Positions 1-64,000 of a stretch of 64,000 nucleotides of DNA are shown here, in pieces (the first letter of the stretch is position 1; the number at the start of each line of letters is the position of its first letter). The DNA comes from Octopus vulgaris. Taxonomy: Eukaryota. The notes below the pieces were generated by a model. The model was not told where the DNA came from. It saw only the letters and a program-made list of their open reading frames with translations, and made no database searches. The position numbers were made by a program, and so were the translations under genes. The stretch lies in the NCBI GenBank assembly GCA_951406725.2, contig OX597817.1:174840001-174904000 (forward strand), written 5' to 3'.

Positions 1-355
1 CAAAGGTTTTTTAGGACGAAAATAAGATCTAAAGTTATCTCTAAGTAGCAGAAAGATCGCCCAAAAGTGTATATAGATATATAAATGTATTTATATATTC
101 ATCTATGCACACATGTATGTATAACGTGTGTGTATATATTTCCATAGAGGTAACCATTCACTCCATACAAAGTTTTTTAGGACGAAAATAAGATCTAAAG
201 TTATCTCTAAGAAACAGAAAGATCGCCCAAAAGTGTATATAGATATTTAAATGTATTTATATATTCATCTATACACACATGTATGTATAATGTGCGTGTA
301 TATATTTCCATAGAGGTAACCATTCAATCCATACAAAGTTTTTTTTGGACGAAAA
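1..355. repeat. ~166-bp tandem repeat (2 full units + start of a third), cut at the window edge and interrupted by a Helitron
   Basis: AGGACGAAAATAAGATCTAAAG at 13 and 179 (period 166); third unit ends at GGACGAAAA 347-355. Confidence 0.9.
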
Positions 356-1205
356 TCTTTATATATATAAAAGAAAGGTTGTGTGATTGTCTACTCCGAT
401 TTAGATTCCTAACTACTCCCACATTTTGCGATGCAGTTTAACCAAAACCGGGTATCTTATAGTCGTGATTCATATCGAGCCCTTCTGAGTATTAGCGCGT
501 GTCTACGATGAGTCTACGATTTTACAAATAATTTACCATAATTTTTTTCCATTTTAATGCATATTTTTTTTAAATAAAGGGAAGTAACTCTCAAACTTCA
601 CACCAATATGCGTGCTCATATGCGACGTAATATCACATCAGCAGCATTTCCTCACACCCTCCTTGCACTTGGCGAAGGCAAAATACCAGGGGATGAAAAT
701 GGTAATATTGCCATCGATTCCATTTGTACCATTGTTAAGACGCCTTCTGATCTCAGAGATGCAGTGTTCCCAGATCTACAAGCTAATTATCAGAATATGG
801 ATTGGATTGGCAAAAAGGCTATACTGGCCCCGACGAATAAAACTGTTCACCATATTAATGATGAAATGCTAAAACTCATTCTTGGGGAAGTCTATGTATA
901 TCAGTCTATCGATACAACTCCTGACCCAGAGGACGTCATCAACTATCCAATAGAGGTACTCAATTCCTTTGAGCACCCCGGACTACCACCACACATTCTC
1001 AAACTTAAAGTTGGTGCCCCTATAATGCTCATCAGAAATTTGGTTCCCCCAAAACAATGCAATGGCACACGTTTGATTGTTAAGTCCTTATCTCCCACAG
1101 TAAACTTATATCAATATTTGCCTGAATAATCATCATAATTCAGTGCAATCATTAACAGTACTTTCAAGCAATTCAGCCCCGAGCAACGCCGGGAAATTCT
1201 GCTAG
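356..1205 (+). mobile_element. Non-autonomous Helitron (850 bp) with both termini
   Basis: 5' TC(TTTATATATATAAAAG) after host A355; 3' hairpin CCCGAGCAACGCCGGG (1178-1193), then CTAG (1202-1205), then host T; A|T insertion, no TSD; internal helicase fragment. Confidence 0.9.
608..1129 (+). pseudogene. Pif1-family (Helitron RepHel) helicase fragment
   Basis: Motifs LLALGEG, KAILAPTN, YPIEVLNS, GLPPHILKLKVGAPIMLIRNL, CNGTRLIV match Helitron helicases; the N- and C-terminal parts are missing. Confidence 0.9.
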
Positions 1206-1479
1206 TAGAAAAATAAAAGAATGTCTAACTTCACTTCTAGTTGCTGGGTATAGTTCCTTGCCCCTTATTTGCCTCAAATCTCTCCAAGTTTCTATCTTGT
1301 CTTTTATGACTCCATCAATCATACCAGTCAACTACCATGCTACCTTCCATCTTACTGGAACTTTCTCCATTCACAGTCATTTCACATCTGAGAAGGCTCT
1401 CTCTCTCTCCATCTTCTCAGCATAAACATCGCCAAATACTTCTTTTAAATCTGTGTTTAACCAAAGAATCTTTCAGGTT

Positions 1480-1632
1480 CCATCATCATTATCATCATCG
1501 TTCTTCTCATCGTTGTCTTCATCATCATCATCATCATCGTCATCGTCATCGCTGTCATTGTTGTCATCATTGTCATCGTCGTCGTCGTCGTTGTTATCGT
1601 CATCATTGTCGTCATCATCATCATCATTATTG
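1480..1632. repeat. (TCA/TCG)n microsatellite
   Basis: Direct reading. Confidence 0.9.
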
Positions 1633-1772
1633 TCACCACAATGTGGCAGATTTTCAACACTTGGTTGCCCATAGTGTTGCTAACATTCACTTGTTTCCAA
1701 GCACAGTAATATTTCTCCATAGTTAGACATGTTTTTGTGGAAGATTGGAAATGAAGACTTGTATGAAAGTGA

Positions 1773-1805
1773 TACACACACACGCACACACACACATACA
1801 CACAC

Positions 1806-1836
<31 letters not shown>

Positions 1837-1867
1837 TACATACATACACACACACACATACATACAT

Positions 1868-1898
<31 letters not shown>

Positions 1899-2216
1899 TA
1901 CATACATACATACATACATACATACATACATACATACACACATACATACATACATACATACATACATACATACATACATACATACACACACATACATACA
2001 TACACACACACACACATACATACATACATACATACACATACATACATACATACATACATACATACATACATACATACATACATACATACATACATACATA
2101 CATACATACATACATACATGCATACATGCATACATACATACATACATACATACATGCATACATGCATACATGCATACATACATACATACATACATACATG
2201 CATACACACATACATA
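1773..2216. repeat. (CA)n/(CATA)n compound microsatellite
   Basis: Direct reading; source of the MYVC/HTYI pseudo-ORFs. Confidence 0.95.
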
Positions 2217-2590
2217 TTGTGGACTCCCCTCTCATCCATTACAGATGAAGTGTTCCACCATTTCTTGCTGGATAAACATCCTGCAAGAATGATTTGTATA
2301 TAGAGATCAAATGTTTGTGCTGTGCATTAATAACCAGCACAAATGATTTGTTAAAGTGATCAAATGTCTATGTTGCACACTCCCTCCTCCAAATCGATAT
2401 TGCCTGTTCAGATTTATGGTGTGCCACTTGTCAGATGTTAGAAGTGATTATAGGGCAATTTCAAATGAAGTGCTTTGCTTGAAAACACAATGTACCATGC
2501 ATTCTGAATATTGAAACCTCAATCTTGCTATCAGGAATGCAACACCCTGACCACTTGGCTGTGTATATAAATACATATAAACTTATATAT

Positions 2591-2996
2591 ACTCTTTTAC
2601 TCTTTTATTTGTTTCAGTCATTTGACTGTGGCCATGCTGGAGCACTGCCTTTCGTCGAGCAAATCGACCCCAGGACTTATTCTTCGGAAGCCTAGTACTT
2701 ATTCTATCGGTCACTTTTGCAGAACTGCTAAGTTACAGGGACATAAACACACCACCATCGGTTGTCAAACGATGTTGGGGGACAAACACAGACACACAAG
2801 CATATACACACACATACACATATACATATATACAATGGGCTTCTTTCAGTTTCTGTCTACCAAATCCACTCACAAGGCTTTGGTCAGCCCGAAGCTATAG
2901 TAGAAGATACTTGCCCAAGGTGCCACACAGTGGGACTGAACCCAGTACCATGTGGTTCGTAAGCAAGCTACTTACCACACAGCCACTCCTACACCT
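2591..2996 (-). mobile_element. tRNA-derived SINE family A (CORE-SINE-like), full copy
   Basis: Pol III A-box-like TGGCTGTGTGG, B-box-like GGGTTCAGTCCC, CORE-like CCTTGGGCAAGT, internal TA/TG microsatellite, (GTAAAAGA)n tail; about 20 full or partial copies in the window. Confidence 0.85.
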
Positions 2997-3014
2997 ACAT
3001 ATATTTTTTCTTTT

Positions 3015-3445
3015 TTTTTTTTACTTGTTTCAGTCAATTGACTGTGGCCATGCTGGTGCACCACCTTGAAGGGTTTTAGTCGAACAAATCAAACCCAGGT
3101 GTTATTATTTGTTAAGCCTAGTATTTATTCTATTGGTCTCTTTTGCTGAAGCACTAAGTTACAGGGATGTAAACATACTAACACCAGTTGTCAAGTGGTG
3201 ATGCGGGAGACAAACACAGACACAAAGACACACACACATATATACATATACACACACACACACATACACAAACACACATATATGTGATGAGCTTCTTTCA
3301 GTTTCTGTCTACCAAATCAACTCACAAGTTTTTTTAGTTGGCCCATGGCTACAGTAGAAGACACTTACCCATGCAGTGGGACTGAACATGGAACCATGCA
3401 GTTGGGAAGCCAGCTCCTTACCGCACACCCATGCCTGCACCTATA
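3015..3445 (-). mobile_element. SINE family A, diverged copy
   Basis: Colinear with 2591-2996. Confidence 0.8.
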
Positions 3446-4832
3446 TGTATAAACATATGCACACACAGACTGTCATTTGTATAGTAAAGATATTGATTTT
3501 ATCCTTTACTCTATTAACAAAAGCATTATTAAAGTTTGTGAAAGAAAAAGACACTCATATGCATATTGGTTTCAAATTTTAACATAGGGCCAGCAATTCT
3601 GAAGAGGGGCTAAGTCGATTACATTGACCCCAGTGTCCAACTGGTACTTATTTTATTGACATGGAAAGGCTGAAAGAGGCAAAGTTGACTACGGCGGAAT
3701 TTGAACACAGAACATAAAGACAGCCTGCTTGCCCATTAAGACATACTGATGTACATATGCATATGTGTGCGCATATGTGTATGTGAGAGTATTTGTGTGT
3801 GTGTGTGTTTGTGTATGTGCATGTGTATGTTTATGTGTGTGTGTGTGTCTGTGTGTGTGTGTTTGTGTATTTGTGTGTGTGTGTGTGATTCTGTGTGTGT
3901 GTGTGTTTATGTATATGTGTCTGTGTGTGTGTATGTGTGTGTGCATGTGTATGTGTGTAGCATAAAAATCTGCACAGTTACCATTACCAAATTTCACTCA
4001 CAAATCATTGGTTGACGTAAGGGTACAGCATGAAACATTTGCCCCTCAGTACTGCACAGCAGTATTGAAACCCTAATTTTTTTTAACCCTAACCATAACA
4101 TGTCTGTATATGTATATCATGCATTACAAAACAAAACAAAAATATCCAAACATTAAAAAAAAAGTTCTGTTTTTCATAGGAGATCAAATATCAAAATTAA
4201 TTATTATAGAACATAGTAAGTACAAGAAACCTTTGAGGAAAAAAACTGAAGCTTGCAATATGAGTGGGGAAGCTACAGTGGTGGCATAGAAGTTAGGGAG
4301 TACAAAAAGAAACACGGGATATATGAGCTGAGCAGTTTCTAATAACAATCTCACGAGGGGGCCTTATCTCCTGGGTAGAGAACAGAGAACTTTTGCATCA
4401 TAATATATAGTTGATGACCTGCTTGTCTAAGATGTGATAGTAAGAGGTGTGTATTTTGTGTTTGTATAGGTGGATGGATGGATGGATGTTTCATATCTAT
4501 TTGTTTTGCGTGCATGTGTATTTTTGATAACATGTGTATATGTAACTGTGTCTATATGCATATGTTTATACCGTATGATTATCTATCTATCTATCTATCT
4601 ATATGTATGTATGTATTTATATATGTGTGTGTGCACATGTGTGTGTGCACATGTGTGTGTACATTTGTACATACATACACAATTGCACACACATTTACGT
4701 GGGTGGCTGTGGGTTCACATAAGTGCATGTATGAGAGGCAGACATCATGCCTGCATACATGCAGTTATATATATATAAACACACACACATATACATATAC
4801 ATACACACACATACATTTATGCATACATTTGT

Positions 4833-5330
4833 ATCATCATCAACATCGTTTAACGTCTGTTTTCCATGCTAGCATGGGTTAGACAGTTTGACTGGCGTCT
4901 GGGAAGCCAGAAGGCTGCACCTGGCCCCAATCTGATCTGGCAGTGTTTCTACAGTTGGATGCCCTTCCTAACGCCAATCACTCCATGAGTGTAGTGGGTG
5001 CTTTTTACATGCCACTGGCACAGGGGCCAGAAGAGCTGGCATTGACCATGATCGGATGGTGCTTTTTTACGTGTCACTGGCACAGAAGCCAGTCAAGGCA
5101 GCACTGGCATTGACCACATTCAGATGGTGCTTTTTACATGCTACCAGCATGGGGCTTGCAACTATAATTTCCATTTGATATTGCTGTTGATGTTGATGTA
5201 CTTGACTCAATAAATCTCCTCAAGCACAGTATGTCACCCTACGATCCAAGGTACTTTTGAGTGGGCTGGTTATGCAACACTGGTGTAGGTTACAGCTGTG
5301 GACTCACTTTATTTTCCGGCTGTTCTCAGT
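4833..5330 (-). mobile_element. Retroposon family D ((GAT)n-tailed; GGAAGGGCATCCAGCTGTAGAAA motif)
   Basis: Related blocks at ~10705-10955, 35575-35905, 43065-43204 and 59600-59870. Confidence 0.7.
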
Positions 5331-5337
5331 CACATAT

Positions 5338-5417
<80 letters not shown>

Positions 5418-5849
5418 ATGTATGTATGTATATATATGTGTGTGTTTATGTGTGTGTGTTTATATAAACACTGACATGCTTCTCTTCTTCCCTCTTTCTC
5501 TGTGTGTATGTGTGTGTATACACTTATGTATGTGAGTACATACACTCATGCATATATCTGTGATCTGTCTGCATGTAAATGTATTTTCATGAGATCGTGT
5601 ATGCAAACATATTTGTTTTGATATAAACATATGGGTATAATAGCTGGAGGTTTAGCTGTGTGGTTAAGAACATCTCTTTGAAATACACATGGTTCTGTGC
5701 TCAGTCTGTGCCCAGAACAAAACCTTATGTAAATTTATTCTTCTGTAGCTTCCATTTAATATATTGTGAGTGAAATTCGATGTTCCGTGGAAGCCTGTCA
5801 CATCCTCCTCCTCCTCCTCCTCCTCCTCATCATCATCATCATCATCATC

Positions 5850-6478
5850 TCAGCTGGTGGTGAACTGTCTGCACATATAGGTCTGTGGTGACTCCCTATG
5901 GTCTGCCTAGCAGATTCTGTTCCCCTCTGCAATCAGTCCTGCAAGTACTGTTGGTGCAGGTGGCAATCTTGATGTGCCATTGTAACCCTTGGTCGGTCAC
6001 TGCATGGGCGATCATCTGTGCTGTTTATGGCACCGTTTTGTTCCCTCTGCTGCTCAATTGTCTGAGTACTGCAGTCCAAGTCATTAGCAATGACCCATGG
6101 GTGTCGACCAGCATGGAGACTTCCAATGGCTTGCGCCCTCTGATTTCATGTCCGTGTTAGCATGCTTGCTGTGTCCTGGAAATGAATGACAGGCTGGTAA
6201 ATTTGGATGCCTATTATACCCAATGAGTTAACATTTTGACCCTGCATCATGCTTTTCATAAAGATGAGTTCATAAGCATCACCATGTTCATGAAAAGTGA
6301 GTGAGTTCAAACACTTCATGTAATCCTTGTGCTTTCAAAAGAGGATGGTGTTATGGGTCAGTGATATCTTCCTGATGGCAAACTACCTAGAAATGTGATA
6401 AAATCCATATATTCTCAATATCGTGTGTGAAACAAATAATCTTTTAGAGTGCAACAACGTTTCTTTTGTGTTTCAGTC
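5850..6478 (-). mobile_element. Tc1-like DNA transposon, 5' half (TIR + decayed N-terminal transposase)
   Basis: Minus strand from ATG at 6163: NQRAQAIGSLHAGRHPWVIANDLDCSTQTIEQ...DDRPCSDRPRVTMAHQD (paired-like HTH and GRPR-like motif, with in-frame stops); terminus CTGAAACACAAAAGAAACG abuts (TA)n. Confidence 0.75.
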
Positions 6479-7332
6479 TATATATATATAACAGGCTTCT
6501 TCTAGTTTCCATCAACCAAATCCACTCGCAAGACTTTGGTTGACCTGAGACCATAGTAAAAGACACTTGCCCAAGGTGCCATGCAGTGGGACTGAACCAG
6601 GAACCATGTGGTTGAGAAGCAAGCTCCTTACCACACAGTCATGCCTGTGCCTCTCTCTCTCTCTCTGTATATATACATATATGCACACACAGATATATTC
6701 ATTTATATTTGTACACTCAGTTACTCATTTATACATATATGTATACACACACACACACACACAGAGATACAGATATAAACATATGTAAAAATATAGCAAT
6801 ATAAATATAAAGAATATAAATATAATATAAATATTTACATAAAGAAATTAGATAAATAAGTGCATCAAAATATTAGCAATGAAGGACTACAGAGATAGAG
6901 AGTTCACGCATTAGACGATCAAATATTTCACTAATGGTTAGAACATAAAAGTTGCAAAACATTACATTAAGAATACATAACTAAGGATAATAAACAATAT
7001 AATGTTATGTGTTAATTGATGGACAGAGAGAAAGAAACGTAGCAGAAGTGGGTAACTTCACAACAAGTAGGCAGAGATATCTAAGGTGATGTGAAAGCAT
7101 AAATTACTGCTTGCATTAAATAATATTCAAATGAAACAATTTCACATAACTAAATTACAAATGATAGATTAAAATAAATGCTTAGAGGTAAGAGATTAAG
7201 TAGTAAATATTCAAAGCATTTTTAGTTAATGGGTTTAAAAAGTGTTTCTAATGTATAAAAACGTGTTTCTAATATAGTGTAAGCATTTTGCCCTAAGTTC
7301 ACTAAGATACTTTGAATATTTATTATTTTATA

Positions 7333-7560
7333 AGGTGGTGAGCTGGCAGAAATGTTAGCCCACTGGCTGAAGTGAAATGTTTAGCGGTATTTTGTCTGTC
7401 TTTATGTTCTGAGTTCAAATTCCGCCAAGGTTGACTTTACCTTTTATCCTTTCGGGATCGATAAATTAAGTATCAGTTGCATACTGGGGTGGATCTAATT
7501 GACTGGCCTCTCACCCCGACCATCTAAAATTTCAGGCCTTGTGCCTAGAGTAGAAAAGAA
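7333..7560 (+). mobile_element. SINE family B (GAGCTGGCAGAA...GAGTTCAAATTCC...CTTTCATCCTTTCGGGGTCGATAAA)
   Basis: B-box-like GAGTTCAAATTCC; further copies at ~3568, 9823, 17739, 18785, 20690, 30455, 34417, 39207, 41180, 48350, 54570 and 55137. Confidence 0.8.
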
Positions 7561-7734
7561 TCATTATCATCATCGTTTAAATGCTAGCATGGGTTGGACG
7601 ATTTGACTGAGGTCTGGCAAACTAGATGGCTGCACTGTGTGGTATCTTGGGCAAGTGTCTCCTACTATAGCCTTGGGTCAACCAAAGCCATGTGAATGTA
7701 TTTGGTAGACAGAAACTGAAAGAAGCCTGTTTTG

Positions 7735-7765
<31 letters not shown>

Positions 7766-7766
7766 G

Positions 7767-8070
7767 TGGAGGTGCAATAGCCCCGTGCTTAGGCAGCGGA
7801 CTCGCGTTTGTAGGATCGCGGGTTTCGATTCCCAGACCTGGCGATGTGAGTGTTTATTGAGCAAAAACACCTAACAGCTCCACAAGGCTCCAGCAAGGGG
7901 TGGTGATCCCTGCTGTACTCTTTCACCACTCTTTCTCTCACTCTTTCTTCTGTTGGCTTGCTCGCTTAGCCAGTGGGGTGGCATCATTTGAAAGCTAAAA
8001 CAATGCGAATGCATTGTGACCAGTGATGTGCAGCAACATCTGATAGTCTGGTCGGTCACGTGATCGCGTG
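7767..8070 (+). mobile_element. tRNA-headed SINE family C
   Basis: GGAGGTGCAATAGCCCCGTGCTTAGG...GGTTTCGATTCCC head; related copies at 51627, 54801 and 60146. Confidence 0.75.
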
Positions 8071-8123
<53 letters not shown>

Positions 8124-8419
8124 CATTTGTGTGTGTTTGAGGATGGCTTTGTCCTTCACCACTGCTTGACAACTGTTATTGGTGTGTGTATGTCCCTGTA
8201 ACTTAGCAGTTTGGCGACAGAGATCAATAGAATAAGTACAACACTTAAAAAATATAAGTACTGGAGTCAATTCATTTGATTAAAAACAAACATTTTTTGA
8301 AAGCAATGCCTCAGCATGGCCATAGTCTAATGACTGAAAAAAGTAAAAAGATAAAAAGACAGAAAAAAACATGTGTGTATGTGTGTGCATGTACATGTAA
8401 ATGAATATATTTATATTTG

Positions 8420-8650
8420 CATACATATATATATACACACACACACACATACATACACACACACATACATACACATACACATACATACATGCATACATAC
8501 ATACATACATACATACATACATACACACATACACACATAAATACATACACACACACATACATACATACATGCATGCATACATACAAACATACATACATAC
8601 ATACATACATACATACATACATACATACATACATACATACATACAAACAT
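8420..8650. repeat. (CA)n/(CATA)n microsatellite
   Basis: Direct reading. Confidence 0.9.
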
Positions 8651-8654
8651 ATAA

Positions 8655-9555
8655 AGGCTTATTTGTCCCTAAAAATTAGATCTAGGAAAAATTAGCAAAA
8701 CAATAATCAACAGAAGAATACCTGTACTGAAAATGTGATACACATGATATTAATGGTCAAACACTTTAGAAGTAATTAATTGGTTTAAAGACTTAAATGA
8801 TTAGGATGGCATTAAAATTATGCAAATAGATATTTCTAGTTATTACTCATCCCTTGTCTACTTAAAATAAAGTCTCATGTTTTGTTATGAAGAACTTCTG
8901 TTTATTGAGAAAATATCTAAATAGAACATTAGCAATTAGGAGAATAATTATTGAATCCGAAGGTAAATATTGGACTAAAAAGAACAGGCCTAACAACTTT
9001 GATATAACCATGGGAACAAGTGACTCATTGCAAATTACTCATCTCGTGGGTATTTATATTCTGTGTTGCATTAAAAGGGAGTTCCCTAAAATGGGGCAGG
9101 GCAGTGTATATTAAGATGATGCATTTTTCCCCTTTGGTAAATATAGTAACATAAAGCTTAAGAGGAATAGGAAAAAAATTAACTGCACCAAATTCATAAA
9201 CAATAAAACTGGTATTGAGAGATTATGTAAGAGAGATATTGTATGGTTTAATCTTGTTTCAAAATTAATGTAGCCTTGAATATCCCTGGAATTTTCTTCA
9301 AGGCTTTGGAAAAGTATTCCTCCCACATCAAGTAAAGTCCTTAAAAGTACACTGTAAAGTATGCATATTCTTGCATGCCTAATTTAGCTGATAATATTGC
9401 AAATATCAGCAAAAGGAAATTAAAAATATTTGTAATGGGAGTCTACCTTTAATTTTTCATGTAGTAAGTACAATTCTAAGTACATATAATATATCACTAT
9501 CTGGCATAGCTAATACTTTTACTTTGAGTCCAGCAACAACAACAACAACAGCAAC

Positions 9556-9616
<61 letters not shown>

Positions 9617-10230
9617 GAGCAATATACAATGTTTCACCAGATGATGAATCTGATATGTAACTGTAGGTATCAAAATAAATGCCATTTAAATAACCAATGC
9701 TTTAGAATTAATTTAGGGTATAAATGTTCTGTTAAAACACTTGATAAATTTCAGTATTACATTGGTTCCATGGCATCTAAATTCAAATTTAGATTACATA
9801 ATCATATTTATTCCTTTAATAACCATTTCATATTTTGGTACCAGGTCAGCAAATTTGATGGGTGGAGAAGTTAATCCAGTGCTCAACTAGTACTTATTTT
9901 TCAATCCTGAAAGGATGGAAGGAATAGTTGACCTTGGTCGAATTTGAACTCAGAACATAGAGTTAGATGAAATGTCACTAAGCATTTTGTCTGATGTGCT
10001 AATGATACTGCCAGCTCATCCCCTTATATATTCCTTTAATAATAAAAGGAAAACTTTGAGCACTGCACTTACTAAATATATCTGGGATGTCAATGACAAG
10101 AATAGTGTTTATTCAGTTTCATTATTATATATGCCACACTTCCATAAAAACTGGATGTGGAAACTGTTATTTTTACCTTCTGTGGAAGCAAGTATAGGTC
10201 GGGTCTAATTGATAGGTGTAATGAATTATT
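8655..10230 (+). mobile_element. Decayed Penelope-like retroelement (RT + C-terminal GIY-YIG endonuclease)
   Basis: WSNTLEVINWFKD, MQIDISSYYSS, WTKKNRPNNFDITMGTSDSLQITHLVGIYIL (PLE RT); CNCRYQNKCHLNNQC...GYKC...YYIGSMASKFKFRLHNHIYSF and STALTKYIW (GIY-YIG); many stops and frameshifts. Confidence 0.8.
9823..10028 (-). mobile_element. SINE family B inserted in the PLE endonuclease, 14-bp TSD
   Basis: TATTCCTTTAATAA at 9809-9822 and 10029-10042. Confidence 0.8.
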
Positions 10231-10437
10231 GATTTGTTGTTCCCACAAAGTCATTAAAACTTTCTTGAATATTCTCTCTAAGTATTTCGTTTTGGGATTT
10301 GGTTTGTAAGATTCTTTATATGAGTTCGTGTGTTGAAGCATATTCTGTTGTATCTGGGGAGAGTCATTTTCTTTTTGTGCCTTATATTATAACACACTCA
10401 CCGGTAAAATTTCCACTTATTTCTTATTTTTATTTTC

Positions 10438-10474
10438 CTAAAAGTTTCATTGCATCTTGCAACCTTTTCAATAG
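10438..10474 (-). ncRNA. Minimal type I hammerhead-like motif, U3:A8 core
   Basis: CUA UUGAAAA G GUUGC-AAGAU-GCAAU GAAA CU UU UAG; second copy at 22569. Confidence 0.5.
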
Positions 10475-11819
10475 TCTTGACTCTCTCTAAGTAACTTCCC
10501 TAATTTTAATAGAATAACACTCTTAGTCTTTGTATTGTGCCAGATTTATCACAGATGATTCTATATAAAATGTTCTCAAGATTTTAATATTTCTTGCATA
10601 AATGTTTTTCTATGTAGCCCGTTTTTTATTTTTTAACAAATGATTTTATTAAATTTCAACTCTAATTGATGTAATAGTATTGAACTACAGCCAAGTGAAA
10701 TCGTAGACTTTTCAAGCCAAGTGAAATTGTAGTCGTGGCTGTTGCCATTGTCATGTAAATGGAACCCATGTTGGTGACATGTAAAAAGCACCCAATTCAG
10801 TCTCAGAGTGGTTGGCATTAGGAAGGGCATCCAGCTGTAGAAACTCTGCCAGATCAGACTGGAGTCTGGTGCAGCCACCTGGCTTACCAGTTCCAGTCAA
10901 ACTGTTTCACCCATGCCAGCTTGGAAAACCGACATTAAATGATGATGATGATGATGAATTCCTGTGACATTCTTATAGTTCTATTCTGTAACTTTATTCT
11001 AATTACTTTTCCCCATTCCTTCAAATTTTATCTGTTTCTCAATTTACTCTTTATATTTTTGCCTTCCTCCAATTGTAAATAAGTAAACTGTTCAAGAATA
11101 TACTAGTAAACTGTCACCTGTTTGAACATCTTTGTATATATTAGTCAGTTTATCTCTCCCTGGGTACAAAAGTATACAATAAATCTTTAAATTCTTAAAT
11201 CTGTCAGATGCTCTGAAGACTTACAATAGATCTAACAAATGGACCTCAGAAGACATTGTTTTCATAGTCCATCTACTTTGGTGCTTTTCTGATAGTGAAA
11301 CAATCTACTGTTTAATTTGTTCCCATGATTTTCTAAGCCCCTCCCATTTTCATTATATTTATTTAACTAATTTAGCTAAGTAGATTTGTATTGCATTTGC
11401 ACCAAGTTTTATGAGATGGTTGATGGAAAATTTCTTGTAATATTATATAGTTTTATACACACATTTTTTTATGTGTATAAACTAACATGTTAATTGATGT
11501 AACATTTCCACTAATTATCAAGACGATTGTAACTGATTAATAAATGTAATACTGTAATCTGTATTCCTTTGTTTGCCAATATTTAGACTCTGCATTGGAG
11601 GCAGCGATCTCATAATCAATACGTTTTCCTGAATTTACAGTTCACATGAAATATATTTCTTTGGATTCAATGAATACTAATTCTAATTTTCTTTCCCTTA
11701 TATTCTGTTAGCCTGGTTCTCACATGATTGCAGACTGAAGTACTTGCTTAACTTTCTTAAATTCCTACTTTGTTATAGACATACATACATACATGCATAT
11801 ATATATATAAAGAGAGAGA

Positions 11820-11866
<47 letters not shown>

Positions 11867-11876
11867 AGATATATAG

Positions 11877-11915
<39 letters not shown>

Positions 11916-12365
11916 TGTTTATGAGAAAGAAAATATGTGTGTGAGTATTTATATGTATTCACACACACACACACACATTTATACACATACATACGCATTT
12001 ATATATATGAAAGTGCAAATGTGTATAAGTTATTTGTGTCTGCTTGCTTGTTTGTACATAAATCTTTAGTTAAATATATTCAATGAGAATATTATATACT
12101 GAATATATATTGAGTGCTCTATTGTATTGAAGTATTAATACTATTAAAGTATTTATGTATTTAATATGAGCGATTATATATATTTTATATAATATATTAT
12201 TATTAATATCAGGAAATCAATATCAGAAAATTCTCCAGAAAGATATATACGTGTGTAAAATAATTGTTGTATTAAAAATATAAATATATATGAACATTTG
12301 TAAATATGTATAAGTATAAATATATAATAATGACATTTTAAAAGTTTCGAATTAAGTTTTTAAAG

Positions 12366-12457
12366 CATCTTACGAGCGTTTCACAGAAGTGCTGTCTCTA
12401 TAATGGAATCCTATATTGATAAGCATTTTTAGACAACTCTTTTGCTCTTCAGAGATA
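12366..12457 (-). ncRNA. Type I hammerhead ribozyme motif, canonical core
   Basis: UAUCU CUGAAGA [long helix II GCAAAAGAGUUGUCU / AGACAGCACUUCUGU] GAAA CGCUCG UA AGAUG; GUA triplet. Confidence 0.6.
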
Positions 12458-12642
12458 TAAAATGTGAAATTTGTATAATTGATTGAATGGTAGTATCTTA
12501 AAAATATGAAGTAATATAGGAAAATGGTGTTTGTTTGAAATATGAAATAAAATTTAAAATTACTGCTTTTGATTTTGGTAAGTACACTATAAATAAATGC
12601 ATGTAACAAAAAATAAAAGTACGCATATGCATATGTGTGTAA

Positions 12643-12724
<82 letters not shown>

Positions 12725-13144
12725 ATTGGTGTGTTTGTTTTGCTGTTGTTCTTTAGTCCCATGTTGACACTGATCAGGTGGACCCATGATGAAAGACATT
12801 CAAAATTCCAGTGCAGAACACTCCTGCCTTTTCAGTAATAGTACTGTATCCCTACCAACATATTGTTAGAAGCATATAGGGCATGGTTTGAGGGAGAATT
12901 GGGTGCTAATTCAAGCTAACTGTATGGCCACATGAAGGCTCTGTCATTAGTTAGTGTATATATCTGTTGTTTTTACATGTGGTTACTAACACAATAAAGC
13001 CGTGACTAAAGGTTTCTTTCATATAGTTAGTTTTACCTGAATGACTGCACTCATTAATGGATGAAAGGAACGCATATTGTAATCTATACATCTCTGATTG
13101 ATTTTATTGAGCAATTTTATGTTATGTAGACACACATATATGCA

Positions 13145-13168
13145 TGTGCAAATTTATGTGTGTGTGTG

Positions 13169-13250
<82 letters not shown>

Positions 13251-13307
13251 CACACACACACACACGTATATATATACACCGTATTTATACATATATGCAT
13301 ACATATC

Positions 13308-13380
<73 letters not shown>

Positions 13381-13412
13381 ACGTGCATATGGGTGGGTGT
13401 GTAGGTGTGTAT

Positions 13413-13452
<40 letters not shown>
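13145..13452. repeat. (TA)n/(TG)n microsatellites
   Basis: Direct reading. Confidence 0.9.
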
Positions 13453-13458
<6 letters not shown>

Positions 13459-14720
13459 GTGTCTATATGTGTGTGTGCCTGTCTGTTGTCATGAACTGAG
13501 TAGTTATTTACAGAAGTCTTTAAAACAGAGACTGATTCCTAGCCAATTACATCAGATGTAGTTGATATTAAGAATCATCATCATCTGCAGCAGCAGCACC
13601 ACTGCCCCTGCCGTCGCCACCGCCACCGCCACCACCACCACCATCACCACCACCACCACCACCACTACCCACCACTACCACCACCACCACCATCACCATC
13701 ATCATCATCAACATCAACATTTTCCTCCTCTTTCTTGTTATCATTATTATCATCATCATTGTCACCAACATAGTTTATTATCATTATGTAGTTATACAAC
13801 TGTGGGTTAAAAGAGTAAAGACCCCCTTTGGTCATGAATGACCCTGGGATTGCACCCCAGAAAGTTACCCTCTGAGACACAAGTCTCGGCAAGGCTCCCC
13901 TCACCATGCCACGGATGTTATCCAGGGGAAAGGCAAAGACCGATACAGCTTGGCACCAGTGACGTCGCAACTCATTTCTACAGCCAGACAACAGTAACAA
14001 CAAGAAGAACAACACCAACAACAACAAGCAACCAAACAACCAACTACAGTCTCCTCTGAAGTCTCTCTTTCCCACAAAACTCCTTACTCTCCACCTGTTT
14101 TGCATCTCTCACCACCTTCTTGTGACTCTACTTCTCTTTCATCTAATACAGGCTCACATGCCATCAATCCATCCTACATCTTTTTCCACTCATTATGATT
14201 GCAAGACGTTATCATTGCACACATCATACAATGTGGAATATAAATGTAATTTCTGATTCAATCTGATCTTTTCCCTTCTTTCTTTTATCTTCACAATTAA
14301 CTAACTCAGCTAACATACTATATTACTTCTTTGAAATAATTTGCCTGTCTTGTTTTGTTTGTTTTTGTTCCTTTAATTTTTTTTTATTCGTGTATCAATG
14401 TTTGAGACCCTGCATGTGCTTCTGTGTATGTGTGCATGTGTGAGAATGGATGTATGAATGCATGCATCTGTGTATGTCCATAAGAATGTACGCAATTATG
14501 ATTTTGTATTCGTATGAAAATGTGTACAACTTATGCGTGCATGTGAGTATTTATGTATGCGTGTTTGTGTATGGATGCACTTATATTTGTATATCCGTAT
14601 GAATGTATGTATATATGTGCACATGTACATATGTATGTATGAATGTATATTTCTATGCATAAATGTATTTAGCTGTGTATCTAAGCTTGTATTTATTAAT
14701 GTTTGTATGTGAATATGGAC

Positions 14721-14751
<31 letters not shown>

Positions 14752-14937
14752 TGTATGTATGTATGTATGTATGTATGTATGTATGTATGTATGTATGAAA
14801 GTGTGTAGCTTTATAGTTATACATGTATACATATATGTATGAAAAAATGTATGTATGCATGCAACTATACATATGCATGTAACTATATATATATGTATGC
14901 CTATCCATAAGTACATATGGATGTAAATATGTATGTA

Positions 14938-14970
<33 letters not shown>

Positions 14971-15123
14971 GTATGTATGTAAGTATGTATCTATGTATGT
15001 ACATAAGTATGTAAGTAGCTATGGATGAATGAATGCATATTTGTATGCATATATGTAAGTATTATTTATGCATATATGCATACATCTGTCTATCTGTTTG
15101 CTCATCAATCTTTCTTACCTTTT

Positions 15124-15176
<53 letters not shown>

Positions 15177-15349
15177 TACATCACTTTTCAAGTGAATGGC
15201 ATCTCTGAAATATTTTAATTTAAAGATACTTCTTTCCTATACCAATCAATGTAGAGAAGGTTATGGCCCACAAATAAGGTCAGAATAACATCAAAACATA
15301 TTCACTGTTGTCTCCCATTCTTGCCAATGAGATGCAAGTAATCTTTATA

Positions 15350-15576
15350 TTCTCTTATTCTTTTACATGTTCCAGTTATTTGACTGTGGCCATGCTAGAG
15401 TATTGCTTTTAGTTGAGCAAATCGACCCCAGGATTTATTCTTTGTAAGCCTAGTACTTATTCTATCATCACTTTTGCCAAACTGCTAAGTTATGGGGATG
15501 CAAACTCACAAGCATTGGTTGCCAAGCGATGTGGTGGGGACAAACACAGACACATAGACACACACACACACACGCG

Positions 15577-15630
<54 letters not shown>

Positions 15631-15787
15631 ATGGGCTTCTTTCAATTTCTGTCTACCAAATCCACTCACAAGACTTTGGTTGATCCGAGGCAAAGACACT
15701 TGCCCAAGATGCTACGCAGTGGAACTGAACCCAAAGCCATGTAGTTGGTAAGCAAGCTACTTACCACACAGCCACTCCTGTGCCTAT
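15350..15787 (-). mobile_element. SINE family A, full copy with expanded internal (CA)n
   Basis: Colinear with 2591-2996. Confidence 0.85.
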
Positions 15788-17973
15788 GTTGACTACATAA
15801 TTGTTTCTTTGTATTAAATATCTTAACCACTGCTAATTATCCCCCATTCTTTAAGCATTACATGGTGTCTTCATTGAGTTAAACATTTATAGTGGTTGAG
15901 TAAAAGACTCAGTGGTAGCTGAGTGGTTAGGGTGCTGGATAACTTATCCAATGGCCATTTTACTGGTTTCAGTGAAGAAATTCATTCCACATAGTAAATC
16001 TAGTTCTTCATTCATTTGTTCAAAGAATTATTGCAAATGTCTAAATTTGCATAATTGTCTAAATTTATGATAAGTGTTAATTAATTGAGAGAAATTGGTG
16101 ACTTATAATTATCATTGATGGCTTGAATATATGAATTTAAATCCCGTTATAATTTATCATCACTGACAATTCATCATCATCATATTTTCCATCATCACCA
16201 CCGCCACCACCGCCACCACCAACAACAACAACAGCAACAGCACCATTACCACCACCACTAGCAAAACCGTTGCCATCATCATCATCTCCTTGTCCTTCTC
16301 TTCCTTGCTCTTCTTTTCCTCCACATTCTCATTCTTGTTGTCCTTCTCCTCATCCTCCCTTCGTCCCCATTCTTGTTCTCCTCCTTGTCTTTGTCCACAT
16401 TTTCCTCATTCTCCATTGTCTCTACATTCCTCCGCCTCCTCTTCATCATCATCATTTTGCTGTCACTTTTCCCATATGAGCATGTGTTAGGTCATCACAG
16501 ATCATGTCAGACCTTATTCAGGTTAGTGTCCCCTGACACAAGCCAGAGATCATATTGCTCTTACAATTACCGTTTTTCATATGACATCTAAAGCAAGATG
16601 CTCTTTCTATTGTCAACTATTTTATTGAGTATACAGCGAGCATTTTATTGTGACTGTAACATCAGGAAGTTGTCTTGTTCATAAGTCTAAAGAGAGCTCT
16701 TTTTATTCCATTTAAATGACAACGACAAATCAGTACTCATTCTGAGATCAATAACCTTTCTTTTTCTGTCAACTTGCGTGAGGAACAATAATAAAAGTGT
16801 TACATATCATCCCATTGATTATTGTATTTATGTAGCCTTTTCCTCATCATTAAATCTTTCACGGATAAATAACATCTTTAGCTTTGAAAAGTATATTGAT
16901 GGAACAATGATAAAATGCTTTTTGTTTTGTTTAGGATGTTTGAATTTTTTCGATGTATTTTATTGAGCAATAAAATCTAATGAAACAATCTTTATATGTG
17001 TATACATAAACATATACCTGCATATATAGGGAGAATTCACAAAAGAAAACAAAAGACAAAGACAGGTGGTGTAGACAACAAACAGATGAATTAGTTTAAT
17101 GCTCAGGAATTGAAAAGGTTTTTAACGTTTTGAGCCTAAGCTCTTCCACAGAAAGGAACACAGAAAGAATCAAGGAGAGAAAATAAAGAATGTATAGTGG
17201 CTAGCGATCTATCATGGCGAATGCCGGACAGAAGGGAAACACAGGAGAGCAGGAAGAAGGGGAGATAATAAAGTAGTGGTGATCCCAAAACGAAGGTACA
17301 AGTGTGTGTGTATAAGAGAGCATGTATGTGTGTGTGGAAGAGGGCTGGTGACCTTGACATGTACGTGTGTGTATGTGTATGTGTGTGGACGATGGTGTAG
17401 GGCTGGGAAGTGGTCAGTGCTAGTGTGTGTGTGTGTTGATGTGATGTGATGTGACGTGGTGTTGTGTGGTATGGTGGCGCATGGTGTGGTGGTGTGTGGT
17501 GTGATGGTGTTGGGATGTGGGGGAGGCGAGAGTGGGGAAAGCAAGGGTGGGGTGTGGGTTTGGCTGGGGGTGGGGGTAGAGATGGGGTATGTGTGTATAT
17601 GTGTGTATATGTTTGTAATATATATATACACATACACACATATATATATCATAGTACTAAAGAAAGGTTAGTGTATATATTATTCAATCAAGGTATTGTT
17701 TACCAGGATTACATTGCTCATAATTAGTGATATGTATTAAGGTGTTGAGCTGGCAGAATTGTTAACATGCTGGACAAAATGCTTAGCAACGTTTCACCCG
17801 TTGCTATATTCTGAGTCCAAAATTCTGCCAATGTCAACTTTGCCTTCCATCCTTTTGGGGTCGATAAATCATGTACCAGTGAAAACCTGGGGTCGATGTA
17901 ATCGGCTGTCCCTCTCTCCCCAATTTCAGGCCTTGTGCCTGTAGTAGAAAGGAATAATTAGCGATGTGTATTG

Positions 17974-18031
<58 letters not shown>

Positions 18032-19173
18032 CATTATTATTATTTTTATCAATCATCATCATCATTATTATCATTGTTATCATTATTATTGTTGTTGTTA
18101 TTATAACAATTACTCTTATTAATAGTTATTGTTTTTTTATGGTTTGTGTCAGACTGAAGGAACTGTGTCATGACCTCTGTTGATCATCAGAGACTGATGC
18201 TGTTGATGTTTAGTTTGAACTGCTACAAATTGTTGCTTAGACCCAACCCTGATTAAGAACACCTATGATGAAAGGTATTCCAACCATAACTTTCTCATCT
18301 TATTGTAGAGAACACAGAACCATATTCTATAAAGTGTCCTTTTTTTAATAAAAAAATAGGCATGTGATCTGTGAGGGAGATTTCCCTGTTATTTCTAGCA
18401 GGTCAAAAGACACTACATTGTTGGCTTTATACTCAATGCTTATAAAAAATCCATATCAGGACAAATACCCCCAGGGCAATTAGGCCACCTCCCAGGACAG
18501 CTCCCTCTAGGACTACCCCCAGTTAATTACCCCCTCTCCAATATATTAAGAAGTTTTAAATCATCATCTTTTGTCCTTGGTGAGTTATTGTCCATGGGGG
18601 TAAATGTCCTAAACTCAAAAAATCTAAGTGAGATAAGATTTCTAGAGGGTTGACTTGATGGGGAGGAAGGACTAGATTACATGGTTAGTGCAGGACCTGG
18701 CACAGAGGGGAGGTAAAGGAATAGATTGAATTAGAAGAGAGCTTAAGGGGGATGGTAGAAGGGTACCATGGTAGACCATTGTAGTAGCCGTTATGTTCTG
18801 AGTTCAAATTCCACCAAGGTCGACTTTGCCTTTCATCCTTTCAGAGTCAATAAATTAAGTACCAGTTACACACTGGGGTCGATGTAATCGACTTAATCCG
18901 TTTGTCTGTCCTTGTTTGTCCCCTCTATATTTAGCCCCTTGTGGGCAATAAAGAAATAACAAACTGTCAAGAATGGTACATGTAGAACCTTAGACCAAAT
19001 GCCTTTCAGTATTTAGCTGCATATCTTTACCTTCTGAGTTCAAATTCTGCTGAGGTCAGCTTTTGTTTTTTATCATTCAAGTGTAGGTAAAATATAATAT
19101 CAGTTTTGCATTGGTGCTGATCAAATCAACTGCCATTTTCCACTAAATTTTGTGGTCTCTGATCTTTGCAAGA

Positions 19174-19421
19174 TCAGACACATACTGCAGAATGAACCCT
19201 AAAATGTGATACGACAAGCACTTGACTGGAACCCACAGAAGAAAAGGAAGCGAGGATGCCCGAAGCAGCCATGGAAGCAGAGCATTTTGGACGAGCTCAG
19301 GACCACCGACCTGACATGGGAAGCAGCCAAGAAACGCGCCAATGCCCGCAAAAAGTGGAAAACAACTGTTGAGGCCCTGTGCTCCACAAGAGGCAAAAAG
19401 GATTAAGAAGAAGAAGAAGAA
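19174..19421 (+). mobile_element. 5'-truncated RTE-clade LINE, (GAA)n tail, 13-bp TSD
   Basis: IRQALDWNPQKKRKRGCPKQPW...WKTTVEALC* (RTE C-terminus); TSD GATCTTTGCAAGA at 19161-19173 and 19422-19434. Confidence 0.85.
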
Positions 19422-20343
19422 GATCTTTGCAAGAAACCATTTTTAATGTAATGTTTTATTTGTTTTGAAAAATGAAATGATGACAGTGACAACAACAAGT
19501 ATAGCTACAACAATACCTGTTAGTCCTAAACAGCAATTAGCAGAAGATCGTTAATTGAGCATAGAGTGATTAATTGACACAATCATTAGGGCCTCAGACA
19601 ATTATTTTGCTGTTCCAGTTCTTGAGATTGATTTCAACTTTGTTCTTTGTTCCTCCGGGGTTGGGGTTAGGTTCAAATAAAGGTACCGGTCATATACTGG
19701 AATAGGTTCTTCCTGCCTGTCTCTCTTCTCATCTCTTTCTTTGTCACTAAATCTTGTTTTCTGTCTGTCTGTCTCTCTCTCTCTCAGATAGGATAAGTTG
19801 TGGTGGGAGAGAGTTGTGACCAAGTATTCACAGTACCTTCTTTCCCCGAGAAATGATTTAAGATTTTACTAAAGACAAGCACCTTCTTTACAGCTGCAAA
19901 AGCCAACAAAAGGACAATATAACATGGTCAACAGGGATGGAATGATTTGTTGTAAGGCATGAAATAGTTACAAAAGAAAAAAATTTAGGTGCATGTAAAA
20001 CTTAGTCTGTTTAGATTTATTCTCATATTTTGTTTCTCCCCTCTTTTCTTTTATTATATAACTCAAAGTTAAAATTTAAGATTAATTTCTTTCCTTTATT
20101 TTTCTATAGATTTTAAACATGATTGCATTAAGATTTAACCTAATCTTTCATCTATAACAGAAATCAGAAAACTTTTTGGGAGGCGGGCCAGACTAGAAAT
20201 ACTTTTATGACTTGCAGACCAAAACAAATAAAATTTAAAAAAAAAAAGCATGATTGCACAAATTATATAAAGAGTTTGCTTTTTCTATTTTTAATCTTTT
20301 AAATGCCATCTGCCATAATGAAGTAATTGTTACACTTCTAAAG

Positions 20344-20491
20344 ATGTAAGAAAATAAAACTGCATGCATCCATGTATGACACAGTGTGTAGTGGAGAGTT
20401 AAAACATGTTTCAGTTCGACTGAATGGAGATGATCGTAGATTTGAGGTAAATGTGACACCTGCCAGTTTACTTGTTTTTTTCAATGGACAG
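20344..20491 (+). CDS. Candidate internal coding exon of an unidentified host gene
   Basis: Non-repetitive; cttctaaag| acceptor and CAG|gtattt donor; open frame CKKIKLHASMYDTVCSGELKHVSVRLNGDDRRFEVNVTPASLLVFFNGQ, with stops just outside both splice sites. Confidence 0.35.
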
Positions 20492-21149
20492 GTATTTTTT
20501 TTTTTGTTTTGTTAGCTTGTCACTCCCACTCTTATTGTCAGTTATTCATGTCAACTATATTGAGACAGTGTACAAAATACTGTCAGTGTCTGTTGCTCTA
20601 TTCAGTTGGGAAAGTGAAAAGATTTATTGTTTAAAATCTCACACCCAGGTAAACTTTCATTTTTTAACTAGCGAAAGGAATATCACATAGACCTGGTAGA
20701 ATCGTTGCATGCCAGGCAGAATGCCTAGCAGTATTTCGTCTGCTATTATGTTCTGAGTTCAAATTCTGCTGAAGTTGACTTTGCCTTTCATCCTTTTGGG
20801 GTAGACTAGATAAGTATCAGTTATGCACTGGGGTCCATGTAATCGACTTAATCCCTTTGTCTGTCCTTGTTTGTCCCCTCTATGTTTAGTTGCCTGTGGA
20901 AGTAAATATCACATTTTATATATCTTTTATTTTTTGTCTTTTGCTTGTTTCAGTCATTAGACTGAGGCCATGCTGGAGCATCACCTTGAAGAATTTTAGT
21001 TGAATGAACCAACCCCTGTACTTATAGTTTAAGCCTGGCACACATCTTACCAGTTTCTTTTGCTAAACCACTAAGTTTCAGGGATATAAACACACCATCA
21101 CCAGTAGTCAAGCAGTGAGGGGGGCAAATACAAAGACACGCACACACAT

Positions 21150-21216
<67 letters not shown>

Positions 21217-21365
21217 TATGTATCACAGAAATAGTGGAGTGCCAGAAGGATGCAGTGGTATCGGGCAGGGTGAGGAGCACAGAATTTTGAGGGAAATTGT
21301 TTAGAATAGGGGTCAAGGGGTTGAGACACATTGAAACTTACAAGAGGTAGTGAAACATGACTGTT

Positions 21366-21510
21366 TCTGCTGCTGCTGCTACTACTACTACTACTACTAC
21401 TACTAATTACTACCATCATCACCACCACCACCACCATTGCTGCCACTGCTGCTGCTGCCACCACTACTACTACTATTACTACTACCACCACCACCACCAC
21501 CACCACCACC

Positions 21511-21550
<40 letters not shown>

Positions 21551-21565
21551 TTACTACTACTACTA

Positions 21566-21617
<52 letters not shown>
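21366..21617. repeat. (CTG)/(CTA)/(CCA) compound trinucleotide microsatellite
   Basis: Direct reading. Confidence 0.9.
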
Positions 21618-22063
21618 ATTAACCATGATCTCTGACCCTCCATATTTCACCCCCTTTCTTCATTCCCTTCATCTAAAGTCACTTGCATCTGTATCTGTTT
21701 CTCCTCATCCTACCACTTCCACTCCCCTGTCTTTCTTTACTCTCACCTAGAATTCCTATTACAAATTCTGCTCCTCTCTGTAACTTATCTTCTATCTCTA
21801 TCTTCCCCCAGGCTACCAACATAACAAGAATCCAAATAACTGAACATCAGCCGCAATAACTTCACTTGCCTGGTCTTGTTTCTGAGTTAACTCTTTGTTT
21901 GTCCAATGTACCAACCACATGAAATGCAGGACATATTTCCCTGGTGTCCAAGCATCATGTATGATATATGTTCCTAAATTTTTACGGCTGCCAGAGTAAC
22001 TAGCGACTTTTGAAAGGAAAGTTTTTATATCATTCAATACATTTGAAACAAGTTTCGTTTTTG

Positions 22064-22465
22064 GTGGCTGTGTGGTAAGTAGCTTGCTAACCAACCACAT
22101 GGTTCCGGGTTCAGTCCCACTGCGTGGCATCTTGGGCAAGTGTCTTCTGCATAGCCCCGGGCCGACCAATGCCTTGTGAGTGGATTTGGTAGACGGAAAC
22201 TGAAAGAAGCCTGTCGTATATATGTATGTATATATATAAGTGTGTGTATATATGTTTGTGTGTCTGTGTTTGTCCCCCTAGCATTGCTTGACAACCGATG
22301 CTGGTGTGTTTACGTCCCCATCACTTAGCGGTTCAGCAAAAGAGACCGATAGAATAAGTACTGGGCTTACAAAGAATAAGTCCCGGGGTCGATCTGCTCG
22401 ACTAAAGGTGGTGCTCCAGCATGGCCGCAGTCAAATGACTGAAACAAGTAAAAGAGTAAAAGAGT
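22064..22465 (+). mobile_element. SINE family A, young full copy
   Basis: A/B boxes, CORE-like block, CpGs retained, GTAAAAGA tail. Confidence 0.9.
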
Positions 22466-22568
22466 AAGATTCTTTATATGAGTTCGTGTGTTGAAACATA
22501 TGTTGTTGTGTCTGGGGAGAGTCATTTTCTTTTTGTGCCTTATTATGTAACACACTCACCAGTAAAAA

Positions 22569-22605
22569 CTATTGAAAAGGTTGCAAGACGCAATGAAAAT
22601 TTTAG
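22569..22605 (+). ncRNA. Minimal type I hammerhead-like motif, U3:A8 core
   Basis: CUA UUGAAAA G GUUGC-AAGAC-GCAAU GAAA AU UU UAG; palindromic helix III AAUU. Confidence 0.5.
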
Positions 22606-23092
22606 GACAATAAAAATAAGAAAAAAGCGAAAATTTTACCGGTGAGTGTGTTACATGATAAAGCACAAAAAGAAAATGACTCTCTCCAGACACAACAGAA
22701 TTTGAAACAAGGGCTACCTAAAAGTCTGAAAAGAAGCACGGATGTGCAATGGCAAACTTAAGAAAATGCTTTGGTTAACATCTGGGAAATAAAAGTCTAT
22801 TGATGAGAACATCACCTGCCCCTCCTTCTCTTTCGTGTCTTATTCTTCTTTCTCTTCCTCATCATCGTCATCTTCCTCTTCTCCTGCCTCCTTTTCTTCT
22901 TCTTCTCTTCACTCCCTTCCTCTTTCTTAGGCTAACACGTAAACAAATCTTACTGCAGCATCTGCAAGCCACCAATCAGAAAGCTTTGCGAGGATGCAAA
23001 AGTTTAATTTCTGATATGTCATGATTTACAACATGTGTTAGTCTGCAATAGAAACCAAAGCCTGCAATATCGGAAAGTAAAACAAGAAAAAA

Positions 23093-23124
<32 letters not shown>

Positions 23125-23399
23125 AAAAAAAAAGAGAGAGAGAAGGGGAGAGAAAAATCTCCATTTACTTTGACTTTGTTGTGTGGACAATAATTCTTTT
23201 TGCAGCAGACACAATCATTTTTACAGCTCCGTGATGGTGAAATTAGAGTTGATTGCCTTCCATACATTGCAAGCATTAAGTTAATTGCCTTGCATACATT
23301 ACATACATTACAAGAAATACTAATTACATCTGTTGATTACTATAGTGGCTGATAATCTTTTTACATCTAAGATGTATATGTAATACGTTTTATAACCAA

Positions 23400-23720
23400 C
23401 TAGCAGTATCGCCCGGCGTTGCTCGGGTTTGTTTCGACCCTTTAGAATTGGAATTTTTGAAAAGTAAAAACTTTGCATTATGTAGCTTGTTATTCTCTTT
23501 AAGTGAACATTTTTCTGGTTGAAATACACTGAAAAATGGCAACACAGCAGTCAAAAAATCGTAAAAGATAGGGATTTTCATAGAAAAAAAGCACCTTTTC
23601 AATGTAAATAATTTTTGGTGCTAACATGGTCCTATTTGAATTTTTTCTTCTATAGAAGGAAGAGCAAGCCTTCTTCTATCATACTCTCAATTTTGGTCAA
23701 CTTGCGCTGCAGGGTCTCTC
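23400..23720 (-). mobile_element. Helitron 3' portion
   Basis: Minus strand CCCGAGCAACGCCGGG-CGATACTG-CTAG|T, same hairpin as at 1178; 5' end not found, right boundary approximate. Confidence 0.75.
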
Positions 23721-24009
23721 ACTGACTTCTCTTCAGTACAATGATGTATACAAAAGAGGTGTTTAGTCAAATTTATTATAGTTGCTGTGCAAAATACATT
23801 AATGAAGTTCACATATCCAGAACAAATCAAAAGAACAAATTTGAAAGTCACATTTGTACTTTGTCAGTATAATATGTAACTATGGACATGCTGTAAAGAC
23901 AACATTGTGAAGAATCTGTCAGTCACCTGTCACCTGCCTCCATGAGGCTCAATGCTTGAATGAGGCCTTTTATGTGTCACCTGCATGAGTGCCATGATTT
24001 AGCCATGAC

Positions 24010-24435
24010 TACTCTTTACTCTTTTACTCTTTTACTCTTTTACTTGTTTCAGTCATTTGACTGTGGCCATGCCGGGGCACCACTTTTAGTTGAAGAAATC
24101 AACCCCAGGACTTATTCTTTGTAAGCCTAGTACTTATTCCATTGGTCTCTTTTGCCGAACCGCTAAGTTACAGGGACGTAAACACACCAGCATTGGTTGT
24201 CAAGCGATGTTGGGGGACAAACACAGACACACAAACATATACATGCACATACATATACACATACATATATACGACGGGCTTCTTTCAGTTTCCATCTACC
24301 AAATCCACTTACAAGGCTTTGGTCGACCCGAGGCTATAGTAGAAGACACTTGCCCAAGGTGCCACGCAGTGGGACTGAACCCAGAACCATGTGGTTGGTA
24401 AGCAAGCTACTTACCACACAGCCATTCCTGCACCT
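24010..24435 (-). mobile_element. SINE family A, full copy
   Basis: Colinear with 2591-2996. Confidence 0.9.
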
Positions 24436-25855
24436 ATTTTTTTTTTTTCAAATATTTTATTTATTCAGAATCTTTATAAAGTAAAACAAAATGTTTTAAA
24501 TTATCAAGAAGTGCAAAAAAAGTAAATTATAAATACTTCATTCACAATTTTGTATGTTGTGGTAAATGATTTAAGTTGGCATCATAAATATATGGTGTAA
24601 TGTCTATTTACTTATCTATTTACAGAGCAAATTTCTGTCTTCATAAAAACCAAAATATGCACTGTTTTGTTATCAATGTCAATTTCACTTTCTGATTATT
24701 TCCTATAAATACACATGAGGTAAAATTTGGCTGTATTTTGTCAGGCATTGATTGATACAATCTCCTATATTGTTATAAACATAAAAATAAATTGAATATT
24801 TATCACAAATGGCAAATATAAGTTATTTGAAATTACGGTCATCAACCTTCAATATGGAAGGATGTACAAGATATAATCCAAAATGTAAACACTTTCATTA
24901 TACTTACACTCCAATACTTTCATTGTTGGATACATTTAATTCTACTGGAGTTGAATTTGCCTTTCACCCTTTCTGAGTCAACAAAATAAGTACCAGCTGG
25001 GCATTGGGGCTGATGTAATTGACTAGCCCACCTCCTGCCAATTTTTAGGTCTTGTATTAATAGCAGAGAAGTATTTATACATCGAAGAGGCTAGGGAACA
25101 GAAGAAAGAAGACATGCACCCAACACCAGAGCTGAAGACACCTCCGAAAGGGGGGGGGGCCCTGCCACGTCAAAACGGTAGAGGAGAAGGGGCCGAAACC
25201 GGACGTGGTTCCTCCTGATGATGTTTTGAGCTAACTGGATCCTATAAAGGAGCTGTTGTGGTAGCAGACCACGAAACACGGTTGTAATTCCTTCCTAACA
25301 CACCATTTAATAATTACATTATTTCAGAAACAAATGTATTTATTTCTTTCAATTTATGTTCACATTTCAATAGTTACAGTCATTATCCATCATCATTAAT
25401 AACTATATATTAATTTAATGTTCAGATTAAATAATTAAACTGATGATTTTGATAATGCTTATTGATTGAAGTATGTAAAGAATGGAACTATTTCATTTTA
25501 TGTTCCCATTCAGATAATGAATGTGTTCCAGTCTAGCTTTCCATAAGGTTAATTAGAATATGTCTACAGTACTTATGTTTGTCACTTGTGTTAATTATTC
25601 AGACATATTATCAATTGTATGGTAAGAAGCTTGCTTCCCATCCACATGGTTCTGAGTTCAGTCCCATTGTGTGGCACCTTGAGCAAATGTCTTCTACTAT
25701 ATCTTCAGATTGATCAAAGTCTTGTGAGTAGATTTGGTAGATGGAAACTGAAAGAAGCCTGTCGTATGTATATACATCCAAAGTGTACAGTATTATATAT
25801 ATCCATTACAGCTGATCTTACCAATTGGTTTTGTGCTAGGGATTCAATGCAGTGT

Positions 25856-26273
25856 TACTCTTTTACTTGTTTCAGTCATTTGACTGCAGCCATGCTGGAG
25901 CACCACCTTTAGTCGAGCAACTCAACCCCAGAACTTATTCTTTGTAAGCCTAGTACTTATTCTATCGGTCTCTTTTGCCGAACTGCTAAGTTACAGGGAT
26001 GTAAACACACCAGCATCAGTTGTCAAATGATGTTAGGGTGACAAACACAGATACACAAACATACACACACACATATATATATATATACATATATATATAC
26101 ATATATACGATGGTCTTCTTTCAGTTTCCATCTACCAAATCCACTCACAAGGCTTTGGTCGGACCAAGGCTATAGTAGAAGACACTTGGCCAAGGTGCCA
26201 CACAGTGAGACTGAAGTCAGAACCAGGTGGCTCATAAGCAAGCTACTTACCAATTAGCCACTCCTGTGCCTAT
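25856..26273 (-). mobile_element. SINE family A, full copy
   Basis: Colinear with 2591-2996. Confidence 0.85.
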
Positions 26274-26432
26274 GTTACAGAATTATGCCAACAGTACTGA
26301 TAACCTTTTCTTAAGATAACAAGGAAACAATTTCTAGTGCAGCTATGAAAACTAAATTATTGATCTTCACATTTGTCGCCAGACTGAGAACATGTTAATA
26401 TTTTCTGCTTAAATTATTTACTTGTTTCACCA

Positions 26433-26500
<68 letters not shown>

Positions 26501-26550
26501 GTTTATATAATATATTGGTAGGTCATCTAAGAATCCATATATGTGTGTGC

Positions 26551-26597
<47 letters not shown>

Positions 26598-26704
26598 TAA
26601 ACATATATATATATATACATAATTAAATCTAATGTATGTATATATATATCAATCTCTCTTTATCTCTAGGTATATGTCTATCTGTCTGTCTGCTTCTCTC
26701 TATA

Positions 26705-26781
<77 letters not shown>

Positions 26782-26790
26782 GTATATATA

Positions 26791-27105
26791 TATTCCTTCT
26801 TATTCCCCGTCTGTCTTGATAGACAATGGGTTGCGCCAAGGGTGGGGCCTACTTTGATGATGTGCAGTGTCTGCTGTGACTGAACAGTCCAATTCTAGAG
26901 TGGCAGTCCTTGGTACAGTTGCTGCACACGAACATCGATGGGTATGTGTGGGGTGTTGCTGCAGTTGTCCTCCTCCTGTCCCGCCTGTCCAACCACAGCT
27001 GTGCTCTCCTCTCCTCAGCCATGGAAACGCCTTTCCTCACCGTCCGACGCCAGGCAGAGCGGTCACCAGCTGTTTCCTCCCACGTGTCCACACAGATGTT
27101 GGCAG
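26791..27105 (-). mobile_element. RTE-clade LINE 3' fragment with C2H2-like finger, embedded in (TA)n
   Basis: [20 protein letters not shown]...[23 protein letters not shown]. Confidence 0.85.
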
Positions 27106-27108
27106 TAT

Positions 27109-27236
<128 letters not shown>

Positions 27237-27771
27237 ACACACATATGTACATATAAATATATATATATATAGATAGATAGAAAGAGAGAGAGACAGCTAG
27301 ATAGCTTTGATTCTTGTTTTCTGCTTTAGTTTATGTGTGTGTGTGCATGTGTGTATGTATGTATGTATGTATGTATGTGTGTGTATGTATGTATGTATTT
27401 ATGTATGTGTGTATGTATGTATGTATGTGTGTGTGTGTGTGTGTGTGTGTGGAAATTCAGTTGTCAACTGATTTCTTCTTAAGTTTGACAATTTCCATGA
27501 CAACTGCAGTTAGATGTGTTGTTATCTTAAAATTCTGCATCTGCTTCACTTCATTTAATGGTATTCAATTACAGCAAATTCTATTATTTTGGTCCACTGT
27601 TGGTGCTGCAAACCTACCTTACAGACACAACATGAAATCATCTTTATATTCTATATTCTATAGACACATTTTTGTATTTTGTGTTACCATCTATTAGGCA
27701 GTGCTACTCCCAGTGGCAAGTACATTTAATTCTCAGTGATTGAAATGGTCTATCTCTCTCTTTATATATAT

Positions 27772-27828
<57 letters not shown>

Positions 27829-28027
27829 CATGTCATTGTGCATGTGCATGCATGCACACGTGTGTCTGATGTATGTTGTATATACAGCTTGGCTGAGTGG
27901 TAAGAAGCTTGCTTCCCAACCACATGGTTCTGGGTTCAGTCTCACTATGTGGCACATTGAGCAAGTGTCTTCTAATATAGCCTCAGGCTGACCGAAGCCT
28001 CGCGAGCAGATTTGGTAGATGGAAACT

Positions 28028-29210
28028 GTAGTGCATCCATCCTGCAATGGACACAAGTGGAGATTAACCAACTCAATCACACTACCCAAAAGACAGTGAC
28101 AATGCATGGTGTCCTCCACCCTAAGGCAAATGTACACAGGCTCTACATGAAAAGGAGTAAAGGTGGACGGGGACTGATTAGCATATGGGAGTGCATCAAC
28201 AGTGAAAGAAGAAACATGGCAGAATATTTGGTAAGCAGCAAACAAGACCTGCTACAGTATGCTGTTAATGCAGAAGGATTTAACAAAAATGGAGATGAGA
28301 GTGCTCGTGAATTCTGATCAAGGATAGCCAATGAGACAGAAGAAACCCTACTCCCCATAGAATTACATGGTCAGTTCCACCGTGAAACCAACAAACTAAA
28401 AGACCAGGAAGTATCATGGTGGTGGCTTAACAAGGGCGACCTAAAAAGAATACTGAAAGCCTAATCATTGCTGCCCAGGACCAGGCATTGAATACCAACT
28501 CAATGAAAAAGAATATATACTACACAAGTGCAACGGATCTCTGCAGAATATGTGGGAAGAAGGGTCAAAAGAGTGACTTACATTGTTAGTGCTTGTGAAA
28601 GTCTTGCACAGAAAGCATACAAGTGTAGACATGACAAGGTAGCCCAAAACCTCCACTGGCTACTATGCTATAGGTATGGATATGAGGTTACAGGTTCTTG
28701 GAACCAACATTCACTGGAAAAGGTAATAGACGAAAAGGAGAAGGTAAAAATCCTCTGGGACTTTGACTTCCAGACAATCAAGATATTAGAGCACTGAAGG
28801 CCAGATATAGTAACCTTTAGGAGGGACAAACAGGAGTCCCTAATAATTGATGTAGCAGTGCCAGATCAACATATCATCATGAAAGAAAGAGAAAAGGTTG
28901 ATAAATATGGGGACCTGAGAATTGAGATCGCTAAGATGTGGCAGCTATGAGAGTCAAACATAAAGGTTATCCCTATTGTCATCGGGGCACTGGGTTCAAT
29001 ACCACTCAATCTGAAAAACATCTGCAAACTTTAGAAATGCCCTACAATTTAGGTGTATTTCAAAAGTTGGCATTACTTGGAACTGCATGCATATTGCATA
29101 AAGTACTATCTGTCCAAGGTTCTTGTAATTTGACAAACTGTACAAACCCCCGGTAGACACAGTATTTTCAATCAAAAACCTCACAATATTGTATATTGTG
29201 TAACATCTAC

Positions 29211-29268
<58 letters not shown>
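28028..29268 (+). mobile_element. 5'-truncated R4/Dong-like non-LTR retrotransposon (CCHC finger + restriction-like endonuclease), (TAA)n tail
   Basis: LHPKANVHRLYMKRSKGGRGL, LHGQF, IIAAQDQAL, CRIC, RHDKVAQNLHW, KILWDF, RPDIV, IIDVAVP, VIPIVIGALG; frameshifts and stops; (TAA)n at 29211-29268. Confidence 0.85.
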
Positions 29269-29269
<1 letters not shown>

Positions 29270-29271
<2 letters not shown>

Positions 29272-29786
29272 GCCCTGATGCAATACCAGGCAGTGACTCT
29301 CATGGCTTCTGATCATAACTGATTGGAAGTGTTATCATGTACATTGTTTTGTCTTGGTATAAAAGATGGGCTACAGCAAATCTTCTGCTCAACACCACAG
29401 ATTTACTTGTCAGTTGCTTGACCGTAACAAGCTGAGCATGTCCCTTGGTGCTGACAATATGAGCAGAAGTAGCATAGCCATGTGTTGAGAGGAATTCTTT
29501 GGAGTTTGAATGATTCACCTCTGGAAACATGGGCGGTTCTTTCAACATCCTTAAACAAACCTTATTCAGAGACCATTTGAGCAGGATGGCCTACTCGACC
29601 TGAAGAAAATTCTAACTGGACCCCACCTGCAAAGTCATGCACTGTTTATCTTTATATGAGATCACCATTTCATGCATACATGGTTGTCATGCATGTGCCT
29701 GGTGTACCCTTATCGAATAGTTAGTCAAAATGGGTATATTGGGCTTCATATAATTGTACTCCATTATCAATCACATTGATGGCATG
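29270..29786. repeat. ~500-bp non-coding interspersed repeat, copy 1
   Basis: Colinear with 29810-30415. Confidence 0.8.
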
Positions 29787-29809
29787 TAACAACAACAACA
29801 ATGATGATG

Positions 29810-30415
29810 GTGATGCAGTACCAGGCATTGGTTCTCATGATTTCTCATCTTTATAAAGGCGGTGCTCCAGCATGGCCGCAGTCAAATGACTGAAACAAGT
29901 AAAAGAGTAAAAGAGAGTTAACTGATTGGAAGTGTTATCATGTACATTGTTTTGTCTTGGTATAAAAGATGGGCTACAGCAAATATTCTGCTCAATACCA
30001 CAGATTTACTTGTCAATTGCTTGACCTTAACCAGTTGAGCATGTCCCTTAGTGGTTGACGATATGTGCATCTCTGATCACGAGCAGAAGTTGTGGGGGAG
30101 TATCATAGCCATGAGTTGAGAGGGATTCTTTGAGGTTTGAATAATTAACCTCTGGAAACACGGGTGTTTCGTTCAGCATCCTTGAACACAAACCTTATTC
30201 AGGGACCTTTTGAGTGGGAGGACTACTTGACTTGAAGAAAATTCTAACTTGGCCCCAGCTGCAAGCTCATGTGCTGTTTATCTTCACATGAGGTCCCCAT
30301 GTTGTGTGCATGTGGTTGTGTTGCATGTGCCTTGTGTACCCTTATCAGATGGGTAGTCATGATGGGTATATTTGTACCCCAGTGTCACTTTGTTGGCATG
30401 CATTTCTCTCTCCTA
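29810..30415. repeat. ~500-bp repeat, copy 2, interrupted by a SINE-A 3' tail (~29853-29917), followed by (TAA)n
   Basis: Shared AACTGATTGGAAGTGTTATCATGTACATTG and downstream blocks. Confidence 0.8.
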
Positions 30416-30449
<34 letters not shown>

Positions 30450-31186
30450 GAGGTGGTTTCAAATTTTGCCACAAGGACAGCGGTTTTGGGGGAGAGGATG
30501 AGTTGATTACATTGACCCCAGTGTTCAACAGGTACTTATTTTATCGACCCTGAAAAGATGAAAGGTAAAATCAACCTTAGCAAAATTTGAACTCAGAATG
30601 TAGTGATGGGCGAAATACCACTAAGCATTTCATCCGGTGTGCTAACGATAATAATCCTTTCTATTATAGGCACAAGACTTGAAATTTTGGAGGAATGGTC
30701 TAGTTGATTTCTTGATCACTCGTCTATTATTTCATCTATCCCAAAAAGGTGGGAGGGAAGACCTTGATGGTATTTGAATTCAGCATGGAAAGATTAGATG
30801 AAAGGCCTGAGTGTCCTGAGTGCTAACAAATCTACCATTTCACTGCCTTATCTGATTTAAATAATGGTAACAAAATTAAATCTGTTACAAACATACAAGG
30901 ATCAGATTGTGATGGAATAAAACTAGGCATTTTGTTGCTTCTTCGAAATAAAAAAGAAATTAAGAAGTAGTTTAGTTCTAAATTTTAGTTCTACTAAAAG
31001 AAAAAAAACATATATATTCAAAATATGCAGTAAAGAATTATCGATTCCACATAAACAAGTGCCATTTGTGTTTCATTTGAATAAAAGAACTTTTACTTTA
31101 TGCCATTCAAACCAATGTAGGTTGCTGAATAAAAATTTTCTCATAAAGAGAATCAATCCCAAAGATACATTCTATATGTTGTACCT

Positions 31187-31223
31187 TCATCATCATCATC
31201 ACCACCACCACCTCCAATGCCAC

Positions 31224-31261
<38 letters not shown>

Positions 31262-31283
31262 CCACCACCACCTCCAATGCCAC

Positions 31284-31324
<41 letters not shown>

Positions 31325-31422
31325 CCACCACCACCACCACCGCCACCATCACAATTATCATCATCATCATCATTAACATTATCATCATTATCCTCATGAT
31401 CATAAGCATGACCATCATCATC

Positions 31423-31453
<31 letters not shown>

Positions 31454-31711
31454 CCACAACCCTCATCTCCATCATCATCATCGCTATCATCATAATCCTC
31501 GTCGCTCTCATCATTGGCATCGTTGTTGTCATCATCATTATCATCATCATTATCATCATCATCATCATCACTGTCATTGTCATCATTATCATCATCATCA
31601 TCACTGTCATTGTCATCATTATCATCATCATCATCACTATCTCATTGTTTTCATTGTCATTATCAATGTCGTCGTCATCATCATCATTGTTGTCATCATC
31701 ATCATCATCAT
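31187..31711. repeat. (CAT)/(CAC) microsatellite with a 60-bp internal duplication
   Basis: ACCACCACCACCTCCAATGCCACAATC at 31201 and 31261. Confidence 0.9.
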
Positions 31712-31937
31712 TCTGAAGATTTTTTTATACTTTATTGGCATGTCTTGGAATACAATCTATCAAAATTTATGTCTAGTCTACAATATTGTTACCATCAAAT
31801 AAATAATAGAGTTAAGATTTAAAAGCAACATTAGCTTATCAAAACTCCTAATTCCGTTTATATTTCAGAAAATCTCTATAGTGCACTTTTCACTGCTTTC
31901 GTAACTTCAAAATCAAATCATGATCATTTACGTGGCT

Positions 31938-31996
<59 letters not shown>

Positions 31997-32477
31997 ACAT
32001 ATATATAATAATTTATGTATTTTACTTGCAAAAGGAATAATGAAAAGTGGACCTTTCAAACATTCTGTCAGTGTAGGTGCCACAATTTGGCTTTCAGCCA
32101 AAGGTTTACTTACTGAAGAATATATATATATATATACACACATATATATATATGCATATATTCATATATACATATGCATATATACATATATATATATATA
32201 TAGACATATATATATATATATATATATACATATATACATATATATATAGATACGTATATATAAATATATATGCTAGCATGGAAAACGGACGCTAAATGAT
32301 GATGATGATGATGATGATATATATATATATATATAAGCATAATACATACACATACATAAATACATACACATACTTTGATTCTATTATCCATGCACATACA
32401 TGCATACACACACATGAACACATTTAGATGTATACACACCTGCACATATATGTATACATATATGCATATATACATAA

Positions 32478-32522
<45 letters not shown>

Positions 32523-32539
32523 CACATATATATATAAGT

Positions 32540-32570
<31 letters not shown>

Positions 32571-34416
32571 TATATATTTATATATGTTTACACACACACA
32601 CATGCACATATATATCAAAACACACATACATATATGTGTGTGTTTGCATGTATGTGTATATACATATATAAATGTGTTTATGTGTGTGTATGCATGTATG
32701 CATATGGATAGTAGAATGTATGCATGTATACATATATGTACCTTTATATATATACTGCTCACACACATACACCCACTTACCCTACCCACCACATTTATTT
32801 ATCAAAAAAAAAAGTAAGTGTCTGTTCATGCAGACACCCATTCAACCATCAAGCATTACATTGTTTGGCCCCGAAACATTAAAGTATTCCTGTGTCCTGT
32901 AATAACTCAGTAAATGATTAAATTGTTATTCATCACAGCTAAAAGTCAACTCTTCTGGGGAAAAGAATAACCAATTTTTGTGATTAGTTGATGTTTTCCG
33001 ATGACGCAATTCCCAGTCAGGACCGAGAGAAGGTTACATATTTTGGTTAGCTTGTTGCATTTAAAGCAATCTATATCTTATATTTGATAGGATTCGCATT
33101 CCTGCCAAATAACACAATACAAACTTTAAACTATCACGCATAATTTCAGGTGAACGTAACCTCACTTTTGGCAGTTTACCATAATGCACGGATTGATAAT
33201 CAAATGCTATTTAATTTAATAATTTTGTCTCTACTATAGCAGTTGAAAAGTCAATATTTTTGGCAAACTTGTAAAGCTGATATACTGAATATTAGTAAAA
33301 AGTCCTGATTAAGAAACACAGGATGCAGTAATTACACAGTAATAAAAACAATAATCACCCGTAAAGAAATAATGTTTCACCACCCAGTATGTTGTAAAGG
33401 GTTACTAATTGGCTGATATGCTAAGTCTATAAAAGTAGGATTGATGTTGTGAATGAAATGACATCCAGCTGTAAACTACTCTATCAAAAAACTACAAGTT
33501 TATTTCTTACTACATCCTTAGTTTATTTTATTAGTCCCTTTTCCCAATAAGTCACACATATGCTAACAGTCAGCTTAAGATGCTTGACATGACTGCTTTG
33601 CCTTAGAGAAAAAAAAATACTAGAATGAGAATTAATGGTTTTGCAAAACAAAAAATGAGTTTTTATTCATTAGTTTATTTATTTATTTATTTATTTATTT
33701 ATTTGACAGTTTTAATCTATATTCTGAACTTTAGATGTTTGACATGAACGTTTTTGCCTTAGAAAAATATAAGAAAAAAAACCCAGAAAACAAAAACAAA
33801 AACAAATTAATGCTTTGCAAAATAAAAAAGTACAAAAAAGTACACTATAAAAGTATTTATTTATTTTGGGGGGAAGTTTTGATATATATTTGTAATTTGT
33901 CAGAACATGTCTGTATTTAAGGTAATTTTTTTCTTTAATTATGTTATTTTAAATGCCAAATGGTTTGCATAAATGTCTTAGTTTTAATTCGTTTGTCATA
34001 GCCTAAATAAATTAGCATTCACATTCTGTGTTAAGGAGTAAATGTGATTTATTTTATCAGTTCTAGAAATATGGAACTCTAAATCAAATTTGAAGGTGTA
34101 AAATGTCCAAGCATAGCAATTAGCCATTTGTCTGTAGATTATGGATTTTATTTTTTCCCCTAATTTCTCTCAGTAAGCTAACCATAATTTTCAATTTATA
34201 TGAGTAATGAGCAGATTGTATGTGACTTGTGTTAGAACTACAATTCTGCATGGTAATAATACATGGATCATGACTGCAGGGGATTTCAGTAAACTGGAAA
34301 GAAATGAAGAAACATTACTGGTTGCCTACCTCCCTTTCTCATTCTCCATCTCTCACTCTCTCTATACACCCTTGCACTCTCCTCCCACACACTCCTGATC
34401 CTTCTACTCATCTCAT

Positions 34417-34655
34417 TTCTTATTTCTTTATTGCCCACAAGGGGCTAAACATAGAGGGGACAAAAAAAGGACAGACAAAAGGATTAAGTCGATTATATCG
34501 ACCCTAGTGTGTGACTGGTACTTTATTTATCGACCCCAAAAGGATGTAAGGCAAAGTTGACCTCGGTGGAATTTGAACTCAGAACATAACAGCAGACGAA
34601 ATACCGCTAAGCATTTTGCCTGGCATGCTAACGTTTCTGCCAGTTTGCTGCCTTA
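34417..34655 (-). mobile_element. SINE family B, full copy
   Basis: Colinear with 39207-39445 and 7333-7560. Confidence 0.85.
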
Positions 34656-35204
34656 CTCATCTCATTTCTACCCACCTCATACCTCACAGGTCCATCCTGA
34701 CACCACTATTTCTTATCATTTTTCAACACCACCCAATCACTCTCACCTTCTCTTCTAAAACATAAGGAGTCTTGTTACTCTTCTCCTGCAAGAAACCTTT
34801 TCTACTTTGGCCCCTTCTCTCATATTTTTACCTCTCATCTCCTAGCATAAAGCTGCTTCCTTGGGATTCATAATCTTTCAAACTGCTTGGGGACCTCTCT
34901 AGTGATCGTGGCTTGAAAACATACCCAATACTCACTGTAAAGTTGTTAGCATTAGGAAGCGCATCCATCCATAGAAACCGTGTTAAAGCAGGCAATGGAG
35001 CATGATGGAGTCATTGAGCTCATTGGATCCTGCCAAACTGTTCCTCCTACGCCAGCATGGAACATGGACATTAAAGAAAGATGATGATGAGGAGGAAGAT
35101 GAGGAGGGGGAAGAGGAAAATGAAAAGAAAAGATATTTAAAGCATAGAAATAAGATATTTTAATAAGAGCATATATATATGTGTGTGTGTATGTGTGTAT
35201 GTGT

Positions 35205-35250
<46 letters not shown>

Positions 35251-35538
35251 TTTAGGACAATCAGTAATTTGCCATTATAGTACTCAGAGTTTATAAACAT
35301 AAAACTGTCCTCAAACATCTTATGCCCCTGTATACATACACACACACACATATATATATATAAGAAGAAAAAATCTATCAGAAAGGAACTCTAATCTCTC
35401 TTTAAAAAATATATTTTGATCAGCATAACAAATGCGCAACCGGTAAATTAAATTACGTAAATTACTTAAATTATTTTGTCAGCATTTTCTTCATTTCCTT
35501 TTTTATATATCGCAACTCATGTTCCACATCTCCTTTTT

Positions 35539-35572
<34 letters not shown>

Positions 35573-36507
35573 CATCATCATCATTGTTTAACATCCTCCT
35601 TCTATGCTAGCATGGGTGGGATGGTTTTACAAGACCTGGCCAGACTTCTGTGACTGTTTTGGCAGGATTTTTACAGCTGGATGACCTTCCTAACACTAAC
35701 CACTTAGCAGAGTGGAGTGCGTGCTTTTAAGTGGCACCTGCACTAACAGGGTCACCAAGTACTTGCAAGACAGAAAAAAGATAAAATCTCGAGAGGGGAG
35801 GTGGCATTGGAGGAGGTAATCTTGTGTTGGATGATGAAAGGTTTTAGTGAGACAGAGAGACAGAAACAGGTGTCTTACTGTAGAAGAAGTACAAAGTTAC
35901 CCAGCCAGAGAGAGAGAGAGAGAGAGAGATTGGTTAGACTAGGTCTATAGCAGAAGACACTTGCCTAAGGTGCAACACAGTGGGATAGAACTTGAAACCA
36001 CATAGTTGCAAAGTGATCCTCTTAACCACATAAACAAAAAAACAGAAGACAGAGACAGGTAAGGAAACACCTGTTGCCTGCACCTATAATCATGTCTTCT
36101 AAAGGATTAAAGCAAGAAATGTTTATAGTTTTGGTAAGTATTTTGAATATTAAAACAAAATGCTCCAACCAGTATGTGAATAAAGTTACAAGTTTCATCT
36201 ATGGTCTACATTTAAAGTATTGCTAATTAAAATGCAATTTTACATTTTAAAGACTGTTAAATGTTATTCTACCTTCTTGACTTAGGAATTTAAAATTCAA
36301 TAACTTACCCATTAGGTGTGGCTGTGTGGTTAGGAAGTTTGCTTCCCAACCACATGGCTTTTGGGTTCGGTCTCACTATGTGACAGCTTGGGTGTCTTCT
36401 ACTATAGCCTCACACTAATCATAGCCTTAAGAGTGGATATGATAGATGACAACTGAAAGAACCCAGTTCTGTATATTATATATATATATATATATATATT
36501 ATTATTA

Positions 36508-36542
<35 letters not shown>

Positions 36543-36618
36543 GCAGCGTGGAAGGTGTTTGTAAGCCATTTAAGGAACACACAAAAGACGTTCAATTCAC
36601 TTTAACATTCAAGTTTAA

Positions 36619-36669
36619 TTTGTCAAAATATTTTCGTTGCTTTAAGACCGCGACCTGTTCACAGACAAA
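36619..36669 (-). ncRNA. Minimal type I hammerhead-like motif, G3:C8 core (left arm)
   Basis: UUUGUCU GUGAACA G GUCGC-GGUCUUAAA-GCAAC GAAA AUAU UU UGACAAA. Confidence 0.5.
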
Positions 36670-36709
36670 AATCCGTGCTGTATCAGATGCAGCACGGATT
36701 TTTGTCAGT

Positions 36710-36760
36710 TTTGTCAGTGAACAGGTCGTGGTCTTAAAGCGACGAAAATATTTTGACAAA
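36710..36760 (+). ncRNA. Minimal type I hammerhead-like motif, G3:C8 core (right arm)
   Basis: UUUGUCA GUGAACA G GUCGU-GGUCUUAAA-GCGAC GAAA AUAU UU UGACAAA; 7-bp helix I, 5-bp helix II, palindromic helix III. Confidence 0.6.
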
Positions 36761-36947
36761 TTAAACTTGAATGTTAAAGTGAATTGAACGTCTTTTGTGT
36801 GTTTCTTAAATGGCTTACAAACACCTTCCACGCTGCAATTGTTTTCGTTTCAGCACACGATCTCAGATCAGATCACTTGCTATGCAAGTACATCTTCATA
36901 ATATTATTATTATTAGATAATAAAATGTATGGAATATTAGCTAAATA

Positions 36948-37007
<60 letters not shown>

Positions 37008-37011
37008 AGCT

Positions 37012-38092
<1,081 letters not shown>

Positions 38093-39206
38093 TATATACA
38101 CGCATATGTGTGTGTGTGTGTGTGTGTGCATGTTTTTTTGTGTTTCCTTGTTTTGACATAATGTGAAAGTTGTAAATGACTGTCGTTCTCATAAATCCAT
38201 GTTATTCATTTCCAGTATTCTGTGCAAAGTCATGTCTGGTCATGAGAAAATATTATCTTGCTCGGAATAGAAGCAAGTGAAGGTTGGTGACAGAGAGAAC
38301 ATCCAACTGTAGAAAATCTGCCACGCAAATCTCTGCCAGATTCATGCAAGCATAGAGGAAATGGATATAAAAATGATGATGACAAGGTCAATGATGATGA
38401 TGATGATGATGATAATGATGATGATGTTGACGGTGATGATTATGATGATGATTTATTGGAGAAAATACTTTTCTAAGAAAATAGCAGTCAGCACTTGGTA
38501 AATGATTGAAAGAGTTGATTTATCAGGTAACCACAGATTGACATTTCAGCTATGTAGCTGAAAAAATATTTAACTGCGCATAAAACAGCTTCAGTATATT
38601 TACATGTGCAATGGAATAAAAATAAAATTAATTGATGATTAGTATTTGCTTTTCATTGATAAGTGCAAAAGACAACTGTAGACATGCCCCTCCCCCCCCC
38701 CTTTGAAGGCTCCTTAGTGATGTATGAAGAAGCAAATCATTGAGGATGTACAATAAATCATACACATTTTTGGCATGAAGTAAGAGAAATACAGACAGAT
38801 TACATTTATCTTGGACACTATTAGCGCTATTAGTGTGTGTGTATTTGTCTTCCCTCCACTATTGAAGTAGACTTTATGACCATATATGTCCAAGCCTGTT
38901 AAAACCACATTTTTATCATTATCATTGTTGTCCCCACCCTCTTTTCTATGTTTGCATGGGTCAGATGGAAATCATTGTAGCAGATTTTTCTAAGGTCAGA
39001 CGTCTTTTCCAACTGCCAACCTCATAATTTCTCCCATGGCCAGACAATTTCTCCCATGGCCAGATAATTTCTCCCATGGCCAGACATGTTTTCTCAGAAC
39101 ATTGGAAATGACCAGCATTGCTTGCTTGATTGTGATGCTCATTTACAACTATCACATGATTTCAAGATAAGGACACACACACACACACACGATGAGCTTC
39201 TTTCAG

Positions 39207-39445
39207 TTTCTTATTTCTTTACTGCCCACAAGGGGCTAAACATAGAGGGGACAAATAAAGACAGACAAACGGATTAAGTCGACTACATCGACCCCAGTGC
39301 ATGACTGCTACTTAATTTATTGACCCCGAAAGGATGAAAGGCAAAGTTGACCTCAGCGGAATTTGAACTCAGAACGTAATGGCAGACGAAATACAGCAAA
39401 GCATTTCCCCCAGCGTGCTAACGTTTCTACCGGCTCGCTGCCTTC
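39207..39445 (-). mobile_element. SINE family B, full copy nested in a SINE-A
   Basis: CTTCTTTCAGTTTCT is repeated on both sides (~39197 and ~39442). Confidence 0.8.
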
Positions 39446-40040
39446 TTTCAGTTTCTATCAACCAAATCCACTCATAAAGCTTTGGTTGGCCCAGGGTTAT
39501 AGTAGAAGACATTTACCCAAAGTGCCACATTATAGGACTGAACCCAAAACCATGTGATTGGGAGTGAACTTCTCAACTACACAATCATGTTCGCACCCAT
39601 AACCAAACATTAGTTATTTTGTATGTTTATTTTGTAAATACTTCGTTTCTGATCTCTATCAAAATATTTAATCACAAATCTACCCAGAGATAATTTCAAG
39701 AGCACTGTTGACAAATGCCTCATGTTGCTATAGCACTGCATAAAAGCAGGATTTAGTGGGTATTTTTATTGGCTTAGACATACATCCTGTTATAGCACTT
39801 GTCATTATTAAGCTAGTGCTAGAAACGTAAATTAACATGTATTTTGATGGAGGGTCCTTCTCTAGATAACCTTAGAATATGCAAGTTTGTATCATAGAAC
39901 CAGGCGCAATCTCATGAAATCTAGAGAATATCAGAAAACTAGTTACTACACTCCTGCCAATTTTGCATTGCTTGTGCTGCTAGTTGTAGATCAGAGTAGA
40001 CTCACTTGATTGCAGAGACTGTTTGATTTCAGCTAATTCC

Positions 40041-40080
40041 TATGTATGTATGTATGTATGTATGTATGTATGTATGTATG

Positions 40081-40111
<31 letters not shown>

Positions 40112-40274
40112 GTATGTATGTGTGTATGTATGTATGTATGTATGTATGTGTGTATGTATGTATGTATGTATGTATGTATGTATGTATGTATGTATGTATG
40201 TATGTATGTATGTATGTATGTATGTATGTATGTATGTATGTATGTATGTATGTATGTATGTACATATGTATGTA
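40041..40274. repeat. (TATG)n microsatellite
   Basis: Direct reading. Confidence 0.95.
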
Positions 40275-40779
40275 AAGTTTATTTGCCAACATAATATGGC
40301 AGTCCTGAATAGGACTATTTTACTACATTTTAACCCCAGAAAAAACATCTTTTCCAGCTGGTTCATCAACACATGATCTGTGTCCAAGTAAGGAGGCTTA
40401 CTACTCCCTTCTAGCCATTGGCAGTGCCAGCAGACCAATGGTTTCTGGTTAATTTCTCTTCTTTGGTACTGGGCAACTGCCTGCCTAGAGACAGCCGACC
40501 TTACTCACAGTATATACTTATCTAAGTGACTGTCAGCCGCTGATCTCACAAGGAGAAAAACAACTAGTTTTAATCTCTAATTGACATCTACACTGGCGAA
40601 AATAAATTTAAGACTGATGATAAAAGTTCTATTTCTTACAAAATATTTTGTTATTAACACCATACAAATTATACAAATTATTATCTTTTACACCTAATGC
40701 AGAATTTATTTCTCTTTCGAATGATGCAGACAATAACTATTTTTATACAACTTGAAAAATTCTATTGCTAAATTAATAT

Positions 40780-41146
40780 CTCTCTCTTTATCCGCTCAGT
40801 CGAAGTCGACTCTTGGTCACTCGTTGGATCAGTGTCCTCCAGTTAGTTCTATCCTGGGCCGCTTCTTTCAGATTGGCTATGTCCATTCCAGTATCACTCT
40901 TGATGGTGTCAAGCCAGCGGGTTCTTGGTTGACCTCTTCCTCTCTTGCCACTGACCATTCCGAGCATGATGTCATTCTCCAGGGATTTTCTCTGCATAAT
41001 ATGACCGAAATATGCCAATCTATGCTCTGTGATCCTAGCTTCTAGCAGCATTTTCGGCCTTATCTGCTTAAGAACTTCTCCATTGGTGAGCCTCGCTGTC
41101 CATGGAATTCGTGAAAGTCTTCTCCAACACCAAAGCTCGAATGCAC
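40780..41146 (-). mobile_element. 5'-truncated RTE/BovB-like LINE
   Basis: AFELWCWRRLSRIPWTAR; RLAYFGHIMQRKSLENDIMLGMVSGKRGRGQPRTRWLD...VTKSRLRL*. Confidence 0.9.
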
Positions 41147-42714
41147 TAATATAAGCGTTTCAAATTTACCGCAAAATTAGTTTTACATTCTGAGTTCAAA
41201 TGCTACCAAGGTTGACTTTACTTATATCCTTGTTGAGGTTTATAAATTAAGAGCTAAGGGAGCACTGGGGTTGATGTAATCAGCTAGCTCCTCCCCACCC
41301 AAATTTCAGTCTTTATGTTTATAGTAGAAAGGAATATATCTCATGGTTGGAATACTTAAAAAAAAAAAATGTTTTAGAATCAAATAAGAAGGAAAGGGAT
41401 GTTGAGGTGATGAAAGGGAAAGAGAAGAGAGAAATAGAAGAAGCAGCTGAACTGGTGGAGATGCGAAGGTGAAATATAAAGTGGAATACTTACAAAATTG
41501 GTGCTGATGTTTACTCATCTATATGTAATGCAATTATTGTTGCATGAAATACCAGATAAATTTGGTGGCTGACACTATTTCCTGCACTAATCATTCTAGA
41601 ATAATTTAATTAGAATTTAAGAAATTTCTCAGATTATTGACTGCAGAGTCATGGGAGTAAGAGCCTAATTTCTTGGAAACATAACTAATTTGATCTTAAA
41701 TAAGATCAAGTAAGAGGAAATATTTTCTGACATCTGCTGTATAGATATATATCAAAAGAAATCATTATTACTTACATCAATATTATCGTAATTATTATTG
41801 TTTTTTTTATATTTGCTATTTTTTCATTGATAGAAAACTAGGATAAATTGTTGCATTTAATAACTAATTAATTTAGTCCTTGGTAAATTTTCACTTCATC
41901 CCTTCAAAAATGAATGAAAATAAAATGGAAATAATTATGACTGAATTGTGAAAACTTAAAACAGTAAAAGTGTCTAACTGTTTAAATGGTTGTCATATAT
42001 TGCAGCATATTCTATCAGTCCGTATATATTAATATTTAATTTTCTGGGAATATAGTAAGCAATGATTTGGTAGAATCATTAAAGCATCAGAAGAAATTAC
42101 CTTGTGATATTGACACATAATATGCATGTGATATGGATCATACATTAATTCATCGAAGCATTGGTTTCACTTCAGAATATCAGACAGAATTCTATTTCCA
42201 AGAACTGGCTTGCTGTATTTTTGGCAATCACATTTCCTCATAGAACATCCTCTCAGGCATTTATTACCTGCATATATATTTATCAACTAAAATTTGTCAT
42301 GTCTACTGCAGGCTTTGCAAATCTCATGCTGGTATTTTCAAACCATTTATATGTGCAAGACAAAATTGTTGATGGAGAAACAAAATATTTATACAGCAAA
42401 TATGAAACATTTATAAGCAATAATTTGAGATCAAAAAGAACATCTAATCCAGTGATGGGAATTTAATTACCAAATCTTTCCTACAGGGTTTTTCACTTTC
42501 ATCAATATAACCAATAAATATATGTACCTGATTTGAGAGAGAAGGGAAAGCCATAAACTTATTACGGTGTACATGATAGTGCATTTGGCTGGTGGCTAAA
42601 CGATATCTAATTTGGTTCCTTTCAGTGAGTTTCATGTTCTTTCATGAACTCAGAGTTGTTGTTTTACACACTATTAATGTCTAATATTGTTTATACTAAA
42701 CTTACTTTATATGC

Positions 42715-42759
<45 letters not shown>

Positions 42760-42762
<3 letters not shown>

Positions 42763-43064
42763 GGTGTGAGGGGTATTTGAGGACAGTTTTACAATAAAAC
42801 AACTATATTTAAGCATAAATAAATATATATTTGAATAAACATTTGTATAATTAGTCTTGATAATGATTTTTAAAGCAAATTATTCAATTACTCTATGAAA
42901 CTGCCTTCGACTTCGATGACTGCTTCAATGTGGGACTTAGACCACTGGCATGCTGACACTATGTGGTCCTTATTCATTTCAGATATCACCTGGATAATGG
43001 TGGCCCTCTGTGAAGCTATGGTATTATGAGGATTATGATTAGTCTCCCTTTTAACAGTGCTCCA
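42760..43064 (-). mobile_element. Tc1/mariner-superfamily transposon 3' end
   Basis: TA|CAGGGTG terminus inside (TA)n; 43064-42888 translates WSTVKRETNHNPHNTIASQRATIIQVISEMNKDHIVSACQWSKSHIEAVIEVEGSFIE*. Confidence 0.85.
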
Positions 43065-43215
43065 CTCTCATAGTGGTTGGCATTAGGAAAGGCATCTAGC
43101 TGTAGACACTCTGCCAGATCAGATTGAAGCCTTGTGCAGCCATCTGGTTCGCCAGACCTCAGTCAAATTGTCCAACCCATGCTAGCTTGGAAAGCAGATG
43201 TTAAAAGAAAAAGTT

Positions 43216-43247
<32 letters not shown>

Positions 43248-43574
43248 TAATAAATGAGGGTGCAAAATAGTACCTACAATTGCTAGAAATGAGAGCTAAA
43301 ATTTAACTTGAACAGCCACACAAAAGCACTGACCTCATGAAAGCCACAACCTTTTCTCTTTGGTGAGATACACTCACAGAATGAAGTAGTTTGATAAAAC
43401 ATTTTCCCATGATTTCGAAATTTGATCAATAAGATCTTTTTACTCAGAGGATTCCACAATTATTCCAGATTAAAAGAGATAGTCTCCTATTTGTTCATGA
43501 GAAAAAAACTTTTGAAAAGCAAGTGCTAAAGTTGAAATGTAAATGTGGTAAGTAGTATTGCTAGATAAGTATGA

Positions 43575-43621
<47 letters not shown>

Positions 43622-44614
43622 TGTGCAGAAGTGTGCACTGAGAGTTTAACTATTGATGAAATAGTTCTTATTTCCTCCTTCAAATTCATTTTTATTCTAT
43701 TCAGTACTTTCTAGAACAAATCCAGTATCATTTTAGATTTTTCTATGAGAAATGGTTTCTCAACCCTTCTTTATTTCAAAAGAAAGGACCAGTGTGATAA
43801 ACCCCCTGTTATTCTTCAAACAGTTCTACACAGTTAGTTTGAAGAGATTTGAGAGAGAGAAAGTGAGGATAGAATCAACCCTAACAATTAACTGCTGTTT
43901 TATTTGGTAATGCTGGAAGGGTAAAGTGCAAAGTTAATCTTTAATGGATTTGAACTCAGAGCATATAGAGAGTTGGAATAAAGACTGCAAACCTTTCAAC
44001 CCAACACTCTAATAACACTGCCAATTCACCACCTATAGTTATTATATTGTATAAATAACTCCAACATCTGAGAGGAATCTTGTGATGGCCCATGTCAGCA
44101 AAAATCAATCTGTAAAGTTTGTAAATTAGGATAGAGGAGAAGAGTTCTACAGAAGTATGGAAACTTCATACGTGATAAGAACTTATCCTAATTCACAAAC
44201 TTCTCTTGAATGGTATGGAAAAGTTCCAACATCCCAGCCTAATGCATCGGGAAAAGTTTGACATGATACAACTATCTGATGGGTTGTTGGGTGAATCCCA
44301 AAGACTTCATTTTCATATTATGACTTGAGGGCAAGTCAGCCTGGTAAAATGTCTACCTGTCTGTTGGTCTGTTGGTCTGTTAGTCTGTTTGTCTGTCTGT
44401 CTGTCTGTTTCTGGGTTGTTAATTATGGTTGGAAACAGCACATGGAAGAGATCAGCTGATGAAGTAAAACAATAGTTGGCAACTGCAGTATTTAAAACAG
44501 TGTTTATTTAATTTTATCGATTAGTGTCTTGTCAGATGGCTAAGTCTGTCTATTTTGGGTGTAACAGGGCATAATGAACAGATTTGTGCATTGATTTATA
44601 TGTATATGTATGTG

Positions 44615-44663
<49 letters not shown>

Positions 44664-45098
44664 GTATGTTTGTATGTTTATATATACATATATATAGATA
44701 GATATACATATACATATATATACATATGTATGCATATATATATACATATGTATATATATAAATATGTGTATATATATATATAATTTGTTTTTGTTTTTTT
44801 TTAATCTGTGAAACTTGAAGCAAATAGAACTATAAATAACAGCATGTAAATATTGGGTTTAAAAACTCTTTGGACAAGAAAAAAACAAACAAAAGTAACC
44901 TTTGACTTTTTCTATCCAATAGATGTTTAATCCAATATTTACATGTTGTTATTTATAGCTTTGTTTGCTTCAAGTTTCATTGTTCCAAAAATGAATTATT
45001 TTACGATCTGTCTTGCAGTTTCTAAATTCTTATGACGTCAACAATATACATATCTAAACAAACACGCATGCACACAAACACTCACACACACACACACA

Positions 45099-45135
<37 letters not shown>

Positions 45136-45889
45136 TTGTGTGTATATATATATGTATATATATATATATATGTATAAGGAACAGCTTTTCTGTTAGATAC
45201 ATTTTATTGAATACAATATGTCTACAAATGGATTATTGATTAGTGGGAATCTCAAACACTTAATTTTCATATTGTGACTCGAGGGCTAGTCAACTTGATG
45301 AAGTGTCTGTCTGTTTGTTTATCGCTCTTTCTCCCTCCCCCAATCTCTCTCTCTCTCTCTCTTTCCTCCCCCTTTCTCTGGGAAAATACCAACCGATGAA
45401 GTAAAAGCATAGTCTGAAACTATAAAAAAAAAAGAGAAAATTATGTGAATTAAGTAGTGTAAAGTAGTTGGCAACAGAACTGAGACAATGTAGAACTGAG
45501 AGGATCTTTCAGGCTTGTGGAGGACATGACAATCACTGTAGTATTGTTGATATGATAAAATGTATCCTGGACAATTTGTAAAGTCACTGGTGTTAGGAAG
45601 AGTGTCTATCCATAGAAACTATGTCAAAAATGGAACATGAGAGCAAGAATTGGTTGTCTGGCAGGGAACCTCCAAATAAGAACTGAGACGATGAAAACCC
45701 ATCTAATACATGCAGGCAAAGAAAGGGGATGTAAATAAAATAATGAAATAATGATGGATAAGTTGGAAGTACACTTGGAAATGTTAAGTAAAAGGCATAT
45801 GCGAATTTCATAAGCAGACTGTTCCATTGATTAGATCAACTAGAACACAGGCCATAACTAATGAAATGCCAGTTAAATATACACACAAT

Positions 45890-45972
45890 CATACATACAT
45901 TCAGGCATGCATACATACATACGTACATACATACATACATACATGCATGCATACATACATACATACACACAC

Positions 45973-46005
<33 letters not shown>

Positions 46006-46018
46006 CACACACACACAT

Positions 46019-46053
<35 letters not shown>

Positions 46054-46073
46054 TACATATATACATACATACA

Positions 46074-46105
<32 letters not shown>

Positions 46106-46140
46106 AACAGACAGACAGTCAGACAGCCAGATAGATAGAT
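45890..46140. repeat. (CATA)n/(CA)n microsatellite
   Basis: Direct reading. Confidence 0.9.
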
Positions 46141-46693
46141 GTATATATGTGTGTGTGATTGAGTGTGTTTGAGTACATCTTGGTGTTGTGTGTGTCACCC
46201 ACCCCTGCTTGACAACAATAGTTGTTTTGCTTTCACCCTTCTAACTTAGCAGGTTGGCAAAAGAGACTCACAGAATAAGAATCAGAGTTAACAAATAAGT
46301 ACTGGGACTGATTTATTCGGCTAAACCCTTTAAGGTGATGCCCAGCGTGACTGCCATCCAATGACTAAAAACAAGTGACAGGTAAAAATTTATGGTGCAG
46401 ATAAGAAAAGAAAGAGCATCAACCATCACTTTTTCTCTTTTTTTTAAAGATTTGTGGGAGAAAGAGAGGAAGAAACTGGGTTTCAGGTTGGAATGGACTC
46501 TGCTTAAGACACTCAAAAACCAAGGTAGGGTTTTAAATTAAGCATTTAATGTACACTGTATTAAATTAAGAGCTATTTATAGTTTCTTGCTGTAAAGACA
46601 TGTGGTTAGGCAGGTTTTACTAATGTGCCTTGTGGCTCTCATCAATTTTCAGGCACTCACTACATTCTGATAATCTTACCTTAATAGAACAGT

Positions 46694-46761
<68 letters not shown>

Positions 46762-47079
46762 TTTAAATATGTATCTTTTATCAGCTATCTTTTATTTGTC
46801 TCAGTCATTGAACCGTGGCCATGTTGGAGCTACAAATAAGTATATTATTCCAGAACAGGTATTATCTGTCAGATAAGCTTGAGTAAAGTTTCCACCATCT
46901 ACCCAATTTCACAGTGAAGGTTTTGATACACCTGACGTTATAGCAAGCAAAAAAAAACTTAACCAGGGTGTTCTGCGATTGGTTCAAACCTAGAACCATG
47001 TGACTGAAAACTGAACTTTGTAACCACACATGATTCTGCTCCTTCTTTGTGGCATATTCACAGGCTCTTTGTACTTTAA

Positions 47080-47302
47080 CTCTTTCATTACCAACCCGGC
47101 TGAAACCGGCTCTGGCTCTTTAGTAGAGATGTCTTGTTTTCATAAGTTTTGAATTAAAATCTTTCACCAAACCTTAGTCACAATTTATGTTCCTAACACT
47201 AGCTTAATGATAACTAAGTTATTTTACTAAATTCTTTGTTATATTTAAAATTAATTGAAAGAAACACAGAGCATCTCAACAGAAATATGGTAACAAAAGG
47301 GG
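47080..47302. mobile_element. piggyBac-like MITE (TTAA target)
   Basis: TTAA|CTCTTTCATTACCA ... TGGTAACAAAAGGGG|TTAG; related copy at 59140-59364. Confidence 0.7.
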
Positions 47303-47734
47303 TTAGCTGTTTCCAAATGTGGTTTCACTTTATCTTTTAGTACTTTATTACTTCACATAATATTTTTGGCAGTTGACAACTATAGTTTTTCATTGGTTTA
47401 TCTCTTTACATACTCTTTGTACCTGTCATTTGTAACTGTAATTAATAACCCAGAGTCTGACAGATAGACACTTCACCAGGCTGATGTGCTCCCAAGCCAC
47501 CACAAGGAAATAAAAACCTTTGGGATTCCCCCAACAACTCATCAAACTTTACAGAATGATGAAATCTCTCATGCCTGGATTCATTACACTTCATACCTTA
47601 TATATGAAAACCAGTCTTGGAATTTACACCAAAACTTCTGAAATCTTACATTTTAAATTCTTCAATGCAATAATAGGAATCTTTAAAGTCTGGTGACCTT
47701 TTATACCCATGAAATCTTTTGAAATACGTTGCCA

Positions 47735-48060
47735 CTTTTACTCTTTTACTTGTTTCAGTCATTTGATTGTGGCCATGCTGGAGCACCACCTTTAGTCGAG
47801 CAAATCGACCCCAGGACTTATTCTTTGGAAGCCTCGTACTTATTCTATCAGTCTCTTTTGCTGAACCACTAAGTTACGGGGACATAAACACACCAGCATA
47901 TATATACAATGGGCTTCTTTCAGTTTCCATCTACCAAATTCACTCACAAGGCTTTGGTCAGCCCAAGGCTATAGTAGAAGACACTTGTCCAAGGTGCCAT
48001 GCAGTGGGACTGAACTTGGAACCATGTGTCTGGTAAGCAAGCTACTTACCACACAGCCAC
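47735..48060 (-). mobile_element. SINE family A with internal deletion
   Basis: Colinear with 2591-2996. Confidence 0.8.
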
Positions 48061-49769
48061 GACAAGCTTTAATATATTGTGGGTGTTTAGATGACATACC
48101 ATAGGTTTTTGCTTTAGATGATACATCATGATCTTTGAAAATGTATCTCTCTACAATATAATTCTCTTTCATTTGTTCATTCATTTCATGCTTGTTATTC
48201 CCATGCTAGCATTACCAGTATTCCATACAAGATTAAAGTGTCAGAATGCCAATGTTTGTTATCTTGGCAGCTGTGAGTCTGAGTCCCGTGGGCAGCCTTC
48301 GATTTCTCTATCCAAAAGGGTTTTTCAATGCAATGTCTGCATGCTCTACAGCAGTGAGTTGCAAGAATTGTTAAGCACACCAGACAAAATGCTTGGCAGT
48401 GTTTCATCTGCCTTTGCGTTCTGAGTTGAAATTCTGCTGAGATTGACTTTGCCTTTCTTCCTTTCGGGATTGATAAAAGTTGTACACCATGTGCACTTTT
48501 TTTTTTTTCACAAAAATTTTAACCATCTCATAATAATTCTGCTTGTTCCTTCGTTACTTAGCCCATCTGTAACGTGTCCACGTGATTAGTTGAAGGGGAA
48601 GGGGAGGGGGGTAAAGAGGGGGATAAGGAGGGGGGAGGTGGTGAGTGAAATGTGTAATTTTTTTAAACTAAGTTTATTTTCTCTGTTACTTAGCCCGTCT
48701 ATAATGTTTGCATGTGATTAGTTGAAGGGAAAGGTGAAGAGCAAAAGAAAAAAAGGAGAGAGGAAAAGAGGAGGGTAAGGCTGAGAGTGAGAGAGAAAGA
48801 GGGAGAGTGCTGTATATTAAGTCTACAAAATTGTGCATAATGTATATAAAGTGTACATATAAAGTGCATTAAGTAATCATCGTATTCTAATTTCCTTCAC
48901 TTTTCAACAGTTAGCAGATGAGTGGTTATCTTTTGATACAAACACAACACAGGCTACGCTTTCAGGTTTTTGGATAAAGCTTTCAGAAATAACCTAACAA
49001 GCTTACCATTAATTCCGTAAAATATTCTCAGGTCCTGCTAGTAATTAATATTATTTTCCTTTTTCAAGGTTCATTTTTCTATGCTGGCATGGGTTGGATG
49101 GTTTGACAGGAGCTGATGAGCCAGAAGACTGCTCCAAGCTCCAATGTGTTCCTTGTCACGGTTTTTACTGCTCATCCTAATATCAAATGCTTGTTTTGTA
49201 GCACCAGCTCTAATGAGTTCCCCAAGTACTCACAAGACAAGGCACCTCAACTGAGAGGGGTATGAGTATAAAATGCAGAAAATGTGACAGTGAAGGGGCG
49301 GGAGCTCTACACTCAAGTTACAAAGTCCTGGGGTCAATTTGTTCAACTAAAGCCCTTCAAATGACTGTAATAAGTAAAAGAATAAAAGAATAAATGAATA
49401 TATATAAAAGTGAATTTGGAGGGATATATTATCCAGGCGGATACCGTATTAGCTCTCAGTCGAGTTCCAGTGAAGTTGAGGTCAACAGCACATACCTATA
49501 AATAACAATAATCCTACCTCCCACAGAACACTAACAAAACTTTACTTCAATCATTTCACTTCAAGGATGACCAAATGGATGGACTCTGATGACGCTGCAC
49601 TGACAATATTGCAAGGTTGCATTGACAACAGTGAGTTATCGCTGAAGTGGAATCATGTGTAGGTCATTACAATATGCAGTATGCAACTATAAAATAAATT
49701 TTGTGGGTGTACAAGTCTCCATACTCTTTATTATTGATAATATTTATATATGATATATATGTTCTTTTT

Positions 49770-49971
49770 AGTCTTTTATTCTTTTACTTGTTTCAGTCAT
49801 TTGACTGTAGCCATGCTGGAGCACCGCCTTTAGTCGAACAATTGACTCCAGGACTTATTCTTTGTAAACCTAGTACTTATTCTATTGATGTCTTTTGCTG
49901 AACCGCTAAGTGAACATTGGTTGTCAAGCAATGGTGGAGGAACAAACACAGACACAAATATCAAATACATG

Positions 49972-50035
<64 letters not shown>

Positions 50036-50195
50036 TGACGGGCTTCTTTCAGTTTCCGCCTACCAAATCCACTTACAAGGCTTTGGTTGGCCTGAGGCTA
50101 TAGTAGAAGACACTTACCCAAGTTGCCACACAGTGGGACTGAACCCAGAACCATGTGGTTGGGAAGCAAGTTTCTTACCACACTGTTACTCCTGT
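49770..50195 (-). mobile_element. SINE family A
   Basis: Colinear with 2591-2996. Confidence 0.85.
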
Positions 50196-50781
50196 GTATA
50201 TGTATATGTACATATTCCTAGGTCTTATGTAGTTGTCTTTCTACATGTGTGTGTGTGTGTGTGCGTGTGTGCGTGCGCACAGTTTTTGCGCAGTTTCTGC
50301 CAACCAAATTTCTCTCAAGCCAACAAGGGTTTCTCAACTGGAGCATGGGACATGGGTAGGAGCACACTTTCTGTTGGGTGCAACAAAGCAGGAAGTATAT
50401 ACTCAATTAAAATCACTTTTCAGACTAGAATTATCAACTTACGCTTAAAAATAACTTGTGTTTCTATTAAGCACACCAAGAACTTTAATCCACAGCATTA
50501 CTAATAGAAAATTGATTTTTGTTTCTTTAAATATGGTATTAATTTTGTTGGTGGATTGGGGATGCAAAACTCAATCAAATGTTTTCTAAGAGCTGCAGGG
50601 TAGTCTATTAAAAGTTTGGGAATTACTACACAATGTCATTCCTACTGGAACTGCTAGAAACAGCACTCAAACTCCCTTATCATTTAAAAACTCTCTCATG
50701 CTTCTGCTATCTGAAAATAAGTGAAAGTATCCATCCATCCATCCGTCCGTCCGTCCGTCCGTCCGTCCGTCCGTCCGTCCG

Positions 50782-50869
<88 letters not shown>

Positions 50870-51626
50870 GGGCGTCCCTCAGGATGCCCCAAGACTGTTT
50901 CCACACATTTTCCCCATTCATCGCGATCTCCCATAATGGTCCTCAGCTTCTGTACCCCTTCCATGCCAAGTGAAAGTAGACATTGGCTGATATAGTTCTA
51001 TTCATATACAAAGATTAGATGGTGATGCTCATGGTTGAACTTCATTTTATTATGGTCCTGCTATGTGTTCAAAACGGCCCTGGTGCTAAGCAACAACATC
51101 GTAATGCATGCATGGTCATGTGATAAGAATGATGCAGGAGTGACTGTGAGGTAAGAAAGATTGCTTCCCAGCCACATGGTTTCAGGTTCAGTCCCACAGC
51201 ATAGTACCTTGGCCAAGTGCCTTCTACAATAGCCTTGGGTCAACAAAGGCCTTGTGAGCAGACTTGATAGATGGAAATTGAAAGAAGCCTTTGACTTTAT
51301 GTGATTGCAATAAAGAAGCCTTTGACTTTATGTGATTGCAATAAAAGAGGAATCCCTAACATGAAAGCAGTGTTCTTTGTTTACAATCTTCTGTGAAAAC
51401 ACATCTGGTCATGGGGAAATGGAATCTTACTTGGAAACAGATCAGGGTTGGCAACAAGAAGGGTCTCTGACTGTAGAAGATCTGCCTTAACAAATTCCAT
51501 CTGACCCATGTGAACATGGAAAAGTGGATGTTAAAATGATGATGATGATGATGAAGGTGACGATGATGAGGATGAAGATGATGGTGATGAAGATGATTAC
51601 CATCAACATGAGCAACAACAACAACA

Positions 51627-52010
51627 GTGGAGGTTCAATGGCCCAATGGTTAGGACAGTGGACTCACAGTCGGAGGATCGTGGTTTCATTTCCCAGACCG
51701 GGCGTTGTGTGTTTATTGAGCGAAAACACCTAAAGCTCCACGAGGCTCTGGCAGGGGGGGGGGGTGATGCCTATTGTACTCTTTCGCTCCAACTTTCTCT
51801 CATTCTTTCTTCCTGTTTCTTGTCCCCGACTTCCTATGCAACCGCTGAGCCTGGATGCGCATTCATCCATCCGTCAATGCATTCGGTGTTGGGGGTTGAC
51901 CTGCTTTCACTTCTGTGGGTCTTGCGAATAGCAAAGGACCACGTTTTGGACTTCTCCTGAGGCGCGATCTTGCGAGCTCTGGGACGAAGACCGCTTTGCT
52001 CAACAAACAA
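51627..52010 (+). mobile_element. SINE family C with (CAA)n tail
   Basis: tRNA-like head GGAGGTTCAATGGCCCAATGGTTAGG...GGTTTCATTTCCC. Confidence 0.75.
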
Positions 52011-52965
52011 ACAATCAGCAACAACAATAGTAACAACAACAACAACAGCAGCAATAACATAAACAAAATTGATAACAATGGCAATAACAACAACAAACAG
52101 CAACAACAAAAATTTCATGCCAACAGGATTGGTCAACTAGAAGTAGAGTAGAAGACATTTACCTAATTGTGCTGTAGAGTGGAATTGAACCTGGAACCAG
52201 GTGACTGCGAATCGAACACTTTAATCACATTGTTACCAGGATTACTAGTAATTACATTGTTTTCCTTACCATGTGATTTATTTATTTATTTGCTTGTTTG
52301 CTTATTACTCTGTTGCCATGGTGATGTAGTCAAACATATTTGAACCATGTGTTCCTTGCTATTTGTTACATCCACTGGGAAAAAACATTTTTGTCAGCCA
52401 TCACCATCACCACCAACACCACCACTACCACCACCACCACCACCACCACCACCACCACCACCACCACCACCACCACCACCACCACCAATGCCACCACCAA
52501 CACCAACACCGATACCAATTCCACTGCTATTACTACCACCGTCACTACCATCACTGCAATGTTCATAGCATAACTGCTTCAACTATGTCAAAACATCTTG
52601 ATTACTTAATACAACTACACCAGTCATGAATAGTAGGTGGTGGTGGAGGGTGTGGTGGTGGTGGTGGTGGGTGGTGGTGGGTGGTGGTGGTTTAGGTGGT
52701 GGAGGGTGTGGTTGTGGTCGAGTGGGGTTTGTGGAGAGTGATGCTTGTGAATGAAAGATTTGTGGCAGATCACATTTACCTTACCTCTCCTTCATGTCTT
52801 ACACACACACACACACACACGTACACACACATACATATACATGCACGTACACACACATACAGCCGCATATACATGCACGTACACACACACATGCAAACTA
52901 ATATATATATAGGCATATACATATGCATACACAAATGCATCCCTACAATTCTGCACACCTCCTCC

Positions 52966-52966
52966 C

Positions 52967-52997
<31 letters not shown>

Positions 52998-53031
52998 TTC
53001 TTCCTCTTCTTCTTCTTCTTCCTCTTCTTCT

Positions 53032-53095
<64 letters not shown>

Positions 53096-53148
53096 ATTAT
53101 TATTATTATTTTTCTTCTTCGTCTTCTTCTTCTTCTTCTTTCTCTTCT

Positions 53149-53180
<32 letters not shown>

Positions 53181-53295
53181 TTCTTCTACTTCCTCTTCTT
53201 CTTCTTCTTCTTCTCCTCTTCTTCTTCTTCTTCTTCTTCTTCTTCTTCTTCTTCTTCTTCTTCTTCTTCTTCTTCTTCTTCTTCCTCCTTCTTCT

Positions 53296-53327
<32 letters not shown>

Positions 53328-53395
53328 TTCTTCTTCTCTACTTCCTCTTCTTCTTCTTCTTCTTCCTCCTTCTTCTTCTCCTCTTCCTCCCCCTC
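52966..53395. repeat. (CTT/CCT)n polypyrimidine microsatellite
   Basis: Direct reading. Confidence 0.95.
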
Positions 53396-54302
53396 CTATG
53401 CTTTCAACACCACTGCCACTACTTCCACCACCACTACCCACTACCAACATTGCCACTACCACTAGTACCACTACCACCACCATCATCATCAACATCAACA
53501 ACATAATCCCCCACCCCAAATCATCATAATCATTATCATCATCATCATCATCATCACTGCTGCTTTGCCACCACCGCCATCACCACCACCATCACCACCA
53601 CCACCACCATCACCACCACCACCACCACCACCACCACCACCATCATCATTATCGTCGTCGTCCTCACCAAGCACTTTGTTCTTCTTATCAGGCATCATCC
53701 TTCTTCATCTTCTTCTCCCTCTCCAGTTCCCCCCAAAGAAGTTTCATTTTTTGTTTATTTTTTTTTATCCCCCCACCCCCACCCGACATATTAACATTAG
53801 TAATCATGATAATCTCTAACAAAATAACACGAAACAAAACAAAACAAGAAATTCCTATTGAAATAGGCAGCATATCGCCATGAATTACAACTGCTTCTCT
53901 GGGTACAGATTTCCAGGCACAAAAATGTGGGCACAGTTTGCATTTTTTTTCTTTCTCCCACTCAACCCCTCTCAATTTATCCCGCTTTTTTTTTTCTTCC
54001 ATTAAGGGCGTAGCTTTTTGAAAAACAGCCCTTAACCTTCAAATAGGTTGGTAAAGAAAATATTTTCTTTGCATTATGCAAGGTGAAGTATATGTTCATA
54101 TATAATAAAAAATATATATTCACACACACACATACATTTACATATAAGGATATACATATATCCATATACACATACATATACATATATATAAATAAATATA
54201 TATATATGTATGTATGTATGTGTATATATATATATATACATACTTACATATATCATTATCATCATAATCATCAATTAACGTCACTCTTCCATGCTAGTAT
54301 GG

Positions 54303-54364
<62 letters not shown>

Positions 54365-54407
54365 TCATGCATGCATGTATGTATGTATGTATATGTATGC
54401 GTGTGTG

Positions 54408-54443
<36 letters not shown>

Positions 54444-54800
54444 CACACACACATACATATTTATATATGCATGTACGTAAATATACATTGGAGACTTTTG
54501 AGCAGAATTTGAACTGAGAGTGCAGAGATCTGGCATTCTCCCTAGCAATATAATGACTTTGCCATGGCAGGGATCTGGCAGAATTCTTAGCACACAGGGA
54601 AAAATGCTTAGCAGCATTTCATCCAACTTTACATTATGAGATCAAATTTTGCCAAGGTCGACTTTGCATTTCATCCATTCAAGATTGATAAAATAAATAC
54701 CAGTTCAGCACCGGAGTTGATGTAATCGGCTTATTCACCCCCGCCCCCTGCTGAACTTGCTGGTCTAGTACCAAAATTTGAAAGCTATATAATGACTATG

Positions 54801-55110
54801 GGAGGTGCAATCGCCCAGTGGTTAGGGCAGTGGACTCGCAGTTGGAGGATCGCGGTTTCGATTTCCAGATTGGGCGTTGTGTGTGTTTATTGAGTGAAAA
54901 CACCTAAAAAAAAGCTCCACGAGGCTCCAGCAGGGGGTGGTGATGACCCCTGTTGTACTCTTTCACAACAACTTGCCCTCACTCTCTCTTCCTGTTTCTT
55001 GAGTAACGCTGCGATGGACTGGCATCCCGTCCAGCTGGGGGGAACACATACACCACAGAAACCGGGAAACCGGGCCCATAAGCCTGGCTAGGCTTGAAAA
55101 GGGTGACATT
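54801..55110 (+). mobile_element. SINE family C
   Basis: Same head as 7767 and 51627. Confidence 0.8.
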
Positions 55111-55460
55111 TATTGTTATATAATGACTATACTATGGGCAGCAAGCTGGCAGAATTGTTAATGTGCAGGGCAAAATGCTTAGTGGCATTTCATCTTTCTT
55201 TGTGTTCTGAGTTCAAATTTTACTGAGGTCCACTTTTTTTTTTTTTATCTTTTTGGGTTCAATAAAATACGTAACAGTTGAACTCAGGGGTCGATGTAAT
55301 TGGCTTAACCCTACCCTGAACTTGTGCTATAATTTGAAATCGATATAATGACTTTGCCAATTCATCGTCTTATATATATTTGGATGTAGGCATTGCTAGA
55401 AAGTAAAAAAGTTCAATTTAAAACCAGTATGCACCACAGTACTAGGTTTTATATATAGAT

Positions 55461-55666
55461 ATCAAAATAAGCAACAAGGATATCCAGAGGTAATGCAGTA
55501 CGATTGTTTCATGCAACACCATTTAATTGAACAATGCAATCATTTCATTACATCAATTTAAAATGTAAAATTTATGTAATGAAATGATTGCATTGCTCAA
55601 TTAAATGGAGTCACATGAAACGATCGTACTGCATTACCTCTGGATATCCTTGTTGCTTATTTTGAT
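55461..55666. repeat. ~206-bp inverted repeat
   Basis: ATCAAAATAAGCAACAAGGATATCCAGAGG...CCTCTGGATATCCTTGTTGCTTATTTTGAT; ~93-bp arms. Confidence 0.9.
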
Positions 55667-55794
55667 TTTAATCAACTTGTTTTGAAATTGTATGGATAAT
55701 ATCATACTAAATTCTGGTACCTCAACTTAAGTACCATATTCATCTGAATCTAAATTTTTTACTGTACATATATATATATATACATACATACATG

Positions 55795-56075
55795 GTGGTG
55801 GTGGTGGTTGTCCACTCCTTATGCAGAGTTTGACCACCTCCTGTACCTACACCTTAGAACCATCATGGCAGCTGATGTGGGGTTTTCTAAACCAGACAAT
55901 GTTTTGAAAAGACACCCATATAGATTGCATATAACCAATTTGGACCACCAAGAGCTGCAGTCAAGTTCTGATCTTTGTGGATCTTAAAATGTCTTTTGAG
56001 GTCTCCATTAGATTTGCAGACCTTCAGGCATACATTGCATTGAAAGGTGTGTACAAACATATAGGCAGAATAGTT
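55795..56075 (-). mobile_element. LINE (RTE-like) 3' fragment with C2H2 finger
   Basis: FQCNVCLKVCKSNGDLKRHFKIH, then a short 3' region and a (CCA)n tail. Confidence 0.55.
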
Positions 56076-56134
56076 GGTGGTGGTGGGGGGTCGTTTTCCA
56101 TGGGTTTGCAAATGAGATGTGTTTATCAGTGTGT

Positions 56135-56440
56135 GAGTGAAAGAGTGGTGATGAATAAGCACTGAAAGAATATAGGGAATGGTCAAAACAAGATGCTTGA
56201 TTGGGGGTGGAGTTGGGAGGTGGTGGGGTGTTAAAGGAATGTTTTATGAAGCCATTTGAATAGTTGACCTTTGGTAAGAAATATTTGGAAAAACATCTCA
56301 CCAAAGGTCAACTATTCAAATGGCTTCATAAAACATTCCTTTAACACCCCACCAACTCTCAACTTCACCCCCAATCAAGCATCTTGTTTTGACCATTCAT
56401 TATTTTCTTTCGGCACTTATTCATTAACACTCTTTCACTC
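56135..56440. repeat. ~306-bp inverted repeat
   Basis: Arms ~56135-56279 and ~56296-56440 (TTAAAGGAATGTTTTATGAAGCCATTTGAATAGTTGACCTTTGG and its reverse complement). Confidence 0.9.
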
Positions 56441-56689
56441 CCAACCCAAACATACCCAAATCCCATATATAGAATCACAAAACCCCAAACCCTCAGATCT
56501 GTTTTTCTCCACAAAAGTTAACAATGAATGTTTTTGAAAAATCTCACCATCCAAGCTAATAAAGATCTAACTAGATCTACAAACTAAAGTGTAAAATTTA
56601 TATTACTAAAAAATTAAAAAATAATAAATTAAACTGATCAGAACTACCAGTGAAGTCATTCTTTTTCTTTTTTAAAATATATATATATT

Positions 56690-57101
56690 AATAGTTATCA
56701 CCAAGCTAACATGGCAGTCCAGGAAAATAGGACAAATGCTGCCATTGATTAGCTCCAAGAGGCCATCGCCTCTAGCTAGCTATGTGACACACAAACCTGT
56801 GTCCATTATAACCTTCAAACAGGGGAGGTCAGCATCTTCCCCTTGCTGGTTTGACATCAACAGACTAGTTTCGGGGTAGTTGCCCCTTATCAATGTGGAG
56901 TAGCCAAACCCAGCAGGCATTACTGCTGACCATCTGTCCGAAGGTTTATTTACCTAAATTCAGTGGAATACATCCACTGGTTTTCAAAAGTAGAAATATT
57001 AATATTTCTAAATCTCTTTAAAGGAGACCACAGCAGCGGTACTGGATATCAATAGTTATCGCCAAGCTAACATGGCAGTCCAGGAAAATAAGACAAATGC
57101 T
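56690..57101 (-). mobile_element. Retrozyme-like element A: 361-nt monomer + 51-bp terminal redundancy
   Basis: AATAGTTATC(A/G)CCAAGCTAACATGGCAGTCCAGGAAAATA(G/A)GACAAATGCT at 56690 and 57051; flanked by TA runs; internal HHR. Confidence 0.7.
56858..56898 (-). ncRNA. Type I hammerhead ribozyme, U3:A8 core, GUC triplet
   Basis: CCACA UUGAUAA GGGG-CAACUA-CCCC GAAA CUAG UC UGUUG; helix I extends via GUUUGGC/GUCAAAC. Confidence 0.7.
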
Positions 57102-57113
57102 ATATTATATATA

Positions 57114-57690
57114 TAGCTATATTAAATCTCTGAGCAAGAGGTAAACAGTAACAGCACAGAATCGTAAAATATATTTGCCAACTATATGTGGTGATCCGAT
57201 AGAGGACAATGTTATCGTTGCTTTTAGCCTCAGGAAGGCATCTTCTCCAGCTGGCTAACGATACACTGTCTGTGTCCGATTAGTATTTGCAAGGGGAGTT
57301 CATTGCTCTGATCTCTAGCCTTACATCATACACACAGACCCGGATGTTTGGGTAGTCACCCATCTTCAGCATGTGATAATAACCAGCTAGTAATGAAAAC
57401 TCATTCCACTTGCAAAATACTATATGCTTTTTCCAGCAACAAGCTGTTGCTGATCTCGAAAAGGGAGAAACTAGCTATATTAAATCTCTGAGCAAGAGAT
57501 AAATAGTAACCCGGGTCTGTGTGTATCATGTAAGGTTGGAGAGGGGAGTGATGACCTCCTCTTGAAAATACAAATCAGATACAGACAGTGTGTCATTTGC
57601 CACTTGGAGGAGATTCTTCCTGGGGCTGAAAACAACAGCAACATCGTCCTCTATGGGACTTCCACATTTAGTTGGCAAACATATTTTACG

Positions 57691-57692
<2 letters not shown>
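57114..57692 (-). mobile_element. Retrozyme-like element B: 358-nt monomer + 39-bp redundancy + inverted partial copy
   Basis: TAGCTATATTAAATCTCTGAGCAAGAG at 57114 and 57472; 57511-57692 is a diverged reverse complement of 57161-57343. Confidence 0.7.
57331..57375 (-). ncRNA. Type I hammerhead motif, canonical CUGAAGA core, G12 lost
   Basis: CACAUG CUGAAGA U GGG-UGACUA-CCC (G)AAA C-AUCCGG-G UC UGUGUG. Confidence 0.6.
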
Positions 57693-57723
<31 letters not shown>

Positions 57724-57818
57724 CAAAACAAACAATGGAACAAGAACATAACAGGCGACAACAAAACATTCGGACAGTTAGATGATACAAAAAAGGACAG
57801 GAAAAAACAAGGACAGGT

Positions 57819-58430
57819 CATACATACATACATACATACATACATACACACACACATACATACATACATACATACATACATACGTTCATACATACGTTCA
57901 TACATACATTCATACATACATACATACACATATACATACATACATACATTTATATATACATATATACATACATACATACATACATACATACATTTATACA
58001 TACATACATACATACATACATACGTACATACATACATACATACATACATACATACATACATACATACATACATACATACATACATTTACATACATACGTA
58101 CATACATACGTTCATACATACGTTCATACATACATTCATACATACATACATACATACATACATTTATATATACATATATACATACATACATACATACATT
58201 TATACATACATACATACATACATACATACATACATACATACATACATACATACATACATACATACATGCATTTATACATACATGCATACATACATACATT
58301 TATACATACATACATACATACATACATACATACATACATACATTTATACATACATGCATACATACATACATACATACATACATACATTTATACATACATA
58401 CATACATACATACATACATACATACATACA

Positions 58431-58461
<31 letters not shown>

Positions 58462-58470
58462 GTACATACA
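57819..58470. repeat. (CATA)n microsatellite with higher-order duplication
   Basis: Direct reading. Confidence 0.95.
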
Positions 58471-59139
58471 TATAATATATATATATATTATTTTGGCTGC
58501 GTCAACTCCATGAGTTGTAAAGATAATAAAAAGAGCTTTTCTTTCAACTTAAATGAGTTGGCTGTCTGTTTTGCATTGAGGCCAATAACACAAATAATAA
58601 TATTATAAAAATATGAAAACTAAAAAAATCAAGATAGAAGCATCTTAACATAGACACAGGACACTGAGTTGAACTGAAAACAAGTTTAAATCTGGACATA
58701 GAATGCAATGTGGAACTAAAAACAATATTCTCTGGAACAAGGTTTGTATGGATGGAGTATGTTTTCTAAAGAATCCATCCACAATAGACAGGTATGCTCT
58801 GTGATGCTTTGGATAGTAACTATTAGTTTATTAGTAGGTCTTCATTCCAAATTTAGCTTGTTTACAATTTTTGAATAGAGCTCTAAACTTCTGTGTAGCT
58901 CTGTTATCTGAAGGGAGATATGTTTTGCACATACTATCTTGTTATCTGTTAAAGAAATATCGTTCTAGTGTCAAAGCATAGCTTTTCATAACAATTCAAA
59001 ATGTCCTCTTTGCTGAAGCTTTTCAATATTCTACAGACAATTGTAGATGGGTTTTCAATCAATATAATAAAACGGAATAGAATTTATGGAGCCTGGTTTG
59101 ATGATTTGAATTCTTTACTTTAAATTCTAGCAACACTGA

Positions 59140-59364
59140 CCTTTTTAATGCAAACATGCCTGAGTCTGTCTCTGGCTTTATGATACGAGTTTCTGGTTCT
59201 AAAGTGGGCTAAATTAAAACCTTCCATCGAAATTTCGAATCAATTTACTTTTCAAATTGCAGGTTAATTACGAGAAAGTTTATTTTATTAAATTCTTCTT
59301 TATTTTCAAAATTATTTAAAACAAAGCCAGTGTGTATTTCAACTGAAATATGGTAACAAAAGGG
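59140..59364. mobile_element. piggyBac-like MITE, diverged
   Basis: Shares the GAAATATGGTAACAAAAGGG terminus with 47080-47302. Confidence 0.6.
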
Positions 59365-60145
59365 TTCAATCCTCCTCCTCCTTCTCCTCCTCCTCCTCCT
59401 AATCATCATCATCATCATTATCATCATCATTTAAACGTTCTTGTTTTATGCTAGCATGGATTAGACAGTTAGACTCTGATGGGTCCAAGGACTGCGTTGT
59501 GCTTTAGTGCCTGCTTTGGCATGGTCTCTAGGGCTGCCTGACCTTTTTAAAACCAATAACTGGGGTAGAAATTGGGTGAAGGGCCTAGCTGTGCATAGTT
59601 GTGGCCAGTGCCAGTAACACATAAAAGGCACATGTGCTGGTGACACATAAGAGACATCTGTGCCAGTGATTCATTAAAGGCACCTGTGTCGGTGATACAT
59701 TAAAGACACCTGGTACTCTCTGTGGAGTGGCTGATGTAAGCAAGGGCATCCAGCCATAGAAACCATGCCAAATCAGACTGGAATGTGGTGCAGCACTCCA
59801 GCCTACCAGTTCCAGTCAAACCATCTAACCCATGTCAGCATGGAAAGTGGATGTTAAATGATGATGATGATAATGATACTGACGGTGATGATGATGATAT
59901 ATATATATATATATATATAAAACATACACACACAGTGCTTCCAGAACTCACTTTCACTAAGGAGGGTGGGTGTTCGCCAGAATAATTTATTTCCATTTCC
60001 TGGTCCTTTGCCATCTCCCTGGAGTTACACATTTGAGTTTAGTATTATATTGGTGTTAAGAAAATCTTCACCTCTTATAAAAAAAGGCAAAAAACCACAT
60101 TAACCTAAAAAAGAAAGAATTATTTCATTAGCAATATGACATGAG

Positions 60146-60390
60146 TGGAGGCACGTGGCTTAGTGGTTAGGGTGTCAGGATCTTGATCGTAAGATTGTGA
60201 TTTCGATTCCTGGACTGGGCGACATGTTGTGTTCTTGAGCAAAACACTTCCTTTCACATTGCTCCAGTCCACTCAGCTGGCAAAAATGAGTAACGCTGTG
60301 ATGGACTGGCGTCCTGTCCAGCTGGGGAACACATACGCCATTGAAGCCAGGAAACCGGCCCCATAAGCCTCGCTAGGCTTTAAAAGGGTG
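60146..60390 (+). mobile_element. SINE family C-related
   Basis: tRNA-like head; 3' part shared with 55000-55110. Confidence 0.7.
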
Positions 60391-60669
60391 ATTTAACTAT
60401 TTTAATATGACATGAAGTTGCTGAACGAACTTTAACCTAGAATCCAAAGTAGTTGGTGTTAAGGATGAATTGTATTTGGATTTCATTTTACTACTTAATT
60501 GATTGTGAAATTATAATTTTGTTTATTGATTGTGTAATATAGAATGGTGAGTGAGAAGCACTGGAAAAAAATTATCTTTTTTTAGTAAGAAATGATAAGG
60601 CACAGCTGTTATTAGGGCAGAGCTAAGGCATAACAGAATTTGTTCTGAAGACAAAAGTCCTTTTTTTGC

Positions 60670-61090
60670 CTTCCTTTTTCTAGTTTCAGTTATGAGACTG
60701 CAGCCATGCCTTGGAGAATTTTTAGTTAAATGAACCAACCCCAATCCATTTTTTTTCTTTTAGCCTGGTACTTATTCTGTCAATTTTTTTTGCCAAACCA
60801 CTAAGTTATGAGCATCTAAACACATCAACACTGGTTATCAAGTGGTGATGGGGACAACCATACAAACATAGACATGAGGACACACACATAAATATACATA
60901 TAGATACATACATATATATGTATGTGTGTGTGTGTGTGTGTGTGTGTGATGGGCTTCTTTCACTTTTCATCAGCCAAATCCACTTACAAGGTTTTGTCAG
61001 CCCAGGGCTATAGTAGAAGACACTGGCCCAAAGTGTCATACAGTGGTACTGAACCAAGAACCATGTGTTTGGGAAGCAAGCTTCTTACCA
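60670..61090 (-). mobile_element. SINE family A, diverged
   Basis: Colinear with 2591-2996. Confidence 0.8.
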
Positions 61091-61834
61091 CACAGCCACG
61101 CCTGCACCTACATGGAAATTTTTCTGATTTTCTTCTGGATGAGATACATTTGCAGAAAAATAGCTTTCAGGTGGTGAGATTAATAAATGTTTACCATATC
61201 TTAGAAACCATTTAGAGACACTGTTATGCTTTATTGATTTACTATATTTACTCATGTATTAGATGTAGATTGTTTTCCATATTGGTTTGATAATAAAAGT
61301 TGGTTAGGGGCAAGTACATTTGCTGCTATACGTAGAATTTGATAAAGAACTAAGAAATTAACCAAGTCATATCATCCCAGTACATTCTGTAAAGTGGCTG
61401 GCTTTAGGAAGGGCGTCTAACTGTAAAAACAAAGCAGGCATAGTCTTCTGGATTGTCAGTTCCTGTCAAACCATTTAACCTATGGCAACATGGAAAATGG
61501 ATGTTAAATGATGATGATGTTATGACCAAAAGTCAGACGAGATAATAACTGCTGCCTGGCAGGTTGATGTATAGGGGGAAACCTGTGCAAAATTTGGGTT
61601 TAGGGTTAAGAATGAAAAAACAAAATGCAGCCCAACAAATGAATGGGTTTTAGGTTTTACTTGTGTAACTTTCAAAGAAATGTGAAGAAGACATTAATTA
61701 ATAAATTGTCATGTAATCATTGAACAGAAAGTTCTTTTTCGAACAAATGTGTGTTCATAACACAATTGATTTATGCTCGTGGAATTTATAATCAAGAGCC
61801 AAAAACTTGTGTTGAATTCATTAGTTTGAAGTAA

Positions 61835-61882
61835 CTTTGACTGAGGAGACACAAAAAGGACGAAACATTGGGTGTTCCAAAG
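61835..61882 (+). ncRNA. Type I hammerhead-like motif, canonical core, eroded helices
   Basis: CUUUGA CUGAGGA GAC-ACAAAAAG-GAC GAAA CAU-UGG-GUG UU CCAAAG. Confidence 0.45.
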
Positions 61883-62077
61883 CCCCCTAGTACTAACGAA
61901 TTGAGTGTTATGAATACACATTTGTTTGAAAAAGAACTTGTTCTCCAATGACGAAATACAACAATAACTAGTATATTCTTGCCTTGTGGGAATGTATTAA
62001 ATATAATTATACATATTATCATCATGAAGAAATATCAACCGTCTCAACCAAAGAGAAAGGTATAAAGAGGGTAACTT

Positions 62078-62160
62078 TGAAATGGTTCATCTGGGAATCA
62101 AACCTGAAATGGTTCATCTGGGAATCAAACCTGAAATGGTTCATCTGGGAATCAAACCTG
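62078..62160. repeat. 27-bp tandem repeat x3
   Basis: TGAAATGGTTCATCTGGGAATCAAACC, three exact copies. Confidence 0.95.
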
Positions 62161-63179
62161 CAAGCTCAACTACAGCTTTCAGGTAGCACACAACATTAAA
62201 AAAATCTTTGAAACTGAAATGTTTAGGCAGTAAAAATGCCAATATTGGTGAAATGAAAATTCTTGGAGGAATTATAAAAATGGAAATAGTTAAAAAATAA
62301 TAAATCCCATGACCCAAAAATTGAAGTGAATATTCTAAAGAACATCTGCTGATGATTTACATATATTTGTGGAATAGTAGAATTAATAGATGCTCTTAGA
62401 GAAATTAGGAAGGGACATTATAAGACAGAAAACTAGAATACTTTGTTGTTGATGTCAAACTCAGAATTATGAGAAGTGTGGAAAGCAGAATGTACTTACC
62501 TTCCTTTAGTATTTAAAAATTTTTTTATAGATTTTTTTTTAGTTTAAAAAAAAAATTTTTTTTTTTCTGTTGCTGGACATTAGCACTAGTCCTCATTTTA
62601 CTTTTTAAGCCTGGAACTTACTTATTCTACCAGTCTCTATAACCAAACTGCTAACTTATTGGGGTGTAGACAAACCAACACTAATTATCAAGTAGTGGTG
62701 GTTATCAAGTAGGCATATGGATATATACATTGAGCTTCCACACAGTTTCCACCTACCACATTCACTCATAAAACATTGGTTGGCCCAGGGCTATTGAAGA
62801 AGACACTTGCTCAATATGCCATGCAGTGGGACTGAACCTGAAACCAAATGGTTGTGAAGCAAATTCTTACACTCAGACACACCTTCACCTATTATTAACA
62901 CCTTTGAATAGTTGCAGCCCAGTAGTAAAGGTATAAATGAACATAAGAAAAAAAATCATTGAAATTATTTTCATAATTATCATTAATTCTATTTCTCATG
63001 CTGGAGTGCAATTTTAAAGGATTTGTGTTTTGGGAAAAATTTAAAGAGTAAATCAAATATCATGGATTGTCATAGACTGCTAGACCAAACCTCAAGAGTA
63101 ATTACCCATCACCCACAAGTTGGTCCTTTCCTATCCAATCTTCACCAAGAATAGAGCCTAATCACAAAGTGAAGGAAAT

Positions 63180-63218
<39 letters not shown>

Positions 63219-63290
63219 AACCCATGGATTTGGACTACTAACAACTAAGATGCAAGGCTACCTAAAAAACTTCTTCTACAGACTTCTATA

Positions 63291-63699
63291 GGTGCCGGAG
63301 TGGCTGTGTGGTAAGTAGCTTGCTTACCATGGTTCTGGGTTCAGTCCCACTGTGTGGCAACTTGGGCAAGTGTCTCCTACTATAGCCTCAGGCCAACCAA
63401 AGCCTTGTGAGTGGATTTGGTTGAGGGAAACTGAAAGAAACCCATCGTACATATGTATATGTATATATATGTGTGTCTATGTTTGTGTGTCTGTGTTTGT
63501 CCCCCCAACACTGCTTGACAACTAATACTGGTGTGTTTACGTCCCCATAATTTAGCGGTTCGGCAAAAGAGACCAATAGAATATGTACTAGGCTTACAAA
63601 AGAATAAGCCCTGGGGTCGATTTGCTCGACTAAAGGCAGTGCTCCAGCATGGCTGCAGTCAAATGACTGAAACAAATAAAAGAGTAAAAGAGTAAAGAG
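63291..63699 (+). mobile_element. SINE family A, full copy
   Basis: A/B boxes, CORE-like block, GTAAAAGA tail. Confidence 0.9.
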
Positions 63700-64000
63700 A
63701 CTCTTTCTATTAAAGATGTTGTCATGGGAATGAGACAGTTAAGAAACAGTGCATTGAGATATTATAGCCCCGGACTTAGAGTACAGCATTGTGAAAGGAT
63801 TTGGTAGATAGAAACTGAAAGAAGCACATCATATGTGTATAGATGTGTATGTATATGTGTGTGTGTATGTGTGTCTGCTTGGGTTTGTGAGTGTGTGTTT
63901 GTGACTATTTGTCTTGACATCATGTGATAATTGTAAACTAAGGATCTCCATCAGACAAGAATGGCTTTCATTTTCAGTCTTGCATGGAAACAGATGTGGA

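What the first reader, a model, noticed from the sequence alone, without database searches (positions are those of the whole stretch)
36540..36839. 300-bp palindrome carrying two opposed G3:C8 hammerheads
Seen: an almost spacerless palindrome beside (TAT)n. Each arm reads GUGAACA-G-helix II-GAAA-AUAU-UU, closed by UUUGUCA/UGACAAA, with an extra G between A9 and helix II and a UUU triplet. Established: G3:C8 is a functional compensatory swap but uncommon in natural HHRs; inverted pLTRs are a PLE hallmark. Inference: transcription from either strand contains one HHR, but the ~145-bp hairpin would sequester it and provide an ADAR/Dicer substrate.
Basis: partly seen in the sequence, partly recalled or inferred. 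Interest (0 to 1): 0.8.

Follow-up and report, generated by a model that had tools for sequence, protein, structure and literature searches.

The report
Head-to-head Penelope stub, swapped-core hammerhead
The palindrome is one of thousands of stubs left by a Penelope-like jumping gene, likely made when both cut DNA strands each copied the front end of its RNA, and it carries a predicted self-cutting RNA motif in which one core base pair is reversed (G-C instead of the usual C-G).

Summary
Each arm is the 5' leader plus first codons of a Neptune-type Penelope-like element (PLE); long-ORF RT/GIY-YIG parents carry the same G3:C8 motif. Three related PLE families here show C3:G8, G3:C8 and U3:A8 with matching helix changes, so the hammerhead fold is supported; cleavage is untested, and the window's left copy is damaged. 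Inverted pLTR, tail, opposed hammerheads and the extra G are published PLE traits. Added here: one arm nearly always ends at the tail and the other 56 nt inside; clear TSDs peak at 12 bp; arms carry different subfamily alleles in 17 of 60 loci. This fits two priming events on a staggered cut, often from two templates. No support was found for a designed ADAR/Dicer hairpin. The scan noted this family before on other DNA (e1-9517999). New variant of a known kind.

The parts
36540..36683 (-). Inverted arm: PLE leader copy, unit positions about 3-148, ending at the internal AATT site (no tail)
   Evidence: outer ends of inverted arms fall at unit 147-153 in 42 of 61
36619..36669 (-). Damaged second hammerhead copy (innermost helix I pair and one helix II pair lost)
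36683..36684 (.). Head-to-head junction with 2-nt microhomology; junction sequence differs between copies
   Evidence: spanned by an X16 contig
36684..36902 (+). Direct arm: PLE leader from the presumed RNA 5' end through the tail, with a private 9-nt duplication near 36700-36717
36710..36760 (+). Minimal type I hammerhead motif: helix I 36710-36716 with 36754-36760, G3 36717, C8 36722, extra G 36724, helix II 36725-36729 with 36739-36743, GAAA 36744-36747, palindromic helix III 36747-36752, predicted cut after U 36753
   Evidence: covariation across families
36810..36902 (+). First 31 codons of the PLE ORF (open, begins MAYKHLPRC)
   Evidence: the same frame runs on into the PLE ORF in L208, L209, L219, L221; 41% identical to the sister ORF over residues 6-100
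36840..36902 (+). One-sided tail (about 56-60 nt) between the two inferred RT start sites
36474..36542 (.). (TA)n/(TAT)n target; (TAT)n repeats again at about 36902-36914, so the TSD of this copy cannot be delimited
   Evidence: family TSD mode 12 bp

Best explanation
This is a stub of a Neptune-type Penelope-like retrotransposon made of two head-to-head copies of the element's 5' leader, likely written in one insertion when both strands of a staggered cut primed reverse transcription, and each leader carries a predicted minimal hammerhead ribozyme with a reversed G3:C8 core pair. Shown: family membership, the parent ORF, the two 3' end sites, independent 5' truncation, TSD lengths, allele differences between arms, and covariation of the 3:8 pair. 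Inferred mechanism: a dimeric RT/GIY-YIG protein nicks AT-rich DNA about 12 bp apart; one 3' overhang primes at the tail AATT (unit about 206), the other at the internal AATT (about 150); because these sites lie only 150-200 nt from the RNA 5' end (probably a capped start at unit 2-4), both cDNAs are short; their ends are joined by microhomology. In at least about a third of events the two cDNAs come from different template copies, probably two RNAs. The ribozyme would cut weakly, as a dimer through its palindromic helix III and probably with protein help, and uncut RNA is the main template.
For: Family: 1,629 exact tail 27-mers; 6,476 exact core 19-mers, 99 of 100 listed being G3:C8. Parent: long ORFs with RT motifs and GIY-YIG (PF01541 E 1.8e-5; CxxxCxxC linker) end in the same unit, and the unit reads directly into the ORF. 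Asymmetry: of adjacent head-to-head pairs, tail+internal in 13 of 13 (core-selected set), 42 of 54 (tail-selected; 1 tail+tail, 11 with another end), 27 of 29 (similarity set), 7 of 13 (G8 set; 2 tail+tail); no internal+internal pair; long insertions L193, L197, L198, L199 and L290 do the same. Not fold-back: the inverted arm often reaches further 5' than the direct arm (e.g. L035, L043, L071, L085). TSD: 21 of 82 loci give a non-microsatellite TSD, 12 of the 21 are 12 bp, range 9-14. Two templates: multi-base loop II alleles differ between arms in 5 of 31 unselected loci (13.9 expected if independent) and 12 of 29 similarity-selected loci (12.5 expected). 5' ends: 34 of 90 tail arms begin at unit 1-13 (3.4 expected); 23 of 24 arms that stop at the AG of unit 2-3 have a G the parent lacks. 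Ribozyme: sister families have C3:G8 and U3:A8 (21 of 22 motifs) with the same extra G and compensatory helix changes. In vitro precedent: Anolis PAc cuts and extends both strands, has two RT start sites bracketing the tail, is predicted to be a dimer, and its C3G/G8C double mutant partly keeps cleavage (PMC11167929).
Against: Arms are more alike than random arms (4.35% vs 7.0% divergence; summed discordance 179 vs 367 expected). In long young insertions with both arms aligned (L193, L195, L201-L204, L283) the arms share essentially one source haplotype. Many discordant pairs differ only in loop II and agree at other markers, which gene conversion, template switching or one tandem RNA with two different pLTRs could also give. 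9 of 90 tail arms stop at unit 143-156 (3.6 expected, P=0.013), as twin priming on a single RNA predicts. About half of the extra-G cases can be read from the opposite arm, and the upstream context also looks like a splice acceptor. PAc showed no strand difference in start site in vitro. Cleavage: arms beginning at the predicted cut site are barely enriched (25 vs 16 and 16 at neighbouring positions, P=0.063); 223 copies carry an unpaired G3:G8 core; U17 can pair with A14 in the predicted dimer. 23 of 82 loci gave no TSD by script and 38 lie in microsatellites.
Confidence: 0.78

Rival explanations
1. Both arms always come from one RNA molecule (twin priming with strand displacement, or a tandem RNA with two pLTRs), and allele differences between arms arise later by gene conversion or from the two pLTRs of that RNA.
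For: Arms are closer than chance and age markers are mostly concordant; long young pairs share haplotypes; excess of tail arms stopping at the internal site; discordance is often confined to loop II.
Against: Similarity-selected full palindromes are discordant at the independent rate, 12 of 29, and in 11 of these both arms reach unit 8 or less; some pairs differ at several spaced markers (L012, L025, L032, L268); 5 of 6 G8-set loci with both cores differ at position 8. This rival keeps the PLE identity and changes only the number of templates.
Confidence: 0.13
2. The palindrome is itself a non-autonomous unit (hairpin retroposon or retrozyme-like RNA) that is transcribed and re-copied whole, with the hairpin serving to sequester the ribozyme or feed ADAR/Dicer.
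For: A read-through RNA would form a very stable hairpin (-240.5 kcal/mol); 29 near-symmetric copies are easily found; one locus holds a tandem array of at least 7 unit copies (L222).
Against: Centre junctions differ between copies; arm lengths vary independently and 29 of 90 tail copies have no inverted arm; all four allele combinations occur; long ORF-bearing insertions have the same layout.
Confidence: 0.04
3. It is a MITE or fold-back DNA transposon and the hammerhead likeness is accidental.
For: Long inverted arms, small size, high copy number; no Rfam hammerhead match.
Against: One-sided tail, variable 9-14 bp TSD, 5'-type truncation, direct continuity with an RT/GIY-YIG ORF; three Watson-Crick states of the 3:8 pair in related families; 0 descriptor hits in 30 shuffles.
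Confidence: 0.01
4. The motif descends from a hammerhead but is now catalytically dead and kept only as a protein-binding or promoter structure.
For: No clear pile-up of cDNA ends at the cut site; 223 G3:G8 copies; UUU triplet with competing A14-U17 pairing; ribozyme mutants did not affect PAc insertion in vitro.
Against: The 3:8 pair stays complementary in three families, which a catalytic constraint explains best; the core is more conserved than the leader. This rival concerns only the ribozyme and is compatible with the PLE identity.
Confidence: 0.2

Closest known systems
EN+ PLE insertions with adjacent inverted pLTR and one-sided tail (Adineta Pen2a, Drosophila Penelope, Naiad; PMC3846280 parts 1-3 of 5 read, PMC8557442 passages, PMC2377424 passages)
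   Same: Inverted 5'-truncated copy next to a direct one, tail on one side, pLTR holding the first codons of the ORF, TSD around the whole unit, (TA)n bias.
   Different: Here the whole insertion is reduced to two leaders, in thousands of copies; tail 56 nt rather than 30-40; TSD mode 12 bp rather than 8-10; arm alleles allow the templates to be told apart.
Poseidon element PAc of Anolis (PMC11167929, parts 1-2 of 4 read)
   Same: Two RT start sites within the ORF start that bracket the tail; both strands cut and extended; AT-rich targets; hammerhead in the pLTR; uncut RNA as main template.
   Different: PAc has a C3:G8 core and showed no strand difference in start site in vitro; here pairs are nearly always one tail and one internal end. 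Neptune-type linker here.
Minimal type I PLE hammerheads (PMC4209133, part 1 of 4 and passages)
   Same: Extra nucleotide between 9 and 10.1, G10.1-C11.1, palindromic 15.2-16.2, dimer requirement, opposed pairs 100-700 bp apart, natural U3-A8 covariant.
   Different: G3:C8 core; the passages read report only U3-A8 in nature (also PMC3088659 passages) and treat C3G/G8C as a laboratory rescue (PMC8495972 passage, PMC11167929).
L1 twin priming (recalled, no call)
   Same: Second target strand primes internally and gives an inverted 5' part within one TSD pair.
   Different: In L1 the two parts do not overlap; here they usually overlap fully, start at two fixed sites and can differ in allele.

Membership tests
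EN+ Penelope-like element | Single ORF with RT and C-terminal GIY-YIG endonuclease in the parent | tested here: met
   GIY-YIG PF01541 E 1.8e-5 in the 1025-aa frame of L193; RT motifs visible but Pfam RVT_1 only E 0.052; Atlas neighbours at 0.97-0.98 carry RVT_1, HTH_animal, GIY-YIG. No parent ORF lies in the window.
EN+ Penelope-like element | pLTR includes the first codons of the ORF | tested here: met
EN+ Penelope-like element | One-sided tail and adjacent inverted 5'-truncated copy | tested here: met
EN+ Penelope-like element | Target-site duplication around the whole unit | tested here: met
   21 of 82 loci with clear 9-14 bp TSD; this copy sits in (TAT)n, so its own TSD is ambiguous
EN+ Penelope-like element | Spliceosomal intron in the pLTR | tested here: inconclusive
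   Acceptor-like context upstream of the unit in all parent-type copies listed; no splice joint in four contig sets
Neptune clade | CX2-5CxxC linker between RT and endonuclease; microsatellite targeting | tested here: met
   Linker seen in the L194 and L201 translations (definition from PMC8557442 passage); 38 of 82 loci in microsatellites
Neptune clade | Placement in an RT tree with named Neptune elements | not tested
   No named reference sequences were fetched; no tree built
Hammerhead ribozyme, minimal type I | Core nucleotides with a Watson-Crick 3:8 pair, G12-A13-A14, A15.1-U16.1, H17 | tested here: met
   Right arm; 3:8 covaries C:G, G:C, U:A across three families; left arm has the core but broken helices
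Hammerhead ribozyme, minimal type I | Helices I and II, palindromic helix III for dimer formation | tested here: met
   the predicted dimer duplex over-extends into A13/A14
Hammerhead ribozyme, minimal type I | Match to an Rfam hammerhead model | tested here: not met
   No hammerhead family at E<=10; the fold call rests on the descriptor and covariation instead
Hammerhead ribozyme, minimal type I | Site-specific self-cleavage | not testable with these tools
   Indirect genomic test inconclusive: 25 vs 16 and 16
MITE / fold-back DNA transposon | Symmetric terminal inverted repeats at both ends, fixed TSD, constant internal part | tested here: not met
Non-LTR retrozyme | Tandem 170-400 nt monomers giving circular RNA | tested here: inconclusive
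   Copies are dispersed and head-to-head; one tandem array at L222; circular RNA not testable

The most novel reading that the evidence does not exclude
These stubs are a genome-wide record of how PLEs integrate: a dimeric enzyme holds two leader RNAs, possibly paired through the hammerheads' palindromic helix III, cuts DNA 12 bp apart and copies one RNA from the tail site and the other from the internal site, so inverted pLTRs and one-sided tails are the normal product of a two-RNA, ordered double priming. The family also supplies an active natural G3:C8 hammerhead.
Probability: 0.35. Interest if true: 0.72.

Novelty: new variant of a known kind. Interest (0 to 1): 0.47.

Why it matters
How PLEs make their inverted repeats and one-sided tails, and what their hammerheads do, are open questions. 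This family gives thousands of small natural products with built-in allele markers, a sharp 12-bp TSD mode and a strict tail/internal asymmetry, plus young long-ORF parents, so one-RNA and two-RNA models can be tested directly. It also gives a natural series of C3:G8, G3:C8 and U3:A8 cores in related elements. The single locus in the window is an ordinary, partly decayed copy.

Tried and rejected
Rfam scans of the window and of 36400-36940 gave only hairpin/microsatellite miRNA look-alikes below gathering scores. Expression: no RNA holder listed for the unit; 15 of 21 runs are RNA by guess only. Contigs of four guessed-RNA runs cover the unit but show no splice joint at the acceptor-like site; two guessed-RNA runs have no cover on the unique flank 36000-36279, and one A>G difference in one contig cannot be assigned to this locus; none of this counts for or against transcription or editing. 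A shared spliced first exon upstream of the unit was sought and not found. A peak of cDNA ends at the predicted cut site was not established. C3:G8 copies within this family were not seen (0 of 100 listed). Luense et al. on PLE hammerhead variants could not be read and may already list G3:C8. A PDB search failed on a frame slip and was not repeated. Assembly artefact and MITE readings were rejected. A sequence look-up in earlier findings returned nothing.

Full report
Observation. The window reads as a palindrome from 36540 to 36839, with 3 substitutions in the outer 123 nt, one more mismatch near the centre and a 9-nt duplication in the right arm. The left-arm copy has lost the innermost helix I pair and one helix II pair and fails the descriptor. 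Rfam gives no hammerhead match. An 81-nt contig of run X16 matches the centre, 36651-36728, without a difference, so this is not an assembly fold-back.

Family. A DNA search gave 2,892 first-look candidates, 40 scored. Exact patterns give 1,629 tail 27-mers and 6,476 core 19-mers, 99 of 100 listed being G3:C8; 223 more have G3:G8 and none of 100 listed has C3:G8. All 29 distinct best copies continue about 60 nt past the palindrome in a shared tail, and their centres differ. I number a 206-nt unit from the C at 36684. For a sample not chosen on 5' structure I took the first 30 tail-pattern loci and 60 of the next 70 listed (one C1 place and the last nine C2 places were left out). Of these 90, 61 have an inverted arm upstream; its outer end lies at unit 147-153 in 42 of 61, and inner ends of both arms vary independently.

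Parent. Following the longer copies upstream led to RT and GIY-YIG coding sequence. A young subfamily has open frames up to 1,025 aa and ends in the same unit with the same G3:C8 motif (GIY-YIG E 1.8e-5; RVT_1 only E 0.052). The linker has the CX2-5CxxC form that PMC8557442 gives for Neptune (passages); no tree was built. In L208, L209, L219 and L221 the unit runs straight into the ORF, and 36810-36902 translates to its first 31 codons. So each arm is the element's 5' leader plus ORF start, that is the pLTR and tail. Both 3' end sites fall at AATT. No parent ORF lies in the window.

Is the hammerhead real? Among 144 arms of the 90-locus set the 12 core positions mismatch in 19 of 1,139 letters, the leader in 172 of 5,989 (P=0.02; without CpG 12 of 1,039 vs 137 of 5,494, P=0.006), loop II in 170 of 837. 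Stronger evidence comes from relatives. A sister family (54% identical over 814 aa) has, at the same place before its ATG, C3:G8, the same extra G and compensatory changes in helices I and II. A third family, with stubs in this window, has U3:A8 in 21 of 22 motifs from 20 loci. Three Watson-Crick states at 3:8 are what a hammerhead core predicts. Activity is untested. Against strong activity: a UUU triplet, a predicted dimer duplex that extends into A13/A14, the 223 G3:G8 copies, and only 25 arms starting at the predicted cut site against 16 and 16 at the neighbouring positions (P=0.063).

How the palindrome forms. Adjacent head-to-head pairs are one tail end plus one internal end in 13 of 13 core-selected pairs (24 loci after dropping 6 duplicates; 11 had no adjacent pair), 42 of 54 tail-selected pairs (1 tail+tail, 11 with another end), 27 of 29 similarity-selected pairs and 7 of 13 G8 pairs (2 tail+tail, 4 with another end); no internal+internal pair was seen. 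Long insertions repeat the layout. Of 82 loci (8 long ones left out), 21 give a non-microsatellite TSD of 9-14 bp, 12 of them 12 bp; 38 lie in microsatellites and 23 gave none. The inverted arm often extends further 5' than the direct arm, which excludes simple fold-back of one cDNA. 34 of 90 tail arms begin at unit 1-13 against 3.4 expected; of 84 arms with an intact start only 8 run 9 nt or more into the parent's upstream sequence, and 23 of 24 that stop at the AG of unit 2-3 carry a G the parent lacks, about half of them explainable from the opposite arm. I infer a capped RNA start there; the context also resembles a splice acceptor. This matches the Anolis PAc protein, which cuts and extends both strands, starts RT at two sites bracketing the tail and is predicted to be a dimer (PMC11167929, parts 1-2 of 4).

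One template or two. Two multi-base loop II alleles differ between the arms in 5 of 31 unselected loci (13.9 expected if independent) and 12 of 29 similarity-selected loci (12.5 expected); in 11 of those 12 both arms reach unit 8 or less. In the G8 set 5 of 6 loci with both cores differ at position 8. Against: arms are closer than random (4.35% vs 7.0%), other markers are mostly concordant, discordance is often limited to loop II, long young pairs share haplotypes, and 9 of 90 tail arms stop near the internal site (3.6 expected, P=0.013), as twin priming on one RNA predicts. The simplest reading is a mixture: two priming events always, two different template copies in at least about a third of cases. 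Gene conversion and a tandem RNA with two pLTRs are not excluded.

The ADAR/Dicer idea. A read-through RNA would fold into a long hairpin, but nothing here shows such an RNA, and a transcript starting at the centre would hold one arm only, in which helices I and II form freely. The hairpin is best read as a by-product.

Comparison with what is known. Inverted pLTR, one-sided tail, ORF start within the pLTR and TSD are described (PMC3846280, parts 1-3 of 5; PMC8557442 passages; PMC2377424 passages). The extra nucleotide, palindromic helix III, opposed pairs and U3-A8 are described (PMC4209133, part 1 of 4 and passages; PMC3088659 passages; PMC6765202 passages; PMC11722881 passages). I found no natural G3:C8 family in two searches or in those passages (PMC8495972 and PMC3884650 passages treat it as an engineered variant), and no two-template account in the listings of searches; searches listed no study of this family. 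The paper most likely to list such variants (Luense et al.) was not held, and no supplements were read, so priority is uncertain. The scan's own note e1-9517999 describes another copy of what appears to be this family with a 12-bp TSD (seen after my analysis); its hint of cleavage is only weakly matched by my count.

Verdict. Real feature; a partly decayed copy of a Neptune-type PLE leader stub. New variant of a known kind. Interest 0.47, carried by the natural 3:8 series and by the testable record of asymmetric double priming.

Noticed in passing
window 10287-10500 (minus) and 22451-22697: Stubs of a third related PLE family (ORF start 68-74% identical to the sister ORF); its hammerhead has a U3:A8 core in 21 of 22 motifs, 2,606 first-look candidates, and the same head-to-head layout.
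   Followed up: partly
L201-L204 (e.g. G000:C15:42993441-42997376): Very young sister PLE family with 1,311-1,312-aa open frames, canonical C3:G8 but C at position 9, two 3' end sites and frequent inverted pairs.
   Followed up: partly
L222 (G000:C28:4996400-4997939): Tandem array of at least 7 leader units (about 4-150) spaced by (TA)n, which would put hammerheads in cis for dimer cleavage.
   Followed up: no
genome-wide, e.g. L231-L250: 223 copies with an unpaired G3:G8 core, some on both arms of one palindrome (L250), suggesting a source with a probably dead ribozyme still spread.
   Followed up: partly
window 55461-55666, 56132-56443, 44809-44979: Further palindromes (92%, 89%, 79% arm identity) without the hammerhead descriptor; family unknown.
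   Followed up: no
window 36320-36475 and 37010-37170: Two copies of a high-copy SINE-like repeat flank the element; the stub sits in the (TA)n/(TAT)n run behind the first. The SINE label is recalled.
   Followed up: no
window 56893 (minus); L281:4564-5148; L282:4958: Other minimal hammerhead-like motifs of different families (U3:A8 and C3:G8 types).
   Followed up: no
L088 and L098: Two loci share 146 nt of identical downstream flank yet differ upstream, so they may not be independent insertions.
   Followed up: no

Follow-up and report, generated by a model that had tools for sequence, protein, structure and literature searches.

The question raised by this locus is what kind of element occupies positions 57114..57510 (minus strand) of the window, that is, of the whole 64,000-nt stretch of Octopus vulgaris DNA that was analysed, and how it came to lie head-to-head with a shorter, inverted relative between TA tracts. 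The answer favoured here, with a probability of about 0.72, is that this element (element B) represents the decayed insertion of a hammerhead retroelement of ~350-360 nt, non-autonomous and of the non-LTR retrozyme type, that was moved in trans by a Penelope-like element (PLE). A non-coding unit with a central type I hammerhead fold, permuted copies of more than unit length and a shared 3' end are the observations made for B. Since B has neither a complete ribozyme nor active tandem units, the only class assigned to it is that of a decayed, non-autonomous, PLE-dependent element of the retrozyme type.

Layout of element B and its relatives

The main copy of B is composed of a 358-nt unit followed by a further 39 nt (a 1.11-mer); it is non-coding and has a GC content of 41%. 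In the ribozyme sense it starts with the 5' copy of a 39-nt direct repeat (57472..57510, minus strand), and repeat detection in the window placed the 3' copy at 57114..57152 on the same strand. The two copies are identical at 37 of 39 positions; they lie 358 nt apart, and their length and spacing agree with the earlier note on this DNA, made from the sequence alone. The main copy runs ~47 nt (57114..57160, minus strand) past the 3' end that is common to the three other copies B', A and C; this extension, present at one end only, may correspond to the PLE 'tail'. A domain of small hairpins (57161..57275, minus strand) immediately precedes the shared 3' end; it is common to A, B, B' and C and is a candidate for a recognition or priming signal.

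The inverted, 5'-truncated copy B' (57511..57692, plus strand) stands head-to-head with B; it begins 7 nt before the cut and ends at the shared 3' end. A search within the window aligns it with 57343-57161 at 148 of 183 positions (80.9%, E 5e-44), with its first base 7 nt before the GUC cut position, in agreement with what had been reported for the inverted copy. The description of this copy as starting at the ribozyme is overstated: it begins 7 nt upstream and not at the cut itself, and a uniform stop within 7-10 nt of the cut has a 4-6% probability of arising by chance, so that this is weak evidence. The inversion junction is spanned by an 8-nt perfect palindrome (57509..57516), which is expected by chance in ~3% of cases and was recognized post hoc. 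A TA tract (57101..57115) to the left of B, lying also between B and A, and an (AT)13.5 tract (57691..57717) to the right of B' represent the target sequence.

Two related elements are located in the same window. Element A (56685..57101, minus strand) consists of a 361-nt unit plus 56 nt, with its 3' end in TA at 56676-56690, while element C (~40272..40628, minus strand), which is absent from the earlier note, comprises about one 349-nt unit with its 3' end in a (TATG)n tract. Identities are 65% for A/B (over ~350 nt), 64% for B/C and 67% for A/C, as compared to 81% for B/B'. The alignment of A with B scores 129.5, as compared to at most 69.5 in 200 shuffles, and for all six pairs among A, B, B' and C the score is higher than any obtained in 200 shuffles. 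Neither blastn nor a four-copy profile revealed further copies in the window, and the profile search found no tandem array of units there, only 1.0-1.15-mers. The window also holds no set of at least two tandem units with complete hammerheads, by which an 'active' retrozyme is defined. The proposal that A and B represent two related families of equal size and architecture is sustained for their relatedness and similar fold; their sizes (361 and 358 nt) are near-equal only. Their different 3:8 pairs and their common TA tract were both confirmed.

The units, of 349-361 nt and 40-43% GC, fall within the size and coding limits of non-LTR retrozymes (non-coding, 150-450 bp, GC <50%). The longest ATG ORF on the circles of A, B and C, on both strands, is of 47 aa, and a coding circle was rejected.

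The hammerhead motif of B and the fold around it

The hammerhead motif of B (57331..57375, minus strand) is formed by helix I (57375-57370 with 57336-57331), the core (57369-57363) and helix II (57362-57349), with a predicted cut at 57337/57336. Helix I has 6 bp including two G-U pairs, the core reads CUGAAGA with a C3:G8 pair, and helix II of 3-4 bp is closed by the loop UGACUA; it is followed by AAC where GAAA is expected, and then by the GUC site. Every trait ascribed beforehand to this minus-strand motif, namely the hammerhead shape, the UGACUA loop, C3:G8 and the absence of G12, is present at 57375-57331. The type I order, with helices I and II around CUGANGA, is preserved in B, and 17 of 18 helix I cells are paired across A, B and C.

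The complete core G12-A13-A14-A15.1 is not found in B. G12 alone is lost if U57362 is a bulge, and two bases are lost if a U-A pair closes helix II; G12 is thus missing under either reading. A bulged base after the CUGANGA box belongs to the PLE hammerhead consensus as given in PMC4209133, while the closing U-A pair is the reading favoured by alignment to A and C. G12 is the general base of the hammerhead. With its core broken, copy B is most likely dead, and judged by its sequence it would be a ribozyme relic that does not self-cleave. The label 'hammerhead monomer' used for B in the earlier note should accordingly give way to 'ribozyme relic', the core being incomplete.

Motif searches gave a similar picture. 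A strict hammerhead descriptor does not match B. A relaxed descriptor, which tolerates the absence of G12 and was composed after B had been seen, has B as its sole match in 64 kb, as compared to a match in one of 25 block-shuffled windows (mean 0.04); it misses A owing to a mismatch in helix I of A. The Rfam search of 56600-57720 at E<=10 returned four matches, none of them a hammerhead, and over the whole window at E<=1 no hammerhead is present among the best 150 of 227 matches, nearly all of which are microsatellite-driven miRNA models. Adoption of the hammerhead fold instead of the free fold carries a penalty of 6 kcal/mol in B as compared to 0.9 kcal/mol in A. The pair probability of helix III of B is 0.0 in the monomer; B also contains a self-complementary stretch of 8 nt (−9.7 kcal/mol; two of its pairs are G-U), in a register that clashes with the A15.1 assignment.

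The related elements retain what B has lost. The hammerhead of A (56899-56857, minus strand) has a palindromic helix III and a core with U3:A8, which is complete once the published U3:A8 covariation is allowed; that of C (40472-40427, minus strand) has a decayed CUGANGA box and helix II and has kept GAAAC. A single B copy covers the ribozyme core in the window (n=1). A core without G12 could also be a propagating trait of the B family, carried by a non-cleaving passenger or by an unusual active variant, instead of a decay of copy B. The B repeats are only ~5% diverged, yet the core lesion requires an indel or three substitutions, and a PLE protein still inserts hammerhead-dead RNAs in vitro (PMC11167929), both of which would suit such a trait. 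The preservation of GAAAC at the equivalent place in A and C speaks against it, as does the place of G12 in the consensus core, the core mutants among repeats being classed as cryptic mutants in PMC3088659; a family trait is therefore quite improbable, and decay of copy B is retained as the explanation.

An imperfect rod (57281..57422, minus strand) extends helix I and encloses the ribozyme; its outer arms, 57281-57293 and 57409-57422, are the rod-like flanks noticed before. RNAalifold on the four sequences missed the rod, because the 5' arm is missing from B' and the arms align poorly, and an arm-swap test was used instead, with 60-nt arms on either side of the ribozyme and 300 shuffles each. 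The arms of one and the same element pair strongly, with −54.4 kcal/mol for A5/A3 (z −6.9), −38.1 kcal/mol for B5/B3 (z −5.5) and −45.6 kcal/mol for C5/C3 (z −4.2), values reached by 0 of 300 shuffles in each case, as compared to z scores between +1.6 and −1.8 for the eight cross-family arm pairs. The pairing of the B 5' arm with B' is intermediate (−29.0 kcal/mol, 3 of 300 shuffles).

Covariation, which rests on 3-4 sequences, points the same way. For helices I and II, taken from B and applied to a MAFFT alignment, 26 of 30 cells are paired and double changes occur at 5 of 10 pairs, a result as high being obtained in 2 of 500 shuffles and at none of the slid registers. When the hairpins are added the figure is 14 of 36 pairs (0 of 500 shuffles), although the hairpins came from a fold of the same alignment, which favours structure. 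Compensatory changes between B and B' are uninformative (one double and one single in 21 predicted pairs). Against 60 shuffles the circular folds have z scores of −5.6 for A and −3.4 for C, whereas that of B is marginal (z −1.7, 2 of 60 as good); the local 161-nt rod of B has a z of −2.1 (5 of 200 shuffles). In A, B and C structure is kept while sequence diverges. The earlier note had made its reading depend on helix covariation and on permuted or tandem copies; the helices covary across A, B and C, and permuted copies with terminal repeats are seen.

These observations also bear on the view that a LINE or a DNA transposon moved B as a SINE-like or MITE-like repeat, its resemblance to a hammerhead being incidental. 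The absence of a hammerhead among the Rfam matches in 56600-57720 and the presence of a LINE-like 3' fragment 160 nt from C could be cited in its favour. It is opposed by the covariation of helix I and the rod around the core and by the lack of a tRNA gene in the window; a B box occurs in 0 of 3 units and a single A-box-like match in C only. Copies that are permuted, exceed unit length and have fixed internal ends are moreover not known as LINE or SINE traits, and this view has very little to commend it. A tRNA-derived or Pol III SINE was rejected, as neither A and B boxes nor a tRNA-like head is found.

Insertion anatomy and the Penelope-type footprint

The 3' ends lie 223 nt past the cut in B, 175 nt in B', 178 nt in A and 161 nt in C, the last with an internal deletion. 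Those of B', A and C (three of four) align to one position, and that of the B main copy is ~47 nt further. All four abut TA or TATG tracts, which together with 5-nt margins constitute 7% of the window. B and B' are joined head-to-head with no TA or other spacer, and TA is present on both outer sides; a target-site duplication is unreadable inside TA.

Insertions of PLEs are described as having an adjacent inverted 5'-truncated copy, a partial tandem, a one-sided tail of 30-40 bp and a (TA)n bias (10.1101/2021.04.23.441226), with palindromes at their head-to-head junctions (PMC3846280). The suggestion that the tandem-plus-inverted layout of B resembles a Penelope insertion is borne out by these published insertions: B combines a partial tandem that has no RT/EN ORF, a head-to-head inverted and 5'-truncated copy, an AT-rich microsatellite target and two internal 3' ends, the tail of 47 nt, seen once, being slightly longer than the usual ~30-40 nt. 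In vitro, the protein of the anole PLE nicks both strands of AT-rich DNA, extends them, and starts reverse transcription at two internal RNA sites, the interval between which equals the tail; it uses uncleaved RNA as template, and insertion is independent of hammerhead activity (PMC11167929). By analogy, the two ends of B fit two internal PLE RT start sites. The partner PLE is not seen in the window, as no RT or GIY-YIG match was obtained among the 71 ORFs scanned out of 250 (at least 70 aa; 183 shorter ORFs were left out).

From the biology of retrozymes and PLEs, a route to this arrangement may be proposed. Source copies would give multimeric transcripts, to be cut by hammerheads that act as dimers through a short palindromic helix III and then ligated into circles. 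A PLE RT/GIY-YIG protein would then nick both (TA)n strands and begin reverse transcription ~175 and ~222 nt past the cut. At one nick, cDNA synthesis would start from the far site and continue through one full turn and a further 39 nt, yielding B; at the other it would start from the near site and stop 7 nt beyond the cut, yielding B', and the two products would be joined head-to-head. The template would be a circle or an uncleaved multimer. This is the simplest choice, given that every insertion comes back to its starting point after ~350-360 nt and has the ribozyme in its interior; barring a template jump, a 1.11-mer that contains the ribozyme cannot be obtained from a cleaved linear monomer. 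A linear monomer that had already been cleaved was discarded as the template of B', since B' includes 7 nt upstream of the cut. G12 may have been lost after insertion or in a passenger template, and A would be a separate insertion into the same TA tract.

The same hallmarks may be read as those of truncated pseudo-LTR remnants of an autonomous PLE, in which case no free family of small circular RNAs would be required. Every insertion hallmark is indeed of PLE type, and PLE hammerheads include U3:A8 cores and opposite-strand pairs 100-700 bp apart (PMC4209133). In addition, an AUG is located at A9 of the B core, 27 nt before the cut, comparable to the AUG 26 nt before the cut of the anole PLE (PMC11167929). 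The frame that it opens (57363-57280, minus strand) nevertheless closes after 27 codons, and the core sequence itself probably accounts for this AUG. The circular folds of A and C are stable, and in three separate insertions the sequence comes back to its own beginning after 349-361 nt, which shows a unit that is closed upon itself and has no intervening ORF. An origin from pseudo-LTR remnants is therefore improbable, and a free non-autonomous unit remains the preferred reading.

The two arms diverge more than the simple scheme would predict. Differences between B and B' amount to 35 of 183 positions (19%), as compared to 2 of 39 (5%) for the direct repeats of B (Fisher p 0.033), and to 28 of 168 against 2 of 39 when CpG-class sites are left out (p 0.078). 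The direct repeats of A differ at 3 of 56 positions; against the pooled A and B repeats without CpG-class sites (4 of 93) the 28 of 168 gives p 0.003, a test that assumes A and B to be of equal age. Arms made from one RNA in one event should age like the repeats, and the divergence of B from B' is hence not predicted by a single template. Two explanations are at hand, namely the copying of RNAs from two subfamilies in a single event or the abutment of two insertions.

The first of these may be put forward tentatively, as a possibility short of an even chance: B and B' would stem from one Penelope-type event in which two sister-subfamily circular RNAs were each primed by one strand at one start site. 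Copying of two RNAs in one event fits a dimeric protein that primes both strands and not fold-back self-priming. If this is true, the elements act as natural barcodes, and the inverted ends of PLEs arise by twin priming on separate templates instead of fold-back self-priming; it would also prove, at the level of insertions, that animal retrozymes are mobilised by PLEs, in a lineage whose microsatellite-targeting family switched its 3:8 pair.

The second supposes that B and B' are independent insertions, a later B having hit an older B' in the TA tract and removed or truncated its 5' part. The pooled comparison (p 0.003) agrees with this, the presence of A shows that the tract was hit more than once, and the B 5' arm pairs worse with B' (−29.0 kcal/mol) than with its own 3' arm (−38.1 kcal/mol). 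The pooled test, however, takes A and B as equally old, and with B alone p is 0.078; there is no spacer at the B/B' junction while TA lies on both outer sides, and a head-to-head arrangement with a one-sided tail is the standard form of a single PLE insertion. Two separate insertions are on these grounds rather unlikely.

Known systems and other features of the window

Metazoan non-LTR retrozymes are described as non-coding elements with type I hammerheads, expressed as circles and proposed to use PLEs (Cervera and de la Pena 2020, PMC7229834). The present units share with them the 150-450 bp range (350-390 bp in the mussel), the type I hammerhead order, with a short helix III in A, and a GC content below 50%; the self-paired circular fold of retrozymes is matched by A and C and only marginally by B, and the two related families of 330 and 350 bp in the axolotl genome recall A and B (PMC7229834). 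They are unlike them in that the copies here are dispersed 1.0-1.15-mers and not arrays and that the core of B is broken; the inverted copy, the tail and the microsatellite targeting seen here are not described in the available text of PMC7229834. A 2026 preprint by Li, Clavereau and Pollet interprets non-LTR retrozymes as non-autonomous PLEs from co-occurrence and pLTR homology in 35 species, namely vertebrates, three insects and one coral (10.64898/2026.07.22.740005). The conclusion of PLE dependence agrees with the one favoured here, and solo monomers are common in that preprint as well; insertion anatomy is not part of the evidence in its available text, and B falls outside its definition of 'active'.

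The resemblance to EN-bearing PLEs (Penelope/Poseidon, Neptune, Naiad) includes the partial tandem, the inverted truncated copy, the one-sided tail and the junction palindrome (10.1101/2021.04.23.441226, PMC3846280), together with two internal 3' ends downstream of the hammerhead and AT-rich or (TA)n targets (PMC11167929, 10.1101/2021.04.23.441226). The differences are the lack of an RT/GIY-YIG ORF here, the tail of 47 instead of 30-40 nt, and arms that are 19% diverged; in the anole PLE the first site is ~85-92 nt past the cut (PMC11167929), as compared to ends at 175 and 222 nt here. The minimal hammerheads of PLEs (PMC4209133) have in common with the present ones the CUGANGA(H) box, G10.1-C11.1 and, in A, a palindromic helix III, and the U3:A8 of the Schistosoma mansoni PLE (~1,300 hits) is like the core of element A (PMC4209133); the helix II of 3-4 bp and helix I of 6 bp found here are nearer to canonical metazoan motifs, and B is without G12. 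The Chlamys PLEs such as MRC1 are likewise non-coding and form pLTRs and head-to-tail copies with a PLE in trans, but are algal, mostly lack hammerheads, and have a demonstrated 3' similarity to their partner PLE (PMC8557442).

The novelty claimed in the earlier note was overstated, as non-LTR retrozymes, the U3:A8 core and the link to PLEs are already in print, and as a ribozyme discovery the locus is minor, class, size and U3:A8 being known and copy B being broken. No description of the A/B/C family or of PLE-type ends on retrozymes was found in the open-access literature (subscription papers and repeat databases were outside the scope). What is added is insertion-level evidence for the PLE link and an arm divergence above the repeat divergence, hinting at two RNA templates in one event. 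The mobility of retrozymes and the origin of the tandem and inverted ends of PLEs are called unresolved in the sections of the literature cited here, and this locus displays PLE fingerprints on a retrozyme-type unit. Short and diverse families like A/B/C could be used to count inverted insertions whose arms have different templates.

Several other features of the window were recorded. In a degenerate type I hammerhead-like motif (61835-61881, plus strand; CUGAGGA ... GAAAC), helix I is plausible and helix II broken; the profile search shows this motif to be unrelated to A, B and C, and the free fold gives it no support. A perfect 27-nt tandem repeat of 3.1 copies (62078-62160) lies 200 nt downstream of the motif at 61841. 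Two close hammerhead-like box pairs at 25125-25290 (plus strand), CUGAAGA ... GAAAC and CUGAUGA ... GAAAC, the latter with a 5-bp hairpin before GAAAC, are possibly old pLTR remnants, a reading given with low confidence.

At 56132-56443, 240 nt to the left of A, a fold-back with 155-nt arms (90% complementary, 2-nt spacer) produces a spurious Rfam miRNA match. A 118-aa frame (55890-56243, minus strand) runs into this fold-back and carries a single zinc-finger-like motif of the C2H2 type (Pfam E 8e-4, below cutoff); the protein search returned one candidate and no homologs, and the frame is perhaps a transposon remnant. The open frame of 123 aa at 40791-41159 (minus strand), 160 nt from C, has 43 homologs among 85 candidates (best identity 67%) and resembles the C-terminus of an RTE-type LINE. 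A sequence of ~55 nt occurs on both strands at 36662-36760 (36717, plus; 36662, minus), suggesting a short inverted repeat element. High-copy interspersed repeat families of 100-200 nt, many of them interrupted by microsatellites, are spread over the window (e.g. 2570-3000, 3560-3720 and 4850-5030) and may resemble octopus SINEs; the surrounding genome is itself rich in microsatellites.
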